NCBI GenBank assembly: GCA_028280145.1
Contig: JANQMM010000063.1
Coordinates: 1 to 53,385 of the forward strand
Reading direction: 5' to 3'
Length of the DNA: 53,385 nucleotides
Origin: Minisyncoccota bacterium
GTDB taxonomy: Bacteria > Patescibacteriota > Minisyncoccia > Phycocordibacterales > JACZSL01
The translations under genes and the position numbers were made by a program. Within the stretch, counting starts at the first letter, position 1; each line of letters opens with the position of its first letter. Shown piece after piece: positions 1 to 53,385 of this stretch. The notes under the pieces are model-generated. The model saw nothing but the letters and a program-made list of their open reading frames with translations. It did not search any database and was not told where the DNA came from.

Positions 1-165
1 GTGGGCAACGCCCGTGAAGTGATGTACCACGATGGACCTGCTGATGGTATTACCACTGATCAGGGCTCAACAACAGTTGGTTTCCAAGCAGAGATTATGA
101 ACTATCAGGAGGCCGGAACGGACTACACAGCAGTCATTACATACGTTGCAACACCTGTGTTCTAA
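1..165 (+). CDS. 3' end of an ORF entering from upstream (hypothetical protein, ends ...TYVATPVF)
   Basis: Frame +1 is open from base 1 to TAA at 163-165. No family recognised and the fragment is too short to judge. Confidence 0.35.
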   Translation: MGNAREVMYHDGPADGITTDQGSTTVGFQAEIMNYQEAGTDYTAVITYVATPVF

Positions 166-234
166 AAGAACTCTGAACACGTTTCATTATCTGTTTCAAA
201 AAACACTCGCGCGGTGCGGGTGTTTTTTGCTATC

Positions 235-912
235 ATGTCGCTCATGACCGAGAATAAACGGAAAGAAAGAGAAAAACGAGCCCGACTCATGGTCGCAGAA
301 CTGAAAAAGATCTATCCGAATGCCACAACTGAACTTAATTGGAATACACATTTTGAATTATTGGTTGCGGTCATCCTTTCCGCACAGTGCACCGATAAAC
401 GAGTAAATGAGGTAACGAAAGACCTTTTCAAGAAGTACAGAAAACTTAATGATTACGTTAATGCAAACATAGCAGAATTTGAGAAAGATATACGATCAAC
501 GGGTTTTTATCGAAATAAGACAAAAAATATATTGGGAGCGGCGCGGGTTGTAAAAGAGCAGTTCAACGGGCGTGTTCCAAAGACCATGGAAGAAATGCTT
601 ACCATTCCGGGGGTGGCACGCAAGACAGCAAATGTGGTTCTTGGGAATGCATATGGTATTTATGAAGGAATAGCTGTTGATACGCACGTACGACGGCTTG
701 CCCTTAAATTTGACTTAACCGATTCAAAGAATCCTGTTCAGATTGAGCGAGATCTTATGGAGATCATTCCAAAGAAAGACTGGAAATGGGTGAATCACCA
801 AATGGTGCTGTATGGCCGATATATTTGTACCGCTCGCCCGCATGACTGCGAAGATCATCCGCTTACCAAGCTATATCCGAAAGCTGCCTTAACGTGGCCT
901 ACTTCGCGGTAA
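235..912 (+). CDS. nth: Endonuclease III (HhH-GPD DNA glycosylase/AP lyase)
   Basis: The ORF track gives 214..912 with a GTG start; the first ATG is at 235. Motifs: LSAQCTDKRVN, helix-hairpin-helix TIPGVARKTANVVLG (catalytic Lys) and VDTHVRRL (catalytic Asp). The C-terminal Fe-S loop has only two Cys (see findings). Confidence 0.85.
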   Translation: MSLMTENKRKEREKRARLMVAELKKIYPNATTELNWNTHFELLVAVILSAQCTDKRVNEVTKDLFKKYRKLNDYVNANIAEFEKDIRSTGFYRNKTKNILGAARVVKEQFNGRVPKTMEEMLTIPGVARKTANVVLGNAYGIYEGIAVDTHVRRLALKFDLTDSKNPVQIERDLMEIIPKKDWKWVNHQMVLYGRYICTARPHDCEDHPLTKLYPKAALTWPTSR

Positions 913-981
913 ATAGCCAACACTTTACATCTTTTTCGTGTCGATTTAGAGTAGATATATATAACTTACTATTTTAGAATC

Positions 982-2226
982 ATGAAAATACTACCTATTA
1001 CACTTTTGGCTTTCTTTGCGGGTTCAATCGGAGTGCTCTACGCCGAACAGATTGATCCGCCTTCCTTAGAGCTGGACGCGGGTCAGGCTGATGTAAGGGC
1101 GGTTTCTGCCGTGTCAGTTGAAAGGGATGCCGCTTCTGAGACGGAGGATACGCAGACAGATGACGCAACCTCAGTTGAACCGGAAATGATCAGTATGGAC
1201 CTGACCACAAGCGAGAGCGCAACGTCACAAGAAAGCGTATCCGGTTTTCTAAAAATTGATGGCATAGATGGAGAGTCGACAGATAATGAGAGCTCTGGCT
1301 CAGACGGAAGAGATGTAACGACACCTACTCCTACCACCTTTGGAGTTGAACGTGAGATGAAAGAGTCAGGAGAAAAGGGAGGAACAGAAGATATTAATAT
1401 TGGAGTCGGGGAGTTGCACGAAAGTGATCCGCATGAAGATTGGATCATTATCGAAAGCGCTGTCGATTCAGAAATGAATAAGGCAGACTTAGTGGAGAGA
1501 ATAACAACTGATTCCGATGGAGGCCTTCAGGCCATATATATAAAACTTCCCGACATTGAAGGGGAAAGTTCCTCAAAGAAGAAACCAAAAGAGATAGTGG
1601 TTGTTGGAAGCAAGGTGCGTAGTGAAAATACGCCTCAATTAGTGCGTGATGTCGGAGAAGACACAGCTGTTGCGGATTCCTTCTTTGATATATGGGTGGA
1701 TGCTGCCGACCCTGCACAAGCGTCGTCTCCAGACTCGTTTTTCGACATTTTCGTTGACGCAGGTGAAGAACGATCGACTCCGGATTCCTTCTTTGATATT
1801 TTCGTTGATGTCACCGATCAAGACCTACAACTCCAGGCAGTCAGCGTTGCCCAAAATGATGAAAGCATAGAACAGGTAACTGTTTTGGAAGAAGCGGTTC
1901 GTGTCGATTATCGTGCGCACATAAAGTTGTTTGGTTTTATTCCACTTACTACAACAAGATCTGTGGAGGTTGAAACAAATGCTCTTGGTGTCGGGAATGT
2001 GGAAGTTGATCTTCCCTGGTGGCATGTTCTTGCGCGCAAGGATGTCGACTCTGAAGCTCTCAAACAAGAACTCGAAAAATCATTTGAGAGCAACATTCCT
2101 TCAGTAGAAACAGCTGACAAACGACCGACTGAAGAGGTGGCATTCTATTACAACAAGATACGAGCACAGGTGTTAAAAACAATTGGGGAAGTCGGAACGC
2201 AGGATGAAAAAGGTGGCGATATTTGA
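982..2226 (+). CDS. Secreted acidic hypothetical protein with triple DSFFDI[FW]VD motif
   Basis: N-terminal signal-like segment MKILPITLLAFFAGSIGVLYAEQ. The body is D/E/S/T-rich with three copies of DSFFDIF/WVD. No family recognised. Confidence 0.6.
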   Translation: MKILPITLLAFFAGSIGVLYAEQIDPPSLELDAGQADVRAVSAVSVERDAASETEDTQTDDATSVEPEMISMDLTTSESATSQESVSGFLKIDGIDGESTDNESSGSDGRDVTTPTPTTFGVEREMKESGEKGGTEDINIGVGELHESDPHEDWIIIESAVDSEMNKADLVERITTDSDGGLQAIYIKLPDIEGESSSKKKPKEIVVVGSKVRSENTPQLVRDVGEDTAVADSFFDIWVDAADPAQASSPDSFFDIFVDAGEERSTPDSFFDIFVDVTDQDLQLQAVSVAQNDESIEQVTVLEEAVRVDYRAHIKLFGFIPLTTTRSVEVETNALGVGNVEVDLPWWHVLARKDVDSEALKQELEKSFESNIPSVETADKRPTEEVAFYYNKIRAQVLKTIGEVGTQDEKGGDI

Positions 2227-2887
2227 TGTTGACGGGACCATTTTTCGCTCTAGCTTACTGATCGAGTTCGTTGAGGCGCTTGCGGCGAAAGGCGTCATCT
2301 CAGAAGAAGCTCCTCACGAATACGCTCGGGAATACGAAGCTTGGCGAAATCGAAATGGTAGCTACGATGCGTATATTGGAGCTGTTGTAGATACGTTCTT
2401 ACACAATATCAAAGGGGTATTCTACGGTGACTTTAAGGATATTGCAGATGCCGTCATAGAGGAGCAAAAGCATCGAGTATACCGCTATACGAGAGACCTC
2501 GTTCAAGCCCTGAAGAAGGACAATTACTTTATCCTTGCGATCTCGCAATCACCAAAAACAATACTGGATCCGTTTTGTCTGCACATGGGTTTTGATAAGG
2601 TGTACGGACGTCTCTATGAGCTTGGTCCACAGGACCGTTTCACCGGTGAGATAATAGACCTGCATCTCATCGCAAATAAAGCAAACGTATTGAAACGTGC
2701 GGTTGAAAAAGAACACTTGACCCTCGAGGGTTCTGTTGGTGTTGGTGATACGGATGGAGATATCCCGTTTCTTGAACTCGTTGATAAGCCCATTTGTTTC
2801 AATCCAAACGACCTCTTGTATAAGGAGGCAAAGCGACGAAATTGGCAAGTAGTTGTTGAAAGGAAGAATGTCATCTATGAGCTCTAA
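2204..2887 (+). CDS. HAD-IB family hydrolase (phosphoserine-phosphatase-like)
   Basis: Motif I is IFDVDGTIF directly after the ATG at 2204; the track ORF starts at 2183. Motif IV is GVGDTDGDIPFLE. Overlaps the upstream ORF by 23 nt. Confidence 0.7.
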   Translation: MKKVAIFDVDGTIFRSSLLIEFVEALAAKGVISEEAPHEYAREYEAWRNRNGSYDAYIGAVVDTFLHNIKGVFYGDFKDIADAVIEEQKHRVYRYTRDLVQALKKDNYFILAISQSPKTILDPFCLHMGFDKVYGRLYELGPQDRFTGEIIDLHLIANKANVLKRAVEKEHLTLEGSVGVGDTDGDIPFLELVDKPICFNPNDLLYKEAKRRNWQVVVERKNVIYEL

Positions 2888-3176
2888 ATGGAAAGTCAAA
2901 ATAGAAAAAGTTGGAGAAACCATAGAGGCTCGTATCTTTGAAGCGGTCGTTATCGATACTGGTGAGGAATATCCATTCAAAGTGACGGTTGATAAAACAT
3001 ATTCGGAGGAATTGTTTGGTAAAAGTATTCCACTGATACTGCTTGTACAACAATCATTCATGTTTTTACTTGAGCGCGAACCGGTCACCTCAATTCTGCG
3101 GGACTTTAATCTTCGGGAAATTCAAACCTATTTTCCTGAATATGAAGAAACGATGCGAACGTTATTTGCCGCATGA
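2877..3176 (+). CDS. Small hypothetical protein (about 99 aa)
   Basis: The track ORF is 2853..3176 (TTG start). ATG 2877 lies 10 nt after AGGAAG (2861-2866). Its stop overlaps the next start as ATGA at 3173-3176, suggesting translational coupling. Confidence 0.45.
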   Translation: MSSKWKVKIEKVGETIEARIFEAVVIDTGEEYPFKVTVDKTYSEELFGKSIPLILLVQQSFMFLLEREPVTSILRDFNLREIQTYFPEYEETMRTLFAA

Positions 3177-3964
3177 ACACCGGAACATTTCAAAAAAAAG
3201 TGTGGCAGCACTATCGAACGCACAAGCGCACACTTCCGTGGCGTAATGCCACAAATCCGTATCACGTGTTGCTCTCAGAGCTCATGCTCCAACAGACACA
3301 AGTAGATCGTGTATTGCCAAAATATGAAGCCTTTTTGAAGAAGTATCCTACCCTTACTTCACTTAAGAGGGCGGCGCTTCGTGATGTGCTAGTGCTTTGG
3401 CAGGGTCTTGGGTATAACCGAAGGGCCAAGTTTCTTCATCAAATAGCAAAAATTACAAACGGCAAACTTCCCAAAACATACGCAGAACTTATTGCGCTTC
3501 CCGGCATCGGTCACTACACCGCAGCTGCGATCATGAATTTTGCCTACGGCGTTGCCACACCGATGATCGAGACAAATATTCGCTCGGTGTATATCTTTTT
3601 CTTCTTCAAGGGCGCACATAGTGTTGATGACAAGGAGATTCTTGCTGTTGTTAAGAGAACGATGGATACAGATGATCCTAAGGGATGGTTCAACGCGCTT
3701 ATGGATTATGGCTTACATATAAAGCGGAGGGTTGGCAATGTCAATAAAAAGAGCAAGCACTATACTAAGCAGTCAAAGTTCGAGGGTTCTAATCGAGAGG
3801 TCCGCGGTCGCATCATTAAAGCGCTTACAGAAAAGCCTGCGCTCTCTATGCGCTCCTTAAAGGAAATAACACGTACCGCTCCAAGACAGATAAAAGAAAA
3901 TCTTGCCCGATTGGAGCAAGAAGGAATGATTCGGCGCAAGAAACGATCTTACACGTTGGCCTAA
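3173..3964 (+). CDS. MutY-like HhH-GPD glycosylase without Fe-S loop, with a C-terminal winged-helix-like tail
   Basis: LSELMLQQTQVDRVLPKYEAFLKKYPT resembles the MutY N-terminal signature. The HhH is LPGIGHYTAAAIMNFAYG. There is no Cys after the HhH domain. The C-terminus REVRGRIIKAL...LARLEQEGMIRRKKRSYTL looks like a wHTH. Confidence 0.7.
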   Translation: MNTGTFQKKVWQHYRTHKRTLPWRNATNPYHVLLSELMLQQTQVDRVLPKYEAFLKKYPTLTSLKRAALRDVLVLWQGLGYNRRAKFLHQIAKITNGKLPKTYAELIALPGIGHYTAAAIMNFAYGVATPMIETNIRSVYIFFFFKGAHSVDDKEILAVVKRTMDTDDPKGWFNALMDYGLHIKRRVGNVNKKSKHYTKQSKFEGSNREVRGRIIKALTEKPALSMRSLKEITRTAPRQIKENLARLEQEGMIRRKKRSYTLA

Positions 3965-5136
3965 CGCGTATCTTCAATACGAAACGCAAAGAATATACCG
4001 GCAAGAGTGACGAGTCCGAGAACCACCCAGATGTGTTGTATGTCCATGAAGAGCAGAGCAAGCGTGCCGACTGCCGGACCTGCCACATAGGCGACTGGTC
4101 GCGTTATCCTAAAAAAGCCAATGGTATTGTTATCGGTTGCGTTTACGTGTTTAAAGAAGTAGCTTTCAGACATTATCTCGATCAGACTTGCTCCGATGCG
4201 CGTTATAAGAAGTAGCATTGCCCACACAATGAATGTGTTTGCGGTAATAAAAGCAAGAAGGAAGGTGAATACGCCTGCGATAAGAAAACCTGTGATCAGA
4301 AGTTCTTTTTCCCCTAAATATTTGTCCGCGATCTTACCCGCAGGGTATTCAAGGAGTACAAAAGGAAGGAGCATGATAGCCGTGATGAAGCCTATTTCCG
4401 CCCACGAGAATCCGATATGGGCGTGGAGATAGATCGGCATATAAATAACCATCCATGAGAAGAAAAATCTCATGATGAATTGAGACATAAGTATATTGTA
4501 GAGATTTTTATGCTCTATGATACAGCGCAGTGTGCCTCGTATCCGTATCCGATGGTACTCCGGGTCTTTGAAGTCCTTGAATGAACGAATGATCATCAGA
4601 AATGGTATGAGAAACAGTGCTGATGTCAGATATATTTTCCAATAGTCTCCATTTGTGAGCATGAGTCCTGATACAAGTGGGGCAAGAATGAGGGCCATGT
4701 TGACCACAGTGAGAAACGTACCTCGAACCGCACCAGTTTCGCCTTCTTGCTTCGTGTACCCCTCAAGAAAGACGTCAAAGTTGAATAAAATGAGAGGAAA
4801 CGTCACTGCGTGCAGAATGAAGAGCGGCACTGCCGTGTAGAAGGACTGGGAAAATGCGAGCCCCAAAAAAATGAAGAACTCAACGAACGTAAGAGCAAGA
4901 AGGGTTTTATAATTTCCGACAAGTCGCAGTAATCGTGCAATATAGATGAGTGCCGGGATGCTTATGGCAGAGCTTATGATATAGATCGAGCCAACCAGTC
5001 TTTCATCCACAAAGGTGCTTAAAAAACTTGAGTTCATATACACCACGAAGAACAGGTGGAAAGAGAGAACAAAGCTCGAAACATACAACAATCCAAAAGT
5101 GTGCTTGTTCTTTTGAGCCAGTGATTCACCAATCAT
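3961..5136 (-). CDS. MFS-type transporter (about 12 TM)
   Basis: Hydrophobic throughout, with a motif-A-like loop PAGKIADKYLGEKE. The track ORF starts at a TTG at 5160. ATG 5136 (MIGESLAQK) avoids overlap with the rnj stop. Confidence 0.6.
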   Translation of the reverse strand: MIGESLAQKNKHTFGLLYVSSFVLSFHLFFVVYMNSSFLSTFVDERLVGSIYIISSAISIPALIYIARLLRLVGNYKTLLALTFVEFFIFLGLAFSQSFYTAVPLFILHAVTFPLILFNFDVFLEGYTKQEGETGAVRGTFLTVVNMALILAPLVSGLMLTNGDYWKIYLTSALFLIPFLMIIRSFKDFKDPEYHRIRIRGTLRCIIEHKNLYNILMSQFIMRFFFSWMVIYMPIYLHAHIGFSWAEIGFITAIMLLPFVLLEYPAGKIADKYLGEKELLITGFLIAGVFTFLLAFITANTFIVWAMLLLITRIGASLIEIMSESYFFKHVNATDNNTIGFFRITRPVAYVAGPAVGTLALLFMDIQHIWVVLGLVTLAGIFFAFRIEDTR

Positions 5137-5143
5137 AGACTTA

Positions 5144-7132
5144 TTATACTCCGAGTACAACCGGTATAACTATTGGTCGTTTGTTTGTTTTCTGGTAGAG
5201 GAAACGACTTACGTCATCTGTGACATTTGCCTTCACGTGATCGAAGTTGATCGGGTTCATGTCTTTTGCAGTCGTCTCAACCGTGCGTTTTACGATCAGA
5301 CGGGTCTGTTGTAAGAGTTCCTGGCTTTCGCGCAGGTATACGAAACCGCGAGAAATAATGTCCGGTGATTTGCGGAGCTTTCCGGTCTTGAGATTAATGG
5401 TCGCAATGATCACAAACATACCGTCTTGGGCAAGCAATTTTCTGTCCCGGATAAGCACTTCCTGTACGTCTCCAATAGAGAACCCGTCGACGATACGAAG
5501 GCTATCCGGTGCTTTTTCTTTTAGCTTCACTATCTTTTTGCCGCCATCTCGTATCTCAATGATGGAACTGTTATCAGGAATGACACAGTTACCTTCAGCA
5601 ACTCCCGCATCTCTTGCTATGTCGGTGTGTACAGTGAGCATGTAATGATATCCGTGCAGTGGAATGAAGAACTTTGCTCCGATTTTCTTGTGGATCCATA
5701 GTGTCTCATCACGGTTTGCATGCCCTGAAGAGTGTACATCAGATGTCTGGTAGGTGATGATGTGCGCTCCTTGTCTTGAGAGCTTGTCCTTCATGCCTTG
5801 TACTGCCCGTTCATTTCCGGGAACAACAGAAGAGGAGAGAATGATGGTGTCGGTGGGTTTTATGCGTACTTTTTTGTGAGTTTTATTTGCCATCCGCATA
5901 AGTGCGGCAAATTCATCTCCCTGAGCTCCTGTTACCATCATGACTATCTTGTTGTCCGGATATCTGTCAACTTCGTCAGGGCTGATAAAGACGGACGGAT
6001 CAACGTCAAGCATCTTTAATTGACGAACGATATCAACATTTGTTTTCATACTTCGTCCCTCAATAACGATCTTCTTCTTAAGTCTTTTTGCCACCTCGAC
6101 CATTTTCATGACACGTTCCAATTGAGAAGCAAATGTTCCGATGATCGTGCGGGCCTGAACATTCTTGATGATCTTTTCAAGATTTTCGTGTACCTTCCAC
6201 TCCGGAAATGAGAAACCGGGGCGCTCCACGTTTGTTGAGTCTGCAAGCAGAAGAAGTACATTCTCTTTTGCAAACTGTGCGAACTCCTTTTCTTCAGCTT
6301 TGCTTGGCACACCATCAACATGGTCGAGTTTAAGGTCGCCCGTGTGCACGATCTTCCCGTAAGGAGTGTCGATAATGATTCCCATTGAGTCGGGAATAGT
6401 GTGTGTTACTGCAAAGAACCCGACTGTGAGGTCACCAAGCTTGATGCTATCCGTTTTTTCTATTTCATGGACAGTAATCGGCTCTGTGTGCGGGAATTCA
6501 TCCTGTCTTTTCTTGATCATCACGCTGGTGAGACGTCTTGTGTAAATAGGCGGATTCCCAAGGCTTTCAATGACGTACGGGATGCCTCCAATGTGGTCGA
6601 GGTGTCCGTGGGTAACCAATATCGCGCGTATCTTATCTTTTCGATCCTCAAGATACTTTGTGTTTGGGAGAATGTAATCGATTCCGGGAGTGTCATCTTC
6701 ACGAAACTGAAACCCACAATCAACAATAAGAATGTCATTTCCAATTTCAAACGCTGTCATGTTTCGACCGACCTCTTCCACACCTCCAAGAGGGACAATG
6801 CGGATACTGTCTGCCGCAAGCGGCGGGATCTTGTCTTCCTTCTTTCCGTTTGCTGAGAGTTTTACGTTGACCTGCATCTTCTGCGGCTTACGTAACTTGT
6901 TTCTTGTAGCACGAGCCCGTTTTGCACGATTGATCCGGTCGCTTTTATTGCTTTTCTGTGACGTACGGGTGGCGGTTGTTTTGCGAGCCGTTTTTCTCGA
7001 AGGTATTTTTCTCGAGTTCGGACTTCCGGATGCAATCGTCCTTTTCTTCCGCACAACTTTTCTTCCGCGGGATGCCGTTGTCTTGCGTGCTGGCCCACCG
7101 CTTCTTTTTCGTCCTTTTTCTTGGTATGTCAT
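5144..7132 (-). CDS. rnj: Ribonuclease J (metallo-beta-lactamase/beta-CASP) with a basic N-terminal extension
   Basis: IRIVPLGGVEEVGRNM, VTHGHLDHIGGIPY (HxHxDH) and HSSGHA motifs. About 108 aa of K/R-rich sequence precede the core. An alternative start M86 lies at 6877. Confidence 0.85.
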   Translation of the reverse strand: MTYQEKGRKRSGGPARKTTASRGRKVVRKKRTIASGSPNSRKIPSRKTARKTTATRTSQKSNKSDRINRAKRARATRNKLRKPQKMQVNVKLSANGKKEDKIPPLAADSIRIVPLGGVEEVGRNMTAFEIGNDILIVDCGFQFREDDTPGIDYILPNTKYLEDRKDKIRAILVTHGHLDHIGGIPYVIESLGNPPIYTRRLTSVMIKKRQDEFPHTEPITVHEIEKTDSIKLGDLTVGFFAVTHTIPDSMGIIIDTPYGKIVHTGDLKLDHVDGVPSKAEEKEFAQFAKENVLLLLADSTNVERPGFSFPEWKVHENLEKIIKNVQARTIIGTFASQLERVMKMVEVAKRLKKKIVIEGRSMKTNVDIVRQLKMLDVDPSVFISPDEVDRYPDNKIVMMVTGAQGDEFAALMRMANKTHKKVRIKPTDTIILSSSVVPGNERAVQGMKDKLSRQGAHIITYQTSDVHSSGHANRDETLWIHKKIGAKFFIPLHGYHYMLTVHTDIARDAGVAEGNCVIPDNSSIIEIRDGGKKIVKLKEKAPDSLRIVDGFSIGDVQEVLIRDRKLLAQDGMFVIIATINLKTGKLRKSPDIISRGFVYLRESQELLQQTRLIVKRTVETTAKDMNPINFDHVKANVTDDVSRFLYQKTNKRPIVIPVVLGV

Positions 7133-7138
7133 ATTTTT

Positions 7139-8905
7139 TTAGTTAACAAAGAAGTTCCATACATGATCCGTGTGTATATACCACTCGTGAACATTGAGGA
7201 ACCGCTCGCTTGGCGTTGTAACCGATCCAAGTCTGATGTTCTCAATATGTTGAGGAACAACATAAATAAAATCTGGTGTATAAATAAAGATCGCAGGAAT
7301 GTCATTTTCGATCTCGCTCTGGAATATCTCGAACTTCTCCAGACGCTCTTCCTTATTGCTGATCGTTCGGGCCTCTTCAAGTGCCGCATCAACAGTGATG
7401 TTTGCGTAGAGGGCGATGTTAAGTCCCGGGTCATTTCTTTGCGATGAGTGCCAGAATGCAAAAAGATCAAGTTCGCGTCCGACGATCTCTCCGAAGAGCA
7501 AAGCATCGTATTTGCGGGGACGAATGACATTCTGATTCAGGTCTCCTGTCTCAAACACATTTACGTCAACGAGTGCGCCGATCGCTTCCCATTCTTCCTT
7601 TACAATGTTTGCGACCGCCTTAAGCTCGGGGATATTTGCTGTTGCGATGGAAAACTCAAGCCGATCGACCCCGTCATTTTCTTCCTTCTCCCACACACCA
7701 CTTTCTTCGTTTACAGTCCACTGGTTGCGTTCCAGAATGTCAATTGCACGTTTCTTTTGTGACAGTGCTTCTAGTTCAAGCTCTTCCGCACTCAATTCTC
7801 TTTCCGGGAGTATTCCGGGCGGAATCGGGCTGTCGATCGCGGTGCCAAATCCGCCAAGGACTTCACGTACGATGCGTTCTTTATCAAGCGCAACATCAAG
7901 AGCCCTTCGAACTTCAATGTGTGCAAAGACCGATGCCCGGTTTTGATTGAAAAAGACACCAAAAATACGAGGGAGGGGCACTTGTTCTATCTGCATATCT
8001 GACGTATTGAGTTCTGCGTATGCAAGGTTGTTGGTCGATATGCTGTTGATCGAATCGACTTCACCATTTATGTATGCGTCGATCAAGAAATCTTCATTCG
8101 GGTAAAAGTACACACGTACTGATTCGATATACGGCCTGCCGAGAGCGTATCCATCAAAACTGTCCAATTCATAGTAGACCGGAATTCCTGAAGAACTTCT
8201 TTTTATTTCTTGTATTTCGAAGGGTCCTGATCCGATCGGATTGGTGTTGAACTCGCTAAAGGCGACCTCTTCGGTATTTGCAGTACCCCAAATGTGTTCG
8301 GGGAGGATGCCAAGCGAGAGGTTTTCAATGAAGGGAGCGTATGGCTGTTCGAGAGTGAACACCACTTCCGTATCGCTCACTTTTTCCACCAGAACGCCTT
8401 CCCAGCTTCCACGTCGCGGACTTTTGATGGTGGGGTTCTGGATGAGTTTCACGGTAAAGACGACATCATCTGCGGTGATCAGTTCACCATCATGAAATTC
8501 AGCATCTTCACGTAGAAACACCGTATATACCAGCCCGTCTTCTGAGACGGTGTGTCCGCGCGCAATATCGTGGACAAATGACCCGTCGGGGGTCGGCTTA
8601 ATGAGTCCGCTATATACAAGCGCTGTCAGGTCTCGATCCGCTTCTGATTGGGCAAGAAGCGGGTTGATGAATCGTGGCGAGCCGACAACACCTTCGGCAA
8701 AACTCCCGCCCTCAGCCGGTATCTCAACAAGTAAATTCTTGTTCACCTGATTCAACAGCGATAGTGTGCTTATGAGGAAGATCGCGCCGAGTACAAGAAA
8801 TAACAGCTTCTCAAAAGGAGAAAAGTCCCGATTGATTCTAAGCGATCTTTTTGAGCTCGTGGTGGGGTAAGGCTCATTCACGTTGTCTGAATGTATTGAG
8901 TCCAT
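7139..8905 (-). CDS. ABC transporter substrate-binding protein, family 5 (peptide/nickel type), membrane-anchored
   Basis: N-terminal TM helix LLFLVLGAIFLISTLSLL. SBP_bac_5-like stretch FHDGELITADDVVFTVKLIQNP. No permease or ATPase genes are nearby. Confidence 0.75.
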   Translation of the reverse strand: MDSIHSDNVNEPYPTTSSKRSLRINRDFSPFEKLLFLVLGAIFLISTLSLLNQVNKNLLVEIPAEGGSFAEGVVGSPRFINPLLAQSEADRDLTALVYSGLIKPTPDGSFVHDIARGHTVSEDGLVYTVFLREDAEFHDGELITADDVVFTVKLIQNPTIKSPRRGSWEGVLVEKVSDTEVVFTLEQPYAPFIENLSLGILPEHIWGTANTEEVAFSEFNTNPIGSGPFEIQEIKRSSSGIPVYYELDSFDGYALGRPYIESVRVYFYPNEDFLIDAYINGEVDSINSISTNNLAYAELNTSDMQIEQVPLPRIFGVFFNQNRASVFAHIEVRRALDVALDKERIVREVLGGFGTAIDSPIPPGILPERELSAEELELEALSQKKRAIDILERNQWTVNEESGVWEKEENDGVDRLEFSIATANIPELKAVANIVKEEWEAIGALVDVNVFETGDLNQNVIRPRKYDALLFGEIVGRELDLFAFWHSSQRNDPGLNIALYANITVDAALEEARTISNKEERLEKFEIFQSEIENDIPAIFIYTPDFIYVVPQHIENIRLGSVTTPSERFLNVHEWYIHTDHVWNFFVN

Positions 8906-9029
8906 CTAAATCTATAAGGAGTATAGCAATCTGTGATAGTTCTATTTAAGCATGTAATACTAATAATAAAAACAGCAAAAAACGCATTACTGTGAACACA
9001 ACTCCTTCTAACCGAAGGGCGAGAGTGTT

Positions 9030-9263
9030 TTAGAGGATGAGTGCGATAAAAGCAGACAGAGCGAAAAGCACGGCAAGAACGATCGTCGCGTTGAACAAGA
9101 TCTTCTCCGAACCTCGTCTGGTATGAAAACCTGCGCTAAAGTTGTCGCTTCCAAATGCACCTCCCAGTCCCGAACCAGTTTGCTGCAAGAGTATTGCGGC
9201 CACAAGTAGAAAGGAGAGCGCGATCTGGATATATGGCAATACAGCCTGAATTATCGCAATCAT
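9030..9263 (-). CDS. secG: Preprotein translocase subunit SecG
   Basis: 77 aa with two TM segments and the LLQQTGSGLGGAFG motif typical of SecG. Confidence 0.8.
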   Translation of the reverse strand: MIAIIQAVLPYIQIALSFLLVAAILLQQTGSGLGGAFGSDNFSAGFHTRRGSEKILFNATIVLAVLFALSAFIALIL

Positions 9264-9294
9264 TTGAGCTTGAGTATATCAGGAAACCCAATTC

Positions 9295-9322
9295 TTGCAA
9301 GCAGGGTTGTTATCAGTATACT
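9295..9322 (+). promoter_or_regulatory. Putative sigma70-type promoter of groES-groEL
   Basis: TTGCAA (9295-9300), 16-nt spacer, TATACT (9317-9322), about 45 nt before the groES ATG. Confidence 0.35.
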
Positions 9323-9368
9323 TATGATACTTAATCTATTATTAACAGTAGTTATCTAGATTTACGCT

Positions 9369-9686
9369 ATGGCGAAAAAAGACACAAACAGTCTTGGCAT
9401 CACTCCTCTTGCTGACAGAGTGGTTGTTGAGGCATTAACTGATGATGGCAAAGAAAAGAAATCTGCTGCCGGTATCATTATTCCTGTTGCAGAAAAGGAA
9501 GACCGTGTTGATCGCGGCAAGGTAGTAGCGGTTGGCGAAGGGCGAGTAGATAAGGACGGCAACCTTGTTCCAATGAAGGTAAAGGTAGGCAACAAAGTAC
9601 TCTTTCAGTGGGGCGATAAGGTGACCATAAATGAAAAAGAATATTTTATTGTGAACGAATCAAGCATCCTTGCGATCACAAAGTGA
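9369..9686 (+). CDS. groES: Co-chaperonin GroES
   Basis: 105 aa; ITPLADRVVVE...GKVVAVGEGR...VLFQWGD is a classic Cpn10 sequence. Confidence 0.95.
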   Translation: MAKKDTNSLGITPLADRVVVEALTDDGKEKKSAAGIIIPVAEKEDRVDRGKVVAVGEGRVDKDGNLVPMKVKVGNKVLFQWGDKVTINEKEYFIVNESSILAITK

Positions 9687-9705
9687 TCCGACCAATTACT
9701 AATAA

Positions 9706-11391
<1,686 letters not shown>

Positions 11392-11514
11392 TCCGTTCGT
11401 GCCATTCTCTTGAAATACACACATGATTTTCTGCGGAAAATCTGCTCTGCTTAGCACATTACGATGTGTCTCCGTAAGGTATTTCAAAAGAAGATACTCA
11501 CTTTTATTGTTAGG

Positions 11515-11538
11515 AAACCCGCCTTGGGCGGGTTTTTT
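11515..11538 (+). terminator. Rho-independent terminator after groEL
   Basis: CCCGCC-TTG-GGCGGG followed by TTTTTT. Confidence 0.8.
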
Positions 11539-11564
11539 GGTGTGACGCAATACCATGTCCATAC

Positions 11565-11593
11565 TTGACAAAAATATATATTAATGCTATGAT
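11565..11593 (+). promoter_or_regulatory. Consensus-like promoter of the GC-rich orphan ORF
   Basis: TTGACA (11565-11570), 17-nt spacer, TATGAT (11588-11593). An SD, AAGGGG (11643-11648), lies 7 nt before the ATG at 11656. Confidence 0.55.
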
Positions 11594-11655
11594 TGGTGTA
11601 GAAATAGCTTGATCCACAATCACCACCGATACCACCATAGAGAAGGGGTAAGAAG

Positions 11656-12033
11656 ATGAGCAAGAAAAGCCGTAAGAAAGCACCGTTTCCGTTCAAACTG
11701 TCCGGGCGGGATATCGCATCGGCCAACGCTGCTGTCGATATCCTGAAGAGGTCGGCCTACTGGAACCCGGAGATGCACACCATGGCGCACCGTGTCGTCG
11801 ACGACCTCGGCGAGGAACGGGCGGCGAACATCTTTCTCACGGAGATGGGCGGCCGCAAGATCTCTCCGTCACTCATGGGGCGTTTCAAAAGGGCCGGGGT
11901 GAACACCGATCTGCTGAGCGCCAAAGGTCTGGGAACTCCCGATCTGCGACGGGCGGCACTCACAAGGTGTGGCGGCATCCAAGTGCCCAAAGGCATGATC
12001 CACGGGTTCGGGTGCTCCGGAAAGGCAGCCTAA
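11656..12033 (+). CDS. GC-rich orphan hypothetical protein (125 aa)
   Basis: Complete ORF with promoter, SD and terminator. Hand-counted GC is 37/60, 40/60 and 37/60 for 11701-11880. No family recognised. Confidence 0.6.
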   Translation: MSKKSRKKAPFPFKLSGRDIASANAAVDILKRSAYWNPEMHTMAHRVVDDLGEERAANIFLTEMGGRKISPSLMGRFKRAGVNTDLLSAKGLGTPDLRRAALTRCGGIQVPKGMIHGFGCSGKAA

Positions 12034-12058
12034 CGGTGCCTGAGTGGAAACGGGAAGG

Positions 12059-12084
12059 GGGGGCGCGTTTGCGCCCCCTGTTTT
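12059..12084 (+). terminator. Rho-independent terminator after the GC-rich ORF
   Basis: GGGGGCGC-GTTT-GCGCCCCC followed by TGTTTTG. Confidence 0.8.
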
Positions 12085-12114
12085 GTATATAAAAGGAGAC
12101 GGAAACGTAGTATA

Positions 12115-12699
12115 ATGATGGAACTACAAGATAACTTGTCTTATATGGAACTCATTATTTTAGGAATTGTCATTGTCATTGCTCTTTGGGTGGTGGCGAT
12201 ATACAACAAATTTATAAAACTGGTAAACCGTACGAAAGAGGCCTGGGCTGATATTGACGTACAGCTGAAGCGTCGCTACGACCTTATCCCGAATCTTGTA
12301 AACACTGTGAAGGGATATGCCAAGCACGAAAAAGAGACGCTCAGCAAGGTGACAGAAATGCGTGCAGCCGCAATCAACGCTGAAGGGCCGGGTGCAAAAG
12401 GCCAAGCCGAGAACATGCTCACTGACGCGCTCAAAAGTCTTTTTGCCGTTTCGGAGAACTATCCGGACCTTAAGGCAAACGAGAACTTTCTCGAACTGCA
12501 ACGTGAACTCACGGACACAGAGAACAAGGTACAGGCAGCAAGGCGTTTTTACAACGGCAACGTACGAGACCTTAATATCGCACTTGAGACATTCCCACAA
12601 AATATTGTTGGTGGTATGTTCAAATTTGAAAAACGCGAATTCTTCGAACTGGATGAGGAGGATGCAGATGCTCGCGACCCGGTCGAAGTGAACTTGTAA
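12115..12699 (+). CDS. lemA: LemA family membrane protein
   Basis: N-terminal TM, then YNKFIKLVNRTKEAWADIDVQLKRRYDLIPNLVNTVKGYAKHEKETL, the LemA signature region. Confidence 0.85.
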   Translation: MMELQDNLSYMELIILGIVIVIALWVVAIYNKFIKLVNRTKEAWADIDVQLKRRYDLIPNLVNTVKGYAKHEKETLSKVTEMRAAAINAEGPGAKGQAENMLTDALKSLFAVSENYPDLKANENFLELQRELTDTENKVQAARRFYNGNVRDLNIALETFPQNIVGGMFKFEKREFFELDEEDADARDPVEVNL

Positions 12700-12708
12700 T
12701 CCATACAC

Positions 12709-14406
12709 ATGAGAGGGAACACGCACAACTTGTCACTTGCGACGCTTTTGTGTGCGCTGTTTCTTTTTCCTTTTCTTTTGTTTGCCGAGGAGAGCATTTC
12801 ACTCTATGAGGTGGACATTGATATTCATGAGGACTCGTCAATAACAGTGCTTGAGACAATTCATTATGATTTTGGAGAAAGTAGCAGGCGCGGCATTTAT
12901 CGGACCATTCCGACACGTTACGAGACACCTTGGGGAAAGCGAGGTGTTGATGTTGCGATCACATCGGTGACACGAAACGGGTACCCGGAAGAATTTAGGG
13001 ACACCAAAAGAGGAAGTGAGCGGGAAATTCGAATTGGTAACCCGGATGTGTATATTGAAGGCGCACACGTCTATCGTGTTACCTACAAAGTAGAGGGCGC
13101 ACTGAACAGATTTGAAGGGTTTGACGAGTTATACTGGAACGCTATTGGGGACGGGTGGAATGTCTTGATCGAAAACGCTGTTGTGACCGTTGATGCTCCG
13201 GTAAGCGTTTTGGAAGCGGCTTGTTACGAGGGGGTACTTGGCTCAACACAGCCGTGTAGAGACCTCTATGTGGACAGGGATGTAGTGGTCGCAAGGGCGA
13301 TTGAGCTACAACAAGGTAGCGGACTGACCGTTGCAGTTGCCTTGCCAAGCGGAGTACTTACATTTCCCGGAGCTATTGAAAATGTGTGGCGGTTTGTAAA
13401 GCATAACGCAGTGTTGTTTCTGCCGATTTTAGTATTCATATTTATGTTCTTTCTGTGGCGCAAACACGGTAAGGACGCGAAAGGCAGTGGTACGGTCATC
13501 GCGCATTACGAACCGCCAGGCGGCATGTCACCGCTTCTTATGGGAGCACTTGTTGATGGCGGTCTCAATAATGAGGATATCACTGCCGGTATTCTCTATT
13601 TGGCACAACAGGGTTACATCACCATCGAGCGAACGGAGAAAAAAAGATTTCTGGGAAGCAAGGTCGATTATATTTTGACGTGGGTCGGTGATTACGGCGA
13701 GCTTAATCAAAAAGAACAACTGACCGCAGAACTTCTGTTCGGGATCAATGTACATAAAGGACAATCAGTTGCCTTTTCCAAACTTCAAAAGGATAGAACT
13801 GTTGCAATGAGGAGAAGGGCGCTTGCAGAGCACATCGATGCTGACCTAAAGGCGCAGGGGTATTTTGCAAACAAACCTCGGGCGACCACGATGACGTGGG
13901 TGCTTATTCCGGCCGTTCTTATTTTCTTCTCCGTGTTCTTGTTTGAGTTGCTTAATGTTGCATCCATCATTGCCATCATACTTTCCGGCCTCATTGTTCT
14001 TGCATTTGGCGTGCTCATGCCAAAACTTACAAAAAAGGGTGCACTTGCTCGAGAACACATTCTCGGGTTCAAGGATTTTCTGCGAGTTACGGAAAAAGAG
14101 CGCATAGCATTTCACAATGCCCCCGAGCGAACACCTCACGAATTCATGGAATTTTTGCCGTTTGCCGTAGCTTTGGGAATTGAAAAGAAGTGGGCCGAGC
14201 AATTCAAAAATATCGAAATGGATGATCCGTCCTGGTATCGGGGTGGCTCGTTCAAACGTTTCAATGCTGTTGCTTTTGCCGGTGATATCGATAGCTTCAA
14301 GACCTCTATGTCTGCGGGAGTGAGTGCGGCACAAGGCGGTTCAGGCTCTTCCGGTGGAGGATTCTCCGGCGGCGGTATGGGCGGCGGCGGTGGAGGTTCA
14401 TGGTAG
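12709..14406 (+). CDS. DUF2207-like membrane protein with a Gly-rich C-terminal tail
   Basis: Signal/TM, extracellular domain, three central TM helices and the tail GGSGSSGGGFSGGGMGGGGGGSW. Sits directly after lemA, the usual pairing for this family. Confidence 0.7.
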   Translation: MRGNTHNLSLATLLCALFLFPFLLFAEESISLYEVDIDIHEDSSITVLETIHYDFGESSRRGIYRTIPTRYETPWGKRGVDVAITSVTRNGYPEEFRDTKRGSEREIRIGNPDVYIEGAHVYRVTYKVEGALNRFEGFDELYWNAIGDGWNVLIENAVVTVDAPVSVLEAACYEGVLGSTQPCRDLYVDRDVVVARAIELQQGSGLTVAVALPSGVLTFPGAIENVWRFVKHNAVLFLPILVFIFMFFLWRKHGKDAKGSGTVIAHYEPPGGMSPLLMGALVDGGLNNEDITAGILYLAQQGYITIERTEKKRFLGSKVDYILTWVGDYGELNQKEQLTAELLFGINVHKGQSVAFSKLQKDRTVAMRRRALAEHIDADLKAQGYFANKPRATTMTWVLIPAVLIFFSVFLFELLNVASIIAIILSGLIVLAFGVLMPKLTKKGALAREHILGFKDFLRVTEKERIAFHNAPERTPHEFMEFLPFAVALGIEKKWAEQFKNIEMDDPSWYRGGSFKRFNAVAFAGDIDSFKTSMSAGVSAAQGGSGSSGGGFSGGGMGGGGGGSW

Positions 14407-14420
14407 CACCTAGCGCTTAG

Positions 14421-14449
14421 TTGCCCGGCGCTCGGTGTTTAGGTAGAAT
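14421..14449 (+). promoter_or_regulatory. Putative htpX promoter
   Basis: TTGCCC (14421-14426), 17-nt spacer, TAGAAT (14444-14449). Leaves a structured leader of about 58 nt. Confidence 0.4.
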
Positions 14450-14513
14450 GAGGCACATCTGAAACTAATTAACGCACTAGGAGCTAAGTGCTAACGACTA
14501 AGCGCTAACCATC

Positions 14514-15410
14514 ATGGCAACCATCTACACACATCAAGATCGCAATATCCGAAAGACATGGCTTCTCATGTTCTTCTTTCTGGTAGCGGTTATTGCTATC
14601 GGGTGGGGATTCAGTTGGTACTTCAATAACCCGTTCATTCTCTACATTGCGACATTCTTTGCGATCGCCACCAATATATACAGCTACTGGAACTCGGATA
14701 AGCTTGTCGTGCGCATGACGGGAGCAAAACCCATCACTCGCGAAAGCCACCCTGATCTGTGGAACACTGTTGAGAATCTTTCCATAACAGCGGGTCTTCC
14801 CATGCCGAAGGTGCATGTTGTGGATGATCCTGCACCTAATGCGTTTGCAACAGGGCGCGATCCCGAACATGCAGTTGTTGCCGCAACGACAGGACTGCTT
14901 TCCATTCTGGATAAAACAGAACTTGAAGGGGTCATCGCTCACGAACTCGCCCACGTAGGTAATCGTGATATGCTTGTTTCAACTGTTGCAGTCGTGCTTG
15001 TAGGATTCATTGCCATTCTTGCGGACTTCTTCCTTCGTATGACATTTTGGGGAGGAGGAAGACGGGGCAATAACGGCGGGGGCGCACTTTTCTTGATCGT
15101 TGGCATCATTGCGGCAATCTTGCTTCCTATAGCGGCCCGCCTTATTCATTTGGCAGTGTCTCGCAAACGCGAATTTCTTGCCGATGCCTCAGGAGCGCTT
15201 CTGACCCGTTATCCGGAGGGGCTTGCAAGCGCGCTTGAGAAGATCTCACAACATTCGCGACCGATGCAACGTCAATCACACGCAACCGCCCATCTCTTCA
15301 TCGCAAATCCGTTTGGGAAGGGTGGTGAAGCGCGAAAGTTCATGAATAAGCTCTTCTCGTCACATCCGCCGGTTGAAGAGCGACTCAAGGCTCTTCGTGG
15401 ACACAGTTAA
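14514..15410 (+). CDS. htpX: Zinc metalloprotease HtpX (M48)
   Basis: Four TM segments; HELAHVGNRD (HExxH); C-terminal SHPPVEERL. Confidence 0.9.
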   Translation: MATIYTHQDRNIRKTWLLMFFFLVAVIAIGWGFSWYFNNPFILYIATFFAIATNIYSYWNSDKLVVRMTGAKPITRESHPDLWNTVENLSITAGLPMPKVHVVDDPAPNAFATGRDPEHAVVAATTGLLSILDKTELEGVIAHELAHVGNRDMLVSTVAVVLVGFIAILADFFLRMTFWGGGRRGNNGGGALFLIVGIIAAILLPIAARLIHLAVSRKREFLADASGALLTRYPEGLASALEKISQHSRPMQRQSHATAHLFIANPFGKGGEARKFMNKLFSSHPPVEERLKALRGHS

Positions 15411-15433
15411 GTTCAATAAGAAATACACAATCA

Positions 15434-15518
15434 GGAGGCGTCGCATAGTGGTCTAGTGCGCTCGCTTGGAAAGCGAGTAGGGGGCAACTCCTCGCGAGTT
15501 CGAATCTCGCCGTCTCCG
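15434..15518 (+). tRNA. tRNA-Ser (anticodon GGA)
   Basis: Acceptor GGAGGCG/CGTCTCC (one G-U pair), 3-bp D stem, anticodon arm CTCGC-TTGGAAA-GCGAG, long variable arm, T arm GCGAG-TTCGAAT-CTCGC. CCA is not encoded. Confidence 0.9.
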
Positions 15519-15549
15519 CATCTAACAGCTAGCTGTTTAAACTTAAGGT

Positions 15550-15574
15550 CTTCGAGCGTTCGAAGGTCTTTTGC
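15550..15574 (+). terminator. Hairpin after tRNA-Ser
   Basis: CTTCGA-GCGT-TCGAAG followed by GTCTTTTGC. Confidence 0.5.
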
Positions 15575-15697
15575 TTTACAAATCAGTTTTTTGCGATACA
15601 GTCCATAGATAAGGGCAATGTGTCACAATTCTCAAGGAGTTAAGCAGAGAAATCTCCACATAACAAGCCCTACAATTATTAATCTCATATAAAAAAT

Positions 15698-16201
15698 ATG
15701 AATAAAGATAAACTTTCAGAGACGGAGTCAAAACTTGTGACCCTCAACTCTATCATTTCAAAACTTGAACCAGAGATAAGATTGGCAGCTTTTGAAATTT
15801 TGAAGTATCAGTTGTTTGATGGGGAACACGAATATCCAGCAAAAGAAAGAGGAAGTGCAAATAAAGAAGTCGAGAGTTTGTCAGAAGGAGCCAGGGGGAG
15901 TGTGCGAGATTTTTTTGCTTCTTTCGATCCAGAGAAACCTGCGGATTCGACTTTGGTGTTGGCTTCCTGGTTCTATACACAAAGGGGTTCTTCTGCCTTC
16001 TCATTAGATGAATTATATGGACTGTTTGATGAAGTTGGTACACCACGTCCTGATAAAACAAACATGACACTTAGACAATGCTCTAGAGGTGGAAAAAAAC
16101 TCTTCAAGCAAGCAGGACATGGAAAGTATCGTCCCACAGTATACGGCGAAAACTATTTCAAACAAGAAATGAACCTTCGTCCAGGTAAAAAGACTGACTA
16201 A
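15698..16201 (+). CDS. Hypothetical protein with a C-terminal winged-helix-like module (islet ORF1, 167 aa)
   Basis: Low-GC ORF with an acidic middle region. The C-terminal segment LVLASWFYTQRGSSAFSLDELYGLF...GKYRPTVYGENYF is wHTH-like by pattern. No family recognised. Confidence 0.55.
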   Translation: MNKDKLSETESKLVTLNSIISKLEPEIRLAAFEILKYQLFDGEHEYPAKERGSANKEVESLSEGARGSVRDFFASFDPEKPADSTLVLASWFYTQRGSSAFSLDELYGLFDEVGTPRPDKTNMTLRQCSRGGKKLFKQAGHGKYRPTVYGENYFKQEMNLRPGKKTD

Positions 16202-16205
16202 ACTT

Positions 16206-16946
16206 ATGATGTTTGTTGAGTTCATTGCTCCTGCAAAGAACGAATCACATTCCATTAAGTGTTTGTGTGCTCTTTACTATTTGAAGCACTCTCTTAAAAT
16301 TGATGTTGCGTCCGTTGATCAAGTAAAGAACTTGCTAGTTCAAGGTAGAATTTTTAAGAAAGGGAGTAAAATTAACTACCCGCAAGCCCTTGATAGGCTT
16401 GGAGAAAAAGTCGATACTCCAGCAAAAGGATTGTGGCAAATTACCCCAACTGGAGAAAAGTCTATAAAAGAACTGCTTGGATTACCTGAGGGGGACATTG
16501 AAACACAAAATGATACAGAGTACCTTGAAAAACTTATTGCAACAAAAATCAAGGATCCCCAATCCGAGGATTATTTTTCAGAAGGCGCAGACTGTTTAAA
16601 AATCGGGAGACTTAGGGCGTGCGTTGTTTTTCTCTGGTCTGGGGCGATCCATGAAGTTCGAGAGAAAATTATAAAAAAATACTCAACCAAAAAGATTAAT
16701 ACTGCCATTAACAAGCATGATAAAAAAGCAAGGAAAATAAACACCGTTGATGATTTTGCATACATAAAAGATTCGATTTTATTACTAGCGTCCAAGGAGC
16801 TCGGGTTGTTTGATAAAAATGAATATTCTACCCTAGCAAATCTATGCTTAGATCTCAGAAATAAATGTGGGCACCCAAGTAAATATAGCCCCGGTCCTAA
16901 AAGAGTTTCAGCTTTTATAGAAGACTTGGTTAAAATTATTTACTAA
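16206..16946 (+). CDS. Hypothetical wHTH plus HEPN-like protein (islet ORF2, 246 aa)
   Basis: Starts 4 nt after the ORF1 stop. The N-terminal wHTH-like module ends in GLWQITPTGEKSI. The C-terminal helical domain carries LRNKCGHP (Rx4H, nt 16857-16874) about 25 aa from the end. Confidence 0.55.
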   Translation: MMFVEFIAPAKNESHSIKCLCALYYLKHSLKIDVASVDQVKNLLVQGRIFKKGSKINYPQALDRLGEKVDTPAKGLWQITPTGEKSIKELLGLPEGDIETQNDTEYLEKLIATKIKDPQSEDYFSEGADCLKIGRLRACVVFLWSGAIHEVREKIIKKYSTKKINTAINKHDKKARKINTVDDFAYIKDSILLLASKELGLFDKNEYSTLANLCLDLRNKCGHPSKYSPGPKRVSAFIEDLVKIIY

Positions 16947-17135
16947 AAGCGCCCGAGACACCTCTTCTCCAACTCACTAAAACTACTCAAAAAAGCTGAG
17001 CAGGGCTTAACCACCCACGCCTACCTGCCCGTAAGGCAGGGTTCAAGTTCAAGAAAGCCTCCAAGCAACGACGAGATATAAAAGTACTTTCTTGGTGCTT
17101 TTTTGAAAGATTCTCTCATGTATAATTTACTTTGT

Positions 17136-17579
17136 ATGCAGAGAGCAAAATATACAGAAAGTGCTGGTGGTGTTGTGGTCAATAACGAGACAGGTGACGT
17201 GTTGATCGTGGCACACCCGAACAAGGTATGGGCTTTCCCAAAAGGACATATTGAACCGAGCGAAGACCCGCTTATAGCCGCAAAGAGGGAGATTTTTGAG
17301 GAATCAGGCATTACTGAAGTACAGTTGATCTGTGAGCTTGGCAAATACAAGCGGTTTCGCATCGGCAAGTACAGTAAAGATGATGAAAGCGAGATAAAGA
17401 CAATTCGCATGTATCTTTTCACGACTGACCAGCAACGCACCGACCCTCGCGACCCAAGACACCCTGAGGCAAAATGGGTTCATCGAAATAACGTTGCAAA
17501 AGAGTTGACGCACGAGAAAGACCAGGCATTTTTCTTAAGCATCATCAATCAGCTCCCCCCAGTTCCGGAGAAGACATGA
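17136..17579 (+). CDS. NUDIX hydrolase
   Basis: Nudix box GHIEPSEDPLIAAKREIFEESGI. The track ORF starts at a TTG at 17103. ATG 17136 follows TATAAT (17121-17126). Confidence 0.8.
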   Translation: MQRAKYTESAGGVVVNNETGDVLIVAHPNKVWAFPKGHIEPSEDPLIAAKREIFEESGITEVQLICELGKYKRFRIGKYSKDDESEIKTIRMYLFTTDQQRTDPRDPRHPEAKWVHRNNVAKELTHEKDQAFFLSIINQLPPVPEKT

Positions 17580-18049
17580 TTCGCAAAGCGACAATAGTAC
17601 ATATCACACTTCTTGTTATTGCAGGGGCGCTCGCCTTGGTCGTTTTTCTTTTTAACCTATTTTCCGATGAGCCTGTTGCAACAAACGACATCAGGGCTAT
17701 TTCGATAGGAGATGCGACCTACGACTTGCTGATAGCGGATACTCTAAGCCTTCGGCAACAAGGTCTTTCGGGGAGACCGTCACTTGGTGAGAGTGAAGGC
17801 ATGCTCTTTGTGTTTGACAACAGCGCCGTGCAACATTTTTGGATGAAGGATATGTTGTTTTCGATCGATATCATTTGGATTAATGAAAATAGAAAGATCG
17901 TTGGTTTTGTCGAAAACGCATCACCCGAGTCTTATCCGGAATCGTTTTCTTCAGAAGTACCAGTCCAATACGTATTGGAGGTAAATGTCGGTGAGGTGCA
18001 AAAGAATGGCATAACAGTAGGGGATAGTGTTACGTTTGTGCATCACTAA
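17576..18049 (+). CDS. DUF192 domain protein
   Basis: N-terminal TM, then GLSGRPSLGESEGMLFVF...FWMKDMLFSIDIIWINENRKIVG, typical of DUF192/COG1430. ATGA overlap with the Nudix stop. Confidence 0.7.
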   Translation: MIRKATIVHITLLVIAGALALVVFLFNLFSDEPVATNDIRAISIGDATYDLLIADTLSLRQQGLSGRPSLGESEGMLFVFDNSAVQHFWMKDMLFSIDIIWINENRKIVGFVENASPESYPESFSSEVPVQYVLEVNVGEVQKNGITVGDSVTFVHH

Positions 18050-18093
18050 AAGAGAGTTTGTCAATTAGTTTATTCCGTTGTATAATGTCACTC

Positions 18094-18478
18094 AATCCTG
18101 TATCGGATAGTCGCGCATGGAAGAGGAATCGACCATAGTGAGGAAAGTCCGGACACGTCCCGTTATTTATTGACGAGGAGGACGGTAGCAGGTAACGCCT
18201 GTCGTCCGGCACCATTGGTGTCGGATAGGGATGCGAGCAGAGACGCCCGAATTGAGAAAGGAGGGCACCCGGAATATCCATTGCGGGTGAGCTTTCATGG
18301 AGACATGAAAGGTGAAACGGCAAAATTCCTACCTACGTGCAAGGTCGTACTACATTTCAACAAGTAATGTAGAGTGCCGCAAAGATCCGTTAGGCAACTA
18401 ACGTGACAAGATAAATGGCTATCGTCTGGCGCATGAAAGTGCGTCCAGATACAGAATCCGGCTTATAGATACAGGAGA
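18094..18478 (+). ncRNA. rnpB: RNase P RNA (bacterial type)
   Basis: GAGGAAAGTCCGGAC (CR-I) at about 18139 and ACAGAATCCGGCTTATAG (CR-V) at about 18450. P1 pairs CCTGTATC (18097-18104) with GATACAGG (18468-18475). TATAAT lies at 18081-18086. Ends are approximate. Confidence 0.85.
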
Positions 18479-18489
18479 TACCATATGAC

Positions 18490-18514
18490 AAAACCCCGCC
18501 TCAGCGGGGTTTTG
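18490..18514 (+). terminator. Rho-independent terminator after rnpB
   Basis: CCCCGC-CTCA-GCGGGG followed by TTTTG. Confidence 0.8.
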
Positions 18515-18633
18515 TCGTTTCGGTTTTTTGCCACATAAATAGCTTTTTAGCTAGGTTGAGGCACCAAAATCCATTTACTATAATGTATGGACGTATATAG
18601 ATTATTACTAAACACTATTTTTACATTACACAT

Positions 18634-21216
18634 ATGGAGATTTTCAAGAAACAACGGGAAGAAGGTGATCATACAGAGCATCACACGGAGCACGAAACAC
18701 AGCTTTCTCAAGAAAGAACGGCAGATAACCGAGTCCTTGATACGTACTCATTCTGGACGTTTCTTGCCATGCTATTCCTCCTTCCTATCGTGTTCATTCC
18801 TTCAATTTCTATTCCATTTCAGTTCACGAAAACCATTTTGGTATTTGCCGGCGTACTCATTGCCCTCCTCATCACACTCATAGCACGACTCAAAGAAGGC
18901 AGATTAACACTACCGTCGCACTACCTCCTATACGCTGTCTGGGCGCTTCCGGTTGTGTATTTCATCTCGGCACTTTTCTCAGAAAGTCCCAAGGCGTCAT
19001 TTCTCGGTCAGGCACTTGAAATAGATACGTTCGCATTCATCACGCTCATGGCCGTCTTTGCCACACTTGTGGTTATGGTGATCCGTTCGAAAGAGCAGGT
19101 GCTTTCCTCGTACCTCATCCTTTTCACTTCCTTTATCGTTCTTTGGGTGTTCCAGGGACTTCGACTCATTTTCGGCCCTGATTTTCTTGCGTTCAACACA
19201 TTGACGCTTGCAACATCAAATGTATTCGGGAAATGGAACGACCTCTCTATCTTCTTTGGTCTTGCGACAGTGATGTCACTTGTAACGCTGGCGAGTCTTA
19301 AGCTGAGCGCGACATACAAGCGCGTGCTCTACGTAATGCTCATCGTCTCACTCTTCTTCCTTGCGGTGGTGAATTTCACCATTACATGGGCTATTGTTGG
19401 TCTCTTCGCTCTCGGGTTTCTTGTACACAGCGTGGGTATTACCCGCTTCAACTGGAAAAAAGCACAGCCACTTGCCTTGCATGAAGAGGTACCACCACAG
19501 GAAACGTCATCCAAGGGTGCCAAAAACATTTCTGCTGCCTCAGCAATAGTATTCGTTATTGCTCTACTCTTTGTCGGTTCAAGCTTTACGGAGAACGATC
19601 GTGTTGGAAATGCGCTTTCAAACACATTCAACATCTCACAAATAGAGGCTCGTCCGTCGTGGACCAGTACCATTGATATTGCAAGAGCATCGTATACGGA
19701 CAATGCCTTCCTTGGCTCAGGACCAAACACATTCGTAAAGGAATGGGTCACGTCTCGACCACAGGAACTTAATAATTCCATCTTCTGGAACGCGGACTTT
19801 GTTTCAGGTATCGGCATCATTCCGACTGCCTTTATAAGCGTGGGATTGATCGGTGGCCTGATATGGCTTCTTATCTTTGCCTCTTTTGTCTACAGCGGAT
19901 TTCGATCACTCATTCTTAATTCCGGAGACAATCGATTCTCGTACTACATCACCCTTTCATCATTCCTTGCAGGTCTCTACCTTTGGCTTCTGATGATCTT
20001 CTATACGCCGAATGTGGTGCTTGTTACGCTTGCATTCTTCTTCACCGGAATCTATCTTGCATCACTGCGCCACAACTCTGCAGGAAAGTTGCGAGAACGG
20101 ACATATGTCTTTGCAGGTAATCCTAAGACAGGGTTCGCCTCGGTCTTCACACTTACATTCCTTTTGCTTGTCACTATAGTTGCAGGCTGGTCTGCTTTCG
20201 GCATTTATCGTTCGGCTGTTGCGTTTCAGTCGGGTGTGATAGCGCTTAACGTAGACGGAGATATCGATCGGGCACAAGACCTGATCGCAAAATCTGCATC
20301 AATCTATGAAACAGACCGGCAGTACCGACTGCTTGCAGATATCAGTACTGCCCGCGTGATCGCTTTGCAATCAGCGACCGGCCTAAGTGAGGACGAGCTT
20401 CGGGAACAATTCCAGTTCCGGCTTGCTCAGGCAATTGAAGCCGGACAAAAAGCGACTGAACTTGATCCGAATAACTATCAAAACTGGCTTTCACTCGGAC
20501 GTGTGTACCAGTCAGTTGTTCCACTTCGCATTGAAGGGGCATATGAAAACGCGCAAAACAGTTTTGATCAGGCACTTGAACTGAACCCGAATGGCCCGGC
20601 GACCTACCTTACAATGGCGCGACTTGAGGTTGCAAATGGAGACACGCTTAGAGCTCGTGACCACATCGCATCAGCGTTGCAACTCAAAAGCAATTATACC
20701 GAAGCCATTTTCCTCCTTTCACAGCTTGAGATCAGTGAAGGCAATGTCGATGAAGCGATTGCTTCGATCGAAGCGGCGGCAATTCTGACACAGAATAACC
20801 CGGTGATTTTCTTCCAGCTTGGACTTCTCAAGTACAACCAGACCGATTACGAAGGTGCTCAGACCGCGTTTAGGCGTGCGGTGCAGTTGAGCAATGATTA
20901 TGCAAATGCACTGTACTTCCTCGGTCTTACAGAGGACAGACTTGGGAATACGGATGACGCTATCGTATTCTTCGAAAGGGTCTCAGCGCTTAATCCCAAC
21001 AACGAAGAGGTGATATCAATTCTTGAGAACCTCAATGCCGGAAGGGCACCATTTGCCGGGCAGACACCTGAGCCGCCGGCTATTCCTGACGAGCTTCCTT
21101 TTGAAGAATCTCCTGAAGGAGAAACAGCAGATACCGACACTCTTGATATAGAGGAAGACGAAGAGGCAGGTGAGGGCGACGAAGCGTCTGATGAGGAAGA
21201 ACCTACTGAAGGCTAG
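18634..21216 (+). CDS. Polytopic membrane protein (O-antigen-ligase/Wzy-like by context) with C-terminal TPR repeats and an acidic tail
   Basis: About 12 or more TM helices in aa 40-520, then clear TPR units (YQNWLSLGRVYQS..., ATYLTMARLEVANGD..., YTEAIFLLSQLEISEGN..., ANALYFLGLTEDRLGN...). The Wzy_C assignment is inference, not a motif match. Confidence 0.55.
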   Translation: MEIFKKQREEGDHTEHHTEHETQLSQERTADNRVLDTYSFWTFLAMLFLLPIVFIPSISIPFQFTKTILVFAGVLIALLITLIARLKEGRLTLPSHYLLYAVWALPVVYFISALFSESPKASFLGQALEIDTFAFITLMAVFATLVVMVIRSKEQVLSSYLILFTSFIVLWVFQGLRLIFGPDFLAFNTLTLATSNVFGKWNDLSIFFGLATVMSLVTLASLKLSATYKRVLYVMLIVSLFFLAVVNFTITWAIVGLFALGFLVHSVGITRFNWKKAQPLALHEEVPPQETSSKGAKNISAASAIVFVIALLFVGSSFTENDRVGNALSNTFNISQIEARPSWTSTIDIARASYTDNAFLGSGPNTFVKEWVTSRPQELNNSIFWNADFVSGIGIIPTAFISVGLIGGLIWLLIFASFVYSGFRSLILNSGDNRFSYYITLSSFLAGLYLWLLMIFYTPNVVLVTLAFFFTGIYLASLRHNSAGKLRERTYVFAGNPKTGFASVFTLTFLLLVTIVAGWSAFGIYRSAVAFQSGVIALNVDGDIDRAQDLIAKSASIYETDRQYRLLADISTARVIALQSATGLSEDELREQFQFRLAQAIEAGQKATELDPNNYQNWLSLGRVYQSVVPLRIEGAYENAQNSFDQALELNPNGPATYLTMARLEVANGDTLRARDHIASALQLKSNYTEAIFLLSQLEISEGNVDEAIASIEAAAILTQNNPVIFFQLGLLKYNQTDYEGAQTAFRRAVQLSNDYANALYFLGLTEDRLGNTDDAIVFFERVSALNPNNEEVISILENLNAGRAPFAGQTPEPPAIPDELPFEESPEGETADTDTLDIEEDEEAGEGDEASDEEEPTEG

Positions 21217-21257
21217 GTTGGTTCTAGACACTACCCCCACTACATAAACGGGATAGA

Positions 21258-22922
21258 ATGGTTAGACGAATCTTACATGTACTTCAAAAAGAGGTACGCG
21301 GTCTCCATGAGGCAGCGTACCTTTTAGGTGTATTTGCCGCACTCTCCCAAATACTTGCGCTTATTCGTGACAGATTGCTCACCCATTCTTTTGGTGCAGG
21401 CGAGATATTGGATGTCTATTACGCGGCATTTCGAATTCCTGACTTCATCTTTGTCACCGTTGCATCCATTGTTTCACTTTCCGTACTCATTCCGTTTCTT
21501 GTTGAGAAAACGAATACGTCACGGTCTGCCGGACAATCGTTTATTGGAGGCGTCTTCAGCTTCTTTGCTCTCTCCATGCTTGTCGTTGGTGGTGTGGCGT
21601 TCATGCTTGCTCCATATCTTCTTGCGAAACTGTTTCCGGGCTTCAGTGGAGAGGCGTTTGATGATCTGGTGTTGGTAACCCGAATATTGCTTCTTCAGCC
21701 GATCCTTCTTGGTGCTTCAAGCCTTTTTGCATCCGTGGTGCACGTGTATCGCAAATTCATGCTTTATGCAGTAAGTCCGCTTCTCTACAACATAGGCATC
21801 ATCATTGGTATTCTTTTCTTTTACGATATTTTCGGTATCGCGGGGCTTGCCTACGGAGTGGTATTGGGAGCACTGTTACATCTTGGGATACAAATACCAT
21901 TCATTGTAAGTAGCGGGTATTTGCCGCGATTTCAAGTTACTCATCACTTTGGGGAGATCAAACGGATCATCCTTCTCTCCCTTCCGCGAACGCTGGCTCT
22001 TTCTTCAAATCATATCGCATTATTTGTACTCATTGGTCTTGCCTCAGTGATGAGTATCGGGTCTATTTCCGTCTTTACTCTTGCCTTCAACCTTCAGTCC
22101 GTGCCACTTGCCATCATAGGGGCAAGTTATTCCGTCGCCGCGTTTCCAACGCTTGCACGACTTTTCAATAATGGTAATCGTGAGAAATTCTTTGAACACA
22201 TCGTGGTGGCGACCCGACATATCATCTTCTGGTCATTTCCGGCGATCGCACTCTTTATTGTGCTTCGGGCACAGATCGTACGTGTCATTCTGGGAACCGG
22301 TGAGTTTACCTGGACTGATACACGACTGACTGCCGCGGCACTTGCCCTTTTTGCTCTCTCACTCGTTGCACAAAGCCTTGTGCTTCTTTTTGTGCGTGGC
22401 TATTATGCGGCAGGGAAAACAGCAAAACCGGTCTTGATCAATGTTTTTTCATCAGTGCTTATTATTATTTTCGCGTTTCTCTTTAAGCATCTCTACGAAA
22501 CAGTGCCGACGTGGCAGTATTTCTTTGAATCACTTCTTCGTGTTGAGGGGATTGAGGGAACGATCGTACTCATGCTTCCGTTTGCTTATTCATGCGCACT
22601 TCTTATTAATGCCGCGCTATTCTGGGTAAGTTTTCAGTATGATTTCAAACGCTTTTCAAAGGCACTCTCAGTCACTTTTTTCCAGAGCCTTGCCGGAGCG
22701 GTGGTCATGGGGTTTGTGTCGTGGCGGATGCTTGAGTTGCTTGATGACGTGTTTGATATAAACACATTTCTTGGTATCTTTGGGCAGGGACTCATTGCCG
22801 GCATTGTGGGTATATGCTTTGGCGTTCTGACTCTCAAATTACTTCGAAGTAAGGAGCTTACGGAAGTGTGGAAGTCTCTCCACAGTAAATTCTGGAAAAC
22901 AACAGTTATTTCTTCCGAATAA
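21258..22922 (+). CDS. murJ: Lipid II flippase MurJ/MviN
   Basis: LSQILALIRDRLLTHSFGAGEILDVYYAAFRIPDFIF matches the MurJ N-terminal signature. 14-TM-like profile. Confidence 0.8.
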   Translation: MVRRILHVLQKEVRGLHEAAYLLGVFAALSQILALIRDRLLTHSFGAGEILDVYYAAFRIPDFIFVTVASIVSLSVLIPFLVEKTNTSRSAGQSFIGGVFSFFALSMLVVGGVAFMLAPYLLAKLFPGFSGEAFDDLVLVTRILLLQPILLGASSLFASVVHVYRKFMLYAVSPLLYNIGIIIGILFFYDIFGIAGLAYGVVLGALLHLGIQIPFIVSSGYLPRFQVTHHFGEIKRIILLSLPRTLALSSNHIALFVLIGLASVMSIGSISVFTLAFNLQSVPLAIIGASYSVAAFPTLARLFNNGNREKFFEHIVVATRHIIFWSFPAIALFIVLRAQIVRVILGTGEFTWTDTRLTAAALALFALSLVAQSLVLLFVRGYYAAGKTAKPVLINVFSSVLIIIFAFLFKHLYETVPTWQYFFESLLRVEGIEGTIVLMLPFAYSCALLINAALFWVSFQYDFKRFSKALSVTFFQSLAGAVVMGFVSWRMLELLDDVFDINTFLGIFGQGLIAGIVGICFGVLTLKLLRSKELTEVWKSLHSKFWKTTVISSE

Positions 22923-22923
22923 C

Positions 22924-24714
22924 ATGGACACAAAACACATAAGAAATTTTTCTATCATCGCACATATCGATCACGGGAAGTCCACGCTTGCCGACAGGAT
23001 GCTTGAGATCACCAACACTGTTGAAGCCCGCAAAATGAAAGACCAGGTGCTTGACCAGATGGAACTTGAACGGGAGCGGGGCATTACGATCAAGATGCAG
23101 CCGGTTACTATGCGGCATAAAAAGAGCGAGGAATTATACACACTAAATCTCATAGATACTCCCGGACACATAGACTTTTCGTATGAAGTGTCGCGCGCGC
23201 TAAAGGCCGTTGAAGGAACGGTGCTTTTGGTAGACAGCACGCAAGGGGTTCAAGCACAAACCCTTACGACACTCAATCTTGCAAAGGAATTCGGGCTTAC
23301 TATTATACCCGCGCTTTCCAAGATAGATTCACCGCTTGCGCGTGTTGATGAAGTAAAAGAGGAGGTAATGAATCTTTTGGAATGTGACGAGAGCGATATT
23401 CTGCTATGTTCAGGGAAGACCGGAGAAGGTGTCAGAGAATTGCTTGATGTGGTGGTAGAGAGGATTCCGGAGCCAACCTTTGAAGTAGAAGATGATTTTC
23501 GTTCACTCATATTTGATTTTCAATATTCCAATCATAGAGGTGTGATCGTCTTCATCCGAACTTTCGACGGGTCGGTCAAGAAAGGCGATGTACTTCGCTT
23601 TAGCGCAACAGGCCGTAAATTTACCGCACTTGAAGTAGGCATCTTCTCTCCGGAAGAGACGCCGACAGAAAAACTGGAAAAAGGAAGCATCGGGTATGTT
23701 GTAACAGGTATTAAGCAGGCAGGCGTGGCGTCGGTCGGAGATACCCTTACGTATGACAAAAGTTCACTTACAGCATATGACGGATACATGCAGCCAAGCT
23801 CTGTCGTGTGGGCCAGCGTGTACCCTGAAAGCCAGGATGATTTTACGGAATTGAAACAATCACTTGACCGGCTCCAGCTTTCGGATTCATCACTTTCATT
23901 TGAGGAAGAGAGCTCAGGTGTATTGGGGCGTGGTTTTCGATGCGGCTTTCTTGGTATGCTTCATCTTGAGATCGTAACTGAACGACTAAGACGAGAGTTC
24001 GATCTGGACCTTACCGTAACACTTCCAAGTATCACGTATGAAGCTGAGCTCAAAAACGGAAAAAGAGCTGTCATATATTCACCCATACATTTTCCGGATG
24101 ACGGGTCGGTCGCGCGAGTGTTCGAGCCATGGGTTGAAATACAGCTCATAACACCAAGCGAGTATATCAGCGCGATAATGCAACTTTTGTATGAACATGA
24201 AGCAGTAATAGGGGTAAGTGAAACATTTGGTGACGGGAGAACGATGTTCCTGATCGAGATGCCACTGCGAGAGCTGATGCGCAATTTCTTTGCGAGGATA
24301 AAGACCGCATCAAGCGGGTTTGCTTCTTTGTCGTATTCCATAGGGGATCTAAGGCCCGCAGATGTCGTAAGGCTTGACATGTTGGTTGCAGAAGAACTTG
24401 TTCCGGCCTTTTCAAAAGTGGTCTCACGCAGACGTGTTCAGGAAGAGGCAGAGACGATGGTGGACAAGTTGTATAAGAGTTTGCCACGCCAGCAAATAGT
24501 CACAAAAATTCAGGCAAAGTCCATGGGACGTATTCTTTCCGCAAAGAAGCTCTCAGCAATGAAAAAAGATGTCACCGCAGGTCTTTATGGAGGGGATATT
24601 ACCCGAAAGATGAAGCTTCGGGAGAAACAAAAGAAGGGCAAGAAAAAAATGCAGGCACACGGAAAGGTGAATATTCCACATGAAGTGTTCATCAAAATGA
24701 TCCAATCGGAATAA
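22924..24714 (+). CDS. lepA: Elongation factor 4 (LepA)
   Basis: IRNFSIIAHIDHGKSTLADR, LIDTPGHIDF, and the conserved C-terminal LepA domain (KKLSAMKKDVTAGLYGGDITRK). Confidence 0.95.
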   Translation: MDTKHIRNFSIIAHIDHGKSTLADRMLEITNTVEARKMKDQVLDQMELERERGITIKMQPVTMRHKKSEELYTLNLIDTPGHIDFSYEVSRALKAVEGTVLLVDSTQGVQAQTLTTLNLAKEFGLTIIPALSKIDSPLARVDEVKEEVMNLLECDESDILLCSGKTGEGVRELLDVVVERIPEPTFEVEDDFRSLIFDFQYSNHRGVIVFIRTFDGSVKKGDVLRFSATGRKFTALEVGIFSPEETPTEKLEKGSIGYVVTGIKQAGVASVGDTLTYDKSSLTAYDGYMQPSSVVWASVYPESQDDFTELKQSLDRLQLSDSSLSFEEESSGVLGRGFRCGFLGMLHLEIVTERLRREFDLDLTVTLPSITYEAELKNGKRAVIYSPIHFPDDGSVARVFEPWVEIQLITPSEYISAIMQLLYEHEAVIGVSETFGDGRTMFLIEMPLRELMRNFFARIKTASSGFASLSYSIGDLRPADVVRLDMLVAEELVPAFSKVVSRRRVQEEAETMVDKLYKSLPRQQIVTKIQAKSMGRILSAKKLSAMKKDVTAGLYGGDITRKMKLREKQKKGKKKMQAHGKVNIPHEVFIKMIQSE

Positions 24715-24742
24715 AAAAAGCCCCGCGCACCGCGGGGCTTTC
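24715..24742. terminator. Bidirectional terminator (lepA and the convergent small ORF)
   Basis: AAAAA-GCCCCGCG-CAC-CGCGGGGC-TTT. The T-run is better on the minus strand. Confidence 0.75.
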
Positions 24743-24755
24743 GCATCAATCCCCT

Positions 24756-24956
24756 TCATTGGGGTCTGTTGTCTCGAAATCGCTTCCTGAGCTCCTTGGC
24801 ATGGATCCGTTCGACCGCGAATGAACGTGGTGTCAACAGGGCCCGAAGCAACAGGGGCATTTCTGTTCGTTCGTTGTCGTAGAACTTGATGATGCGGGTG
24901 CGAAACACCAAAAGAAGCATCACAAGCCCCAACAACACGATAACTGCAAGGCTCAT
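24756..24956 (-). CDS. Small membrane protein (66 aa), hypothetical
   Basis: GGAGG lies 7 nt upstream of the ATG. One N-terminal TM helix (LAVIVLLGLVMLLLVF), a basic C-terminus, and the terminator immediately downstream. Confidence 0.5.
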   Translation of the reverse strand: MSLAVIVLLGLVMLLLVFRTRIIKFYDNERTEMPLLLRALLTPRSFAVERIHAKELRKRFRDNRPQ

Positions 24957-25026
24957 CTCTCAACCTCCGTCTCGTTGATACGGAATTTATGATGCCATTA
25001 TCACACGCCAACTGTCAAACAGTTGC

Positions 25027-25146
25027 TTAGAACGGCAGTCCGTGCCCCGGAGGAGCAAAATAGAGCAAGGTCATGCTCAAAATGATGAGGATGCTGACAA
25101 CGATCCCCATACCCTTCATAAATTTTTGTGCTTTTTTGCCAAACAT
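25027..25146 (-). CDS. Possible 39-aa micro-protein MFGKKAQKFMKGMGIVVSILIILSMTLLYFAPPGHGLPF
   Basis: Hand-translated and below the ORF-track cutoff. It has one TM helix. The SD is weak, so the call is tentative. Confidence 0.25.
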   Translation of the reverse strand: MFGKKAQKFMKGMGIVVSILIILSMTLLYFAPPGHGLPF

Positions 25147-25171
25147 AGCTAATATCTGTCTTTACCTTGTT

Positions 25172-25180
25172 TGGTATAAT
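25172..25180 (+). promoter_or_regulatory. Extended -10 (TGgTATAAT) upstream of the FtsB-like gene
   Basis: TGGTATAAT at 25172-25180, 64 nt before the ATG at 25244. Confidence 0.4.
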
Positions 25181-25243
25181 ATAGCATGAGATTTTCCGTA
25201 GGGAAAACCTGACACCAAGCACTAAGCCACTAAGCACTAGCAC

Positions 25244-25618
25244 ATGTTTGATTTTCACGAAAAAAGAAAGGCTCGTACCATCCTGTATTCCAAGCCGTTG
25301 TTGCTCTTCTTGGCGCTTATTGTGATCGGTATGACATATAGCGTGTACGGAGCGCTTGAAAAGGAACGAGATACAAGAACGACGCGAGACCAACGCGCTA
25401 CGGTACTTGACGAACTCCATATCCGTGAACATGTACTGCAACAGGAGATTGATCGTCTGAATACCGAAAAGGGGATCGAGTCGGAGATCCGTAGCAAATT
25501 TGAAGTCGCAAAGGACGGAGAGGAGGTGATCATTATCGTTGAAGCACCTGAAGAAGCGGAAGAAGATGTTGTCCCGGAAGAGGAGAAAGGCTTTTGGGCG
25601 AGACTTTTTGATTTCTGA
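25244..25618 (+). CDS. FtsB/DivIC-like septum formation initiator
   Basis: Short cytoplasmic N-terminus, one TM (LLLFLALIVIGMTYSVYG), a coiled coil, then IESEIRSKFEVAKDGEEVIIIV, which resembles the conserved DivIC/FtsB C-terminal box. Confidence 0.6.
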   Translation: MFDFHEKRKARTILYSKPLLLFLALIVIGMTYSVYGALEKERDTRTTRDQRATVLDELHIREHVLQQEIDRLNTEKGIESEIRSKFEVAKDGEEVIIIVEAPEEAEEDVVPEEEKGFWARLFDF

Positions 25619-25701
25619 GACTTGCATCACTCATGTGATATAATGTATGGACTCTTAAGAGAGCTATCGTTGCGTTATTTTATTTAGTTTAAAAAATATT
25701 T

Positions 25702-25953
25702 ATGGATAAGAAGATCGAAATTTATAGCACGCCGACCTGTCATTATTGTCAGATGACAAAGGAATTCTTGAAGGAAAAAGGGATTGAATATACGGATTAC
25801 AATGTGGCGGAAGATGCTGACAGGCGCTCGGAGATGATCGAGAAAAGCGGACAGATGGGTGTACCCGTTATCCTTATCAGCGGCGGAGAAGGAGAGCCTG
25901 AAATGATGATTGGTTTTGACCAGGAGAAGTTGTCGATAGCACTTGGGTTATAG
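25702..25953 (+). CDS. Glutaredoxin-like protein (NrdH/YruB type)
   Basis: 83 aa; IEIYSTPTCHYCQ (CxxC) and GVPVILI. Confidence 0.75.
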   Translation: MDKKIEIYSTPTCHYCQMTKEFLKEKGIEYTDYNVAEDADRRSEMIEKSGQMGVPVILISGGEGEPEMMIGFDQEKLSIALGL

Positions 25954-25976
25954 GATCGCAATGAAATAACTGAAAG

Positions 25977-26000
25977 AGTCGCCGCAAAGGCGATTTTTTC
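25977..26000 (+). terminator. Rho-independent terminator
   Basis: TCGCC-GCAAA-GGCGA followed by TTTTTT. Confidence 0.7.
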
Positions 26001-26089
26001 ATTGCAAGACGAACTGAAATACGTGCGCCGTACATCAGAAGTAGGTTAATTGAACAAACTTCTATTCGTATGATAAGGTAACACAATCA

Positions 26090-26164
26090 CTCCCCGTAGT
26101 TCAATGGATAGAACGGCTCCCTCCTAAGGAGCAGATGTAGGTTCGATTCCTACCGGGGAGACCA
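26090..26164 (+). tRNA. tRNA-Arg (anticodon CCT), CCA encoded
   Basis: Acceptor CTCCCCG/CGGGGAG, D arm GTTC-AATGGATA-GAAC, anticodon arm GCTCC-CTCCTAA-GGAGC, T arm GTAGG-TTCGATT-CCTAC, then ACCA. Confidence 0.9.
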
Positions 26165-26193
26165 CAGAATAAAGAAGTAATTGACCCTATGCC

Positions 26194-27477
<1,284 letters not shown>

Positions 27478-27509
27478 TCAAATTATTAAAGTAAGTTATA
27501 ATATCGTCG

Positions 27510-29177
27510 ATGGCTGTTATTACAATTTATGATACATCGGAGCTCGATAAGCGGCAATTAACAGCTGGCCTTGAGGAGACCGATCACCGCTATAATTTTG
27601 TTGAAGATAAGATTTCACTGGATAATCTTGATCCGGAATCCGAGATCATTTCGGTTTTTGTAAGTTCTACGGTCACACGAGAAATGATCGAAAGACTACC
27701 GAAGCTGACGCTTATCTGCTGTCGCTCAACCGGATACAACAATATCGATCTTGAAGCGGCAAAGGAGCGCAATATCACAGTGGTCAATGTTCCTACATAT
27801 GGAGATGTCACTGTAGCTGAATATGCATTCACAATGCTTTTGGCATTGACCCGCAAACTTGAAGAAGTGCTTGAGGCCGAGAATGAGCCGTTTGAAGCAA
27901 AGGAGCTTTCCGGACATGATCTTTCCGGAAAAACATTTGGAGTAATTGGCACCGGACGCATCGGGCAAAAGGCACTGAAGATCGCCAATGGTTTTTCCAT
28001 GCGAACTATTGCCTGTGACGCTTTCCCAAACGATGCTCTTACAAGTGAACTCAATTTTGCATATGTAAGCCTTGAGGAACTCTTGGCTCAGGCCGATATC
28101 ATTTCACTTCATGTGCCGTATAACCCCGATACACACCATCTGATGAATCGACAACGTCTTGAGTCCATGAAGTCGGGGGCAATTCTTATAAATACGGCTC
28201 GCGGTGCGCTTGTTGATACAAGAGCATTAGTAGAACTTTTGGATAATGGACATCTTGGTGGGGCCGCGCTCGACGTGGTCGAAGGTGAGAAACTTCTGGA
28301 TTACGAAGAACAGATGGCGCTTATTGCAAGTGGAGAAACAGAGGAGGATACGCTTCGTCACAGTGTTGAGATATCCGCGCTGAAAAAGATGCCTAATGTA
28401 ATAATCAGTCCGCATAATGCGTATAACACCATTGAGGCGATTGGTCGCATTAATGGAACCACTGTCCGGAATATCATAGGTTTTTATAACGGTGATATAC
28501 CCAATAAAGTTGGTGTAAAGCAAAAGTTAGGAAAACTTATTCTTCTTCGGCACACTCAGTCAGAATGGAATGCAAGCGGGACGTGGACGGGGCTCACTGA
28601 CATTTGTCTTAGCGAAAAGGGTCGGAAAGATTGCGTGCCTTTGGGGATTAAGTTGAAAGAGTTGGGCATAGATATCAATGTTGCTTGTCACACTGAACTG
28701 AGTCGTACCAAAGAAACACTTACGGGCGTGTGCCAGGTCATAGGAGAAGATGGTCTTGAGGTCATAAGCGAAAGCGCGTTTAATGAGCGGGATTACGGAA
28801 CATATACCGGCAAGAATAAATGGTCAGTCAAAGACGAACTTGGTGAAGAGGAGTTTAATAAACTCAGACGTGGTTGGGATGTGCATATTCCCGATGGAGA
28901 GACGCTTAAAATGGTATACGAGCGCGTGGTGCCGGCATACAATGACAAAATTTTGCCAATGCTACGGACGGGAAAGAATGTGCTCATCGTGGCTCACGGC
29001 AATAGCCTGCGGGCTTTGATCAAGCACCTTGAATCGGTCCCTGATGACGACATTGCAAGCGTAGAGATGCCGTTGTGTAAGATCATAATATACGAAGTGG
29101 ATCCCGTGACCGGCCTTAAGAAGTCAGTAGAGATAATCGAGACAGAAACCACACCAAATGAACCGGTGACCTGTTAA
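27510..29177 (+). CDS. Fusion of a D-isomer 2-hydroxyacid dehydrogenase (LdhA/SerA-like) and a 2,3-BPG-dependent phosphoglycerate mutase (GpmA-like)
   Basis: N-terminal half: GVIGTGRIGQKA (NAD site), ARGALVD, LDVVEGE, ISPHNAYNT. C-terminal half from about aa 343: LILLRHTQSEWN, FNERDYGTYTG, RRGWDVHIPDGETL, VAHGNSLRALIKHL. One uninterrupted frame. Confidence 0.85.
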   Translation: MAVITIYDTSELDKRQLTAGLEETDHRYNFVEDKISLDNLDPESEIISVFVSSTVTREMIERLPKLTLICCRSTGYNNIDLEAAKERNITVVNVPTYGDVTVAEYAFTMLLALTRKLEEVLEAENEPFEAKELSGHDLSGKTFGVIGTGRIGQKALKIANGFSMRTIACDAFPNDALTSELNFAYVSLEELLAQADIISLHVPYNPDTHHLMNRQRLESMKSGAILINTARGALVDTRALVELLDNGHLGGAALDVVEGEKLLDYEEQMALIASGETEEDTLRHSVEISALKKMPNVIISPHNAYNTIEAIGRINGTTVRNIIGFYNGDIPNKVGVKQKLGKLILLRHTQSEWNASGTWTGLTDICLSEKGRKDCVPLGIKLKELGIDINVACHTELSRTKETLTGVCQVIGEDGLEVISESAFNERDYGTYTGKNKWSVKDELGEEEFNKLRRGWDVHIPDGETLKMVYERVVPAYNDKILPMLRTGKNVLIVAHGNSLRALIKHLESVPDDDIASVEMPLCKIIIYEVDPVTGLKKSVEIIETETTPNEPVTC

Positions 29178-29260
29178 AAATGATCGAAAAAGTGATAGAA
29201 TCAAGGGGTATAGTACTTAACTTAAGTGTTACACTTATATAATCTAAAGGGGAAAATTAT

Positions 29261-31621
29261 ATGTACAAGCACCTTCGTTTTTTTAAGGATATTCAAATTG
29301 ATGACGTTCCGCAGGTAGGCGGCAAGAATGCATCACTTGGCGAAATGTTCCGCGCCCTAACTCCAAAGGGAATAAACCTGCCTAATGGCTACAGCACCAC
29401 TGCTGATGCCTATCGCTATTTTTTGGAAAGCGCAGATATTCGTGAAGCTATCACCAAGGAGTTGGAAGGTTTAAATATTGAAGACGTTGCAGATCTGCAG
29501 AAGCGCGGTGCGGCAGTGCGGCAGATAATTCTTGACGCAAAGCTCCCGGAGGATTTTGAGGCTGAGGTCAGAAAAGCATATAAAGAACTCTGTGACACTG
29601 TTGGCTTTGATAACTTGGTTGTGGTTGTCCGTTCGTCTGCGACTGCAGAAGACCTTCCAAATGCCTCATTTGCAGGTCAACAAGAAACATACCTTAACAT
29701 CAGCGGTGAGGATGCCGTTATGGAATCAGTGCAAAAATGTATCGCTTCACTCTTTACCGACCGGGCCATTGTGTATCGTGTGGAAAACGGTTTTGATCAC
29801 ATGCAGGTTGCTCTTGCCGTCGGTATTCAACAAATGGTGGCTGTGCGCTCGGAGGCTTCAGGCGTTATGTTCACACTCGACACAGAATCAGGCTTCCGTA
29901 ATGCTGTCGTCATCAATTCAATCTACGGTTTGGGTGAGAATATTGTGCAAGGCCGCGTGTCTCCTGATGAGTTTACGGTGTTCAAGCCTACACGATCCAT
30001 CTTAAAGAAAAAACTTGGCACCAAGAGACTCAAAATGATCCCAAGTGGTGCTAATGAAGTCGAGAACCTGGAAGTGTCGCAAGAGGATCAACGACGTTTT
30101 TCAATTACCGATGAGCAAGTATTGACGCTGGCGGAGTGGGGAGTGCACATTGAGGAGCACTATGGAAAGCCAATGGACATTGAATGGGCGCTCGACGAAG
30201 ACTTCGGTTCACTCTATATCGTACAAGCACGCCCTGAGACCGTGCAATCACAGAAGGATCCAAATTGCATCGAGGAGCATGTGCGTCTTGAGGATGGTGA
30301 AGTGTTGGTTGCCGGTACGAGTGTCGGTGATAAGATCGGTGCCGGTAAGGCATCAGTGATCGAAAGTGTGGAACAAATACATGACTTTAACGAAGGTGAT
30401 GTGCTCGTAACCACGATGACAGACCCGGATTGGGTTCCGATCATGAAAAAAGCATCTGCAATTGTCACAAACAAGGGTGGGCGCACGTGCCACGCCGCTA
30501 TTGTATCTCGGGAGCTTGGTATTCCATGTATTGTCGGTACCGATGTTGCTACCACAACGATCCCTAATGGTGAGGAAGTGACGGTCAGTTGTAATGAAGG
30601 GGATGAGGGTAGAGTATATCGGGGACTGCTCAAGTTTGAGGTTCGCACCGAAAACATTGCTGATCTCAAGCGACCACAGACAAAGATCATGATGAATATT
30701 GGCTCTCCGGAACATGCGTTCAAGTATTCATTCATTCCAAACGACGGTGTTGGTCTTGCGCGGGAAGAGTTCATTATTGATGCACATATCAAGATTCACC
30801 CTCTTGCTCTTATGCGGTTTGATGAAGTGCATGACGAGGGCGCACGCAGACAGATCGAAGAACTTACATTCGGGTACGAAAATAAAGCAGATTATTTTGT
30901 AGATAAACTTGCAGAAGGAATAGGGATTCTCGGTGCTGCGTTTCATCCAAATGACGTCATCGTGCGTTTCAGTGACTTCAAGACGAATGAATATGCGAAT
31001 CTGATCGGAGGACAACAGTTTGAGCCGGAAGAGAATAACCCGATGATCGGTTGGCGAGGTGCAAGTCGGTACTATCATGATGACTATAAAGAAGCCTTCA
31101 AGCTTGAATGTCGAGCCATGAAGAAAGTTCGTGATGAAATGGGAATTACGAATGTTAAGGCGATGGTGCCGTTCTGCCGAACGCTCGAAGAAGCGGATAA
31201 AGTGCTTGGCATCATGGGCGAAGAAGGGCTGAAGCGTGGAGAAAATGGTTTTGAAGTGTATGTGATGATCGAAATTCCAAGCAATGTTGTTTTAGCGGAA
31301 GGGTTTGCGGAGAAGTTTGATGGCTTCTCGATCGGAAGTAACGACTTAACACAACTTACCCTTGGTGTGGATCGGGACAGTCACATTGTGGCGCATGTGT
31401 ATGATGAAAATAATGAAGCGGTCAAGGAATTGATCCGAAAGACCATTAAGGTAGGGAAGGAGAAAGGTGTGAAAGTTGGAATTTGCGGACAAGGCCCGTC
31501 AGATAGTCCGGAATTTGCACAGTTTTTGGTTGAAGAAGGCATTGATAGCCTTTCGCTTTCTCCGGATACCATCGTAAAGACGACGATTGCTACCAACGCA
31601 ATAGAAAAAGGATCAAAATAA
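29261..31621 (+). CDS. ppsA: Phosphoenolpyruvate synthase (water dikinase)
   Basis: 786 aa; VGGKNASLGEM, phospho-His loop GGRTCHAAIVSRELGIPCIVG, and a C-terminal PEP-utilising TIM domain. A good SD (AAAGGGG) is present. Confidence 0.93.
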   Translation: MYKHLRFFKDIQIDDVPQVGGKNASLGEMFRALTPKGINLPNGYSTTADAYRYFLESADIREAITKELEGLNIEDVADLQKRGAAVRQIILDAKLPEDFEAEVRKAYKELCDTVGFDNLVVVVRSSATAEDLPNASFAGQQETYLNISGEDAVMESVQKCIASLFTDRAIVYRVENGFDHMQVALAVGIQQMVAVRSEASGVMFTLDTESGFRNAVVINSIYGLGENIVQGRVSPDEFTVFKPTRSILKKKLGTKRLKMIPSGANEVENLEVSQEDQRRFSITDEQVLTLAEWGVHIEEHYGKPMDIEWALDEDFGSLYIVQARPETVQSQKDPNCIEEHVRLEDGEVLVAGTSVGDKIGAGKASVIESVEQIHDFNEGDVLVTTMTDPDWVPIMKKASAIVTNKGGRTCHAAIVSRELGIPCIVGTDVATTTIPNGEEVTVSCNEGDEGRVYRGLLKFEVRTENIADLKRPQTKIMMNIGSPEHAFKYSFIPNDGVGLAREEFIIDAHIKIHPLALMRFDEVHDEGARRQIEELTFGYENKADYFVDKLAEGIGILGAAFHPNDVIVRFSDFKTNEYANLIGGQQFEPEENNPMIGWRGASRYYHDDYKEAFKLECRAMKKVRDEMGITNVKAMVPFCRTLEEADKVLGIMGEEGLKRGENGFEVYVMIEIPSNVVLAEGFAEKFDGFSIGSNDLTQLTLGVDRDSHIVAHVYDENNEAVKELIRKTIKVGKEKGVKVGICGQGPSDSPEFAQFLVEEGIDSLSLSPDTIVKTTIATNAIEKGSK

Positions 31622-31622
31622 C

Positions 31623-33041
31623 ATGAGTCATTACCCGCCACTACAGGAGAGAGAGCTACCAAAACCGCCTCATTGGAGTAAGGCTATTGGGGTTGGTGTT
31701 GTGGTGATGGGTCTTGCCATCGGGACAGGAGAGCTCATTTTGTGGCCGCACATCATTACCAAGCACGGACTTGTGCTTTTATGGCTTGCTCTTCTTGGTA
31801 TTACTGCACAATATTTCATAAATAAGGAAGTGGCCCGGCATGAAGTTGCAACAGGTGAGAGCTTCTTTACAACTGCGGCACGAGCATTTCAGTGGACGGT
31901 GTTCTTCTGGCTATTTACTGCAATTATCCTATACATTTGGCCGGGCTGGGCCTCTGCCATTGGCACAACCCTTAACGAACTCTTTGGATTTGGAACCCAT
32001 CTCATGTGGTCTTGGGCGACTCTTGCTCTGGTTTTGGTGCTTACCTTCAGTGGCAAGGTGGCCTACACTATGCTTGAAAAGACCCTTAAGATCACTGTCC
32101 CGATCTTCTTCGTACTCCTGCTTGTGATCAGCTACTACAATCTCTCCCTCGAGATATTGCACGAAGCGATCAGAGGAGTATTCTCATTTGGCGTGATCCC
32201 GGACGGAGTTGATATCAATGTGCTCCTTGGTGCTGTGGTATTTGCAGGAGCCGGAGGAATGCTCAATCTTGCCGTATCTCTTTGGTATAGAGATAAGCAG
32301 GTTGGAATGGGTCAGTATGTAGGACGTATTACGAACCCAGTAACGGGTCGTGAGGAATCTGTTGCAACGGAAGGCTATACGTTTGATACGGAGAATCCTG
32401 AAAATATGAAACGATGGAAGAACTGGATGAAGTACGTGCACATAGATCAAGGGGTAGTATTCTTGGGGCTTGGATTTACCACATTATTCTTGCTTGCGGT
32501 AAATGCGTATGCAGTCCTTACTCCCAAAGGACTTGTGCCGGAGGGATTGGACGTTGCGGTGGTCCAGGCACATATATTCGGGGATGTGTTCGGTCCAATT
32601 GGATTTAAGGTCTTTTTGGCGATGGCTTTCTTGATGCTCTTTTCGGTGATGTGGACTGTTATTGATGCACTAACCCGTATCGTGACTGACATTATTTACA
32701 CCAATGCACGCATAGGGAAATATCAGAAGGTATTTGCGCCATTTAAACGATTTTCAATAGGAAAGCTGTATTATGGAGCGATCACTCTCATTGCAATCAT
32801 TGGTGCATTTCTCATTTTACTCGAACAGCCACTTACGCTCTTGGTCATCTCCGGAGTGTTGTCAGGTCTTTCAATGGCTCTCTATACTCCGCTTTTGATC
32901 TATTTGAACAATACAAGACTGGCAAAACCACTTCGACCGAATATATTCACAAATATTGCAATGACCGCGATTGCCATTTTCTTTGCATATTTTGCCTATC
33001 GCGTTATCGTCGAAGCAATAGGAAATATTTTTGGCGCTTAA
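31623..33041 (+). CDS. Nramp-like/APC-fold transporter (11-12 TM)
   Basis: Polytopic, with N-terminal AIGTGELILWPHI in place of the canonical Nramp DPGN. The family assignment is tentative. Confidence 0.45.
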   Translation: MSHYPPLQERELPKPPHWSKAIGVGVVVMGLAIGTGELILWPHIITKHGLVLLWLALLGITAQYFINKEVARHEVATGESFFTTAARAFQWTVFFWLFTAIILYIWPGWASAIGTTLNELFGFGTHLMWSWATLALVLVLTFSGKVAYTMLEKTLKITVPIFFVLLLVISYYNLSLEILHEAIRGVFSFGVIPDGVDINVLLGAVVFAGAGGMLNLAVSLWYRDKQVGMGQYVGRITNPVTGREESVATEGYTFDTENPENMKRWKNWMKYVHIDQGVVFLGLGFTTLFLLAVNAYAVLTPKGLVPEGLDVAVVQAHIFGDVFGPIGFKVFLAMAFLMLFSVMWTVIDALTRIVTDIIYTNARIGKYQKVFAPFKRFSIGKLYYGAITLIAIIGAFLILLEQPLTLLVISGVLSGLSMALYTPLLIYLNNTRLAKPLRPNIFTNIAMTAIAIFFAYFAYRVIVEAIGNIFGA

Positions 33042-33042
33042 A

Positions 33043-33072
33043 AACCGGAGGTGCCGATACCTCCAGTTTTTT
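33043..33072. terminator. Bidirectional terminator between convergent genes
   Basis: AAAACC-GGAGGT-GCCGAT-ACCTCC-AGTTTTTT. Confidence 0.7.
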
Positions 33073-33089
33073 GATCAGAACCAGTTTTC

Positions 33090-33659
33090 TTAATCGGCTA
33101 TTGCCTGCAATATCTCCTCAAACACCGCATCAATATCTTGGTTGGCATTGACGTTTCTTACTTTGCCTTGTTCTTTAAAGAATGCAAGTGAATGTACTGT
33201 TTCATTCAAGAATGCTTGTTTTCGTTTTTCTATTTTCGAAGGTGTATCATATCCTTCACGCCCTCGTTCCAGTAGGCGTTCTGTTAAGACCTCATCGTTG
33301 CACTCAAGACAAATCACAACGTACGGCCTCTCAATTTCCTCATGTATTTCGTGAAGTTTTTTTGCTTCTTCAGGCTTTCGAGCAACGCTTTCAAACACTA
33401 ACCCTTGGTCCGGAAATTCCTCAAGAAGAGCTTTGGTCATCATATAACTTGCAAGCCATTCTGGTATCCAGCCGGTAGTGTGGATGTTGGCAATGTAACG
33501 GCCAAGGGGAGTGTCTTGCGCTGCGTACTCTCGTGTCTTGTCCCCGGTAGAAAAAATAGCATACCCGAGAGCCTCGGCAAGCTTATGTGCTTGCGTGCCC
33601 TTGCCGGTGCCAGCCCGACCCATAAGAATGATACTTTGATAGGGAGTTTTTGATTTCAT
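33090..33659 (-). CDS. adk: Adenylate kinase family protein (short LID, no zinc knuckle)
   Basis: P-loop IILMGRAGTGKGTQ and FSTGDKTRE. The start is set at MKSKTPYQS (ATG 33659). The track ORF extends to 33761 with implausible N-terminal residues. Confidence 0.75.
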   Translation of the reverse strand: MKSKTPYQSIILMGRAGTGKGTQAHKLAEALGYAIFSTGDKTREYAAQDTPLGRYIANIHTTGWIPEWLASYMMTKALLEEFPDQGLVFESVARKPEEAKKLHEIHEEIERPYVVICLECNDEVLTERLLERGREGYDTPSKIEKRKQAFLNETVHSLAFFKEQGKVRNVNANQDIDAVFEEILQAIAD

Positions 33660-33836
33660 ATGCTTTAGCGTAGCAGATTTGTATGCTTCTGCAACAGCCT
33701 TATTGTGTGCATATGTAGCCTGGGTTGCGACTTTGCAGGCAATGTTCCGGCAACGGAACACGTGAGTGCTTCATGGAGGACTCGTGTGGATTTACTACAA
33801 GTTCTCCAAGTAATTGCTGTGATACACTTTATACAT

Positions 33837-34166
33837 ATGCCGCAGGAACACGACGAAATAAAAGCGCTGCTCAGGCGAAATTTGGAACTTGCGCGTGAGA
33901 ACAACAAGTTACTTAAGAAAATACGTCGTAACAGTGTGATCGCCAACATCATGCGGCTTGTGTGGTGGGCTGTCATTATCGGAGTCCCCGTTTTTCTTTA
34001 TTATTACGTTCTCGAGCCGTATCTGATCGAGCTTAATAACACATATCAAGAACTCCAAATGGGTGTTACAGGAGCGCAAAATGCCGTCTTTGACCTTCCT
34101 CTGATCAGTGATTTACTTGAACGATTCTCTGAAACGCAAGAGGCGGTAACACCTGTGACAGAGTAG
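33837..34166 (+). CDS. Small membrane protein, hypothetical (109 aa)
   Basis: ATG 33837 lies 8 nt after TGaTACACT (33820-33828). There is one TM helix (LVWWAVIIGVPVFLYYYVL). The track ORF starts at 33705. Confidence 0.45.
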   Translation: MPQEHDEIKALLRRNLELARENNKLLKKIRRNSVIANIMRLVWWAVIIGVPVFLYYYVLEPYLIELNNTYQELQMGVTGAQNAVFDLPLISDLLERFSETQEAVTPVTE

Positions 34167-34222
34167 TTGGAAAATATCTTATTTCTGATAGAATGTTTTT
34201 CATCGCTTATGACGCGTATAGA

Positions 34223-34290
34223 GCTGAGGTAGCTCAGGCTGGTAGACACAAGTCTCTCGAACAAGGGACAGCGTCGAGACCGGGCACCTG
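34223..34290 (+). pseudogene. Decayed tandem copy of tRNA-Phe
   Basis: Shares an identical 25-nt stretch CGCGTATAGAGCTGAGGTAGCTCAG (34213-34237) with the real gene (34299-34323). The D stem, anticodon stem and T arm are broken. Confidence 0.6.
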
Positions 34291-34308
34291 TAATATGGCG
34301 CGTATAGA

Positions 34309-34384
34309 GCTGAGGTAGCTCAGTTGGTAGAGCACTTGTCTGAAGAACAAGGGGTCGGCGGTTCGAGACCGCCCCTCAGCACCA
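34309..34384 (+). tRNA. tRNA-Phe (anticodon GAA), CCA encoded
   Basis: Acceptor GCTGAGG/CCTCAGC, D arm GCTC-AGTTGGTA-GAGC, anticodon arm CTTGT-CTGAAGA-ACAAG, T arm GGCGG-TTCGAGA-CCGCC, then ACCA. Confidence 0.93.
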
Positions 34385-34391
34385 AGGTCAG

Positions 34392-34426
34392 AACACTCAT
34401 TCTATCGAATGGGTGTTTTGTTTTTG
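34392..34426 (+). terminator. Terminator after tRNA-Phe
   Basis: 11-bp stem AACACTCATTC / GAATGGGTGTT (one G-U pair), loop TATC, then TTGTTTTT. Confidence 0.7.
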
Positions 34427-34537
34427 GTTGTTTTGATATCGGTTATTTTGACCGAGACACTTCCCAAAACCGTACGATATATTGTAAGGTTTTTAGCGTA
34501 GCCAAGTAACGTTAAGGTTGTAACTTTGTCCTCAACA

Positions 34538-34560
34538 TAAAAAACCGCCCTTTCGGGCGA
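34538..34560 (-). terminator. Terminator after hsp20
   Basis: On the minus strand: CGCCC-GAAA-GGGCG followed by GTTTTTTAT. Confidence 0.7.
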
Positions 34561-34565
34561 TTCTG

Positions 34566-35144
34566 TTATCCGGCTTTTACTTTGAGTTTAGTTTGTTTTT
34601 CCTTGTCAATTTTTGGCAAACGGATGGTCAAAAGGCCGTGCTTTTCAGTTGCTTGTGCCTCTTCGACCTCAATTTCTTGAGGGAGAAGGATGGTTCGCGA
34701 GAAAGCGCCCCAATAGAGTTCCCGATAGAAGTATTCGTCACTCGAGACTTCTTTTGCATCTTCTCGCTTCCCGCGAATAGTAACCATGTCGCGGGTAATT
34801 GAAATATCAAGATTATCAGGCTTCACCCCTGCAACAATTGCCTTGATGACGATCTCATTTGGAGTATTGAAAACGTCTACAGTAAGCTGACCTTCTTCGT
34901 TCTCCTCTTCCATCCAGTCACCTTCACCCTCTTCCATGCTCATATGAGTTTCTTCGTATGGTTCGTGGTTGATAACCTCATCGCCCTCCAGTTCTTCACG
35001 TTCAATGCGAAGAGTGCCCTGTTTTTGGCGGGCAAGTTTATCCTCATCGGCCATGTGAAGCTCTGCTGCTGCTTCTTCCTCAAATTCGTCAACATTTACC
35101 GTGCCAGTGAGTCGTTCAAAAAATGATCGTCCTTCTTTGCCCAT
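34566..35144 (-). CDS. Hsp20/alpha-crystallin small heat-shock protein with an acidic N-terminal region
   Basis: ACD: LTVDVFNTPNEIVIKAIVAGVKPDNLDISITRDMVTIRGKRE...FSRTILLPQEIEVEEAQATEKHGLLTIRLPK. Confidence 0.9.
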   Translation of the reverse strand: MGKEGRSFFERLTGTVNVDEFEEEAAAELHMADEDKLARQKQGTLRIEREELEGDEVINHEPYEETHMSMEEGEGDWMEEENEEGQLTVDVFNTPNEIVIKAIVAGVKPDNLDISITRDMVTIRGKREDAKEVSSDEYFYRELYWGAFSRTILLPQEIEVEEAQATEKHGLLTIRLPKIDKEKQTKLKVKAG

Positions 35145-35146
35145 GT

Positions 35147-35872
35147 CTAATTTCGCATAGTTAGTCTGGTAATTCGCTTTACTTTTTCAAATGAGAGTAA
35201 CAAGAGAATGATGCCAATCCACACAAAGGCAAACACAGTTAGTATCTTATCTCCGTTAGTGCTAATTATAAAGAAATTGAAGAGTGCGTGCAATATGATT
35301 GAAAGGGCAATACCGATAAGGACATAGACGAATTTGATAGCTCTTGTCTTATAGAACGAGTACGCCATTGCAAGACCAATGCTTGCGGAGGCAAGTGTGT
35401 GAAGGAGAGTGGCTCCAAGGAATCTGAGGTTTCCGGTGATGATACCTCCAAAGATATTTAGATTCGGGTTGAGGAGGAAGAATGTATTCTCAAGAGCGGC
35501 AAAGCCAAGTGCGACTGTGATCATGTAGATAATAGGGTCGAGCGGTTCGTCAACCGCTCTTCGGCGCAGTACCGTAAGTGCGGCCCCTCCGTATTTCATC
35601 AATTCTTCAATGGCCGACCATATGAATATAAGTAAAATGCCTTGAAATGAATTGGCAGAAAGACATTGTGTATTTTGGGTTATAAGATCGCATGCCATGC
35701 GCTCAAGAGGTACCACTAATGGGACCGTAATCATGCCCGTAATGAACGCGAGCATGATAAGACCGCGCGGCTCCGGCCGTGCTTTGTCCTCCTTAAGCCA
35801 GAACCACAACCACAAAAGAGCCGGAAGAATACCCCCCAAAAGCGCCACCAGTAATGTCGTTCCGCTTAACAT
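35147..35872 (-). CDS. prsW: PrsW-family intramembrane metalloprotease
   Basis: About 7 TM segments; AIEELMKYGG (EExxK) and LHALFNF (HxxxN) motifs. The stop lies 2 nt from the hsp20 start. Confidence 0.7.
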   Translation of the reverse strand: MLSGTTLLVALLGGILPALLWLWFWLKEDKARPEPRGLIMLAFITGMITVPLVVPLERMACDLITQNTQCLSANSFQGILLIFIWSAIEELMKYGGAALTVLRRRAVDEPLDPIIYMITVALGFAALENTFFLLNPNLNIFGGIITGNLRFLGATLLHTLASASIGLAMAYSFYKTRAIKFVYVLIGIALSIILHALFNFFIISTNGDKILTVFAFVWIGIILLLLSFEKVKRITRLTMRN

Positions 35873-35896
35873 ATACCTTTTTGCATGTCGATATTG

Positions 35897-38098
35897 CTAC
35901 CGAGTTTCTGGCCACGACTCGACCATGAGAAAATCTTCAGTTTTGTAAGTATTTTTAGGCAGATAAGACCACACTGCCTCCGTAACAAAAGGCATGAACG
36001 GATGTAACAACCTAAGAGAGGTCGTTAGTATTGTGTAAAGCGTTACTTGTGCCGATCGCTTTGCATCTTCATCGGTTCCCTGAAGGACTGCCTTGTTCTC
36101 TTCAATGATAACATCTGCAAATGTATGCCAGAAGTAATGATATGCAGTATCAGCGGCCAGATCCACACGATACTTTTCCAGATTTTCCGTAATATCTGTA
36201 ACTGTGGCATTCAGTTCTTCGAGATCCTTTTTGTGCTTTTTTGTAAGCGTAACACCCTCAAGAGCGTTTAAGTCCTCAATATTCTGTAGCACGAATCGTG
36301 TGGCATTCCATATTTTGTTGGCGAAATGCTTGTATCCACGGACCTTATTTTCATCAAACTTCGCATCATTGCCGATCGCAGTTCCAACAAGAAGCCCCAT
36401 GCGCAAAGCATCAGCCCCGTATCTTTCGATCATTTCAAGGGGGTCAACACCGTTATTGAGGGATTTACTGAACTTACGACCATCCTTTGCTCGCACCAAT
36501 CCGTGTATCATAACGGTATCAAACGGCACCTGACCGAGATGAAAACCACTCATAAGTATCATACGCGACACCCACAGCTGGAGGATTTCGTAGGCAGGGG
36601 ACATAAAGGATGTAGGGTGAAATACCTCAAGATCACGTGTTTTCTCAGGCCATCCTAGTGTTGAAAAGGTCCATAATGCAGAAGAAAACCACGTATCAAG
36701 TACATCTTCTTCCTGTTTCCAGTCCTTGCTCTGAGGTGGCTCGACGCCGCCGCAATATATTTCATCATCTTTGTACCAGACCGGTATACGATGTCCGAAC
36801 CATATCTGACGGCTGATGCACCAGTCGTGGAGGTTATCTATCCAGTGGAAATAGGTTTTCTTGAATCGTTCCTGTGGCATGGCAACCGCACCACTTTCCA
36901 CTGAAATGCGCATCAGTTGTTTAAGAGTGACCTTGTCTCCCGATTTGATGCCGGGAATCTCCGAGTGGGGGATAGTGAATGGCGTATCAACCGCGATGAA
37001 CCATTGCTCCATTATTTGTGGCTCTATGGTCGCTCCCGTTCGCTCTGCAGTGGCAAGATTGTGCTCATAATCGTCCTCAACCTCGACAACAAGTCCTTTT
37101 TTCCGGAGTTTTTCAACGATCTTTTCTCGCGCTTCGGTTATTTTCATGCCCGAGAATTCACCTGCAATAGGGAGGAGTTTGCCGTATGTATCAATGATTT
37201 GTTCTTTATCAAGGTTATGTCGCTCTGCGATCTCAAAATCAACTCCCGAGTGCCACGGTGTAATGGTCATTACTCCCGATCCCATTTCCGGATCTGCCGC
37301 TTCATCCTTAACGATCGTTGCGCTGATAGGTCCGTTTATCCACTCGAGCTCGATAGTGTCTCCGTGCTTGTATTTGGCGTATCGCGCATCATTCGGATGC
37401 ATCACTACATACTTATCGCCAAATTTCGTCTCAGGGCGAGCAGTACCAATGGTAAAAGGTCCGTATTTGAAGTAGTAGAACTTTGTTTTTTCCTCCTTAT
37501 AGAGCACTTCATCATCCGAAATGGTCGTTTGCCCCTTTGGGTCCCAGTTCACGATCCGATGTCCTTTGTATATAAGGCCCGCATCATACATCCGCTTGAA
37601 CGCCGTATTTACGGCATGCGATCGTTTTTCATCAAGCGTATATGCGTACCGCGACCAATCGAGAGAAGCCCCCATCTTGCGTACCTGGGTTAGGATGGTG
37701 TTTTCGCTTTCCTTGGCAAATTGCCTCACTCGTCTTACAAGCTCTTCTCTTCCGAGATCATGTCGGGATAGCTTTTCCTTCTTTTGTATATTCTTTTCAA
37801 CGCGAGCTTGTGTTGCTATCGCCGCAGAATCAGTACCTGGTACCCACAGAGCCTTTTTGCCTCGCATTCGCGCGTAGCGTATGAGTATATCTTGAAGCGT
37901 GTCCTCATATGCATGCCCGATATGCAGGACACCGGTTACGTTCGGTGGGGGAAGCACTATGGTAAAAGATTCCTCCCGTTTTCCGGGCAGGTTGTCGGGG
38001 TTAAAATATCCGCTTTCCTCCCATTGTGTATACAACCGCTCCTCATGCTCACTCGGGTCGTACGGCTTAAGAAAAGCCTCTGGAATCTCTTTTGTCAT
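35897..38098 (-). CDS. valS: Valine--tRNA ligase (short form, 733 aa)
   Basis: PPPNVTGVLHIGHA (HIGH) and RKFSKSLNN (KMSKS). The start is set at MTKEIPEAF (ATG 38098); the track ORF runs to 38206. It ends right after the anticodon-binding domain. Confidence 0.93.
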   Translation of the reverse strand: MTKEIPEAFLKPYDPSEHEERLYTQWEESGYFNPDNLPGKREESFTIVLPPPNVTGVLHIGHAYEDTLQDILIRYARMRGKKALWVPGTDSAAIATQARVEKNIQKKEKLSRHDLGREELVRRVRQFAKESENTILTQVRKMGASLDWSRYAYTLDEKRSHAVNTAFKRMYDAGLIYKGHRIVNWDPKGQTTISDDEVLYKEEKTKFYYFKYGPFTIGTARPETKFGDKYVVMHPNDARYAKYKHGDTIELEWINGPISATIVKDEAADPEMGSGVMTITPWHSGVDFEIAERHNLDKEQIIDTYGKLLPIAGEFSGMKITEAREKIVEKLRKKGLVVEVEDDYEHNLATAERTGATIEPQIMEQWFIAVDTPFTIPHSEIPGIKSGDKVTLKQLMRISVESGAVAMPQERFKKTYFHWIDNLHDWCISRQIWFGHRIPVWYKDDEIYCGGVEPPQSKDWKQEEDVLDTWFSSALWTFSTLGWPEKTRDLEVFHPTSFMSPAYEILQLWVSRMILMSGFHLGQVPFDTVMIHGLVRAKDGRKFSKSLNNGVDPLEMIERYGADALRMGLLVGTAIGNDAKFDENKVRGYKHFANKIWNATRFVLQNIEDLNALEGVTLTKKHKKDLEELNATVTDITENLEKYRVDLAADTAYHYFWHTFADVIIEENKAVLQGTDEDAKRSAQVTLYTILTTSLRLLHPFMPFVTEAVWSYLPKNTYKTEDFLMVESWPETR

Positions 38099-38175
38099 GC
38101 AGGGAATGATAGCATTAATCATGTTCTTTTTACAGGCGGCATGCTGGAAAAAGGCTGAAAGTAAGCCATTTGTAT

Positions 38176-38217
38176 CTAAAGGACATTTCTTAATTCTAAA
38201 GGACATAAAATGTCCTT
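38176..38217. repeat. Direct repeats CTAAAGGACAT x2 plus inverted repeat AAGGACAT-aaa-ATGTCCTT in the valS / surface-protein intergenic region
   Basis: The boxes lie at 38176-38186 and 38196-38206. The IR arms are 38199-38206 and 38210-38217. A related GGGACATTCTAAAG lies at 38253-38266. Confidence 0.6.
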
Positions 38218-38389
38218 AACAAAAGAGACCAAGCAGTTCGGTATTCATGTAAGGGACATTCTAAAGAGGTTGACAATATGCTTAAAATATGGTAGTCTTA
38301 CGGCAAATTGATTGACACGCACTACTGTAACGATACAGTATGTGTGTCTTTTAATTAATTTATTAATCGCAGGTAGTTAGAGAAAACCT

Positions 38390-41300
38390 ATGGAAACAAA
38401 CCGAACTACGAATGCTTTTAGCCTTCGCATAGTGGCGTTGGTTCTTGGCATTTTCACGGTTTCGATGCTTGGTGCGTTGATGACACCAGCTGTTGCAGAG
38501 GCTACATACAACGAGCCGAAAAAAGGCTCGATTTCTGTGTGTAAAGCAATTGTCGATGGTGAAGGTAATGTTGTTGATGGCACGGGTGTAACAGGTACTT
38601 TTGAATTGAGTGGTCTTGATTTCAATAGTCCTGATGGCGTTCTCCCAACTTCACAATTTTCAACTCCTCTTTCATTCAACAAGGATGTGTTCTCTGGAGT
38701 TGATGGAGATGATGTGCAGTGTATTACGTACAACGATCTCACACTTGGATCGTATTACTACGGCGAAGAAGTTATCACTGGTGATAACTGGCTGGAGCCG
38801 AAGTACAACGATCAACACACAAAAGCAGTAGAAAGTCTTTCAGACTTCTTTGCATACAGTGGTGAGCTTTTCACCCCTGATACAAGTGATGACGAGGCAC
38901 GTAATAAAAACGCTGACGGTCATATTGTCCTATCGAAGGATCGACCGGACCGAACTCTCATTGTCCTTAATGAATTTAAAAAGCCTGAAATACCTGACGC
39001 GCCATACTGTGGTGACGGAGAGGTTAATCAGTCTTGGGAACAATGTGATGGAGGTGGTCAGTGTACGGCTCAATGTCAAACTGGAAATCAGTGTGTCGAG
39101 CTTGCACTCGCTCGTGTGAATGTCGATGAGACAAAGAATTGGGGAACAGGTGACGTAACAAGTGATATTTTCCTTGGAGGTGCGGCAAACAAGATCCCGG
39201 AGGGGACTTGGTTTTTGCTTGCTCAAAATGGAGTACCAGTTGTGGACACCGACATGACCTCAAATGGGTATGAAGATGTGCCGGGAATTTCTGTCGAACG
39301 ACAGGACGGAGCGGTACGCCTTTTGCTTCATGGAAGTCATGAAGACGCAAATGGAACCAATAAAGAACATGTGAATGGGAACCTCGAATTTTGGGGCGCA
39401 TCCATTCTAGACCAATCCAGTGACGATAGTGGAAACAACAAGCTCGAAAAGGGCTTTGATGGAGAAAAAACACTCAATGCTGGACAAGATGAAGTGTGGC
39501 TTGACGGAAATTATCCGGAGCAGTCATTCTTCTGGCTAACCGTCACTACGGCAGACGACGGATTCTTCACTACGTATGAAGATGTTCCGGAGTGTGCAAG
39601 TAGCCTCGTAGCATCAAAGGTGATGTGTGAGGACGAGACGCACCTTCCAAACTGGAGTGGTGATGACATTGACATAACAGAGAACACCGCGATCGACTTT
39701 GTCGCACAAAGCGGTGGACACTGTACCCTTGAGCCTGATTGGGAATTCCAATATGGAGACCAGTCTGCAAGCAATCCCGGTGACAACACCGGAGAAGCTG
39801 CAGGGCCATGGACCACATTCGGTCCGACAAACAATGATGGCGTTGCTTCAGTCAGTATTGCTGACATCGATGACATCTCACGTCTTTGGGTGCGAGAAGT
39901 GTTCCAAGATGGATTCGTTCCATTTACACACGCAACCACTAAGTCAGACGTTTCAGCTGAAATGTACTGTCATAAAGACGTGCTCAATTACGACAATTAC
40001 GACTTTATCAACAATCCAAAAGCTGGTGAGACGTACTACTGTGTAGCGTTTAACGCTCCAAAGAAGGACGCTCCCGTCTGTGACCCTAATGTTAACCTTC
40101 TAAAAAATGGAGGGTTTGAGACACCGGCACTTTCAGCAAACAGCTGGGATGTGTTCTACACGGGTGAAACGGGTCTTGAATGGTCTACCGGAGACAATGG
40201 AGTTGAAATTCAAAACAATGTTGCAGGCTCACCATATGCGGGAGCACAACACGCAGAACTTGACCCACATACCGTGACAGAGATCTGGCAGGAAGTTGCA
40301 ACCATCCCTGGTGAAACGTATCGATTTGAGACAAAGTACTCACCTCGACCTGGACGAACACTGGAGGATGTTCGATTCGAATTTCTTCTAAATGGCTCTA
40401 CTCTTGGAGCAGATGTTGCACGATCAGGTGAGGGTAATACCGATACCGATTGGACACACGAAGAGAGATTCTTCGTTGCAACAGAAGCTTCCACCACGGT
40501 CGGCTTTGTGGAAACAGGACTCGACACTTCTTACGGAGCATATCTGGACGAAGTTGGTCTTTACTGTGACCCAAATCCACCGGTAGTAAACCAGAAGCCG
40601 GTGATCACCATTGGTGATGCAGTACTTACTCTTACGGTAGGGGACACATTCACCGAAGACGTAACCGCAAATGACCCTGAAGATGGAGTGATTCCGTTTG
40701 GAAACATTGTCATCACAGGTTCTGTCGATACAAATATCGTTGGTTCATATGATCTGGAATATGATGTAGTGGACTCACAAGGTCTTGCTGCCGACACGGT
40801 TACCCGAACGGTACATGTTGTTGCACAACCGGCACCAAAAGGATCAATCACCGTATGTAAGGCGATCGTAGATGAATACGGAAACGTTGTTGACGGAGCA
40901 GAGGCTTCAGGTTCGTTTGTAATAGACGGACTTGATGGAAACAATGCCGCAGGCATCCTTCCAACTTCAAACTTCAGCACTGCTCTATCATTCACCGATG
41001 ATGTATTTGCAAGCGTTAATGGAAATGATATCGAGTGTGTTCGACACAATAACTTGGATCTTGGACAGTATTACTACGACCAAGAGACGGTTAACGGTGA
41101 TGGATGGGGAGTACCTCTCTACAATGACCAATTCGACACACCGGTAACAGACACGACTGACTTCTTCCCATATGATGATGCGTTGTTCACAAATGACACA
41201 GCTGACGATGCGGGACGAAATCAAAATGCTGACGGACATATTGTCCTTACCGAACAGCGACCCGACCGAACTCTCATTGTGCTAAACGAATACACACTTA

Positions 41301-43525
41301 AGCCCGCACCATATTGTGGTGACGGTGTTCAGAACCAGGCATGGGAGATGTGTGATGGTACAGACGGCCTCCAAACAGGAGAACAGTGTACGGCACAATG
41401 TCAGATCGCAAACCAATGTGTTGAAAAGGCATTTGCACGAGTAAATGTAGAGTTGTTCGAGAATCACTCAAATGGTGATATAACTGACGACATCTTCCTT
41501 GGTTCAGCACTAAACAAGATCCCTATGGGAGCATGGTTCTTGCTCTACGATAGCGGAACATACGTATCGGATGCGAATGCAAACGGATACGAGGATGTTC
41601 AGGGTCTTGCAGTAGAAAGACAAGAAGGTTCAGTTCGAGTTGTGGCACATGGTTCACATCCTAATGATGGCTCCAAAGAGCACATCGTCGGAGATGTTGA
41701 ATTCTTCAACTTCGAAGTAACGGAACCAACAAGCGATGATAGCGGAAACAATAAACTGGAAAACGGTTTTGACATGATCATGGACAACGTTCCAGGTCAA
41801 GATGAAGTATGGCTTAAGAATGGAAACGACACACAATCATTCTTCTGGCTTACTGTTACAACCGCAGATGACGGCTTCTTCGCAAATTACGGCGATGATG
41901 TGCCAATGTGTGTACAGCCGAACACACCACCAACCATCACCCTTGAAGGTGATAATCCACAGATCATTCCACTCTTCGGCACTTACACCAATCTTGGTGC
42001 AGTGGCAACCGACGCAGAGGATGATGACACTGTCCTTACAGGTCAGATCGTTCACGATTCATCAAGCGTGGACACAAATGTTGTAGGCACATATGAAGTG
42101 ACCTATGATGTTACTGATTCAGGAGGTTTGGCTGCTGAGACTGCGACACGAACAGTGTCTGTGGTTGATGACAGCGATCCTGCCGCATGTAGCGACAGAG
42201 ATGATAACGACGGAGATCAACTTGTTGACGCATTGGATCCGGGTTGTTGGAGCGATCCAAATGATCCGAACACATATGATCCAAATGACGACGATGAGAA
42301 CCAGAAGCCGGTCATCACACGCATTGGTGACAACGTACGAATCCCGCTTGGTACTCCATACAACGATGAGGGTGCTACGGCAGAGGACGCAGAAGACGGA
42401 GTCATCACTGATGATATCGTTACGACCGGTACCAGTACGATCGATGTGAACACCACCGGTGTATACACCGTTCGATATAACGTTACTGACTCAGACGGCG
42501 CTGCTGCTGATGAAGTGACCCGAACAGTTGAAGTGTACGATCCAACCCCTCCAGTTTGTGTATCAAACTGCGGTGGCGGTGGCGGCGGTGGCGGCGGTCC
42601 GATCCCGGACAACCTCACCATCTTCAATGAAACGATCACCGTTATTGGTGAAGGAACCGCTCTCATTACATGGGAGACAAACAAGCCCGCTGACTCACGA
42701 GTTGTCTATGATGACGAATCACAGGTACTTGCAGCATCAACACTTAACTTCGGAGTTGGAAGCGAGAATCTCGGATATGATTTCACAACTGACACTAACC
42801 CGACACTCACCAAAGAGCACTCGGTTATCGTGACAGATGTGAATCTTGAAGATCTCTTCTACTTCCGACCACTTTCTTCAGATGGTACACGAGCTATTGG
42901 AATTGAGCTTAGTGCTGTCCTTGGAGAGGTCACCGGAGGAACGTGTGAGCAGTATCTCTTTGAGTTCATCAGGTTTGGTGAAAACAATAATCCGGTAGAA
43001 GTTCGAAAACTTCAAACATTCCTTAATGATTTTGAGGAAGCAGGCTTGGAGGTAAATGGTATCTATGATCTTGCAACATTCAATGCGGTTGTAGCATTCC
43101 AGAACAAGTATGCCGGTGACGTTCTCTCACCATGGGGACTTGAAGGGGATACCGGATATGTCTACCTAACTACACGAAAAAAGATTAATGAAATCTATTG
43201 TAACTTCCAGCTACCATTCCCACTTACCGGGGAACAGCAAGCAGAAGTTGACGCTTTCCGAGCACTTCTAGAGTCCTTGGAAGCAACAGGACAACCTCTT
43301 CCTGATACATCTAACGTAGGATTCGCACCGTCTGCACCAACATTTGCAGGTGATGACGAAACTCCAAGCGTTACTCTTGTGGAAGAAACTCCAGAGGGAG
43401 GTGATGTACTTGCAGAGGAAGAAGAAGGAACTGATTCACTCGCAGCTGCGGCTGATGCTTTGGCGGGCGAAGATGGAGGAGTATTCTCTCGAATTGGTGA
43501 CTTCTTTAAAAATCTCTTTCGGTAA
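38390..43525 (+). CDS. Giant secreted multi-domain surface protein (1711 aa)
   Basis: Signal peptide ending AVAEA|T. Contains two ~360-aa paralogous modules, a jelly-roll/CBM-like domain, three Ig-like repeats, a D/N-rich Ca-binding-like segment, a Gly9 linker, an Fn3-like segment, a PG_binding_1-like domain (VEVRKLQTFLN...NGIYDLATFNAVVAFQNKY) and an acidic tail. Confidence 0.85.
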   Translation: METNRTTNAFSLRIVALVLGIFTVSMLGALMTPAVAEATYNEPKKGSISVCKAIVDGEGNVVDGTGVTGTFELSGLDFNSPDGVLPTSQFSTPLSFNKDVFSGVDGDDVQCITYNDLTLGSYYYGEEVITGDNWLEPKYNDQHTKAVESLSDFFAYSGELFTPDTSDDEARNKNADGHIVLSKDRPDRTLIVLNEFKKPEIPDAPYCGDGEVNQSWEQCDGGGQCTAQCQTGNQCVELALARVNVDETKNWGTGDVTSDIFLGGAANKIPEGTWFLLAQNGVPVVDTDMTSNGYEDVPGISVERQDGAVRLLLHGSHEDANGTNKEHVNGNLEFWGASILDQSSDDSGNNKLEKGFDGEKTLNAGQDEVWLDGNYPEQSFFWLTVTTADDGFFTTYEDVPECASSLVASKVMCEDETHLPNWSGDDIDITENTAIDFVAQSGGHCTLEPDWEFQYGDQSASNPGDNTGEAAGPWTTFGPTNNDGVASVSIADIDDISRLWVREVFQDGFVPFTHATTKSDVSAEMYCHKDVLNYDNYDFINNPKAGETYYCVAFNAPKKDAPVCDPNVNLLKNGGFETPALSANSWDVFYTGETGLEWSTGDNGVEIQNNVAGSPYAGAQHAELDPHTVTEIWQEVATIPGETYRFETKYSPRPGRTLEDVRFEFLLNGSTLGADVARSGEGNTDTDWTHEERFFVATEASTTVGFVETGLDTSYGAYLDEVGLYCDPNPPVVNQKPVITIGDAVLTLTVGDTFTEDVTANDPEDGVIPFGNIVITGSVDTNIVGSYDLEYDVVDSQGLAADTVTRTVHVVAQPAPKGSITVCKAIVDEYGNVVDGAEASGSFVIDGLDGNNAAGILPTSNFSTALSFTDDVFASVNGNDIECVRHNNLDLGQYYYDQETVNGDGWGVPLYNDQFDTPVTDTTDFFPYDDALFTNDTADDAGRNQNADGHIVLTEQRPDRTLIVLNEYTLKPAPYCGDGVQNQAWEMCDGTDGLQTGEQCTAQCQIANQCVEKAFARVNVELFENHSNGDITDDIFLGSALNKIPMGAWFLLYDSGTYVSDANANGYEDVQGLAVERQEGSVRVVAHGSHPNDGSKEHIVGDVEFFNFEVTEPTSDDSGNNKLENGFDMIMDNVPGQDEVWLKNGNDTQSFFWLTVTTADDGFFANYGDDVPMCVQPNTPPTITLEGDNPQIIPLFGTYTNLGAVATDAEDDDTVLTGQIVHDSSSVDTNVVGTYEVTYDVTDSGGLAAETATRTVSVVDDSDPAACSDRDDNDGDQLVDALDPGCWSDPNDPNTYDPNDDDENQKPVITRIGDNVRIPLGTPYNDEGATAEDAEDGVITDDIVTTGTSTIDVNTTGVYTVRYNVTDSDGAAADEVTRTVEVYDPTPPVCVSNCGGGGGGGGGPIPDNLTIFNETITVIGEGTALITWETNKPADSRVVYDDESQVLAASTLNFGVGSENLGYDFTTDTNPTLTKEHSVIVTDVNLEDLFYFRPLSSDGTRAIGIELSAVLGEVTGGTCEQYLFEFIRFGENNNPVEVRKLQTFLNDFEEAGLEVNGIYDLATFNAVVAFQNKYAGDVLSPWGLEGDTGYVYLTTRKKINEIYCNFQLPFPLTGEQQAEVDAFRALLESLEATGQPLPDTSNVGFAPSAPTFAGDDETPSVTLVEETPEGGDVLAEEEEGTDSLAAAADALAGEDGGVFSRIGDFFKNLFR
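38519..39595 (+). repeat. Module A of the intragenic duplication (aa 44-402)
   Basis: Colinear with aa 815-1174. Examples: KKGSISVCKAIVDGEGNVVDG / PKGSITVCKAIVDEYGNVVDG; ADGHIVLSKDRPDRTLIVLNEF / ADGHIVLTEQRPDRTLIVLNEY; YCGDGEVNQSWEQCDG / YCGDGVQNQAWEMCDG. SFFWLTVTTADDGFF occurs in both. Confidence 0.85.
40832..41911 (+). repeat. Module B of the intragenic duplication (aa 815-1174)
   Basis: See module A. The copies are diverged at the DNA level, for example cgaccggaccgaactctcattgtcc versus cgacccgaccgaactctcattgtgc. Confidence 0.85.
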
Positions 43526-43554
43526 TTAGTTTCTCGGGAAATTAATGACGAAAC

Positions 43555-43582
43555 GAAAAAGCGGCCACTGGCCGCTTTTTCG
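43555..43582. terminator. Bidirectional terminator between the surface protein gene and tsaD
   Basis: AAAAA-GCGGCC-ACT-GGCCGC-TTTTT. Confidence 0.8.
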
Positions 43583-43617
43583 TTTGTCTGAATGACATCT
43601 CGGTCGGCCAAAATGGC

Positions 43618-44781
43618 CTACAATTTAAGGTTGCCTTGTGCGATTGGTTCTCGGTACGCCGGCTCGCTACTTGCACTTGCACGCAAAAAGCCCGCGACTG
43701 CTATCATGACCGCGTTGTCAGTTGAAAGTTTTGCTTCGGGAATGTAGAGCAGGTGATCGGGATATTGTTCTTTAAAGAGTTCTCTGAATGCACGTCGTAT
43801 TTCGGTATTTGCTGAGACGCCTCCGCCGAGAATAAGCGTTTTGGCTTCTGTTTGGTCCAGTGCCTTTTTTGTTTTTTTGATGAGGATTTCTACTACCGCA
43901 TCTTCAAACTCTTGGGCAAATTCTCGCTTGATATCATCATTCAACACATCGATATCGTTAAGTGTATAGAGTACGGCTGTTTTGAGTCCCGAGAATGAAA
44001 AGTCGCAGTCATCACTCTGCAGCATCGGTCGCGGCAAGCTATAACGGGATTTTAGATTGCGCGCACGTGCTTCCTGGGAGAGTTTTGATATCGCAGGCCC
44101 ACCCGGATATCCAAGGTCGAGCATGCGGGCGACTTTATCGAATGCCTCGCCGACAGCGTCATCGCGTGTGCTTCCGATAAGCTCATAATCCATCCAGTTT
44201 TTTATAAGGACCAATTCAGTGTGTCCGCCTGAAATGAGAAGGGCAAGAGCGGGAAATACGACGTGTCCCAGACGTATCTCCTCGGAGAGTAGGGATGCAA
44301 CAATATGACCTTCCATATGGTTGATCGGGATGATCGGTATGTCCCACAGTAATGAGAGGGCTTTGGCGAAGTTAACGCCAACCCATAGCGCGGGAGCAAG
44401 CCCCGGACCTTCAGTTACCGCAATGACGTCGATATCCGGTTTCTCAATTCTTTCCATCAGCCTCATGAACATCTCATACATCTCCGGTTCGCGATGTAGA
44501 AGGGCTTGTATCTCTTCTCGTTGTGTTTCCGAAATGTCTTGTTCACGCACATTGAAGAGAAAAGCGTCTTTCAAGGTTTTCTCCAGAAGAGGAGTAAGGT
44601 TGCGTGCATGCTCTCGTTTTGCAAGTGTCGGATATACTCCGCCGAACTCGGCATGTTTGTCCGCTTGCGAGAGAAGTGTGTTTGCCAAGATAGCGAATCG
44701 GTGTTCGCTTATGTCTCCATGTGCCTCAAGAACAGCGATCGCTGTTTCATCACAGCTTGTCTCGATGGAAAGAATATTCAT
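43618..44781 (-). CDS. tsaD: tRNA N6-adenosine threonylcarbamoyltransferase TsaD (Kae1/Gcp family)
   Basis: ILSIETSCDETAIAV, HMEGHI and LLISGGHTEL. 387 aa, with an insertion of about 40 aa (NVREQDISETQREEIQALLHREPEMYEMFMRLMERIE) compared with typical lengths. Confidence 0.88.
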   Translation of the reverse strand: MNILSIETSCDETAIAVLEAHGDISEHRFAILANTLLSQADKHAEFGGVYPTLAKREHARNLTPLLEKTLKDAFLFNVREQDISETQREEIQALLHREPEMYEMFMRLMERIEKPDIDVIAVTEGPGLAPALWVGVNFAKALSLLWDIPIIPINHMEGHIVASLLSEEIRLGHVVFPALALLISGGHTELVLIKNWMDYELIGSTRDDAVGEAFDKVARMLDLGYPGGPAISKLSQEARARNLKSRYSLPRPMLQSDDCDFSFSGLKTAVLYTLNDIDVLNDDIKREFAQEFEDAVVEILIKKTKKALDQTEAKTLILGGGVSANTEIRRAFRELFKEQYPDHLLYIPEAKLSTDNAVMIAVAGFLRASASSEPAYREPIAQGNLKL

Positions 44782-44786
44782 GCTCT

Positions 44787-45497
44787 CTAAGGGGTGAGAT
44801 AGCGCTCCTTGAGTATTTTGAGCGTGTCGTGTTCGTTTTCTACTTTTTGAACATCAATTACACCGAGAACGGCCTCATCATTGCCGCCCGGGTACAGTGC
44901 ATCACCGAAATATATACACTCATCCTTATTCCAACCCTGTTCTTTTATGAGTCTCATGATATTTGTGCCCTTATTATTTCCTTTAGTGAAATAATCAAAA
45001 GATGTTGTGCCTGCAACCTTCACGTCGGCAAGCAACAATGGTCGGGGGTTTTGTTCAAGTAATTTTGTCCTGAGTGAACCACCCGGATCAAATGGTAATT
45101 TCTTCCTCACATCTTCATGGTGTCCAAGACAACTGTACGAGATCTGATAGTTGTCTCTGTTTTCGATCAGGTCATTTGCATTCTTAACCTCCCAGTGACG
45201 GATGCTTTCAAAGTATGCGATATGGTCCATTACTTCTTTGATGGCTTCGGGAGAAAGCGGGGTTGCCCACATTTCTGTATCTCCACGAAATGCGTGGTTC
45301 CCGTTTTGACCAAGTGCGAAATCAATATTGACTCCATCAAGTTGTTTTTTTATTGCGGCACTTGATTGACCTGAAATCACCATAAGTGTGTAGGGAAGTG
45401 CATTTAGCACCTCTTTCAGTTCGGGATTTATCGGGGTACGACTGCGCGTGAGCGTGCCGTCCATATCAAAAAATAAATGTTTGTATTTGCTTTGCAT
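44787..45497 (-). CDS. HAD-IIB family hydrolase (phosphomannomutase-like)
   Basis: LFFDMDGTLTRSR motif I after ATG 45497; TSFDYFTKGNNKG; YFGDALYPGGNDE motif IV. The track ORF starts at 45530. Confidence 0.6.
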   Translation of the reverse strand: MQSKYKHLFFDMDGTLTRSRTPINPELKEVLNALPYTLMVISGQSSAAIKKQLDGVNIDFALGQNGNHAFRGDTEMWATPLSPEAIKEVMDHIAYFESIRHWEVKNANDLIENRDNYQISYSCLGHHEDVRKKLPFDPGGSLRTKLLEQNPRPLLLADVKVAGTTSFDYFTKGNNKGTNIMRLIKEQGWNKDECIYFGDALYPGGNDEAVLGVIDVQKVENEHDTLKILKERYLTP

Positions 45498-45609
45498 GTT
45501 ACGGTTGATTATCAAACTACATAATACCACCTGAGGATGAGGTCTTGTTTGTATGCGTTGAATGATACATAAAAACAGTGTATTGTGTCTACTACTTACA
45601 AATGTGGAA

Positions 45610-45683
45610 GGGCGATTAGCTCAGTTGGCTAGAGCGTCTCATTGACGTTGAGAAGGTCACAGGTTCAAATCCTGTATCGCCCA
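45610..45683 (+). tRNA. tRNA-Val (anticodon GAC)
   Basis: Acceptor GGGCGAT/ATCGCCC, D arm GCTC-AGTTGGCTA-GAGC, anticodon arm TCTCA-TTGACGT-TGAGA, T arm ACAGG-TTCAAAT-CCTGT. CCA is not encoded. Confidence 0.9.
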
Positions 45684-45693
45684 CTTTATTTAA

Positions 45694-45716
45694 AAGGTCA
45701 CAGGTTCAAATCCTGT
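45694..45716 (+). repeat. Duplicated variable-loop/T-arm segment of tRNA-Val
   Basis: AAGGTCACAGGTTCAAATCCTGT at 45694-45716 is identical to 45653-45675 inside the tRNA (offset 41 nt). Confidence 0.85.
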
Positions 45717-45740
45717 GGTCCTTAAATGTTTTAGAGGCAA

Positions 45741-46385
45741 ATGGAGCGATTACAACCACAGACCGAACAAGAGCTGAGGGAGGCCGTTAAACGAGCCGCC
45801 CGCGTGCTTTCTGCAGGCGGTCTTGTCATTTATCCAACTGATACTGTTTACGGGATTGGTGCTGATGCGTCAAACGAAGCGGCAGTAGAAAAGGTGTATG
45901 CTCTTAAGGGGAGGGATGCAAAAAAGCCGCTCTCAGTCGTTGTATCTGACATGAGAATGGCTCTTACATATACCCGATTGCACGAGGCGGCAGAGAGACT
46001 GATTAAGCGCATACTTCCGGGTCCATTCACGCTTCTTGTGGAGAGTAGAGGCAAGCTGGCTCCCAACTTAACGCAAGGAAGCTCTCTTTTGGGTATTCGC
46101 ATTCCCGATTCCTTTTTTTGTGTTTCACTTGCACAGGTTTTTGGGAAACCCTATACCGCAACGAGTGCTAATGCTTCAGGAGAGGTGGCGGGAGATGTTG
46201 ACGAGATTCTTGAACAATTTAAAGAGAGCGAAGGACTAATAGACCTTGTTGTAGATGTAGGACCTCTTGATCAAACACTTCCGTCTACCATATTGGATAT
46301 CTCCGGTGATGCTGTTGTGGTGGTGCGAGAAGGTGCGCGCAACACCCAGGCGGTTCAGCTTGTAACATTACAAGAGCAAGAATAG
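45741..46385 (+). CDS. tsaC: L-threonylcarbamoyladenylate synthase (TsaC/YrdC/Sua5 family, single domain)
   Basis: VIYPTDTVYGIGADASNEAAVEKVYALKGRDAKKPLSV and TATSANASG. Confidence 0.85.
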   Translation: MERLQPQTEQELREAVKRAARVLSAGGLVIYPTDTVYGIGADASNEAAVEKVYALKGRDAKKPLSVVVSDMRMALTYTRLHEAAERLIKRILPGPFTLLVESRGKLAPNLTQGSSLLGIRIPDSFFCVSLAQVFGKPYTATSANASGEVAGDVDEILEQFKESEGLIDLVVDVGPLDQTLPSTILDISGDAVVVVREGARNTQAVQLVTLQEQE

Positions 46386-46398
46386 TTGTAATCAGTAC

Positions 46399-47349
46399 AT
46401 GAAGCGCATTGTGGTCATTGGTGGGGGGACAGGAACATTTACAGTCCTTCGTGGCTTGAGGAATTATCCGCATCACATTACCGCCATCGTGACGATGTTT
46501 GATTCCGGCGGTTCAAGTGGTGTGCTCCGCGATGAACACGGCGTGCTTCCTCCGGGTGACGTGCGCCGGTGCCTGGTTGCCCTTTCAGGTGGTGAGCGTG
46601 AAGAGACGCTTCGAAAACTTTTTAATTATCGTTTCAGTACGGGCGGCTCACTTAAAGGACATAGTTTCGGGAACATTCTTCTTACAGCACTGACCGAATT
46701 GTTTGGAAGTGAAGATGTTGCCATTAATGAAGCCGCCTCTATTCTCAACATTAACGGGACAGTTCTTCCGGTTTCCCTTGAGAAATCTCATCTCTCTGTA
46801 AAGCTTGAAGATGGCAGTGTGGTGAAGCGAGAGACGAATATCGACATTCCCAAACACGATGGGTCTTTGCGTATTGAAGAAGTGTATCTTGAGCCAACCG
46901 TCAAAGCCTTTCCTGAGGCTCTTCGTGCAATAGAGGAGGCAGATGTAGTGGTTCTTGGTCCCGGTGACCTGTATACGTCAGTCATCCCTAATCTGCTTGC
47001 GAAAGGGGTTCCTGAGGCATTGCAAAAGGGTAAGGCCAAAAAAGTATGTATTTTAAATTTGTTCACCAAATGGGGTGAGACACACGGATATAACGCCTCT
47101 CAGTTTGCCAAGGAACTCTTGCGGTATTCCTATCTGAAACAGTTTGATCACATTGTGTGTAATAAAGAAAATATGCCAGAACGTATCCTTAAGAAGTATG
47201 CCGCAGAAAAGAAATTTCCCATTGAGGTTGACGAACACATCACGACATATGCCAAAGAGGTGATACGCAAGGACCTCTTCAGGGCGGATTACTTTTTACG
47301 TCATGATTCTGATGCGATAGCACAGATCATCGATAGCATAGCAACATAA
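46399..47349 (+). CDS. YvcK/CofD-like protein (UPF0052, gluconeogenesis factor family)
   Basis: IVVIGGGTGTFTVLRGL and AIVTMFDSGGSSGVLRDEHGVLPPGDVRRCLVALS. Confidence 0.8.
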   Translation: MKRIVVIGGGTGTFTVLRGLRNYPHHITAIVTMFDSGGSSGVLRDEHGVLPPGDVRRCLVALSGGEREETLRKLFNYRFSTGGSLKGHSFGNILLTALTELFGSEDVAINEAASILNINGTVLPVSLEKSHLSVKLEDGSVVKRETNIDIPKHDGSLRIEEVYLEPTVKAFPEALRAIEEADVVVLGPGDLYTSVIPNLLAKGVPEALQKGKAKKVCILNLFTKWGETHGYNASQFAKELLRYSYLKQFDHIVCNKENMPERILKKYAAEKKFPIEVDEHITTYAKEVIRKDLFRADYFLRHDSDAIAQIIDSIAT

Positions 47350-47392
47350 AAAACGCCTCAGGCGCCTCAGGAAAAACACATCATCACTTTTC

Positions 47393-47833
47393 TTAACCGC
47401 TCTTTTGGTTGAGTTTCTTCCAAAGATGAAATTCTTTATTCAAGTGGTGTTTGAGCACTATCGGATACTCCTCGGCCATACCTGCCTCAAAACGAATGTG
47501 TCCTTCTATACCGCGAAGTTCTTCGGTGCCGGATTTTGACACTATCGTCTGCATGATATCCGCTTTGCCATTAATGAATTCTCCTTTGTGTTCAAGGACA
47601 AAGGTGCCGCGTTTTCCGTCAACAGTGCCGGTAAATCGTTCAAATCCGTGTATGTCAGCTTGCTCTGGAGTATTGTAAAGAAACAGGTATGAAACTACTC
47701 CTTCTCCTTCAATTTCGCCGCTATAGCGTTTGAGCACCTTTGCGCGTTTAATGGTCGGGCCATCTGTCACTTCGCTGATGAGTTCCTCATTCCACTCTTC
47801 AACGCGAAACGTTCCCTTTGATTCTGACGTCAT
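47393..47833 (-). CDS. DUF3224-like protein
   Basis: GTFRVEEWNE...YSGEIEGEGVVSYL...FERFTGTVDGKRGTFVLEHKGEF...GTEELRGIEGHIRF matches the DUF3224 pattern from memory. Confidence 0.6.
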   Translation of the reverse strand: MTSESKGTFRVEEWNEELISEVTDGPTIKRAKVLKRYSGEIEGEGVVSYLFLYNTPEQADIHGFERFTGTVDGKRGTFVLEHKGEFINGKADIMQTIVSKSGTEELRGIEGHIRFEAGMAEEYPIVLKHHLNKEFHLWKKLNQKSG

Positions 47834-47940
47834 GGAGCTATTATACCCTAGTGCGGTGCGTTAGCACACCGAACACTTTGCCGCAGTCGAAAAAGGTTCG
47901 ACGTGGAAACACGATATCATTTTGTGCCGGAAGATTCTCT

Positions 47941-48390
47941 TTAGAAAAGTTGTTCTTCTTTCTCCTTATATCTTTTGTGGAGATGCCACGCCGACCATAG
48001 GTAGAGAATACCGCCTGCATAAACAGCGATCGTGAAGAAAAAGCCGGAGTACCCAAGAGCCGACATGATAAAGTTCGTGCTAAAGAGAGCGCTAAGGCCG
48101 AGGTGTACACCGGAGAGTGTTGCGATCATGAAGGCAACCAGGTCGATGGTATCATTTCCACCAAAGAGCTTTCGGCCTCGTTTGTGCCATTCGTATAAAA
48201 GGTACAATGCGACGAGCCCCGAGATGACCGAGAGGACAATGTATAGTCCATACCCGCTCGACATAAATCTGCTCATAACAGGGGTCGCACCCCACAGAAG
48301 CGAAATGGCTGCGATAACGAGCCTTGCCTCATTCCATAAAAAAGAATACCGAAGCAGATTTGCCGGTTTTGTGTGTTCTTGTATATCCAT
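47941..48390 (-). CDS. Hypothetical 4-TM membrane protein
   Basis: 149 aa with four hydrophobic helices. No family recognised. Confidence 0.5.
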   Translation of the reverse strand: MDIQEHTKPANLLRYSFLWNEARLVIAAISLLWGATPVMSRFMSSGYGLYIVLSVISGLVALYLLYEWHKRGRKLFGGNDTIDLVAFMIATLSGVHLGLSALFSTNFIMSALGYSGFFFTIAVYAGGILYLWSAWHLHKRYKEKEEQLF

Positions 48391-48426
48391 AAAAAATAGT
48401 TAGGAAATAATACTTCCAGTGTACTC

Positions 48427-48663
48427 CTAATCCTCGATGTACTCAAATCGCGGCACTTTTTCTCCGTTGATCTCTACCACTTCGGTGAACATATCAAAAG
48501 GGCGTACCCACAGAGCATTTTTGCCAAATTCTTCCGAATCGTAGAGCGCTTTATAGAACACAAGCCTTTCGAGTGTTTCGCTGTGGTGCCCGACACCGAT
48601 GACCTCATACATCTTGTTCTTGTAGTGGCGGTACTTGCCCGGTTTTAATTCCTGCATTTTCAC
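48427..48663 (-). CDS. DUF1653 domain protein
   Basis: YRHYKNKMYEVIGVGHHSETLERLVFYKALYD...LWVRPFDMF is the DUF1653 pattern. Confidence 0.7.
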   Translation of the reverse strand: MKMQELKPGKYRHYKNKMYEVIGVGHHSETLERLVFYKALYDSEEFGKNALWVRPFDMFTEVVEINGEKVPRFEYIED

Positions 48664-48745
48664 TTTTTGATCCTTGGGCGCAACTAAGCGGCAAAAGCCT
48701 CATTTGTTGATAACGATATGATGCCCTTAATAGTATACTACTCGT

Positions 48746-51424
48746 ATGTCAGAGAAAAGGTATAAAACCGGAGATGCAATATGTAAGGAGTTCAAGACAC
48801 AGCCTGAAGGGCTTTCCGACCAAGATGCACTACAGAGAAGGAAGCAGTACGGATACAACGAGCTAAAATCAAAAGAGAAGGTAAGTGCGCTTCGGGTACT
48901 TGCAAACCAGTTTAAGAATCTTATTCTCTACGTACTTATTGCCGCGGCCATTGTGTCCGTATATGAAGGGGAGTTGATCGCATTTTATGTGATAGCCGGC
49001 GTTATTGTCATTGTGGTGGCTCTTGGGTTCGTACAGGAGTATCAGGCCGAGCGGGTCATGGCATCTCTTAAGTCGTTGGTAAAGACCGACAATACCGTAA
49101 GGCGCAGTGGCAAGTTACGCTCCATACATCGAAAGGATATTGTTCCCGGAGATGTAGTGGTGCTTGATACCGGCGATACCGTTCCTGCTGATGCGATCGT
49201 TATTGAGGCAACACAGCTTCGCCTTGATGAAAGCGCACTGACCGGCGAAAGTGTCCCGGTCGAGCATCGCGTCGGGGAGGACTTGTTTGCCGGCACATTC
49301 GTAGTACACGGCAAAGGTGTTTGTGTAGTCGCTGCTACCGGAATGAATACCAAATTGGGAAGTATTGCTTCGTCACTAAGTGAGGGTAGTACCGAAACAC
49401 CGCTTCAGAAGAACGTAACGCATTTAACCAAGTCACTTGCACTCGTAGCACTTTTTGGTTCGGCGGCCACATTTGCCTTTGGTTTGTGGCAAGGCGCGCT
49501 CTTTGATGAGATTCTACTTGTTGCCCTTGCCCTTGCCGTAGCCTCAGTGCCCGAAGGACTCCCCTTGGCACTTACCATTACACTTGCCCACGGTATGAAA
49601 CGTATGGCAAAGCACAACGCGGTGGTGCGCAAGCTTGTCAGTGTTGAAACGCTGGGGTCGACGACCGTGGTTTGTACTGACAAGACAGGAACACTTACCA
49701 AAAACGAAATGACAGTTGAGCGGATGCTTGTCGGTGACGTGGTATATGAAGTAACCGGAAGCGGGTATGCTCCAACAGGGGATTTCCTGTCACAGGGCCA
49801 GTTGATAGAGGCAGAGGAAAATAAGCTGCTGAAACAATTGCTTACAAGCGGTATTCTTTGCAATAACGCAACCCTGGTCCAGTCTGATAATAAGTGGAGC
49901 ATCATCGGAGACCCGACCGAGGCCGCACTTCTCGTTGCAGCCGGCAAAGCAAACATATGGAAAGAGGATGTAAATGAGCAGTATGAGCGGGTTGAAGAAC
50001 TTGTCTTTACCTCCGAGCGAAAAAGAATGACCGTTGTTGCTCGAAACAAAAAAAGCAGCACCACGGATGCGTATGTAAAGGGTGCGCCGGAAGTCATGCT
50101 TCAACTGGCACATACACGAATGACCCGTGACGGGATAAAACCTTTGACGGACGCTGATAGAGACCGCATCACCCGCATACAAGAAGAGTTTGCAAACTCA
50201 GCATATCGCGTGCTCGCACTTGGATACAAAGAAGCCGTGACCGACTTAAATGCAGAATCGCTTGAACAAGAACTGGTGTTCCTTGGACTTGTGGCGATGA
50301 TCGATCCTCCTCGTGAAGAGACACTCGATGCCATAGCTGAAGCAAAGAGCGCGGGGGTTGATGTGAAAATGGTTACCGGTGATAACAAAGACACTGCTCG
50401 CGCAATTGCGAAAAAGGTTGGTCTCCTTGGTGAGCACGAACCTGTTACTGAGTTTTCTGATGCAAAACTGCAACACATCGTGCATGACCACGTCGTGACC
50501 GGGACAGAATTGGATACCATTGATGATGATACGTTTGCCACGGTGGTTGATTATATCGACGTCTATGCCCGTGTCAGACCCGAACAGAAGTTACGCATCA
50601 TAAATGCCCTGAAGCGAAAAGGGCATATTGTTGCCATGACAGGTGACGGAGTAAATGATGCACCGGCACTGAGACAAGCGGATATCGGTGTGGCCATGGG
50701 CATCAAAGGAACCGATGTTGCCAAAAACGCAAGCGCAATGGTCTTGCAGGATGATAACTTTGCAACCATTATAAGTGCTATTCGAATAGGCCGTGTACTC
50801 TATGACAACATCGAGAAGCTCGGAGTCTATCTCATCTCACGAAACTTCACCGAAATCATCCTTATCTTCCTCGGCATGCTTACCTTTGGTGTGCACTTCT
50901 TGCCGCTCCTTGCAATACACATTCTCTACATCAATCTCTTTAGCGAGATAGTTCCGTCTCTTGGGCTTGGTCTTGATAAGAATGTTGAGGATGTTATGAA
51001 GCGCGGTCCGCGCGATAGTAAGGAGCGTTTGCTTAATCGAAAGAATAAGATATTGATCGCGATCGGCGCGAGCACCATGGCGCTTGTGGCATATCTTGCC
51101 TTCGTGTTGCATCAGCCGATGCAGACGCTTGAGGAGGCGCAAACATTTGCTTTTGCAACCATTACCGCAATGGTGCTGTTCATTCCGTTTGCATATCGAA
51201 ACATTCACCGCGCAGGTGCACAAAAAAACTCAACGCCAAACGGTATTCTCATTGGCGGCGTTATCTTCTCGGGCTTGCTTACGCTTATGGTGATGTATAC
51301 ACCTACGCTCCAGTCGGTCTTTCGCGTCATACCACTTTCACCGACTGAGTGGATCGTTCCTGTTGGTCTTGCTCTTACAGCATTTGCCATCATCTCGCTT
51401 TTGAAACGATTGGTGCTCAGATAG
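48746..51424 (+). CDS. Cation-transporting P-type ATPase (type II, Ca2+/Mg2+-like)
   Basis: TGES, VCTDKTGTLTKNEM, MVTGDN and MTGDGVNDAPALRQADIGVAMG motifs; 10-TM layout. Confidence 0.9.
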   Translation: MSEKRYKTGDAICKEFKTQPEGLSDQDALQRRKQYGYNELKSKEKVSALRVLANQFKNLILYVLIAAAIVSVYEGELIAFYVIAGVIVIVVALGFVQEYQAERVMASLKSLVKTDNTVRRSGKLRSIHRKDIVPGDVVVLDTGDTVPADAIVIEATQLRLDESALTGESVPVEHRVGEDLFAGTFVVHGKGVCVVAATGMNTKLGSIASSLSEGSTETPLQKNVTHLTKSLALVALFGSAATFAFGLWQGALFDEILLVALALAVASVPEGLPLALTITLAHGMKRMAKHNAVVRKLVSVETLGSTTVVCTDKTGTLTKNEMTVERMLVGDVVYEVTGSGYAPTGDFLSQGQLIEAEENKLLKQLLTSGILCNNATLVQSDNKWSIIGDPTEAALLVAAGKANIWKEDVNEQYERVEELVFTSERKRMTVVARNKKSSTTDAYVKGAPEVMLQLAHTRMTRDGIKPLTDADRDRITRIQEEFANSAYRVLALGYKEAVTDLNAESLEQELVFLGLVAMIDPPREETLDAIAEAKSAGVDVKMVTGDNKDTARAIAKKVGLLGEHEPVTEFSDAKLQHIVHDHVVTGTELDTIDDDTFATVVDYIDVYARVRPEQKLRIINALKRKGHIVAMTGDGVNDAPALRQADIGVAMGIKGTDVAKNASAMVLQDDNFATIISAIRIGRVLYDNIEKLGVYLISRNFTEIILIFLGMLTFGVHFLPLLAIHILYINLFSEIVPSLGLGLDKNVEDVMKRGPRDSKERLLNRKNKILIAIGASTMALVAYLAFVLHQPMQTLEEAQTFAFATITAMVLFIPFAYRNIHRAGAQKNSTPNGILIGGVIFSGLLTLMVMYTPTLQSVFRVIPLSPTEWIVPVGLALTAFAIISLLKRLVLR

Positions 51425-51440
51425 CACCGCGCTTTTGAAA

Positions 51441-51460
51441 GCAGAGGGGAAGGGATTCGA
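51441..51460. repeat. 20-bp direct repeat of the tRNA-Ser(CGA) 3' end
   Basis: GCAGAGGGGAAGGGATTCGA at 51441-51460 is identical to 51882-51901 (acceptor 3' strand plus half of the T arm, antisense). Confidence 0.9.
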
Positions 51461-51490
51461 TCACAAATGAACGCAAAAAGCCAACACATA

Positions 51491-51516
51491 TAAAAAAAGG
51501 GGATATAGACATCCCC
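51491..51516 (-). terminator. Terminator of the small ORF in the insert
   Basis: On the minus strand: GGGGAT-GTCTAT-ATCCCC followed by TTTTTTTA. Confidence 0.65.
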
Positions 51517-51541
51517 AAAGTGAATTCGCGAGGCTAGGAGG

Positions 51542-51742
51542 TTAAGTCTCCAACGGTTCTGTTTTGTAAGAATCGTCGTACTGACCCCATCGGATCAGTG
51601 GATTGCCGCGAGTTTGTCTCATGGTGACTTCTCGGGCAGTTATTTGAAGGCGTTTATCTAGGTCTCTCTCTAGTTTTTTTTCGTTGATGAAACGCTCGAC
51701 AAACCTAACTCCTAGCTGATGCAGTTTTTCGATGATATTCAT
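51542..51742 (-). CDS. Small hypothetical protein (66 aa, MNIIEKLHQLGVRFVERF...)
   Basis: AGGAG lies 6 nt upstream of ATG 51742. The track ORF extends to 51838. A terminator lies downstream. No family recognised. Confidence 0.5.
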   Translation of the reverse strand: MNIIEKLHQLGVRFVERFINEKKLERDLDKRLQITAREVTMRQTRGNPLIRWGQYDDSYKTEPLET

Positions 51743-51882
51743 GTCCAACTCCTGGAAAGAAACCTGTCGAACTGGATTAAGAATAAGTGTTGCCGGCATG
51801 TTTGTCAGAGTATTTATCCACAATCTGTTTTTGATCAATGGAAATCAGGATACCATGAGAAGGTATCTTGTCTTCATTAATG

Positions 51883-51971
51883 CAGAGGGGAAGGGATTCG
51901 AACCCTCGGTACGGTATAACCCGCACAACGCTTTTCGAGAGCGCCCCGTTCAACCACTCCGGCACCCCTCT
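51883..51971 (-). tRNA. tRNA-Ser (anticodon CGA)
   Basis: Minus-strand sequence AGAGGGG-TG-CCG-GAGTGGTTGAA-CGG-G-GCGCT-CTCGAAA-AGCGT, a long variable arm, then GAGGG-TTCGAAT-CCCTT-CCCCTCT-G. The first pair is A1-U72. CCA is not encoded. Confidence 0.88.
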
Positions 51972-52002
51972 AATATATTTCGTATTATCGCTTGGAAGCT
52001 TA

Positions 52003-52045
52003 CCCAGTGGTCCAACCACTGTAACCCAGTGGTTGGACCACTGGG
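52003..52045. repeat. Perfect 19-bp inverted repeat with a 5-nt centre
   Basis: CCCAGTGGTCCAACCACTG-TAACC-CAGTGGTTGGACCACTGGG. Each arm is itself hairpin-forming (CCAGTGG...CCACTGG). Confidence 0.9.
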
Positions 52046-52076
52046 ATGGTTACATACTAGCATTTTTACAAAACAG

Positions 52077-52085
52077 TGCTATAAT
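52077..52085 (+). promoter_or_regulatory. Extended -10 (TGcTATAAT) upstream of tRNA-Glu
   Basis: TGCTATAAT at 52077-52085, 44 nt before the tRNA 5' end. Confidence 0.4.
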
Positions 52086-52094
52086 TTGCCGCAC

Positions 52095-52115
52095 ATGAGC
52101 CACCGGCTCATTTTT
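52095..52115 (+). terminator. Terminator-like hairpin between the -10 box and tRNA-Glu
   Basis: ATGAGCC-ACC-GGCTCAT followed by TTTT. Confidence 0.45.
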
Positions 52116-52128
52116 AAATAACCAATAC

Positions 52129-52200
52129 GGCCCTATCGTCTAATGGTCAGGACATCAGGTTTTCATCCTGAAAATCGGGGTTCGATTCCCCGTAGGGTCA
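52129..52200 (+). tRNA. tRNA-Glu (anticodon TTC)
   Basis: Acceptor GGCCCTA/TAGGGTC (one G-U pair), D arm GTCT-AATGGTCA-GGAC, anticodon arm TCAGG-TTTTCAT-CCTGA, T arm CGGGG-TTCGATT-CCCCG. CCA is not encoded. Confidence 0.9.
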
Positions 52201-53385
52201 CAAAGTAGAACTTCCTCGGCGCACAGCGCCAACCCGCGCCTGCGGCGCGAAATGTGGGAAGCCAAAAAACCCTGTCGCGTAGCGACAAACTGAAAAGGAG
52301 ACGGGACGGAAAAGCGCGCAGTTTTGTCACGAACCAAGGGGTTCGTTCCGACTTTTTTGACGAAAGCAGCGATTTCGGAGAAATCATCGCTGGAGGATAA
52401 AAAGGCGGCTTGTTTCGTGTCTAAAATCCACTTACGCAGGGGTTCGACCCACACCTTTTCTTGTTGCCGAAAAGCTTTCTGTTTTTCCTTCAAAGTCAGG
52501 GTTGCGCGCATGATTTCATCTTTCTTTTTAAGATAGATGTTTTTTGGTATGTCTCCGTCTAAATATGATTCAACGAGCTTGTCTAAGCGCGCTTCACTGG
52601 CTTTGATTTCTTGAGAGAGCTTTTCTGCAACACTGTGTGAAGTGGAATTTTCTTCATGTTGGAGAGCCTCAATTCTCTCCAACATATAATCTGTGTACAC
52701 TTCACACAGCGAAATGGTTTGGAGCCGTTCCTTGAGTTGTTCGGCTAACGCTTCTTCACGGACGTACTTTTGTGAGCAAACGCCTTTCTTTTTCGTACAC
52801 CGATAGTATCTATATTTGCCACCATGTCTGCCGGTTGCCCACTGCGCAGTAATCATGGAGTTACACTCACCGCAACGAAAAAGATTGGTGAACGGAAAGT
52901 CATGTTTTAACTTCGTCTTTCTTGGCCGCGCGTTAGCCGACAACACTTTTTGTACGGCTTCAAACAATTTCGGGGAAATAATTGGTGCAAAGCTTCCTTC
53001 AAACCATTCGTCATAGTGCTTCACAAAACCGAGATATGCTCGATTGGTAAGTAGTCGTTTGATGGAAGCTTTGCCAAGTGGCGTGCCTTTCTTTGTTACC
53101 ACGCCATGAAGCGACAAAAAGTCGGCGAGTGATACTAATCCATGTTCGCCTGTGGCGTATTCCTCAAAAGCGCGCACGATAATCTTGCTACGCACGGGAT
53201 GCGGTTCAATGTTCCGAATCTTTGGATTGTTCACGTACCCGAACGGAGCTTTGGTGAGCCACTCACCTCGCCGAACTTTTTGGCGCATTCCTCGCTTCAC
53301 ATTCTGCGTCAGATTGTCTGAATAGTATTTAGATTGACCAAACGCCACTTGAAGCATAAAGAGCCCCTGCGGAGTGGGTTCAAAC
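52155..53385 (-). CDS. Large serine recombinase (5'-partial, continues beyond the window)
   Basis: The frame stays open upstream of M at 53357 to the window edge (FEPTPQGLF-MLQVAFGQSKYYSDNLTQNVKRG is the end of the resolvase catalytic domain). The recombinase domain contains PFGYVN...; the zinc ribbon is CGECNSMITAQW...YRYYRCTKKKGVC; a coiled coil follows. The last about 15 codons are antisense to tRNA-Glu. Confidence 0.8.
   Translation of the reverse strand, partial: FEPTPQGLFMLQVAFGQSKYYSDNLTQNVKRGMRQKVRRGEWLTKAPFGYVNNPKIRNIEPHPVRSKIIVRAFEEYATGEHGLVSLADFLSLHGVVTKKGTPLGKASIKRLLTNRAYLGFVKHYDEWFEGSFAPIISPKLFEAVQKVLSANARPRKTKLKHDFPFTNLFRCGECNSMITAQWATGRHGGKYRYYRCTKKKGVCSQKYVREEALAEQLKERLQTISLCEVYTDYMLERIEALQHEENSTSHSVAEKLSQEIKASEARLDKLVESYLDGDIPKNIYLKKKDEIMRATLTLKEKQKAFRQQEKVWVEPLRKWILDTKQAAFLSSSDDFSEIAAFVKKVGTNPLVRDKTARFSVPSPFQFVATRQGFLASHISRRRRGLALCAEEVLLCDPTGNRTPIFRMKT

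Follow-up and report, generated by a model that had tools for sequence, protein, structure and literature searches.

A low-GC two-gene islet beside tRNA-Ser(GGA) encodes a winged-helix protein and a predicted winged-helix–HEPN ribonuclease, a candidate toxin–antitoxin or abortive-infection-type module

The window analysed here comprises 53,385 nucleotides of a Minisyncoccota contig (JANQMM010000063.1), and the islet under study spans positions 15520..17102 of it (38.7% GC; no strand assigned), from a tRNA gene to a NUDIX gene. This tRNA gene, tRNA-Ser(GGA) (15434..15519), was identified by ARAGORN and by Rfam (RF00005, 55.7 bits); its 3′ end points towards the islet, and it is presumed to be the integration landmark. 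The flanking genes are htpX (14514-15410), the NUDIX gene (17136-17579) and a DUF192 gene. The islet holds two genes on the + strand, as do the tRNA and all further features located below: ORF1 (15698..16201; 167 aa), which encodes the partner protein and starts 179 nt 3′ of the tRNA, and ORF2 (16206..16946; 246 aa), which encodes the winged-helix–HEPN effector candidate. Only 4 nt (ACTT) separate the ORF1 stop from the ORF2 start. Strand, sizes and spacing of both genes are as in the preliminary description of this DNA, and all features named there are present at the coordinates it gives. A terminator-like hairpin followed by a T-run lies 3′ of the tRNA (15545..15570), and a sigma-70-like promoter candidate, TTTACA-16-TACAGT, precedes ORF1 (15575..15602); the latter is a weak consensus match, with six such sites observed against 3.1 expected from shuffled sequence. 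Scanning the islet with Rfam returned the tRNA alone, with no known RNA antitoxin or riboswitch, and the 53-kb window contains no integrase.

The composition of the islet sets it apart from its surroundings, as had been proposed from hand counts of G+C that are all exact (24/60, 23/60 and 17/60 for the islet, 32/60 for groEL). Across the 53 kb, GC in 1.25-kb windows averages 46.2% (sd 2.0); the minimum, 38.0%, falls on the segment of ORF1 and ORF2, and 0.1% of such windows are as low. The GC3 values of ORF1 and ORF2, 0.32 and 0.33, are likewise the two lowest among 39 genes (mean 0.466, sd 0.064). Relatives retain the htpX-tRNA-Ser(GGA) arrangement with differing cargo 3′ of the tRNA. One relative carries htpX-tRNA-Ser, 100 nt and then the DUF192 gene, i.e., an empty site (L093), while three others have different cargo in the same slot (L107, L125 and L128). 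The islet is foreign, given its composition, the empty site in relatives and the presence of the same pair beside other tRNAs elsewhere. Of the usual marks of a genomic island, insertion at a tRNA 3′ side, atypical composition and a slot lacking the pair in relatives are present, while an att direct repeat and an integrase are absent from the window. The best local alignment of the tRNA 3′ end near the islet scored 8 compared with a shuffle maximum of 12.5, in line with the earlier failure to see a flanking repeat by eye. An apparent 16-nt T-arm repeat at 15549-15564 was considered as an att site and rejected because it is part of the tRNA terminator hairpin.

An ORF1 homologue lies directly upstream of an ORF2 homologue in 57 non-redundant loci, sporadically distributed over at least nine phyla; cultured carriers include Stenotrophomonas (among them S. 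capsici MH1), Bradyrhizobium (among them B. lablabi), Rhodanobacter, Microbacterium, Cellulomonas and Kribbella. Most loci show a 4-nt gap or overlap between the two genes, mostly an ATGA overlap, and ORF1-ORF2 is a translationally coupled operon. The co-occurrence check suggested in the preliminary description thus returned a conserved pair among unconserved neighbours: there is no conserved third gene, and all-versus-all clustering of 213 neighbours gave just two tiny clusters. Pfam gave the neighbours diverse annotations, only 2 of the 108 downstream ones being integrases, and the surroundings are a mix of housekeeping, toxin–antitoxin (TA), defence and mobile-element genes without clear defence islands. 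No conserved upstream operator or terminal sequences were found among the closest loci. A tblastn search of phage genomes returned no homologue, and the same search of plasmids returned DARNA-type HEPN proteins only, in Burkholderia. Small, co-directional, coupled genes, a patchy distribution and a variable neighbourhood are generic traits of type II-like TA systems, and the pair shows all of them. The literature searched for AF_1680, PF27235, two-gene wHTH-HEPN systems and integrase-HEPN fusions held no description of the pair.

The association with tRNA genes extends well beyond the window. In 20 of the 57 loci, the pair has a tRNA or tmRNA gene no more than 2 kb away, a density 6-fold that of the flanks, and 20 of 22 such nearby genes turn their 3′ end towards the pair (p=1.2e-4). 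The pair itself has no fixed orientation towards the tRNA. The closest homologues follow tRNA-Glu and tRNA-Gln instead, at a distance of 32-71 nt. Seven loci are islands of 1.8-5.9 kb enclosed by 16-50-nt direct repeats of the tRNA 3′ part, which reach from the anticodon loop or the T-loop down to the 3′ terminus of the tRNA; loci L001 and L002 have no att repeat above shuffle level. None of the seven repeat-bracketed islands contains a recombinase or integrase. Some of them carry HicAB besides the pair, and in those of 1.8-2.7 kb, which come from several phyla and are set between a tRNA or tmRNA 3′ end and its copy, ORF1-ORF2 is the sole constant content. The pair thus moves, and it shares the tRNA 3′ location, the atypical composition and the empty site in relatives with other tRNA-integrated islets and cis-mobilisable elements, differing from these in the unusually small size of its islands (1.8-2.7 kb).

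The effector candidate ORF2 was modelled with AlphaFold2 (AF2) at a pLDDT of 94.5. Its N-terminal domain (aa 1-91; 16206..16478) is a modelled winged helix with elements H3-10, H15-29, H37-46, H58-63, E69-73, E76-79 and H81-91, and Foldseek matches it to the FOXN1 forkhead (TMt 0.66-0.71). It is predicted from this fold to be a nucleic-acid-binding or sensor module. Two JGI homologues carry the annotation ‘MarR family’. The C-terminal part (aa 98-246; 16497..16943) had been read as an all-helical HEPN domain, and the model bears this out: helices 118-132, 136-158, 204-221 and 231-245 form two all-alpha hairpins with a variable insert (161-198) between helices 2 and 3, as in the HEPN core. The top Foldseek match of ORF2, 2q00_B (TMt 0.70, prob 1.0), is a HEPN-T protein (PaREP1/8) (PMC3710099), and the HepT toxins 7ae6/7ae8 and 4nqf match more weakly; for this two-domain query the Foldseek E-values are weak (0.1-1), while TM-score and probability are good. 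On the model, the C-terminus is thus a HEPN fold. A Foldseek search of viral BFVD models gave no significant match for ORF2.

The same domain matches phrog_27609 (E=5.5e-11) and has no match to the HEPN/DUF86 Pfam models. The precomputed Pfam annotation, from which membership was taken, lists PF27235 (AF_1680) for ORF2 and for at least 120 homologues (all of the 120 listed). Neither protein had been placed in a named family from the sequence; this holds for ORF1, which has no Pfam, NCBIfam, PHROG or PADLOC match, but not for ORF2 with its recent Pfam family. As single queries against PDB sequences, ORF1 and ORF2 both lacked a meaningful match.

The predicted catalytic motif, R218-N-K-C-G-H223 (16857..16874), has the Rx4H form that had been recognised by eye. 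It is embedded in L-R-N-K-C-G-H-P (aa 217-224), 23 residues from the C-terminus, in keeping with the roughly 25 first estimated. All 29 of 29 diverse homologues, at 38-65% identity, have R218, N219, G222, H223 and P224 unchanged. The R-N-x3-H residues of the model straddle the end of core helix 3 (204-221) and the loop that follows it, which is the place of the HEPN catalytic motif (PMC3710099). The HEPN domain is predicted to be a metal-independent RNase.

ORF1 has three parts in its AF2 model. An N-terminal helical hairpin (aa 3-40; 15704..15817; H3-21 and H25-40, pLDDT about 80-89) is conserved throughout the family alignment and, judged from the model, is possibly an oligomerisation or effector-contact element. 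It is followed by a disordered low-complexity linker (aa 42-64; 15821..15889; pLDDT <50), which corresponds to a gap region of variable length in the alignment and differs in length between homologues. The C-terminal domain (aa 69-156; 15902..16165; pLDDT >90) is a winged helix for which Foldseek finds the FOXN1 forkhead, the DpnI winged helix, MarR and Fur. This hairpin-plus-wHTH fold comes with no nucleotidyltransferase signal in Pfam, NCBIfam or PADLOC, consistent with the earlier observation that an MNT-type antitoxin is missing. An exhaustive profile search places ORF1 in an unnamed family of about 1,000 relatives (1,018 clusters at 50% identity, E<=1e-10). A distant homologue, P0146, is paired as well; P0148 and P0150 were left out of the family, being weak (E~1e-5) and unpaired with AF_1680.

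The winged helices of the two proteins had been proposed to be paralogous. Both match the FOXN1 forkhead, and hhalign relates the ORF1 domain to the ORF2 N-terminus with 96.3% probability (E=1.7e-9); the two domains are paralogous. The segments quoted for this likeness, SLDELYGLF and SVDQVKNLL, are present and fall in exactly the columns that the profile-profile alignment pairs.

Comparison with known systems shows that the nearest relationship is with PD-T7-3/DARNA. The PADLOC PD-T7-3 model (PDLC04108) matches ORF2 at E=1.4e-5, with ORF2 residues 111-224 on profile positions 9-121 of 432, and the ORF2 profile aligns with a Burkholderia PD-T7-3-type protein (hhalign 97.5%, E=5.4e-12), whereby the R218 motif falls on RNRCAH, RNxCxHP being common to both. 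Profile matches in the PDB include ‘Dandelion-hepn’ 9wx2 (E=8.6e-4) and also 9wxf. DARNA is an ssDNA-activated tRNA anticodon nuclease that acts by abortive infection; it has no antitoxin, and an ssDNA-binding domain together with an occluding loop gates its HEPN domain (bioRxiv 10.64898/2026.02.22.705581). ORF2 and the E. coli PD-T7-3/DARNA protein share a homologous HEPN domain with the R-N-x-C-x-H-P motif, joined in each to a non-catalytic nucleic-acid-binding domain. However, DARNA is the product of a single gene, with an N-terminal HEPN domain and a Pds5-like ssDNA-binding C-terminal domain of ~300 aa, and forms dodecamers, whereas ORF2 places a winged helix of ~90 aa first and the HEPN domain last within 246 aa and is always accompanied by ORF1. 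By these alignments, ORF2 is not a member of PD-T7-3/DARNA, and the relationship is confined to the HEPN domain.

The type VII TA system HepT-MntA resembles the pair in being a mobile, sporadic two-gene operon with the smaller partner first and a HEPN RNase second, and its HepT structures 7ae6/7ae8 are among the fold matches of ORF2. Its partner is a nucleotidyltransferase, whereas ORF1 has a wHTH fold, and ORF2 differs from HepT in lacking a HEPN/DUF86 Pfam match and in its extra wHTH. AbiE, with its wHTH antitoxin AbiEi and its toxin AbiEii, and other type II/IV TA pairs whose antitoxins have winged helices also combine an upstream partner made of a winged helix and a second region with overlapping or coupled genes and a dual Abi/TA character, and ORF1-ORF2 is alike in this. 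Here, the pair has no sequence match to the AbiEi or AbiEii models; the AbiE toxin is a nucleotidyltransferase, in contrast to the predicted HEPN RNase of ORF2, and in ORF1-ORF2 the wHTH of the partner is paralogous to a domain of the candidate toxin itself. Compared with the CARF-(w)HTH-HEPN effectors of the Csx1/Csm6 type from type III CRISPR systems, ORF2 lacks a CARF domain, its locus lacks a CRISPR context and the system consists of two genes. Bacteroidota proteins of ~435 aa were considered as fusions of ORF1 and ORF2 and rejected (hhalign 0.5%). They join a HEPN domain to a tyrosine-recombinase-like fold without an ORF1-type partner; both catalytic arginines of that fold are lost, so it is apparently inactivated, and the genes are not adjacent to tRNAs.

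The reading we favour, and consider rather probable, is that the islet came in by horizontal transfer and encodes a conflict module of the TA/Abi type, complete in its two genes, with a non-canonical partner. ORF1 would be translated first from a shared transcript, coupled to ORF2. The effector would be ORF2, a potentially toxic HEPN endoribonuclease that works without metal through R218 and H223 and, like other HEPN enzymes, probably acts as a dimer or larger oligomer. The anticodon loop of tRNAs is a likely substrate because of the homology to PD-T7-3/DARNA. The N-terminal winged helix of ORF2 may serve as a regulatory or sensor head that binds nucleic acid. ORF1 would be the cognate regulator, which most likely keeps ORF2 inactive in an antitoxin-like manner and/or competes for its nucleic-acid ligand. 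The RNase would then be released only when this balance is lost, through phage infection, loss of the element or an activating DNA or RNA. The pair would travel as cargo, often the sole cargo, of small islands at tRNA/tmRNA 3′ ends, and the copy in the window would have been inserted in this way, with later decay of its distal att repeat. Persistence of the pair in integrase-less, att-bracketed islands is what is expected of an addictive module. Against this reading stand the mixed neighbourhoods, the lack of homologues in sequenced phages, the restriction of plasmid matches to DARNA-type HEPN proteins and the weak Foldseek E-values of ORF2.

A different control of the RNase has to be weighed against this antitoxin-like role. 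Because DARNA and the Bacteroidota fusions exist without an ORF1-type partner, the HEPN domain may inhibit itself, and ORF1 may be something other than an antitoxin. In a sensor-effector Abi system of this kind, which we regard as unlikely while giving it real weight, ORF2 would be auto-inhibited and activated by phage-derived nucleic acid on its winged helix, and ORF1 would be a co-sensor or adaptor sharing the ligand in a hetero-oligomer. The gating of the homologous DARNA domain fits such a scheme, as does the joining of HEPN to another DNA-binding module in Bacteroidota. Furthermore, two loci from metagenome-assembled genomes (L016 and L017) have an ORF1 split by a frameshift and an intact ORF2, which, if these are no assembly errors, argues against an essential antitoxin. 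However, ORF1 lies strictly upstream with mostly a 4-nt overlap, the classic antitoxin-first arrangement (PMC3710099), the survival of the pair alone in att-bracketed mini-islands suits addiction, and no ligand is known.

It is improbable that the pair instead assists the maintenance or recombination of a mini-element that targets tRNA genes; the winged helices would then bind the element ends or the tRNA gene as a directionality factor or regulator, and the HEPN-like domain would bind or process nucleic acid for the element without killing the host. The smallest repeat-bracketed islands with the pair as sole conserved content, the tRNA 3′ ends facing it and the HEPN-recombinase fusions could all be explained in this way. 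On the other hand, RNA cleavage is indicated by the invariant RNxxxH motif and by the relationship to an Abi RNase, two thirds of the loci have no tRNA inside 2 kb, the pair is variably oriented towards the tRNA, its upstream and terminal sequences are not conserved, and the fused recombinase fold lacks both catalytic arginines and is encoded away from tRNAs. A housekeeping regulator with an RNA-processing enzyme, beside the tRNA by chance, is very improbable: winged helices are typical of transcription factors, two homologues are labelled ‘MarR family’ and some HEPN proteins have RNA-processing roles in normal physiology (PMC3710099), but the syntenic slot of relatives lacks the pair, its GC and GC3 are the lowest in the window, it is patchy across phyla among unconserved neighbours and att-bracketed copies exist.

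HEPN RNases are central effectors in CRISPR, TA and Abi systems, and the way they are held off and switched on differs by system. ORF1-ORF2 offers a compact and very widespread architecture, with a partner family of ~1,000 clusters at 50% identity, in which the regulator would be a second copy of the nucleic-acid-binding head that the effector itself carries; such a mode of control is undescribed for HEPN systems in the sources searched. As PADLOC v2 has no entry for the pair and Pfam none for the partner, censuses of defence and TA systems would miss it. It is also conceivable, albeit very unlikely, that ORF1-ORF2 is more than cargo and forms the working core of a minimal mobile element, with winged helices and HEPN domain recognising tRNA genes or tRNA-like structures and acting in targeting, excision or retention; if true, this would tie a tRNA-anticodon-nuclease fold to integration at tRNA genes. 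Finally, the integrase-less, att-bracketed islands of 1.8 kb amount to a clean experiment by nature, one that can show how modules for addiction or defence are maintained and passed on at tRNA hotspots.

In the window, tRNA-Ser(GGA) (15434-15519, plus strand), called by both ARAGORN and Rfam, is followed 3' on the same strand by ORF1 (15698-16201; 167 aa) and, 4 nt later, by ORF2 (16206-16946; 246 aa). A terminator-like hairpin (15545-15570) lies directly after the tRNA gene and a weak promoter-like site (15575-15602) ahead of ORF1. The islet is flanked by htpX (14514-15410), before the tRNA gene, and by a NUDIX gene (17136-17579) after ORF2, with a DUF192 gene next. The ORF1-ORF2 segment has a GC content of 38.0%, the minimum among 1.25-kb windows of the 53-kb sequence (mean 46.2%, sd 2.0), and the GC3 values of ORF1 and ORF2 (0.32 and 0.33) are the two lowest among 39 genes (0.466 ± 0.064); the four hand GC counts of the preliminary description were exact on recount. 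Elsewhere in the window, ARAGORN called a 101-nt tRNA-Gly(TCC) at 7764-7864, unusually long for tRNA-Gly and with no Rfam tRNA there even at E ≤ 0.1, which is either spurious or a tRNA with an intron or insert.

Local sequence searches of ORF2 against Pfam, NCBIfam and the PDB gave nothing useful. PADLOC returned PD-T7-3 (E = 1.4e-5; ORF2 111-224 on profile positions 9-121 of 432), PHROGs returned phrog_27609 (E = 5.5e-11), and a big-database search yielded over 120 homologues whose length hardly varies (~247 aa), each already carrying the annotation Pfam PF27235 'AF_1680'. The ORF2 family is catalogued in Pfam; the ORF1 family is absent from it. The AlphaFold model of ORF2 (pLDDT 94.5) consists of a winged helix (aa 1-91) and an all-helical domain (aa 98-245). 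The top Foldseek match in the PDB was 2q00_B (TMt 0.70, prob 1.0), an HEPN-T (PaREP1/8) structure (PMC3710099), and the HepT toxins 7ae6/7ae8 and the HEPN protein 4nqf were also found; the N-terminal domain resembles the FOXN1/FOXN3 forkhead (TMt 0.66-0.71) and MarR-type regulators. The motif LRNKCGHP occupies aa 217-224, and R218, N219, G222, H223 and P224 are invariant among 29 aligned family members (38-65% identity), as are E126, R137, F142, W144, D203 and K204. In the model, the motif lies where helix 204-221 ends and in the loop after it, the same placement as described for the Rx4-6H motif of HEPN domains (PMC3710099). The family profile also matched the PDB entries 'Dandelion-hepn' 9wx2 (E = 8.6e-4) and 'Dandelion' 9wxf (460 aa, 12 chains).

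PD-T7-3, renamed DARNA, acts in abortive infection and bears an HEPN domain (R117x4H122) at its N-terminus; it cuts tRNA anticodon loops once ssDNA offered by phage SSB is bound by its C-terminal domain (bioRxiv 10.64898/2026.02.22.705581). A 432-aa Burkholderia plasmid protein scored as PD-T7-3 by PADLOC (E = 1.2e-24) aligned with the ORF2 family (hhalign 97.5%, E = 5.4e-12), whereby LDLRNKCGHP pairs with DDRNRCAHP. ORF2 has an HEPN fold with an invariant predicted catalytic motif, homologous to an experimentally defined abortive-infection tRNase. Fold, motif and PD-T7-3/DARNA matches make it a wHTH-HEPN protein with its predicted catalytic domain in the DARNA-type HEPN branch. Its architecture differs from that of DARNA: the homologous HEPN domain is N-terminal in DARNA, but C-terminal, after the winged helix, in ORF2.

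The same HEPN domain, including LRNKCGHP, is shared by ~23 proteins of ~435 aa (hhalign E = 1.9e-54) from Bacteroidota and Ignavibacteria, as well as from one Anaerolineales and one Sulfuritalea MAG (loci L061-L087, e.g., L072:5164-6471 and L063:5152-6453), which share neither the ORF2 winged helix nor ORF1. Their N-terminal 285 aa match Phage_int_SAM_4 and Phage_integrase. Alignment with XerA (4a8e, E = 1.8e-11) showed the loss of Arg-I (to Glu), Arg-II and His-III (HxLRH to RAFKY), a change of LGH to LKI and retention of the Tyr; the recombinase-like fold probably binds DNA without catalysing recombination. The sole tRNA gene in the loci of these fusions (L070) is about 2.5 kb upstream, and none is nearer. 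Since ORF2, the fusions and DARNA share the domain, this HEPN branch is combined with at least three nucleic-acid-binding modules, namely a winged helix, a recombinase-like fold and the DARNA ssDNA-binding domain. Full-text literature searches found no description of the recombinase-like-HEPN fusion.

ORF1 was not recognised by any library searched (Pfam, NCBIfam, PADLOC, PHROGs, PDB). Its AlphaFold model (pLDDT 82) runs from a helical hairpin (aa 3-40) through a disordered linker (aa 42-64) to a confidently modelled winged-helix domain (aa 69-156) that matches the FOXN1 forkhead, the DpnI winged helix and the MarR, Fur and IclR regulators. Profile-profile comparison (53 ORF1-type against 53 ORF2-type sequences) aligned this domain with the ORF2 N-terminal domain (96.3% probability, E = 1.7e-9), pairing precisely the motifs that had been proposed as paralogous from the sequence alone; ORF1 carries a paralogue of the ORF2 winged helix. 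An exhaustive profile search returned 2,507 cluster representatives at E ≤ 1e-3, of which 1,018 reached E ≤ 1e-10, nearly all of 160-210 aa, and the family boundary was set by the gene context of the matches. One member, matching at E = 2.5e-26, overlaps by 4 nt with a downstream PF27235 gene, and two matches at E~1e-5 (proteins P0148 and P0150) are unpaired. Canonical HEPN (PF05168)-nucleotidyltransferase pairs near these two weak matches (L172:5874-6620; L173:4918-5322) are probably coincidental. A second ORF1-type paralogue adjoins the pair in some loci (L019:4510-5013, L034:4930-5487, L048:6938-7834), and the 318-aa representative P0274 shows an apparent tandem duplication of the winged-helix domain.

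Scanning species-representative genomes gave 80 loci. Wherever a ~247-aa ORF2 homologue is present (57 non-redundant loci), an ORF1 homologue directly precedes it, usually with a 4-nt overlap; the apparent exceptions are L052, where a divergent ORF1-like gene is present, and L045, where the upstream reading frames are disrupted next to an IS-type ATPase gene. The two genes form a strictly conserved, translationally coupled pair. Carriers, several of them cultured strains, belong to Acidobacteriota, Alpha-, Gamma- and 'Delta'-proteobacteria, Planctomycetota, Nitrospirota, Nitrospinota, Actinomycetota, Chloroflexota, Bacteroidota and Saccharibacteria. Two MAGs (L016, 5505-5995; L017, 5493-6004) have an intact ORF2 next to an ORF1 interrupted by a linker frameshift, and ORF2 is fragmented in L025 (6001-6744), L065 and L067; these are either assembly errors or real decay. 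Neighbours are not conserved across loci. Their Pfam assignments are mixed: housekeeping genes, HTH regulators, toxin-antitoxin genes (MazF, HicAB, AbiEi/AbiEii-like), transposases and occasional defence-type genes. They do not form clear defence islands. One homologous pair (L005; also L006 and L007) has a clear defence or mobile-element context (L005, 7468-8463 and 10604-12744), its neighbours being an rve integrase, a Hypoth_Ymh protein and an Eco57I-type N6-methyltransferase/restriction gene.

Among known systems, membership in PD-T7-3/DARNA is ruled out because the architecture differs despite the homologous domain, and HEPN-MNT because ORF1 is not a nucleotidyltransferase. AbiE is excluded by the lack of any sequence match. 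The pair would work most like an HEPN toxin-antitoxin or abortive-infection pair. Neither protein is a system in PADLOC v2, and full-text literature searches found no description of the pair.

The order htpX-tRNA-Ser(GGA)-DUF192 is kept in relatives of the window identified by their HtpX proteins (≤69% identity), and the slot between the tRNA gene and DUF192 is a variable hotspot. It is empty (100 nt) in L093 (5900-6445), holds a small GIY-YIG gene in L107 (2268-3196), and a methyltransferase, a small membrane protein and an RRM protein in L125 (5944-8386) and L128 (2964-5406); ORF1, ORF2 and the NUDIX gene are absent from it in all four. The closest homologous pairs (65% identity) lie 71 nt after tRNA-Gln(CTG) (L001) and 32 nt after tRNA-Glu(CTC) (L002). 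A tRNA or tmRNA gene occurs within 2 kb of the pair in 20/57 loci, at a density of 0.101 per kb compared with 0.016 per kb in the 2-6-kb flanks. The 3' end points towards the pair in 20 of the 22 such genes (p = 1.2e-4), and without exception for the nearest gene of each locus. The pair moves horizontally and is linked to insertion sites at tRNA 3' ends. For the window copy, no distal repeat of the tRNA 3' part was detectable, in agreement with the preliminary description.

Such a direct repeat (att) does occur just past the far end of the pair in seven tRNA/tmRNA-associated loci: L012 (4129-5970; tmRNA, 18-nt repeat, 1.8-kb island), L021 (5276-7173; tRNA-Ser, 16-24 nt, 1.87 kb), L051 (5019-7739; tRNA-Lys, 44 nt, 2.6 kb), L027 (4472-7057; tRNA-Lys, 46 nt, 2.5 kb), L033 (5058-7818; tRNA-Val, 42 nt, 2.7 kb), L008 (4292-6902; tRNA-Leu, at least 50 nt, 2.5 kb) and L056 (3661-9665; tRNA-Glu, 45 nt, 5.9 kb). 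Exact repeat matches were confirmed, with a chance expectation of zero. The repeats span from the anticodon loop or T-loop to the tRNA 3' end, a signature of tyrosine-integrase insertion at tRNA genes. None of the islands encodes a recombinase; what they carry besides the pair is a Cro/C1 HTH pair, HicAB, an HNH nuclease or unknown genes.

We propose that ORF2 is an RNase with toxic activity, tRNA anticodon loops being a possible target, and that ORF1 would restrain or tune it as antitoxin or co-sensor. Caution against ORF1 as a needed restrainer comes from the two MAGs with frameshifted ORF1 and intact ORF2, if these are not assembly errors, and from the single-protein HEPN relatives that exist without ORF1. 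The role of the pair would be addiction and/or abortive infection, although the mixed neighbourhoods call for caution about defence. With low probability, the mini-island pattern might instead reflect an unusual function of the pair in moving the element itself. Its recurrent survival as the one constant component of att-flanked mini-islands that lack an integrase is the behaviour expected of an addictive module.
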